IMG/VR virus record: IMGVR_UViG_2695420863_000001 | Strand: one strand, 5' to 3' | Source: a virus | Lineage: Duplodnaviria; Heunggongvirae; Uroviricota; Caudoviricetes | Length of the DNA stretch: 13,073 nucleotides | Part shown: positions 1-13,073 of the stretch, piece by piece | Position numbering within the stretch: position 1 is the first letter of the stretch | Layout of the letters: each line of letters begins with the position of its first letter | Translations under genes and position numbers: made by a program | The notes under the pieces: model-generated | Databases searched by the model: none | Told to the model about the DNA's origin: nothing | The model's input: only the letters and a program-made list of their open reading frames with translations

Positions 1-479
1 AGGGAATGCCCGTTCTGCGAGGCGGTGGCAAGGGTAATGAGGTGCTTTATGACTCTGCCGCCGTTATAAGATGGTATGCCGAAAGGGATGCTGAAATTGA
101 GAACGAAAAGCTGCGCCGGGAAGTTGAAGAACTGCGGCAGGCCAGCGAGACAGATCTCCAGCCAGGGACTATTGAGTACGAACGCCATCGACTTACGCGT
201 GCGCAGGCCGACGCACAGGAACTGAAGAATGCCAGCGAAACAGGTGAGGTAATTGACACTGCATTTGCGACTTATGCCTTGTCGAAATTAACTGGGGAAG
301 TTGGAGCAATCATTGATAGTCTTCCACTTGCGATCTGTCGACAGTTTCCTGGCATGGAAAAACGGTATCAGGACTTCATTAAGATGGAGGTCAGTAAAGC
401 ATTTATTCGAGCTTACCAGATCTCAGATAACATTCCAGATATGGCTGAAAGGTATATCAAGGATAATCAGCGAAGTTAA
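1..479 (+). CDS. nu1: Terminase small subunit Nu1, 5'-partial (reading frame enters the window at base 3; stop TAA at 477-479). The N-terminal ~100 residues seen here match lambda Nu1 closely; the last ~55 residues are diverged.
   Basis: Translation MPVLRGGGKGNEVLYDSAAV...AERDAEIENEKLRREVEELRQ matches lambda Nu1 as I recall it; ORF track 6..479. Confidence 0.9.
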   Translation, partial: GMPVLRGGGKGNEVLYDSAAVIRWYAERDAEIENEKLRREVEELRQASETDLQPGTIEYERHRLTRAQADAQELKNASETGEVIDTAFATYALSKLTGEVGAIIDSLPLAICRQFPGMEKRYQDFIKMEVSKAFIRAYQISDNIPDMAERYIKDNQRS

Positions 480-535
480 AACAAATGAAACCATAGGTAG
501 GAAGAGTGCTTAGGTGGTTCTTTGTTGCTTAAAAG

Positions 536-554
536 TCGCCAGTAAAACTGGCGA
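536..554. terminator. Possible bidirectional intrinsic terminator: 7-bp stem tcgccag/ctggcga with 5-nt loop, T-rich on both sides (plus strand tagattttatttg downstream; minus strand cttttaag downstream).
   Basis: Inverted repeat read directly from sequence, lying between the nu1 stop (479) and the stop of the minus-strand gene (586). Confidence 0.35.
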
Positions 555-585
555 TAGATTTTATTTGTCAAAAGCATTTGACCTT

Positions 586-1491
586 TTAAGGTAGTGGTAC
601 TATGGATATTTTTCTGTCGTTCCCAAATGAACTTTTAAATAATTTCGCTCTTGGATACATTTTAACTAGTGATGCGACTTCATCGAACTCGCTGGCATCA
701 AAAAGAGGACCAAGTATTACAGATTTTAACTCAAAAGGGTGAAATTTTAAGTCGCTATATTGACCAGTGCTATTTGGCCTAGCGTAGGTTGAAATTCTCC
801 ACTCTCTTTCATATGCCCATTCTTCTGTTTTTATGAATATTATCTCATTATTGATATATTCAATTGACTTATTGTCTGGCATGAAAAGCAACTCGGCCAT
901 CCCTTCAGCAGTGTGAGTTAGAGGCATTTCATCTGTGTATTTCATAGGTTTGGCTATTAACCAAGCGCTATCCAGAAAGTCTACACAATCAAATTCGATA
1001 ACTATACCTTTATATTTATCGGCATAGTGATTCCACATAGGAGTGATTATAGGGCTCTCAGATAAACACAAAATCCTTCTGTTATTAAGCATTCCTCGCC
1101 AGACATCTTTCATTTCTTGTATTGCCGCAGGAGCGCCAATCCCAACTGGTGGAATGTTTACCATTTCTTGAAATCTTTCAATTAATCCTGCGGGTATGCC
1201 TAAAGGAAATGACTTTTGGAAATCACTTAGCATTGTTCTAATTCTAGGGTTTAAATTTTGTATGTCTTCTCTGGGGGTAATCAACTCCGCTATTAACTTG
1301 CGGGCTAAAGCTTTGCCAATATTAATTTCGTTAATACCAGGCATAACTTCTCTTGGAACATCAAAAGGGTCATTAAATAGGACCGGAGAACTCCATCTAA
1401 GGCTGCATGAATCAAGAACAATCTTCGCGGTATTCAACGACATATACTTATAAAATGTTGAGCGTTCATGCATTCTGTTGGGTGAGCGCAT
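586..1491 (-). CDS. Hypothetical 301-aa protein, DUF2971-like by motif (N-terminal FYKY...FNDPFD, C-terminal YEREWR). Sole gene of an AT-rich insert that replaces the phage head module. Candidate accessory or defence gene.
   Basis: Long uninterrupted minus-strand ORF in a visibly AT-rich segment; RBS-like aagagga about 5 nt upstream of the ATG at 1491; motif resemblance to DUF2971 is from memory and not verified. Confidence 0.8.
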   Translation of the reverse strand: MRSPNRMHERSTFYKYMSLNTAKIVLDSCSLRWSSPVLFNDPFDVPREVMPGINEINIGKALARKLIAELITPREDIQNLNPRIRTMLSDFQKSFPLGIPAGLIERFQEMVNIPPVGIGAPAAIQEMKDVWRGMLNNRRILCLSESPIITPMWNHYADKYKGIVIEFDCVDFLDSAWLIAKPMKYTDEMPLTHTAEGMAELLFMPDNKSIEYINNEIIFIKTEEWAYEREWRISTYARPNSTGQYSDLKFHPFELKSVILGPLFDASEFDEVASLVKMYPRAKLFKSSFGNDRKISIVPLP

Positions 1492-1528
1492 AGATTCCTC
1501 TTGTTAAATGAGTGATGGTTTTCATCCA

Positions 1529-1549
1529 TGTATTGCACGTTGTATTGCA
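1529..1549. promoter_or_regulatory. Direct repeat tgtattgca-cgt-tgtattgca in the upstream region of the minus-strand cargo gene; possible operator or promoter element.
   Basis: Exact 9-bp direct repeat spaced by 3 nt, about 40-60 bp upstream of the cargo gene start; no strong sigma70 -35/-10 pair could be assigned by eye. Confidence 0.25.
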
Positions 1550-1625
1550 TTCAAGGATTTTCCATTTCAATTCTATAGCTAAAACGTAATCAAATCATTC
1601 ACATCCTTTCATATTTGACTCATGT

Positions 1626-2416
1626 AGCCGAAGCATGAGGTGAATCCGCAGATGACCCTGCGTCGCCTGCCGGATGAAGATCCGCAGAATCTGGCGGACC
1701 CGGCTTACCGCCGCCGTCGCATCATCATGCAGAACATGCGAGACGAAGAGCTGGCCATTGCTCAGGTCGAAGAGATGCAGGCAGTTTCTGCTGTGCTTAA
1801 GGGCAAATACACCATGACCGGTGAAGCCTTCGATCCGGTTGAGGTGGATATGGGCCGCAGTGCGGCGAACAACATCACACAGTCCGGTGGTACGGAGTGG
1901 AGCAAGCGTGACAAGTCCACGTATGACCCGACCGACGATATCGAAGCCTATGCGCTGAACGCCAGCGGAGTGGTGAATATCATCGTGTTTGATCCGAAAG
2001 GCTGGGCGCTGTTCCGTTCCTTCAAAGCCGTCAAGGAGAAGCTGGATACCCGTCGCGGCTCTAATTCCGAGCTGGAGACAGCGGTAAAAGACCTGGGCGA
2101 AGCGGTGTCCTATAAGGGGATGTATGGCGATACGGCGATCGTCGTGTATTCCGGACAGTACGTGGAAAACGACGTCAAAAAGAACTTCCTTCCGGACAAC
2201 ACGATGGTGCTGGGGAACTCTCAGGCACGCGGTCTGCGCACCTATGGCTGCATTCAGGATGCGGACGCACAGCGCGAAGGTATTAACGCCTCTGCCCGCT
2301 ACCCGAAAAACTGGGTGACCACCGGCGATCCGGCGCGTGAGTTCACCATGATTCAGTCAGCACCGCTGATGCTGCTGGCTGACCCTGATGCGTTCGTGTC
2401 CGTACAACTGGCGTAA
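1626..2416 (+). pseudogene. E: Major capsid protein E, 5'-truncated remnant. Lambda-like sequence begins about 1626; the in-frame ORF is 1640..2416 (258 of ~341 codons); the upstream frame hits TAG at 1625-1627.
   Basis: Translation NPQMTLRRLPDEDPQNLADPAYRRRRIIMQNMRDEELAIAQVEEMQ...FVSVQLA matches the C-terminal ~3/4 of lambda gpE; the N-terminal ~83 codons are absent. Confidence 0.9.
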
Positions 2417-2457
2417 TCATGGCCCTTCGGGGCCATTTTCTCTCTGTGGAGGAGTCT

Positions 2458-2853
2458 ATGACGAAAGATGAACTGATTGCCCGTCTTCAGGTGCTGGGTG
2501 AGCAACTGAACCGTGATGTCAGCCTGACGGGGACGAAAGAAGAACTGGTGCTCCGTGTGGCAGAGCTGGAAGAGGAGCTTGATGACACGGATGACGCTGC
2601 CGGTCAGGACACATCTGTCAGCCCGGAAAATGCGCTGACCGGACATGAAAATGAGGTTGTATCAGCGCAGCCGGATACCGTGACTGATACGGCTGATCTG
2701 GTCACGGTTGTGGCACTGGTGACGCTGCATACTGATGCACTTCACGCCACGCGGGATGAGGCTGTGGCATTTGTGCTGCCGGGAACGGCGTTCCGTGTCT
2801 CTGCCGGTGTGTCAGCTGAAATGACAGAGCGCGGCCTGGCCAGAATGCAATAA
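2458..2853 (+). CDS. FI: FI protein (DNA packaging / head-tail assembly accessory). Start ATG at 2458 preceded by ggagg.
   Basis: MTKDELIARLQVLGEQLNRDVSLTGTKEEL... matches lambda gpFI; the upstream in-frame ATG at 2419 is less likely (no RBS; lambda start conserved at 2458). Confidence 0.9.
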   Translation: MTKDELIARLQVLGEQLNRDVSLTGTKEELVLRVAELEEELDDTDDAAGQDTSVSPENALTGHENEVVSAQPDTVTDTADLVTVVALVTLHTDALHATRDEAVAFVLPGTAFRVSAGVSAEMTERGLARMQ

Positions 2854-2864
2854 CGGGAGGCGCT

Positions 2865-3218
2865 GTGGCTGATTTCGATAACCTGTTCGATGCTGCCATT
2901 GCCCGCGCCGATGAAACGATACGCGGGTACATGGGAACGTCAGCCACCATGACATCCGGTGAGCAGTCCGGCGCAGTAATACGTGGTGTTTTTGATGACC
3001 CTGAAAATATCAGCTATGCCGGACAGGGCGTGCGCGTTGAAGGCTCCAGCCCGTCCCTGTTTGTCCGGACTGATGATGTGCGGCAGCTGCGGCGCGGCGA
3101 CACGCTGACCATCGGTGAGGAAAACTTCTGGATAGACCGGATTTCGCCGGATGATGGCGGAAGCTGTCATCTCTGGCTTGGGCGGGGCGTACCGCCTGCC
3201 GTTAACCGTCGCCGCTGA
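2865..3218 (+). CDS. FII: FII head-tail joining protein; GTG start with gggagg RBS.
   Basis: MADFDNLFDAAIARADETIRGYMGTSAT... matches lambda gpFII (117 aa). Confidence 0.92.
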   Translation: MADFDNLFDAAIARADETIRGYMGTSATMTSGEQSGAVIRGVFDDPENISYAGQGVRVEGSSPSLFVRTDDVRQLRRGDTLTIGEENFWIDRISPDDGGSCHLWLGRGVPPAVNRRR

Positions 3219-3229
3219 AAGGGGGATGT

Positions 3230-3808
3230 ATGGCCATAAAAGGTCTTGAGCAGGCCGTTGAAAACCTCAGTCGTATCAGCAGAGCGGCGGTGCCCGGTGC
3301 CGCCGCAATGGCCATTAACCGCGTTGCTTCATCCGCGATATCGCAGTCGGCGTCACAGGTTGCCCGTGAGACAAAGGTACGCCGGAAACTGGTAAAGGAA
3401 AGGGCCAGGCTGAAAAGGGCCACGGTCAAAAATCCGCAGGCCAGAATCAAGGTTAACCGGGGGGATTTGCCCGTAATAAAGCTGGGTAACGCGCGGATTG
3501 TCCTGTCCCGACGCAGGCGTCGTAAAAAGGGGCAGCGTTCAGCCCTGAAAGGTGGCGGCAGCGTGCTTGTGGTGGGAAACCGTCGTATTCCCGGCGCGTT
3601 TATTCAGCAACTGAAACATGGCCGCTGGCATGTCATGCAGCGTGTGGCCGGGAAAAACCGTTACCCCATTGATGTGGTGAAAATCCCGATGGCGGTGCCG
3701 CTGACCACGGCGTTTAAACAGAATATTGAGCGGATACGGCGTGAGCGTCTTCCGAAAGAGCTGGGCTATGCGCTGCAGCATCAACTGAGGATGGTAATAA
3801 AGCGATGA
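3230..3808 (+). CDS. Z: Z tail completion protein.
   Basis: MAIKGLEQAVENLSRIS...HQLRMVIKR matches lambda gpZ (192 aa). Confidence 0.92.
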   Translation: MAIKGLEQAVENLSRISRAAVPGAAAMAINRVASSAISQSASQVARETKVRRKLVKERARLKRATVKNPQARIKVNRGDLPVIKLGNARIVLSRRRRRKKGQRSALKGGGSVLVVGNRRIPGAFIQQLKHGRWHVMQRVAGKNRYPIDVVKIPMAVPLTTAFKQNIERIRRERLPKELGYALQHQLRMVIKR

Positions 3809-4200
3809 AACATACTGAACTCCGTGCAGCCGTACTGGATGCACTGGAGAAGCATGACACCGGGGCGACGCTTTTTGATGGTCGCCCCGCTGTTTTTGAT
3901 GAGGAAGATTTTCCGGCAATTGCCGTTTATCTCACCGGCGCTGAATACACGGGCGAAGAGCTGGACAGCGATACCTGGCAGGCGGAGCTGCATATTGAAG
4001 TTTTCCTGCCTGCTCAGGTGCCGGATTCAGAGCTGGATGCGTGGATGGAGTCCCGGATTTATCCGGTGATGAGCGATATCCCGGCACTGTCAGATTTGAT
4101 CACCAGTATGGTGGCCAGTGGCTATGACTACCGGCGCGACGATGATGCGGGCCTGTGGAGTTCAGCCGATCTGACTTATGTCATTACCTATGAAATGTGA
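3805..4200 (+). CDS. U: U tail terminator protein; start overlaps Z stop (ATGA).
   Basis: [22 protein letters not shown]...LTYVITYEM matches lambda gpU (131 aa). Confidence 0.92.
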
Positions 4201-4207
4201 GGACGCT

Positions 4208-4948
4208 ATGCCTGTACCAAATCCTACAATGCCGGTGAAAGGTGCCGGGACCACCCTGTGGGTTTATAAGGGGAGCGGTGACCCTTATGCGAACCCGCTT
4301 TCAGACGTTGACTGGTCGCGTCTGGCAAAAGTTAAAGACCTGACGCCCGGCGAACTGACCGCTGAGTCCTATGACGACAGCTATCTCGATGATAAAGATG
4401 CAGACTGGACTGCGACCGGGCAGGGGCAGAAATCTGCCGGAGATACCAGCTTCACGCTGGCGTGGATGCCCGGAGAGCAGGGGCAGCAGGCGCTGCTGGC
4501 GTGGTTTAATGAAGGTGATACCCGTGCCTATAAAATCCGCTTCCCGAACGGCACGGTCGATGTGTTCCGTGGCTGGGTCAGCAGTATCGGTAAGGCGGTG
4601 ACGGCGAAGGAAGTGATTACCCGCACGGTGAAGGTCACCAATGTGGGACGTCCGTCGATGGCAGAAGATCGCAGCACGGTAACAGCGGCAACCGGCATGA
4701 CCGTGACGCCTGCCAGCACTTCGGTGGTGAAAGGGCAGAGCACCACGCTGACCGTGGCATTCCAGCCGGAAGGCGCAACCGACAAGAGCTTCCGTGCGGT
4801 GTCAGCGGATAAAACAAAAGCCACCGTGTCGGTCAGTGGTATGACCATCACCGTGAATGGCGTTGCTGCAGGCAAGGTCAACATTCCGATTGTATCCGGT
4901 AATGGTGAGTTTGCTGCGGTTGCAGAAATCACCGTCACCGCCAGTTAA
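4208..4948 (+). CDS. V: V major tail tube protein with C-terminal Ig-like region; start at the ATG at 4208 (lambda start [12 protein letters not shown]), not the upstream ATG at 4178.
   Basis: [31 protein letters not shown]...AEITVTAS matches lambda gpV (246 aa). Confidence 0.92.
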
Positions 4949-4963
4949 TCCGGAGAGTCAGAG

Positions 4964-5386
4964 ATGTTCCTGAAAACCGAATCATTTGAACATAACGGTG
5001 TGACCGTCACGCTTTCTGAACTGTCAGCCCTGCAGCGTATTGAGCATCTCGCCCTGATGAAACGGCAGGCAGAACAGGCGGAGTCAGACAGCAACCGGAA
5101 GTTTACTGTGGAAGACGCCATCAGAACCGGCGCGTTTCTGGTGGCGATGTCCCTGTGGCATAACCATCCGCAGAAGACAAAGCAGCCTTCCATGAATGAA
5201 GCCGTTAAACAGATTGAGCAGGAAGTGCTTACCACCTGGCCCACAGAGGCAATTTCTCATGCTGAAAACGTGGTGTACCGGCTGTCTGGTATGTATGAGT
5301 TTGTGGTGAATAATGCCCCTGAACAGGCAGAGGACGCCGGGCCCGCAGAGCCTGTTTCTGCGGGAAAGTGTTCGACGGTGAGCTGA
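4964..5386 (+). CDS. G: G tail assembly chaperone.
   Basis: MFLKTESFEHNGVTVTLSELSALQRIEHL...SAGKCSTVS matches lambda gpG (140 aa). Confidence 0.92.
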   Translation: MFLKTESFEHNGVTVTLSELSALQRIEHLALMKRQAEQAESDSNRKFTVEDAIRTGAFLVAMSLWHNHPQKTKQPSMNEAVKQIEQEVLTTWPTEAISHAENVVYRLSGMYEFVVNNAPEQAEDAGPAEPVSAGKCSTVS

Positions 5387-5802
5387 GTTTTGCCCTGAAA
5401 CTGGCGCGTGAGATGGGGCGACCCGACTGGCGTGCCATGCTTGCCGGGATGTCATCCACGGAGTATGCCGACTGGCACCGCTTTTACAGTACCCATTATT
5501 TTCATGATGTTCTGCTGGATATGCACTTTTCCGGGCTGACGTACACCGTGCTCAGCCTGTTTTTCAGCGATCCGGATATGCATCCGCTGGATTTCAGTCT
5601 GCTGAACCGGCGCGAGGCTGACGAAGAGCCTGAAGATGATGTGCTGATGCAGAAAGCGGCAGGGCTTGCCGGAGGTGTCCGCTTTGGCCCGGACGGGAAT
5701 GAAGTTATCCCCGCTTCCCCGGATGTGGCGGACATGACGGAGGATGACGTAATGCTGATGACAGTATCAGAAGGGATCGCAGGAGGAGTCCGGTATGGCT
5801 GA
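4964..5802 (+). CDS. T: G-T fusion tail assembly chaperone made by -1 frameshift at 5362-5368; the T-frame part runs ~5367..5802.
   Basis: T-frame translation FDGELSFALKLAREMGRPDWRAMLAGMSSTEYADWHRFY... matches lambda gpT; the lambda G-T frameshift is established biology. Confidence 0.85.
5362..5368 (+). other. Programmed -1 ribosomal frameshift slippery heptamer G_GGA_AAG joining G to T.
   Basis: Heptamer gggaaag sits in the G frame as G GGA AAG; the -1 frame reads on as KVFDGELSFALK..., the T ORF. Confidence 0.85.
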
Positions 5803-8257
5803 ACCTGTAGGCGATCTGGTCGTTGATTTGAGTCTGGATGCGGCCAGATTTGACGAGCAGATGGCCAGAGTCAGGCGTCATTTTTCCGGTACGGAAAGTG
5901 ATGCGAAAAGAACAGCGGCAGTCGTTGAACAGTCGCTGAGCCGACAGGCGCTGGCTGCACAGAAAGCGGGGATTTCCGTCGGGCAGTATAAAGCCGCCAT
6001 GCGTATGCTGCCTGCACAGTTCACCGACGTGGCCACGCAGCTTGCAGGCGGGCAAAGTCCGTGGCTGATCCTGCTGCAACAGGGGGGGCAGGTGAAGGAC
6101 TCCTTCGGCGGGATGATCCCCATGTTCAGGGGGCTTGCCGGTGCGATCACCCTGCCGATGGTGGGGGCCACCTCGCTGGCGGTGGCGACCGGTGCGCTGG
6201 CGTATGCCTGGTATCAGGGCAACTCAACCCTGTCCGATTTCAACAAAACGCTGGTCCTTTCCGGTCATCAGTCGGGTCTGACGGCAGATCGTATGCTGGT
6301 CCTGTCCAGAGCCGGGCAGGCGGCAGGGCTGACGTTTAACCAGACCAGCGAGTCACTCAGCGCACTGGTTAAGGCGGGGGTAAGCGGTGAGGCTCAGATT
6401 GCGTCCATCAGCCAGAGTGTGGCGCGTTTCTCCTCTGCATCCGGCGTGGAGGTGGACAAGGTCGCTGAAGCCTTCGGGAAGCTGACCACAGACCCGACGT
6501 CGGGGCTGACGGCGATGGCACGCCAGTTCCATAACGTGACGGCGGAGCAGATTGCGTATGTTGCTCAGTTGCAGCGTTCCGGCGATGAAGCCGGGGCATT
6601 GCAGGCGGCGAACGAGGCCGCAACGAAAGGGTTTGATGACCAGACCCGCCGCCTGAAAGAGAACATGGGCACGCTGGAGACCTGGGCAGACAGGACTGCG
6701 CGGGCATTCAAATCCATGTGGGATGCGGTGCTGGATATTGGTCGTCCTGATACCGCGCAGGAGATGCTGATTAAGGCAGAGGCTGCGTTTAAGAAAGCAG
6801 ACGACATCTGGAATCTGCGCAAGGATGATTATTTTGTTAACGATGAAGCGCGGGCGCGTTACTGGGATGATCGTGAAAAGGCCCGTCTTGCGCTTGAAGC
6901 CGCCCGAAAGAAGGCTGAGCAGCAGACTCAACAGGACAAAAATGCGCAGCAGCAGAGCGATACCGAAGCGTCACGGCTGAAATATACCGAAGAGGCGCAG
7001 AAGGCTTACGAACGGCTGCAGACACCGCTGGAGAAATATACCGCCCGTCAGGAAGAACTGAACAAGGCACTGAAAGACGGGAAAATCCTGCAGGCAGATT
7101 ACAACACGCTGATGGCGGCGGCGAAAAAGGATTATGAAGCGACGCTGAAAAAGCCGAAACAGTCCGGCGTGAAAGTGTCTGCGGGCGATCGTCAGGAAGA
7201 CAGTGCTCATGCTGCCCTGCTGACGCTTCAGGCAGAACTCCGGACGCTGGAGAAGCATGCCGGAGCAAATGAGAAAATCAGCCAGCAGCGCCGGGATTTG
7301 TGGAAGGCGGAGAGTCAGTTCGCGGTACTGGAGGAGGCGGCGCAACGTCGCCAGCTGTCTGCACAGGAGAAATCCCTGCTGGCGCATAAAGATGAGACGC
7401 TGGAGTACAAACGCCAGCTGGCTGCACTTGGCGACAAGGTTACGTATCAGGAGCGCCTGAACGCGCTGGCGCAGCAGGCGGATAAATTCGCACAGCAGCA
7501 ACGGGCAAAACGGGCCGCCATTGATGCGAAAAGCCGGGGGCTGACTGACCGGCAGGCAGAACGGGAAGCCACGGAACAGCGCCTGAAGGAACAGTATGGC
7601 GATAATCCGCTGGCGCTGAATAACATCATGTCAGAGCAGAAAAAGACCTGGGCGGCTGAAGACCAGCTTCGCGGGAACTGGATGGCAGGCCTGAAGTCCG
7701 GCTGGAGTGAGTGGGAAGAGAGCGCCACGGACAGTATGTCGCAGGTAAAAAGTGCAGCCACGCAGACCTTTGATGGTATTGCACAGAATATGGCGGCGAT
7801 GCTGACCGGCAGTGAGCAGAACTGGCGCAGCTTCACCCGTTCCGTGCTGTCCATGATGACAGAAATTCTGCTTAAGCAGGCAATGGTGGGGATTGTCGGG
7901 AGTATCGGCAGCGCCATTGGCGGGGCTGTTGGTGGCGGCGCATCCGCGTCAGGCGGTACAGCCATTCAGGCCGCTGCGGCGAAATTCCATTTTGCAACCG
8001 GAGGATTTACGGGAACCGGCGGCAAATATGAGCCAGCGGGGATTGTTCACCGTGGTGAGTTTGTCTTCACGAAGGAGGCAACCAGCCGGATTGGCGTGGG
8101 GAATCTTTACCGGCTGATGCGCGGCTATGCCACCGGCGGTTATGTCGGTACACCGGGCAGCATGGCAGACAGCCGGTCGCAGGCGTCCGGGACGTTTGAG
8201 CAGAATAACCATGTGGTGATTAACAACGACGGCACGAACACCCGACGTCGGGACTGA
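5795..8257 (+). pseudogene. H: Tape measure protein H, copy A: H codons 1-815 followed by 5 junk codons (TRRRD) and a stop, caused by a frame-breaking junction at 8239/8240. Truncated relative to the ~853-aa lambda gpH.
   Basis: MAEPVGDLVVDLSLDAARFDEQMARVRRHF... matches lambda gpH up to ...NNHVVINNDGTN, then departs; the expected continuation GQIGP... is seen only in copies B and C. Confidence 0.85.
6768..7975 (+). repeat. Direct repeat, copy 1 of ~1.2 kb; near-identical to 10181..11388 (offset 3413 bp).
   Basis: Identical minus-strand ORF translations in the track (6837..7268 = 10250..10681; 6971..7501 = 10384..10914; 7447..7965 = 10860..11378) plus by-eye comparison. Confidence 0.85.
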
Positions 8258-10116
8258 TGGCGATGGCGCGCCAGTTCCGTAACGTGACGGCAGAGCAGAT
8301 TGCGTATGTTGCACAGCTGCAGCGTTCCGGAGACGAGGCCGGGGCATTGCAGGCGGCGAACGATATCGCCACGAAAGGCTTTGATGAGCAGACCCGTCGC
8401 CTGAAAGAAAACATGGGAACACTGGAGACCTGGGCGGATAAAACAGGGAAGGCATTCAAATCGATGTGGGATGCCATTCTGGATATCGGTCGTCCTGAAT
8501 CCTCAGCGGATATGCTCGCCAGTGCGCAGAAGGCATTTGATGAGGCGGATAAAAAATGGCAGTGGTACCAGAGCCGGAGCCAGCGCCGGGGAAAGACCTC
8601 CTCTTTTCGTGCGAACCTTCAGGGGGCATGGGATGACAGGGAAAATGCCCGTCTGGGTCTGGCAGCGGCCACGCTGCAGTCGGATATGGAAAAAGCCGGT
8701 GAACTGGCGGCAAGGGACCGGGCTGAGCGTGAGGCGTCACAGCTGAAGTATACCGGAGAGGCGCAGAAGGCGTATGAGCGCCTGCAGACGCCGCTGGATA
8801 AATATACCGCCCGTCAGAAAGAGCTGAATAAGGCCCTGAAAGACGGAAAAATCCTGCAGGCGGATTACAACACGCTGATGGCGTCGGCAAAAAAGGATTA
8901 TGAATCGACGCTGAAAAAGCCGTCCGGTGTGAAGGTGTCTGCCGGTGAGCGCCAGGAAGACCGGGCGCATGCAGCCATGCTGGCGCTTGAAACCGAGCTC
9001 AGGACGCTGGAAAAACACAGCGGTGTGAATGAGAAAATCAGCCAGCAGCGCCGGGATTTATGGGAAGCGGAAAATCAGTATGTGGTCCTGAAAGAGGCCG
9101 CCACGAAACGGCAGTTATCTGAGCAGGAAAAATCCCTGCTGGCTCATGAGAAAGAGACGCTGGAGTACAAACGCCAGCTGGCTGAGCTGGGAGACAAGAT
9201 TGAACACCAGAAGCGGCTGAATGAGCTGGCACAGCAGGCGGCGCGGTTTGAACAGCAGCAGAGCGCGAAGCAGGCGGCAATCAGCGCAAAAGCCCGCGGC
9301 CTCACTGACCGTCAGGCGCAGCGGGAGTCGGAAGAGCAGCGCCTTCGTGAGGTGTACGGTGATAATCCGGCTGCGCTGGCGAAGGCCACATCTGCACTGA
9401 AGAACACCTGGTCTGCGGAGGAGCAGCTTCGTGGAAGCTGGATGGCCGGGATGAAGTCCGGCTGGGGCGAGTGGGCGGAAAGTGCGACGGACAGTTTTTC
9501 GCAGGTTAAAAACGCGGCCACGCAGACCTTTGACGGTATTGCACAGAATATGGCAGCGATGCTGACCGGCAGCGAACAGAACTGGCGGGGATTCACCCGT
9601 TCGGTGCTCTCCATGCTGACAGAAATTCTGCTTAAGCAGGCAATGGTGGGGATTGTCGGGAGTATCGGCAGCGCCATTGGCGGGGCTGTTGGTGGCGGCG
9701 CATCCGCGTCAGGCGGTACAGCCATTCAGGCCGCTACGGCGAAATTCCATTTTGCAACCGGAGGATTTACGGGAACCGGCGGCAAATATGAGCCAGCGGG
9801 AATTGTTCACCGCGGTGAATTCGTCTTCACGAAGGAGGCAACCAGCCGGATTGGCGTGGGGAATCTCTACCGGCTGATGCGCGGCTATGCCACCGGCGGT
9901 TATGTCGGTACACCGGGCAGCATGGCGGACAGCCGGTCGCAGGCGTCCGGGACGTTTGAGCAGAATAACCATGTGGTGATTAACAACGACGGCACGAACG
10001 GTCAGATAGGGCCACAGGCACTGAAGGCTGTTTATGACGTAGCCCGTAAGGCGGCAATGGATGTTGTGACCGGGCAGATGCGCGATGGTGGTCTGTTCTC
10101 CGGAGGTGGACGATGA
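8240..10116 (+). pseudogene. H: Tape measure H, copy B: internal fragment from about H codon 233 (TDPTSGLTAMARQF) to the native C-terminus, out of frame with copy A. Diverged allele with a strongly divergent central block and small indels.
   Basis: ORF 8257..10116 translation parallels copy A from ARQFRNVTAEQIAYVAQLQRSGDEAGALQAAN... and ends with the lambda H C-terminus ...QMRDGGLFSGGGR; lacks the H N-terminus. Confidence 0.8.
9621..10116 (+). repeat. Direct repeat of the H 3' end; apparently identical to 11274..11769 (offset 1653 bp).
   Basis: Identical track ORFs 9653..9877 and 11306..11530; by-eye comparison of flanking bases. Confidence 0.8.
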
Positions 10117-10187
10117 AAACCTTCCGCTGGAAAGTGAAACCCGGTATGGATGTGGCTTCGGCCCCTTCTGTAAGAAAGGATGATTAA
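10113..10187 (+). pseudogene. M: M tail protein fragment: first 22 codons of M (MKTFRWKVKPGMDVASAPSVRK), then the junction into H copy C and a stop after 2 further codons.
   Basis: Bases 10113-10179 match the start of the intact M at 11766-11832; the ATG overlaps the copy-B stop exactly as in the intact H/M junction. Confidence 0.8.
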
Positions 10188-11388
10188 GGCAGAGGCTGCG
10201 TTTAAGAAAGCAGACGACATCTGGAATCTGCGCAAGGATGATTATTTTGTTAACGATGAAGCGCGGGCGCGTTACTGGGATGATCGTGAAAAGGCCCGTC
10301 TTGCGCTTGAAGCCGCCCGAAAGAAGGCTGAGCAGCAGACTCAACAGGACAAAAATGCGCAGCAGCAGAGCGATACCGAAGCGTCACGGCTGAAATATAC
10401 CGAAGAGGCGCAGAAGGCTTACGAACGGCTGCAGACACCGCTGGAGAAATATACCGCCCGTCAGGAAGAACTGAACAAGGCACTGAAAGACGGGAAAATC
10501 CTGCAGGCAGATTACAACACGCTGATGGCGGCGGCGAAAAAGGATTATGAAGCGACGCTGAAAAAGCCGAAACAGTCCGGCGTGAAAGTGTCTGCGGGCG
10601 ATCGTCAGGAAGACAGTGCTCATGCTGCCCTGCTGACGCTTCAGGCAGAACTCCGGACGCTGGAGAAGCATGCCGGAGCAAATGAGAAAATCAGCCAGCA
10701 GCGCCGGGATTTGTGGAAGGCGGAGAGTCAGTTCGCGGTACTGGAGGAGGCGGCGCAACGTCGCCAGCTGTCTGCACAGGAGAAATCCCTGCTGGCGCAT
10801 AAAGATGAGACGCTGGAGTACAAACGCCAGCTGGCTGCACTTGGCGACAAGGTTACGTATCAGGAGCGCCTGAACGCGCTGGCGCAGCAGGCGGATAAAT
10901 TCGCACAGCAGCAACGGGCAAAACGGGCCGCCATTGATGCGAAAAGCCGGGGGCTGACTGACCGGCAGGCAGAACGGGAAGCCACGGAACAGCGCCTGAA
11001 GGAACAGTATGGCGATAATCCGCTGGCGCTGAATAACATCATGTCAGAGCAGAAAAAGACCTGGGCGGCTGAAGACCAGCTTCGCGGGAACTGGATGGCA
11101 GGCCTGAAGTCCGGCTGGAGTGAGTGGGAAGAGAGCGCCACGGACAGTATGTCGCAGGTAAAAAGTGCAGCCACGCAGACCTTTGATGGTATTGCACAGA
11201 ATATGGCGGCGATGCTGACCGGCAGTGAGCAGAACTGGCGCAGCTTCACCCGTTCCGTGCTGTCCATGATGACAGAAATTCTGCTTAAGCAGGCAATGGT
11301 GGGGATTGTCGGGAGTATCGGCAGCGCCATTGGCGGGGCTGTTGGTGGCGGCGCATCCGCGTCAGGCGGTACAGCCATTCAGGCCGCT
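10181..11388 (+). repeat. Direct repeat, copy 2; near-identical to 6768..7975.
   Basis: As above. Confidence 0.85.
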
Positions 11389-11769
11389 ACGGCGAAATTC
11401 CATTTTGCAACCGGAGGATTTACGGGAACCGGCGGCAAATATGAGCCAGCGGGAATTGTTCACCGCGGTGAATTCGTCTTCACGAAGGAGGCAACCAGCC
11501 GGATTGGCGTGGGGAATCTCTACCGGCTGATGCGCGGCTATGCCACCGGCGGTTATGTCGGTACACCGGGCAGCATGGCGGACAGCCGGTCGCAGGCGTC
11601 CGGGACGTTTGAGCAGAATAACCATGTGGTGATTAACAACGACGGCACGAACGGTCAGATAGGGCCACAGGCACTGAAGGCTGTTTATGACGTAGCCCGT
11701 AAGGCGGCAATGGATGTTGTGACCGGGCAGATGCGCGATGGTGGTCTGTTCTCCGGAGGTGGACGATGA
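10181..11769 (+). pseudogene. H: Tape measure H, copy C: fragment from about H codon 324 (LIKAEAAFKKADD) to the native C-terminus. Copy-A-like in its 5' ~1.1 kb and copy-B-like in its last ~0.4 kb.
   Basis: ORF 10180..11769; reverse-strand ORFs in the track are identical between A and C at a constant offset of 3413 bp and between B and C at offset 1653 bp. Confidence 0.8.
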
Positions 11770-12095
11770 AAACCTTCCGCTGGAAAGTGAAACCCGGTAT
11801 GGATGTGGCTTCGGCCCCTTCTGTAAGAAAGGTGCGCTTTGGTGATGGTTATTTCCAGCGAGCGCCTGCCGGGCTGAATGCCAACCTGAAAACGTACAGC
11901 GTGACGCTTTCTGTCCCCCGTGAGGAGGCCACGGTACTGGAGTCGTTTCTGGCTGAGCACGGGGGCTGGAAAGCCTTTCTGTGGACGCCGCCTTATGAGT
12001 GGCGGCAGATAAAGGTGACCTGCGCAAAATGGTCGTCGCGGGTCAGTATGCTGCGTGTTGAGTTCAGCGCAGAGTTTGAACAGGTGGTTAACTGA
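11766..12095 (+). CDS. M: M tail tip assembly protein (intact); start overlaps H copy C stop.
   Basis: MKTFRWKVKPGMDVASAPSVRKVRFGDGYFQRAPAGLNANLKTYSVTLSVP... matches lambda gpM (109 aa). Confidence 0.92.
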   Translation: MKTFRWKVKPGMDVASAPSVRKVRFGDGYFQRAPAGLNANLKTYSVTLSVPREEATVLESFLAEHGGWKAFLWTPPYEWRQIKVTCAKWSSRVSMLRVEFSAEFEQVVN

Positions 12096-12793
12096 TGCAG
12101 GATATCCGGCAGGAAACACTGAATGAATGCACCCGTGCGGAGCAGTCGGCCAGCGTGGTGCTCTGGGAAATCGACCTGACAGAGGTCGGTGGAGAACGTT
12201 ATTTTTTCTGTAATCAGCAGAACGAAAAAGGTGAGCCGGTCACCTGGCAGGGGCGACAGTATCAGCCGTATCCCATTCAGGGGAGTGGTTTTGAACTGAA
12301 TGGCAAAGGCACCAGTACGCGCCCCACGCTGGCAGTCTCTAACCTGTACGGCATGGTCACCGGGATGGCGGAAGATCTGCAGAGTCTGGTCGGCGGAACG
12401 GTGGTCCGGCGTAAGGTTTATGCCCGTTTTCTGGATGCAGTGAACTTCGTCAACGGAAACAGCGACGCCGATCCGGAGCAGGAGGTGATCAGCCGCTGGC
12501 GCATCGAGCAGTGCAGCGAACTGAGCGCGGTGAGTGCCTCCTTTGTACTGTCCACGCCGACTGAAACGGATGGCGCTGTTTTTCCGGGTCGTATCATGCT
12601 GGCCAACACCTGCACCTGGACCTATCGCGGCGATGAGTGCGGTTATCACGGTCCGGCTGTCGCGGATGAATATGACCAGCCGACGTCCGATATCACGAAG
12701 GATAAATGCAGCAAATGCCTGAGTGGCTGTAAGTTCCGCAATAATGTCGGCAACTTTGGCGGCTTCCTTTCCATTAACAAACTTTCGCAGTAA
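12095..12793 (+). CDS. L: L tail tip assembly protein; start overlaps M stop (TGATG).
   Basis: MQDIRQETLNECTRAEQSASVVLWEIDLTEVGGERYFFCN... matches lambda gpL (232 aa). Confidence 0.92.
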   Translation: MQDIRQETLNECTRAEQSASVVLWEIDLTEVGGERYFFCNQQNEKGEPVTWQGRQYQPYPIQGSGFELNGKGTSTRPTLAVSNLYGMVTGMAEDLQSLVGGTVVRRKVYARFLDAVNFVNGNSDADPEQEVISRWRIEQCSELSAVSASFVLSTPTETDGAVFPGRIMLANTCTWTYRGDECGYHGPAVADEYDQPTSDITKDKCSKCLSGCKFRNNVGNFGGFLSINKLSQ

Positions 12794-12798
12794 ATCCC

Positions 12799-13073
12799 AT
12801 GACAGAGACAGAATCAGCGATTCTGGCGCACGCCCGGCGATGTGCGCCAGCGGAGTCGTGCGGCTTCGTGGTGAGAACGCCGGAAGGGGAAAGATATTTT
12901 CCCTGTGTGAATATCTCCGGTGAGCCGGAGGCGTATTTCCGTATGGCTCCGGAGGACTGGCTGCAGGCAGAGATGCAGGGTGAGATTGTGGCGCTGGTCC
13001 ACAGTCACCCCGGTGGTCTGCCCTGGCTGAGTGAGGCCGACCGGCGGCTGCAGGTGCAGAGTGATTTGCCGTG
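12799..13073 (+). CDS. K: K tail assembly protein, 3'-partial (runs off the window end).
   Basis: Translation from the ATG at 12799, MTETESAILAHARRCAPAESCGFVVRTPEGERYFPCVNISGEPEAYFRMAPEDW..., matches the lambda gpK N-terminus. Confidence 0.85.
   Translation, partial: MTETESAILAHARRCAPAESCGFVVRTPEGERYFPCVNISGEPEAYFRMAPEDWLQAEMQGEIVALVHSHPGGLPWLSEADRRLQVQSDLP

Follow-up and report, generated by a model that had tools for sequence, protein, structure and literature searches.

A DUF2971 gene at the attR end of an 11capE-type phage satellite encodes a probable single-gene anti-phage ADP-ribosyltransferase

The window analysed here is a stretch of 13,073 nucleotides from a virus of the class Caudoviricetes, and the gene under study is a 301-aa ORF with an ATG start on its minus strand (586..1491, from the window ORF list). 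By sequence comparison, this gene is the last gene of a helper-embedded 11capE-type satellite, where it adjoins attR, and is not the cargo of a head-deleted prophage. It belongs to the DUF2971 family, encodes a protein with a predicted ADP-ribosyltransferase (ART)-like fold and is the only cargo that the satellite carries in its 3' accessory slot. We consider the product to be a probable single-gene anti-phage ADP-ribosyltransferase, that is, a good but unsurprising defence candidate.

The satellite and its insertion site

The plus strand of the window carries, in order, a Nu1-type terS (1-479), the 3' part of capsid gene E and the genes FI, FII, Z, U, V, G/T, H, M and L. All credible genes around 586..1491 are on this strand, in agreement with the original prediction that the minus-strand ORF runs opposite to its neighbours. 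The statement that the DUF2971 gene is the only gene between the Nu1-like gene and a 5'-truncated E is literally true within the window. Over its left 8.2 kb, the window matches E. coli ECA64 with 99.4% identity. In this strain the upstream prophage genes nohD, terL, W, portal, protease, D and the first 82 codons of E are intact, and are followed by an integrase, an AlpA-type regulator, Icd-like, DUF4222, primase and SSB genes, a second major capsid gene, a second decoration gene, an HTH regulator, terS, the opposite-strand DUF2971 gene and then the rest of E.

In ECA64 and six sister variants, the satellite (~10.6 kb) is site-specifically inserted in E. The helper head genes and the 5' 82 codons of E are kept upstream in each of these satellite-bearing E. 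coli prophages inspected (7/7), one of which has a frameshifted portal gene and one of which (ECA64) carries the DUF2971 module. The order int-alpA, primase, capsid/decoration is seen in ECA64, which has the identical module, and in Enterobacter; the window itself starts in terS. Among the matches listed, both integrase and cargo were found for six E. coli genomes, in which the integrase lies 9.3-11.6 kb upstream of the DUF2971 gene. It had been proposed that the gene stands in place of the phage head module, in a defective prophage that lost its head genes yet keeps the cargo. Neither proposal is supported by these comparisons, in which the left-hand "Nu1" is the terS of the satellite and the helper head genes lie beyond it. 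The satellite setting was hidden from the original prediction because the window begins 72 nt inside the satellite terS.

The att core AGCCGAAGCA (1626..1635) is the attR crossover block and falls in codons K-P-K-H of E; the same 10 bp are present at attL (L001 about 11054-11063). Joining attL and attR at this core restores ...GYVKPKHEVNPQ..., which is the lambda E sequence. A generic direct-repeat search missed the 10-bp core, and it was found by reading both junctions. The 3' fragment of the helper major capsid gene E (1626..2416, plus strand) is without its N-terminal ~82 codons and continues lambda E with PKHEVNPQM...; RefSeq labels it "major capsid protein, missing N-terminus", and the 5' fragment is located at L001 10820-11065. 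A doubled motif, TGTATTGCA-CGT-TGTATTGCA (1529..1549, plus strand), is presumed to be an integrase arm site. Its end is 81 bp from the att core centre, and this spacing is shared by all seven E. coli variants despite unrelated surrounding DNA. For the 11capE HE-PICI, Tommasini, Mageeney & Williams (2023; PMC10111431) described an identity block of 10 bp in capsid gene E together with a gene order resembling that of PICIs, and they identified a doubled motif tgTGTATTGCantgTGTATTGCa located 81 ± 2 bp from the att centre as HE-PICI-specific. Both 11capE-type features, the 10-bp block in E and a doubled TGTATTGC motif 81 ± 2 bp from the att centre, were found here.

The satellite's own terS (Nu1 family; 1..479, plus strand) has its 5' end cut by the window and starts 72 nt before it (L001 19928-20479). 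Based on comparison with NohD of the helper, its first 102 aa are almost identical to that protein, and its last 76 aa, which are AT-rich, are about 45% identical. With such a hybrid TerS, packaging could be redirected in favour of the satellite. Upstream of the satellite terS, the helper cos region is present as a 94% copy.

At the other end of the window, the tape-measure gene H (5795-11769) is disrupted, with junctions near 8240 and 10180. Positions 1-8239 are collinear with ECA64, 8240-10180 is an extra, diverged partial copy of H (85-87% nucleotide identity) and 10181-11652 repeats 6768-8239 at 99.5%, so that the disrupted gene consists of three ORFs of 820, 619 and 529 aa. No contiguous H-to-H' junction was present in any of 5,426 complete E. 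coli genomes. Either a unique recombination event involving lambdoid prophages or an artefact of assembly may explain this junction.

The DUF2971 gene and its predicted product

Base composition sets the DUF2971 gene apart from the morphogenesis genes E, FI, FII, Z, U and V: its GC content is 0.377 and its GC3 0.331, compared to 0.54-0.59 and 0.56-0.70, respectively, in those genes. The AT-biased codon choice noted in the original prediction is thereby confirmed. Horizontal acquisition of the cargo is supported. The compositional break is also real, but the AT-rich segment, put at ~1.15 kb, is longer and spans from about 240 to about 1625. Its onset is already within the upstream Nu1/terS gene, where the GC content is 0.56 at 6-239 and 0.41 at 240-479. 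Other features read from the letters were also found as described: a good ribosome-binding site (Shine-Dalgarno GAGG at 1497..1500, minus strand, 5 nt 5' of the ATG at 1491-1489), the motifs FYKY, LFNDPFD and YEREWR (at residues 13, 38 and 227, respectively) and the lack of an obvious transmembrane segment, which is unlikely in this protein as the top 19-residue Kyte-Doolittle mean is 1.32.

An intra-satellite promoter for the gene would be confined to 1492..1625, a stretch with a GC content of 0.32 that is also the attR arm of the satellite. In a promoter scan, no sigma-70 consensus was found upstream of the gene; the best candidate by eye is weak (ATGATT-17-TAGAAT). The doubled motif is only 38 bp from the DUF2971 start codon. 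Because the promoter region overlaps the attR arm, integration state or integrase binding might affect expression of the cargo. Between the convergent terS and DUF2971 genes is a G+C-rich hairpin, GTCGCCAGT-AAA-ACTGGCGAT (535..555), which has a 9-bp stem and flanking T/A runs and was scored on the plus strand. It is likely a terminator and possibly a bidirectional one, and its use on the minus strand would be an extrapolation from the plus-strand score. A terminator in this position would shield the antisense cargo gene from helper late transcription. An Rfam scan of window positions 1-2500 produced no match. An antisense ORF (1196..1453) was discarded as it lies wholly within the conserved DUF2971 gene.

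Several profile searches place the protein in a known family. The DUF2971 assignment of the original prediction was borne out by an HMM search: Pfam PF11185 matches residues 152-233 with 40 bits (gathering cut-off 22, E-value: 1e-9), covering positions 1-89 of the 89-position model. All five models of PADLOC PDC-S31 also match, the best being PDLC04990 (E-value: 2.5e-32; protein residues 9-289, model positions 5-246 of 259), as does PHROG 1762 (E-value: 1e-68); a search of NCBIfam with the protein gave no match. Among 5.8 billion proteins searched, homologues form 479 clusters at 90% identity, nearly all with lengths of 295-305 aa and with alignments that start at residue 1. When 1.84 billion 50%-identity representatives were searched with a profile, 657 were recovered at E ≤ 1e-30 and 21,017 at E ≤ 1e-3. 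The dN/dS ratio is 0.135 against the Enterobacter orthologue (88% identity) and 0.082 against the Klebsiella orthologue (71%). With this many clusters and close representatives and such low dN/dS values, the 301-aa ORF is not a chance ORF and, as judged from these ratios, is under purifying selection. Among the matches listed, 29 of the 32 full-coverage E. coli copies are at least 99.7% identical.

The RefSeq entry for this protein, WP_001117802.1, is 252 aa in length and starts at M50 (L001 20586-21344; window 586-1344). In ECA64, the 49 codons 5' of the RefSeq start are open and encode the same protein as the window. The corresponding 49 residues contain the family-invariant K15 and D41, as well as Y16, R32 and S34, which are conserved at 90% or more. 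Because these upstream codons are open, conserved and include family-invariant residues, the 301-aa form appears to be the correct one, and the RefSeq entry is probably N-terminally truncated by 49 residues.

Outside the satellites, related genes are found in a range of contexts. A megablast search of phage genomes with the cargo segment returned nothing, and tblastn against phages returned distant partial DUF2971 matches only. A DUF2971 protein is also encoded in small Vibrio "phage" records (PE003/PE004; 13-15 kb). The tblastn search of plasmids identified many distant DUF2971 paralogues, mostly on Klebsiella plasmids and with 25-30% identity. A distant paralogue, with ~25% identity over ~225 aligned aa, is very frequent on plasmids of Klebsiella, Enterobacter and Escherichia, and 510 plasmid records match. 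Homologues more remote than the satellite orthologues (46-62%) are stand-alone genes in small chromosomal islets, with a HEPN_AbiV gene as neighbour in one case and integrase remnants or toxin-antitoxin genes in others. Across the contexts inspected, DUF2971 has no conserved partner gene. An antitoxin partner was considered and rejected as no neighbouring small ORF is conserved across contexts.

A confident AlphaFold2 model based on a 65-sequence alignment (pLDDT 94.2, pTM 0.86) has a core that is predicted to adopt the ART fold and to be closest to the nucleic-acid-acting enzymes Tpt1/KptA, DarT and Scabin. Other structural likenesses are to Rhs ART toxins and to many classical ART toxins and PARPs. 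The match to the Tpt1 chain (109 residues of the model versus a 120-residue chain) covers the NAD-binding ART lobe only. To this core are added a helical insert of ~85 residues (55-137) and a C-terminal alpha/beta sub-domain (~240-301). Foldseek against the PDB found nothing significant (best E-value: 0.18, with DarT1 ranking third at 0.47), and a sequence-profile search of the PDB gave only spurious helical-repeat matches. The long helical insert and the helices before the ExE strand of the model may account for the Foldseek result.

DUF2971 has previously been assigned to the ARTs as a group with a poorly conserved motif I, a strictly conserved Tyr, an ExE motif and helical inserts (PMC12522546). 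Among 65 relatives of 22-59% identity, K15, D41, W153, Y156, G162, Y185, K221, W225, E230, R232 and G261 are invariant, and E228, R32 and S34 are at least 90% conserved. The ART signature is present, with Y156 of motif II in W-x-H-Y-A (WNHYA) and the motif III ExE as E228-R-E230 in YEREWR; a canonical motif I His/Arg is not evident, and K15 and R32 are candidates for this role. Because the published description combines Tyr with ExE and these residues are conserved as above, YEREWR can be read as the ExE catalytic motif of a Y ... ExE signature, and the initial view that the protein has no nameable catalytic motif no longer applies.

Cargo slot and proposed function

The satellite integrase is present in 175-179 of 5,426 complete E. 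coli genomes, but the AT-rich terS C-terminus and DUF2971 are found in only 32. Backbone homology between variants ends near the terS start (window -144 to -35) and returns 11-34 bp before the att core. Six other E. coli variants were surveyed at this position. The reference, NRG 857C, carries DUF262 and HEPN genes (L010 10037-11753), with matches to NsnA (E-value: 2e-59), PD-T4-2_A (7e-39) and PD-T4-2_B (2e-4). One variant carries a TIR-domain protein (L012 20704-21846; 1.6e-17) and another an AbiJ-like protein (L014 21633-22394; 2.4e-22). In the other three, the occupants (a 311-aa protein; a 438-aa protein; DUF3892 plus a 228-aa protein) have no PADLOC match and could be unrecognised defence systems. 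Most slot occupants are, like the DUF2971 gene, on the minus strand. One sister satellite has an AbiC/AbiP-like gene (L011 13486-14169) in its 5' variable zone after alpA.

The DUF2971 orthologue likewise adjoins attR in satellites of Enterobacter sichuanensis and Klebsiella aerogenes, and in the Klebsiella satellite two unknown genes replace its terS neighbour. As read from these alignments, the attR-proximal slot is an exchangeable cargo hotspot with defence-type content. In agreement with this, accessory genes of PICIs have been placed "after the terS homolog" (PMC10085698), and a passage of PMC11364771 (citing Fillol-Salom et al. 2022) locates the immune systems of PICIs at the 5' or 3' end of the element.

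The original prediction offered defence as a hypothesis. We regard it as the most likely role, as it is supported by the PDC-S31 match, the hotspot location and a validated DUF2971 defence system, Aristaios. With a probability that we put somewhat above even, this is an accessory gene with an anti-phage function, which occupies the 3' cargo hotspot of an 11capE-type HE-PICI within E of a lambdoid prophage and encodes a latent ART that aborts infection. The enzyme would be latent in uninfected cells; we infer this because no antitoxin gene accompanies it. The helical insert (55-137), the C-terminal sub-domain (~240-301) or both could, speculatively, serve as autoinhibitor or sensor. Upon infection by a competing phage, the protein would use NAD+ to transfer ADP-ribose onto DNA, RNA or a component of the machinery for gene expression. 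A nucleic-acid target is suggested because the closest folds all act on DNA or RNA. By analogy with Aristaios, phage transcription and protein synthesis would be shut down and the infection aborted. This would exclude competing phages and protect the lysogen together with its helper prophage and satellite.

A further proposal, which we consider tentative and unlikely, is that the protein is an antitoxin-free, self-regulated nucleic-acid ART (or carries out Tpt1-like NAD+ chemistry on RNA/DNA ends) whose insert or C-terminal sub-domain senses a phage cue, and which is deployed against competitors with the lambdoid helper being spared. Under the same proposal, expression might depend on whether the satellite is integrated or excised, as the upstream region overlaps the presumed integrase arm sites.

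Not all readings of this gene involve defence. It could be an accessory gene of another kind, whose product is an ART effector that is secreted or injected, a role put forward for some DUF2971 proteins of Legionella, or else an enzyme of nucleic-acid repair or NAD metabolism such as a Tpt1-like 2'-phosphotransferase. We find this improbable: the top single structural match is indeed a housekeeping enzyme, but it covers the NAD-binding lobe only, the protein has no hydrophobic segment, no secretion-system genes were seen in the contexts inspected and the phage satellite slot is filled with defence-type genes. A role in the life cycle of the satellite, either as an interference or hijacking factor favouring satellite packaging or as an addiction toxin, seems decidedly improbable. 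The gene is kept beside attR in three genera, travels with the satellite-specific terS C-terminus in E. coli and Enterobacter, and might be expressed according to integration state, given the overlap of its upstream region with presumed integrase arm sites. However, about 145 of the 175-179 elements with the same integrase are without the gene and unrelated cargo fills the slot in the six inspected, which makes the gene dispensable for the satellite; moreover, close homologues occur outside satellites in chromosomal islets, Klebsiella keeps DUF2971 though the terS partner has been replaced, and no antitoxin-like neighbour is conserved.

It is very improbable that the product is a catalytically dead or non-enzymatic ART-like scaffold, or the gene a silent passenger. 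The missing canonical motif I His/Arg, the absence of a significant Foldseek match and the lack of a detected promoter would fit such a view, but they are set against strong purifying selection, the near-identity of the listed full-coverage E. coli copies and the invariance of Y156, E230, K15, D41, K221 and R232 across relatives of 22-59% identity. Least credible is a stand-alone moron retained in a decayed prophage that has lost head genes A to D and the 5' portion of E by deletion. This reading follows from the 13-kb window, which shows a Nu1-like gene, DUF2971 and a 5'-truncated E in succession and stops short of the upstream region. It is opposed by the att core, the doubled motif at the published spacing and the satellite-type terS, all in the window, as well as by the upstream integrase in the six genomes for which it and the cargo were among the matches listed and by the head genes that ECA64 and its six sister variants keep beyond the satellite.

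Relation to known systems

Each layer of this picture has been described before: the Pfam family, the ART prediction (2025), a validated defence member (2024), the PADLOC candidate, HE-PICIs (2023) and end-located immunity in PICIs (2022). The label "undescribed" that was first attached to the gene can no longer be used, as it is a PADLOC candidate in a predicted ART family with one member validated for defence. Three points are modestly new: the occurrence of DUF2971/PDC-S31 among the cassettes at the attR end of 11capE-type satellites, a variant with a full chimeric terS where the reference element is said to lack terS, and the coincidence of the cargo upstream region with presumed integrase arm sites. 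The annotation of the locus is corrected to a satellite splitting gene E instead of a head-deleted prophage, and the RefSeq protein is flagged as being without 49 N-terminal residues. Should a defence activity in E. coli be borne out, the gene would provide a first enterobacterial and genetically tractable member of a family with more than 20,000 representatives at 50% identity, PDC-S31 would pass from PADLOC candidate to validated system, and helper-embedded satellites would, like other PICIs, use the attR-proximal slot as an exchangeable defence cassette.

Aristaios is a 316-aa DUF2971 protein of Lactococcus plasmid pUCCL641 that has been validated as a single-gene abortive-infection system (Grafakou et al. 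2024, PMC11381338). It blocks phage transcription and protein production (PMC11381338, PMC13064643, PMC12967558); no escape mutants exist. Like the E. coli protein, Aristaios is encoded by a single gene, is ~300 aa in length, belongs to Pfam DUF2971, has a predicted ART fold and is located on a mobile element. It comes from a Gram-positive plasmid whereas the E. coli gene is part of an enterobacterial phage satellite, and the two are likened by these features. In the plasmid tblastn search (E ≤ 1), Lactococcus and Aristaios were absent from the top ten genera and from the 40 rows listed, and 37 further genera had matches. PDC-S31 is a PADLOC prediction from genes within BREX, DISARM or type I RM loci (Payne et al., bioRxiv 10.1101/2024.01.29.577857). 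The E. coli protein resembles it in being a single-gene candidate with a near full-length HMM match, but is found in a PICI cargo slot rather than in such loci.

Among ARTs acting on nucleic acids, DarTG pairs DarT, an ssDNA thymidine ADP-ribosyltransferase, with the macrodomain antitoxin DarG, whereas no macrodomain gene is near DUF2971 in the contexts inspected. The DarT models in PADLOC do not match the protein at E ≤ 1, and the DUF2971 protein differs from DarT in its large helical inserts and extra C-terminal sub-domain. Tpt1/KptA is an RNA 2'-phosphotransferase and a housekeeping enzyme that carries an N-terminal RNA-binding lobe and an Arg-His-Arg-Arg tetrad; the DUF2971 model matches its NAD-binding lobe alone.

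The satellite itself is like PICIs in carrying cargo after terS at its 3' end, and like 11capE in its integrase (99.7% nucleotide identity to NRG 857C), the 10-bp core in E, the doubled motif at 81 bp and, as read from ECA64, the order of its genes. The paper describing HE-PICIs (PMC10111431) is without discussion of defence cargo. At the terS position, NRG 857C has only a 64-aa ORF, which has little in common with terS beyond the first ~12 codons. The reference 11capE is said to lack terS and has DUF262 and HEPN in its slot, whereas the variant described here carries a full chimeric terS followed by DUF2971.

Follow-up and report, generated by a model that had tools for sequence, protein, structure and literature searches.

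Does the tape-measure gene H of a lambda-like tail module really occur as three broken copies in the stretch of DNA analysed here (13,073 nucleotides in all, called the window below), or does it only appear so in the sequence as displayed? Read from its letters, the locus had been taken for three partial tandem copies of H with frame-breaking junctions and no intact H, that is, for a rearranged locus, and a collapse of two related prophages in a short-read assembly had been offered as a fallback. We compared the window with itself, with the record that contains it and with related prophages in other genomes. The comparison makes it highly probable that the apparent triplicated, broken H consists of three separately assembled pieces of two related prophages, which were strung together by a scaffolder. 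The blocks themselves are real sequence, but the data do not demonstrate any "rearrangement" of the genome.

Repeat architecture of the H locus

The existence of three H-derived blocks, as laid out in the sequence-only reading, was borne out by self-BLAST. The segment 10181-11652 repeats 6768-8239 at 99.5% identity, with 7 mismatches in 1472 nt and 0 gaps; in addition, 8731-10179 matches 10378-11832 at 87%, and 8240-8516 matches 6492-6768 at 85.6%. As displayed, the plus strand carries three H-derived ORFs, at 5795-8257 (820 aa), 8257-10116 (619 aa) and 10180-11769 (529 aa), and on the same strand the ORF of M (11766-12095) lies 3' of the third one and is followed by that of L (12095-12793). 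In Pfam searches the N-terminal domain TMP_2 (PF06791, E = 3e-69) was found in the first of the H-derived ORFs only, and Tape_meas_lam_C (PF09718) in all three, and the third ORF aligns almost unchanged with residues 325-853 of the solved lambda gpH (PDB 8iyk, chain H). Judged by their sequence, all three blocks are pieces of tape-measure genes of the lambda gpH type. The record as written has no uninterrupted ORF of ~853-857 codons between T and M, and there is an N at both breaks.

The two junctions in the source record

The whole window corresponds to record CYFL01000051.1 (1-13073, our locus L025), which is part of the Escherichia coli draft assembly GCA_001285685.1; in the literature, the accession led to an unrelated paper only. 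Direct comparison of the two gave exactly two mismatching positions, namely 8240 and 10180, where the record has N and the window has 'a', and these are the only Ns of the record. Position 8240 is thus a gap placeholder at what had been read as junction 1; position 10180 is another at junction 2, and the 'a' displayed there makes the apparent ATG of the third ORF. Since both apparent junctions are N in the record, the bases of either junction were never sequenced. The three blocks are adjacent in the scaffold only, and their joining in DNA is not demonstrated.

With this the "frame-breaking junctions" lose their basis. The ORFs of 820, 619 and 529 aa are present in the window as they had been described, whereas the exact ends of the first and the third depend on N being read as A, as do the TRRRD-stop of the first ORF and the ATG at 10180. 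Exact protein look-ups gave no match for any of the three window products; what did match was a 617-aa variant, the product of 8263-10116, which is CTZ30954.1 ("Minor tail protein precursor H") and was found on CYFL01000051.1 only. The look-up of the 820-aa product was without match because, in the record, one codon of the 820-residue gene contains the N, and those of the 619- and 529-aa products because the record calls these genes from other starts, 8263 and 10525, respectively.

Origin of the three blocks

Block 1 (1-8239, plus strand) belongs to a prophage here called X and extends from Nu1, which is cut by the record start, to nt 1-2445 of the H gene of X (5795-8239), which form the end of the block; the gene order is Nu1, DUF2971 (on the minus strand), a 5'-truncated E, FI, FII, Z, U, V, G, T and H. 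Against an X locus in another genome (L017, CP010238.1), positions 1-8239 show 99.95% identity (4 mismatches in 8239 nt) and the H part is identical at 2445/2445 positions, and the H of that locus is a single gene of 853 aa. Block 2 (8241-10179, plus strand) comes from a second prophage, Y, and contains nt 699-2574 of its H followed by the first 67 nt of its M, a 5' fragment at 10113-10179 with which the block ends. Window positions 8240-10179 are identical at 1940/1940 positions to 8128-10067 of a Y locus (L013, CP170299.1), where H is a single gene of 857 aa and is followed by an intact M. The 'a' displayed at 8240 agrees with Y by chance.

Block 3 (10181-13073, plus strand) begins with X-type H, nt 974-2181, and is Y-type from there to the record end. 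Its left part (10181-11388, plus strand) is an exact second copy of 6768-7975, being identical at 1208/1208 positions both to that segment and to the X locus. Its right part (11270-13073, plus strand) comprises the 3' end of H, M, L and the start of K (12799-13073, plus strand, Y-type and truncated by the record end), and is identical at 1804/1804 positions to 9505-11308 of the Y locus; furthermore, 9617-10179 equals 11270-11832 exactly over 563 nt. The change from X to Y inside this block falls within a stretch of 119 nt that is identical in three copies (7857-7975, 9617-9735 and 11270-11388). All 7 differences between the first and the third copy of H lie in the last 264 nt, where the third agrees with the second. 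Since the third copy is X-type and then Y-type throughout, it is without any sequence of its own.

Over H, every block is therefore 100% identical to a natural prophage, of type X or Y, with one intact H. Set out along the genes, block 1 spans H 1-2445 (X), block 2 runs from H 699 to M 67 (Y), and block 3 starts at H 974 (X, then Y), so that they overlap one another by ~1.7 kb each, as would be expected if contigs from two paralogous loci had been laid in series for want of a possible overlap.

Prophages X and Y in related strains

Both in the record and in the relatives, X is a lambda-like remnant in which A, the 5' part of E and the head genes between them are missing. Y is represented by complete-looking prophages in which an H gene of 857 aa has downstream of it an M with exactly the protein sequence of the window. 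The best matches found for the window in complete E. coli genomes cover ~9,660 bp, corresponding to the window minus 3,413 bp, and they have a single H. It is most likely, as inferred from these relatives, that the strain carries an X remnant and a Y prophage with one ordinary H each. With an N at both joints and one intact H in each of the X and Y relatives, the claim that there is "no intact H" finds no support; nor does that of a rearranged locus with a probably non-functional tail module, its junctions being gap placeholders. Because X is already without head genes, its tail module was never part of a complete phage, with or without an intact H.

Block ends and sequence forks

Regarding the places where the blocks end, block 1 stops at 8239, which is 3 nt before the first difference between X and Y and follows an identical run of 74 nt, and the record itself stops at 13073, again 3 nt before an X/Y difference and after an identical run of 70 nt. 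Judged by its sequence context, position 8239 resembles the usual end of a contig at a fork. The only property common to these two ends is "end of identical run minus 2 nt". A single de Bruijn k for all block ends was considered and rejected, as 8239 would require k = 73 and 13073 would require k = 69. Between the X and Y alleles compared, no fork was found at the right end of block 2 (10179, M nt 67) or at the left end of block 3 (10181, H nt 974). The record start lies inside the cos-Nu1 region that is common to prophages, and two draft contigs of X (L023 and L024) start there too.

Search for the joints in other sequences

Neither joint occurs in any of the 5,426 complete E. coli genomes searched (absent from 5,426/5,426). 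Exact 32-mers of both joints, which included the substituted A, gave no match in genome, viral and metagenome collections, and these scans are uninformative because each pattern held A in place of N. In the displayed letters, joint 1 (8239|8240) is blunt, its two sides are out of register and no microhomology was found at it, and joint 2 has a "TG" microhomology plus one "filler" base, the a at 10180 that creates an ATG. A reading of the joints in terms of microhomology is meaningless, since the "filler" base is N. Two further ideas, translational coupling through the TGATG at 8255-8259 and an AAGGA-ATG start at 10180, were rejected for depending on an N shown as A.

The order of the blocks was also considered. 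Two block orders are possible, and their k-mer content does not differ at any of the k tested, the largest being 127; by construction, this identity extends to the length of the 1,208-nt repeat. Short reads thus cannot fix the order. The alternative order contains an intact H of 853 codons.

A probable scaffolding origin of the apparent triplication

Since there is an N at both supposed breakpoints and the blocks come from two prophages, the structure is best taken as an assembly artefact, and the following course of events would account for it. The strain would have at least two lambda-like prophages, the head-less remnant X and the prophage Y, whose H, M, L and K genes have in common exactly matching stretches of 70-125 nt, at which contigs would break or switch from one prophage to the other. 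Three contigs that overlap in H coordinates would have been laid in series on the evidence of read pairs, and as no overlap could be made between them, a single N would have been left at each joint. The third of these contigs would be a path along X that switched to Y inside the shared stretch of 119 nt. Display of the Ns as A would then have given rise to two apparent blunt, out-of-frame junctions. What marks a scaffold mis-join is what the record has: a gap placeholder exactly at each joint and nowhere else, and joined blocks which overlap in gene coordinates and derive from different paralogous loci. The fallback of an assembly artefact was right in kind, although the contigs, paralogous and overlapping, would have been scaffolded in series and not collapsed.

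We infer that GCA_001285685.1 was made by short-read assembly with a scaffolding or gap-filling step, on the basis of its ENA-style accessions, a product name of the Prokka type, Ns that stand singly and record ends that lie in repeats. Greedy scaffolding with gap filling can make false joins, according to its users (PMC5320598), and an inserted single N is regarded as a sign of an anomaly in construction (PMC5902842). Like the false joins of short-read bacterial drafts made with Velvet, SSPACE and GapFiller (Page et al. 2016, PMC5320598), the window has overlapping contigs in series, a single N per joint and, at 8239 and at the record end, forks between near-identical repeats, and it is a short record with repeats at both ends. 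The redundancy between the blocks, 1.2 kb and 0.56 kb, is however larger than in a plain de Bruijn contig set, which suggests an extension of the contig edges during gap filling.

In comparison with lambda gpH (TMP_2 plus Tape_meas_lam_C; 8iyk, chain H), all three blocks are of the same gene type, but none is a whole gene, while relatives have whole alleles of 853 and 857 aa. Deletions and duplications within the tape-measure gene that keep the frame change the tail length (Katsura & Hendrix 1984, as cited in PMC5099701), and natural H variants have lengths of 874, 903 and 953 aa. The window resembles such true length changes in having repeated H sequence within one locus; however, those are in-frame, sequenced and heritable, whereas the joints here are unsequenced placeholders. 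Strain C3 (NZ_CP010119.1), whose H is annotated as frameshifted with ~800 bp missing, provides a truly inactivated H in a finished genome, and there the change is a simple deletion, in contrast to a triplication with N joints in a draft record.

Real rearrangements as alternatives

The best of the alternatives, and still a very improbable one, is that the block order is real: a duplication-insertion would have placed a Y fragment and a second partial copy of X in the H of X, for example because replication switched templates between the two prophages of the cell or because a recombinant circle of 3.4 kb integrated there. Only one or a few bases per joint would then have been left unread, and H would be broken in an already defective prophage. 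Serial placement needs support from read pairs, which implies that some physical linkage in this order was seen, but exact stretches shared by X and Y can also produce such links. The joints are non-homologous, as expected from illegitimate recombination, and the 1.2-kb and 0.56-kb segments each occur twice in the record; yet both joints are N, hence there is no junction sequence and no novel junction at the level of bases. The third copy has no unique base, each block is a natural allele over its H, and block 1 stops at the same kind of X/Y fork as the record end. Broken H genes do exist in nature, as the ~800-bp internal deletion of strain C3 exemplifies, but the present structure was in no other genome searched and so does not recur, and to make it would take two illegitimate switches and one homologous switch at one locus. 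In its specific form, an X-Y-X-Y template switching between two lambdoid prophages of one cell, observed before selection could eliminate the product, this explanation is equally far from probable; if it were true, the window would hold a raw product of illegitimate inter-phage recombination in an essential tail gene.

Slightly less plausible again is that real novel joints exist in some other arrangement and the scaffold threads them wrongly, for instance after X and Y, at two sites of the chromosome, had exchanged sequence unequally, or with an intact 853-codon H first and then the M fragment and H debris before M. The equal k-mer content of the alternative order, together with the intact 853-aa H in it, is in favour of such an arrangement, and exchange between prophages is well documented (PMC3945230); against this, no junction was sequenced, so that nothing demands novel joints. 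A real rearrangement of any kind, with its joint bases unread, has only a slim chance in all, and if real it would be a one-off lesion in a prophage already without head genes. With both joints recognised as N, there was no further need for several mechanisms that had been considered: two tandem duplications in succession, one event of template switching (from X at H2445 to Y at H698, from M67 to X at H974, and finally by homology to Y), a circle of 3,413 bp that integrated, and a reciprocal but unequal exchange involving the loci of two prophages.

Conclusions

With the stringing together of separately assembled X and Y pieces as the preferred explanation, biologically nothing new follows from the H locus. 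What the case does provide is a caution: an N shown as A turned two scaffold gaps into apparent frame-breaking recombination junctions, and for findings that rest on a junction, a frameshift or a new start codon the source record needs to be checked for Ns.

N positions of the deposited record

At the two positions of the window where the supposed junctions of H, the gpH-type tail tape-measure gene, had been placed (8240 and 10180), the sequence displays an 'a' where the deposited record CYFL01000051.1 has N. The same substitution of 'a' for N may create false junctions, frameshifts or start codons in other windows.

Hybrid composition of prophage X

The defective lambda-like prophage from which window 1-8239 derives, referred to here as prophage X, is a hybrid, and its composite character is seen in window 1-2416 and in positions 1-8250 of L017, the locus of the same type in CP010238.1. 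Upstream of Nu1, this stretch of L017 carries DUF4222, a D5_N/DUF5906 primase, SSB, a second, 346-aa capsid gene of E-like type, a gene for head decoration, and AlpA, a gene set which is satellite-like or PICI-like. Where lambda has gene A through the 5' portion of E, prophage X has instead a DUF2971 gene that reads in the opposite direction, and the tail genes Z to J are intact. The DUF2971 ORF (window 586-1491, minus strand) is 301 aa long in the window, in L017 and in the two draft contigs of prophage X, L023 and L024, whereas the annotation of strain ECA64 gives it 252 aa (759 bp); the two lengths reflect either a different choice of start codon or a difference at the 5' end. Among complete E. 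coli genomes, 2,001 have a match over at least 80% of window 1-8239.

Damage and length variation in tail genes

In the finished genome of strain C3 (NZ_CP010119.1), the annotation marks the tape-measure gene of an otherwise complete-looking prophage (L004 5303-7068) as frameshifted, and the gene falls about 800 bp short of its normal length. The tail terminator gene U is broken by insertion sequences in two prophages of the second lambda-like type, Y (L002 5572-6678 and L003 5023-6679), and the elements differ, one being IS200C and the other ISEc31.

One entry attributed to the fungus Trichophyton mentagrophytes is a 1,307-aa 'tape measure protein' (P0005). This protein contains V, G, T and H domains and shows 98% identity to E. 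coli H; its most likely origin is contamination of the fungal assembly by bacterial or phage DNA, with fused gene calls.

In E. coli itself, gpH-type tape-measure proteins occur naturally at lengths of 874, 903 and 953 aa (P0001, P0002, P0008, P0009 and P0014). Since these share 86-94% identity with the 853-aa form across its full length, the comparison suggests that they are in-frame internal expansions of H, which, if true, would predict longer tails.

Follow-up and report, generated by a model that had tools for sequence, protein, structure and literature searches.

A hybrid copy of tape-measure gene H in a defective lambda-like Escherichia coli prophage: exchange between two H alleles or a switch of assembly path

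Mosaics of lambdoid phages and prophages have been described as products of relaxed homologous recombination, in which two diverged sequences are joined in register within a short segment of identity (De Paepe et al., 2014; PMC3945230). Minimal pairing segments were given as 31-34 bp for RecA and 23-27 bp for Red-beta, and the median mosaic size was 404-494 bp in temperate and defective E. coli phages. Non-homologous joints were held to be much rarer than homologous exchange (PMC3945230).

Phage lambda has a single tape-measure gene, H (853 codons), located between genes T and M. Katsura and Hendrix, in their protein-ruler experiments, reportedly changed tail length by deleting or duplicating parts of lambda H in frame. 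Tandem duplications of phage lambda DNA carrying a novel head-to-tail joint are known from classical lambda genetics. The locus described here shares features with each of these: within a stretch of 13,073 nucleotides (the window), three partial copies of H (copies A, B and C) followed one another, and the third was a hybrid of the H alleles carried by the other two.

The window covered the late (head-tail) region of a defective lambda-like E. coli prophage, and all of it had matches in lambda and in many E. coli prophages (Table 1). Tail tube V and chaperone G were also recognised by Pfam. The gene order V-G-T-H-M-L was found from Pfam matches to V, G, M and L together with collinearity with strain ECA64 and lambda. 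The reverse-strand DUF2971 gene stood where lambda has its genes from A to the 5' portion of E, so the prophage is defective, and an intact H would therefore be dispensable and no effect on tail length is expected. This layout, with a DUF2971 gene for head genes, was present in 31 of 5,426 complete E. coli genomes, of which strain ECA64 was the nearest relative. The 301-aa DUF2971 protein matched the PADLOC candidate defence family PDC-S31 (E = 2.5e-32).

Table 1. Coordinates of recognised genes, H copies, joints and the crossover interval in the window.
Feature	Coordinates	Strand	Basis
Nu1	6-479		Pfam
DUF2971 gene, 301 aa, between Nu1 and truncated E	586-1491	-	Pfam
Major capsid gene E, 5'-truncated	1640-2416		Pfam
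Copy A, H nt 1-2445, A-type throughout	5795..8239	+	Translation; Pfam TMP_2 and Tape_meas_lam_C
Joint 1, A-type H nt 2445 to B-type H nt 698	8239..8240	+	Comparison with native A and B flanks
Copy B, H nt 698 to stop (10116) and M nt 1-67	8240..10179	+	Pfam Tape_meas_lam_C
Truncated M' ORF, 24 aa, product of joint 2	10113..10187	+	Translation MKTFRWKVKPGMDVASAPSVRKDD*
Joint 2, M nt 67 to A-type H nt 974	10179..10181	+	Flank comparison
Copy C, A-type part, H nt 974-2062	10181..11269	+	Register-by-register comparison
Crossover interval, 119 nt, same in A, B and C	11270..11388	+	Register-by-register comparison
Copy C, B-type part, H nt 2182 to stop (11769) and M nt 1-67	11389..11832	+	Identical to B 9736-10179
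Gene M (minor tail protein), intact, 3' of copy C	11766..12095	+	Pfam Phage_min_tail
Gene L (minor tail protein L)	12095..12793	+	Pfam Phage_tail_L

In place of one continuous H ORF (about 853 aa) from T to M, the window had three ORFs of 820, 619 and 529 aa; the reference prophages had one ORF of 853-859 aa. The Tape_meas_lam_C domain (PF09718) was found in all three ORFs (E = 2e-21 to 3e-22). The N-terminal TMP_2 domain (PF06791; E = 3e-69) was found in copy A only and is missing from copies B and C because these start at H nt 698 and 974. The three copies are thus fragments of lambda gene H and not three tape-measure genes, and an intact tape-measure protein is not encoded, as H is split into fragments with overlapping ORFs. 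The best reference genomes used about 9,660 bp for the region that takes 13,073 bp in the window, and the surplus of 3,413 bp equalled the spacing from copy A to copy C. The extent of copy B had to be corrected from that in the first-pass annotation (8700..10116), as its actual start and end were at 8240 and 10179.

Both joints were out of register, with 0-1 nt of microhomology. Joint 1 was blunt, without microhomology, and shifted the reading frame. The frame of copy A crossed it and stopped at 8257, giving a product of 820 aa with the abnormal tail NTRRRD*. The sequence TGATG created at 8255-8259 made the TGA of the copy A ORF overlap the ATG of the copy B ORF (8257-10116, 619 aa). Joint 2 held one orphan base (A at 10180) and no useful microhomology. 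Its product, the truncated M' ORF, overlapped the ATG at 10180 of the 529-aa copy C ORF, and the real M and L came next. The stop/start overlaps at both joints would permit translation coupling in principle and are probably coincidence. Chi sites were absent from the window, and a search for hairpins and inverted repeats at the joints and the crossover gave nothing of note, with one 8-nt pair only.

The three copies were compared in a three-way MAFFT alignment and register by register. Copy C equalled copy A exactly over 1,208 nt (C 10181-11388; A 6768-7975) and copy B exactly over 563 nt (C 11270-11832; B 9617-10179). The three copies agreed completely over a stretch of 119 nt (A 7857-7975, B 9617-9735, C 11270-11388), which was the longest perfect tract between A and B, the next longest being 72, 64 and 59 nt. 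It codes for a glycine-rich hydrophobic stretch right behind the Tape_meas_lam_C domain. Over the length covered by copy A, the informative columns, which distinguish A from B, were partitioned without exception in copy C: 318 were A-type, the last at 11269, and the seven that followed were B-type (11389, 11454, 11466, 11472, 11475, 11520 and 11580). The probability that seven B-type sites stand last among 325 by chance was 1.4e-14, and the probability that seven random changes in 264 nt all hit the B state was about 4e-15. A chance origin of the partition was ruled out by these probabilities, which are of the order of 1e-14. Past the end of copy A, the pure A-type allele of ECA64 was used for comparison; it differed from copy C at 39 sites within 11389-11815, and copy C had the B state at all of them. 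Copies B and C were identical throughout 11389-11815.

The A-like then B-like composition of copy C, noticed in the first-pass annotation, was therefore borne out by the 318 A-type and seven B-type columns. The switch interval proposed there (11274-11389; A 7861-7975) was within 4 nt of the measured interval (11270-11388), and the protein differences quoted (SFTRSVLSMM against GFTRSVLSML, and AAAAKF against AATAKF) were recovered in the translations. A diversity-generating retroelement was considered as a source of the differences and rejected; the seven differences were G/A, T/C and A/G transitions in both directions, whereas such an element would change only adenines of one copy. No reverse transcriptase was found among the Pfam matches of the ten window proteins scanned, nor among the annotated features of the ECA64 region collinear with window 1-8239.

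Comparison with natural alleles identified the parents of copy C. Window 1-8239 was 99.4% identical to strain ECA64, gap-free and with no mismatch past 7625, so copy A is a pure natural allele, its 3' part included. The left 6,760 nt by themselves were only 99.3% identical to this nearest relative. There was no indel against ECA64 in window 1-8239, and the quality of the consensus is therefore high. The M/L arm (11833-13073) was only about 97% identical to ECA64, against 99.4% for the left arm, and its best match was another, intact prophage in strain CH4793 (99.2%); the two arms of the window thus differ in their nearest relative.

Copy B was 99.7% identical to H in strain BEC1-S17-ESBL-09, where the B-type H sits in a separate, complete-looking lambdoid prophage, and 99.5% identical to H in O55:H7 strain DEC5D. 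In blocks of 100 alignment columns, B was 36-90% identical to A over A 6489-7866 and 95-100% identical from A 7867 on. Given the low identity upstream of the shared tract, copy B is a foreign allele and not a diverged duplicate. Many E. coli genomes hold A-type and B-type H in separate prophages, strains E2865 and FORC_069 among them. Allele B carried an 18-nt insertion relative to A and C (8552-8569), A and C carried a 6-nt insertion (GAAACA) relative to B (7156-7161), and a module at A 6785-6966 was non-homologous between the alleles (36-49% identity). H is composed of allele-specific modules.

Private variants tied copy C to both neighbours. Copies A and C shared four variants relative to ECA64 (7024/10437, 7096/10509, 7174/10587 and 7625/11038, each pair 3413 nt apart). 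Copies B and C shared two variants without counterpart in the closest database B alleles (9736/11389 and 10169/11822). Both donors of copy C are therefore the alleles present in this window, and the exchange was recent and local. The 563-nt tract common to B and C had two mismatches to natural B alleles, and the A-type allele of strain A1 differed from it at no fewer than nine sites. As this tract is far closer to natural B than to any A-type allele, the direction was B-type into C.

Strain A1 (NZ_CP029328.1) itself carried a natural single-copy mosaic H that was A-type to 11520 and B-like from about 11580 (window positions), with M and L close to those of the window. It had 17 mismatches over 10800-12300, compared with 37 mismatches within 11389-11745 alone for the pure A allele of ECA64. 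Its switch was in register and lay about 150-200 nt downstream of the switch in copy C, so this part of H recombines in nature, at another point. Among lambdoid prophages, in-register recombination recurs at the 3' end of H.

The rearranged structure rests on one sequence, and neither its joints nor its ORF products were present in any other collection searched. BLAST queries of 241 nt across joints 1 and 2 against the 5,426 complete E. coli genomes matched by their halves only, with no match covering at least 80% of a query. Neither joint was found by exact searches of viral, species-representative genome and metagenome contig collections, or among phage collection records. A 521-nt query across the A/B switch had no 100% match in the 5,426 complete E. 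coli genomes; the best matches were 98.7-98.8% identical, with 6-7 mismatches, as expected for pure A-type alleles at the seven sites. A natural single-copy allele with the copy C switch was not found in these searches, the nearest mosaic being that of strain A1 with its switch elsewhere. Exact look-ups of the three H ORF products gave no record in 153 billion gene positions, and a literature search for tape-measure duplications gave nothing directly relevant. PhiR12_2_star (PV340551.1) and PhiR5_1 (PV340545.1), each with H annotated as two CDS divided near its 3' end, were set aside as frameshift-type splits and not duplications.

Two explanations had been offered together in the first-pass annotation, namely recombination or gene conversion between the repeats and an assembler switching paths. 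As a pair they agreed with the perfect partition and with a switch in the longest identical tract. They also agreed with the lack of the mosaic in the 5,426 genomes and with the private variants (four shared by C and A, two by C and B). The evidence supports this pair; it excludes chance and makes an inherited mosaic allele of older date improbable.

Between the two, the reading leaned towards, at somewhat better than even confidence, is that copy C was made by homologous exchange or gene conversion, in register, of B-type DNA into an A-type fragment. The first 1,089 nt of copy C would then derive from the A-type allele of copy A and the last 444 nt from the allele of copy B, with the switch placed in register within the 119-nt tract in which the two alleles agree. 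The likely driver would be homologous recombination by host RecA or by a Red/RecT-type annealing enzyme of a phage, acting either by gene conversion, with a short patch copied non-reciprocally, or as one among several switches of template from one lambdoid H allele to another. This exchange may have been one step in a wider rearrangement, both recent and private, of the defective prophage, in which two illegitimate out-of-register joints brought in the B-type fragment and an additional A-type fragment. We infer that the exchange took place in the cell, and likewise the enzyme responsible and the order of events.

Several observations agree with such an exchange. The switch is in register and in the longest tract of identity, as homologous recombination predicts, and the 119 nt of perfect identity exceed the minimal pairing segments (23-34 bp) several-fold. 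The B-like tract in copy C, of 444-563 nt, agrees with the reported median mosaic of 404-494 bp (PMC3945230). An identifiable donor identical to the tract was present, as B 9617-10179 equalled C 11270-11832 with the two private variants included. Simple crossing-over of B with C was rejected, whether within a molecule or between sister molecules. It would delete or add a copy, so the event was non-reciprocal or belonged to a series of template switches. That an A-type middle copy was replaced through homology was likewise rejected, as B-type sites start 13 nt past joint 1. Homology cannot account for the two illegitimate joints, which as independent events in one gene and one lineage are improbable and count against the exchange reading. 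The identity of the shared parts of the copies, at 100%, also counts against it, as collapsed repeats of an assembly graph would look alike.

The far end of the B-like tract bears on how the exchange may have run. With ECA64, BEC1 and DEC5D as proxies, the tract in copy C ended within 11815-11849, a 33-nt bracket that holds 11832, and position 11832 corresponds to the cut-off of copy B itself at joint 2 (10179). This coincidence suggests that one template served twice, be it copy B or B-type DNA terminating at M nt 67, or else that there was one replication-based episode; independent events do not account for it. Copy B as the donor would require a conversion tract that ended at most 17 nt from the end of B/C homology (last B-specific site 11815, homology end 11832), which is awkward. 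In the replication-based variant, a nascent strand switched repeatedly between the A-type prophage and a B-type DNA fragment that physically ended at M nt 67, and so made both joints and the switch. One event would then account for a pair of rare joints within the gene; these are blunt or have a single filler base, and the B-type template was left twice at one coordinate, out of register at 10179 and in register at 11815-11849. The second of these exits is placed from proxy alleles only (L002 and L006). This single episode is considered unlikely as a specific account; being a variant of the recombination reading, its weight is not to be added to those given to exchange, to an assembly artefact and to an inherited mosaic.

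An artefact of assembly is the main rival and is possible, though less probable than exchange. Here an assembler threaded collapsed exact repeats (1,208, 563 and 119 nt) into one contig, with the path from A to B switched in the 119-nt node. Joints 1 and 2 would be real and would lie in different loci or in a differently ordered locus. Examples are an exchange between prophages that gave two hybrid prophages, later merged in assembly, and a different order of the segments, with the hybrid as the first copy and of full length. The switch does lie exactly where the three copies agree, in sequence common to the alternative paths, which is compatible with an artefact and not proof of one, and identity is 100% across all shared segments, which a collapsed graph would also give. 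The many genomes with both H types in separate prophages (as in E2865 and FORC_069) also favour this rival. The window opens within Nu1 and closes within the gene that follows L, each a conserved lambdoid gene of the sort in which short-read contigs typically break, and its structure was unique among all databases searched. A second order of segments uses each segment equally often, and reads shorter than 1.2 kb cannot distinguish the two.

Shared sequence does not explain all of the odd joins, however. Joints 1 and 2 are out of register and have no shared k-mer, which means that they must have been present in the reads. Assemblers based on k-mers or overlaps do not make up non-homologous joints, and the multi-copy structure, at least, is therefore likely physical. 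Random chimeric reads would not arise twice in one gene, in the same orientation and 1.9 kb apart, and there were zero indels against ECA64 over 8.2 kb. Concatenation of contigs, considered since joint 1 sits 2 nt before the alleles diverge, was rejected: the ends lay off branch points, and there was no duplicated k-mer and no run of N. If the joints are single-copy and in one locus, there are only two orders of segments, each with one chimera that is A-type upstream and B-type downstream. The order other than that of the window puts the hybrid first, as a full-length, in-frame H of 853 aa, so that a switch of path can only move the chimera to the first copy and not remove it. The hybrid vanishes only if joints 1 and 2 belong to different loci, which is possible. 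A further rival, an inherited mosaic H allele (A-type 5', B-like 3') that was kept as copy C with no exchange between the copies of the window, is improbable. H is highly mosaic, strain A1 has a natural A-type/B-like allele, and a deletion between repeats A and C would leave an in-frame H of 853 aa, all of which speak for it. Yet the copy C switch was found in none of the 5,426 genomes, and C equals B over 563 nt with two variants that have no match in the nearest natural B alleles. Within this tract, 9 sites also separate copy C from the A1-type allele, and the end of the B-like tract (11815-11849) coincides with the end of copy B (11832), which suggests a link to copy B.

If real, the locus is a clean and very recent snapshot of the reshuffling of lambdoid prophages, with both parental alleles side by side and with one homologous exchange in a 119-bp identity tract beside two illegitimate joints in one gene. 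It would be a useful illustration and would leave knowledge of phage mosaicism unchanged. The hybrid copy C should not be taken for a new tape-measure variant, nor the three ORFs be annotated as three tape-measure genes. A functional reading, in which the rearrangement is real and selected, can be put forward only as speculation and is very improbable. The three H fragments would be produced through coupling of stop and start codons (TGATG at 8255-8259, and the M' stop beside ATG 10180), and the free C-terminal fragments would hinder superinfecting lambdoid phages in assembling tails or in DNA entry. They would thus be a decoy-type defence beside the candidate DUF2971/PDC-S31 gene.

Among known systems, lambdoid mosaics made by relaxed homologous recombination (De Paepe et al., 2014; PMC3945230) resemble copy C in their in-register switch within a short identical tract between diverged flanks. 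They also resemble it in patch size and in their occurrence in defective E. coli lambdoid prophages. The present locus differs from them in that donor and recipient are adjacent in one locus, as partial copies of a gene, and in that the exchange is accompanied by two non-homologous joints.

The tandem duplications of lambda resemble the locus in their direct, overlapping copies and in their novel joints from downstream to upstream sequence. The arrangement 1-2445, 698-M67, 974-end is the one that two nested duplications would be expected to produce. Novel head-to-tail joints were present here (8239/8240 and 10179/10180), but the middle copy is a different allele and the joints break the reading frame. 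A simple tandem duplication was rejected on this ground. Copies A and C are identical where both are A-type, but copy B is a foreign allele, and at 36-90% identity per block it is not a duplicate of the neighbouring DNA.

The lambda H ruler mutants involve the same gene and, like the window, include duplicated internal H sequence. Here joint 1 shifts the frame, so that no lengthened ruler protein is made, and the prophage is without most head genes, so that no tail-length phenotype is expected. Repeat-induced misassembly of E. coli genomes with several prophages is similar in its switch within an exact repeat, its identical copies and its contig ends in conserved lambdoid genes; in contrast, the two joints of the window are without the shared sequence that graph and overlap assemblers require. 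Overall, the copy C locus either shows known processes in an instance private to this sequence or is an artefact, and it is not a new type of system.
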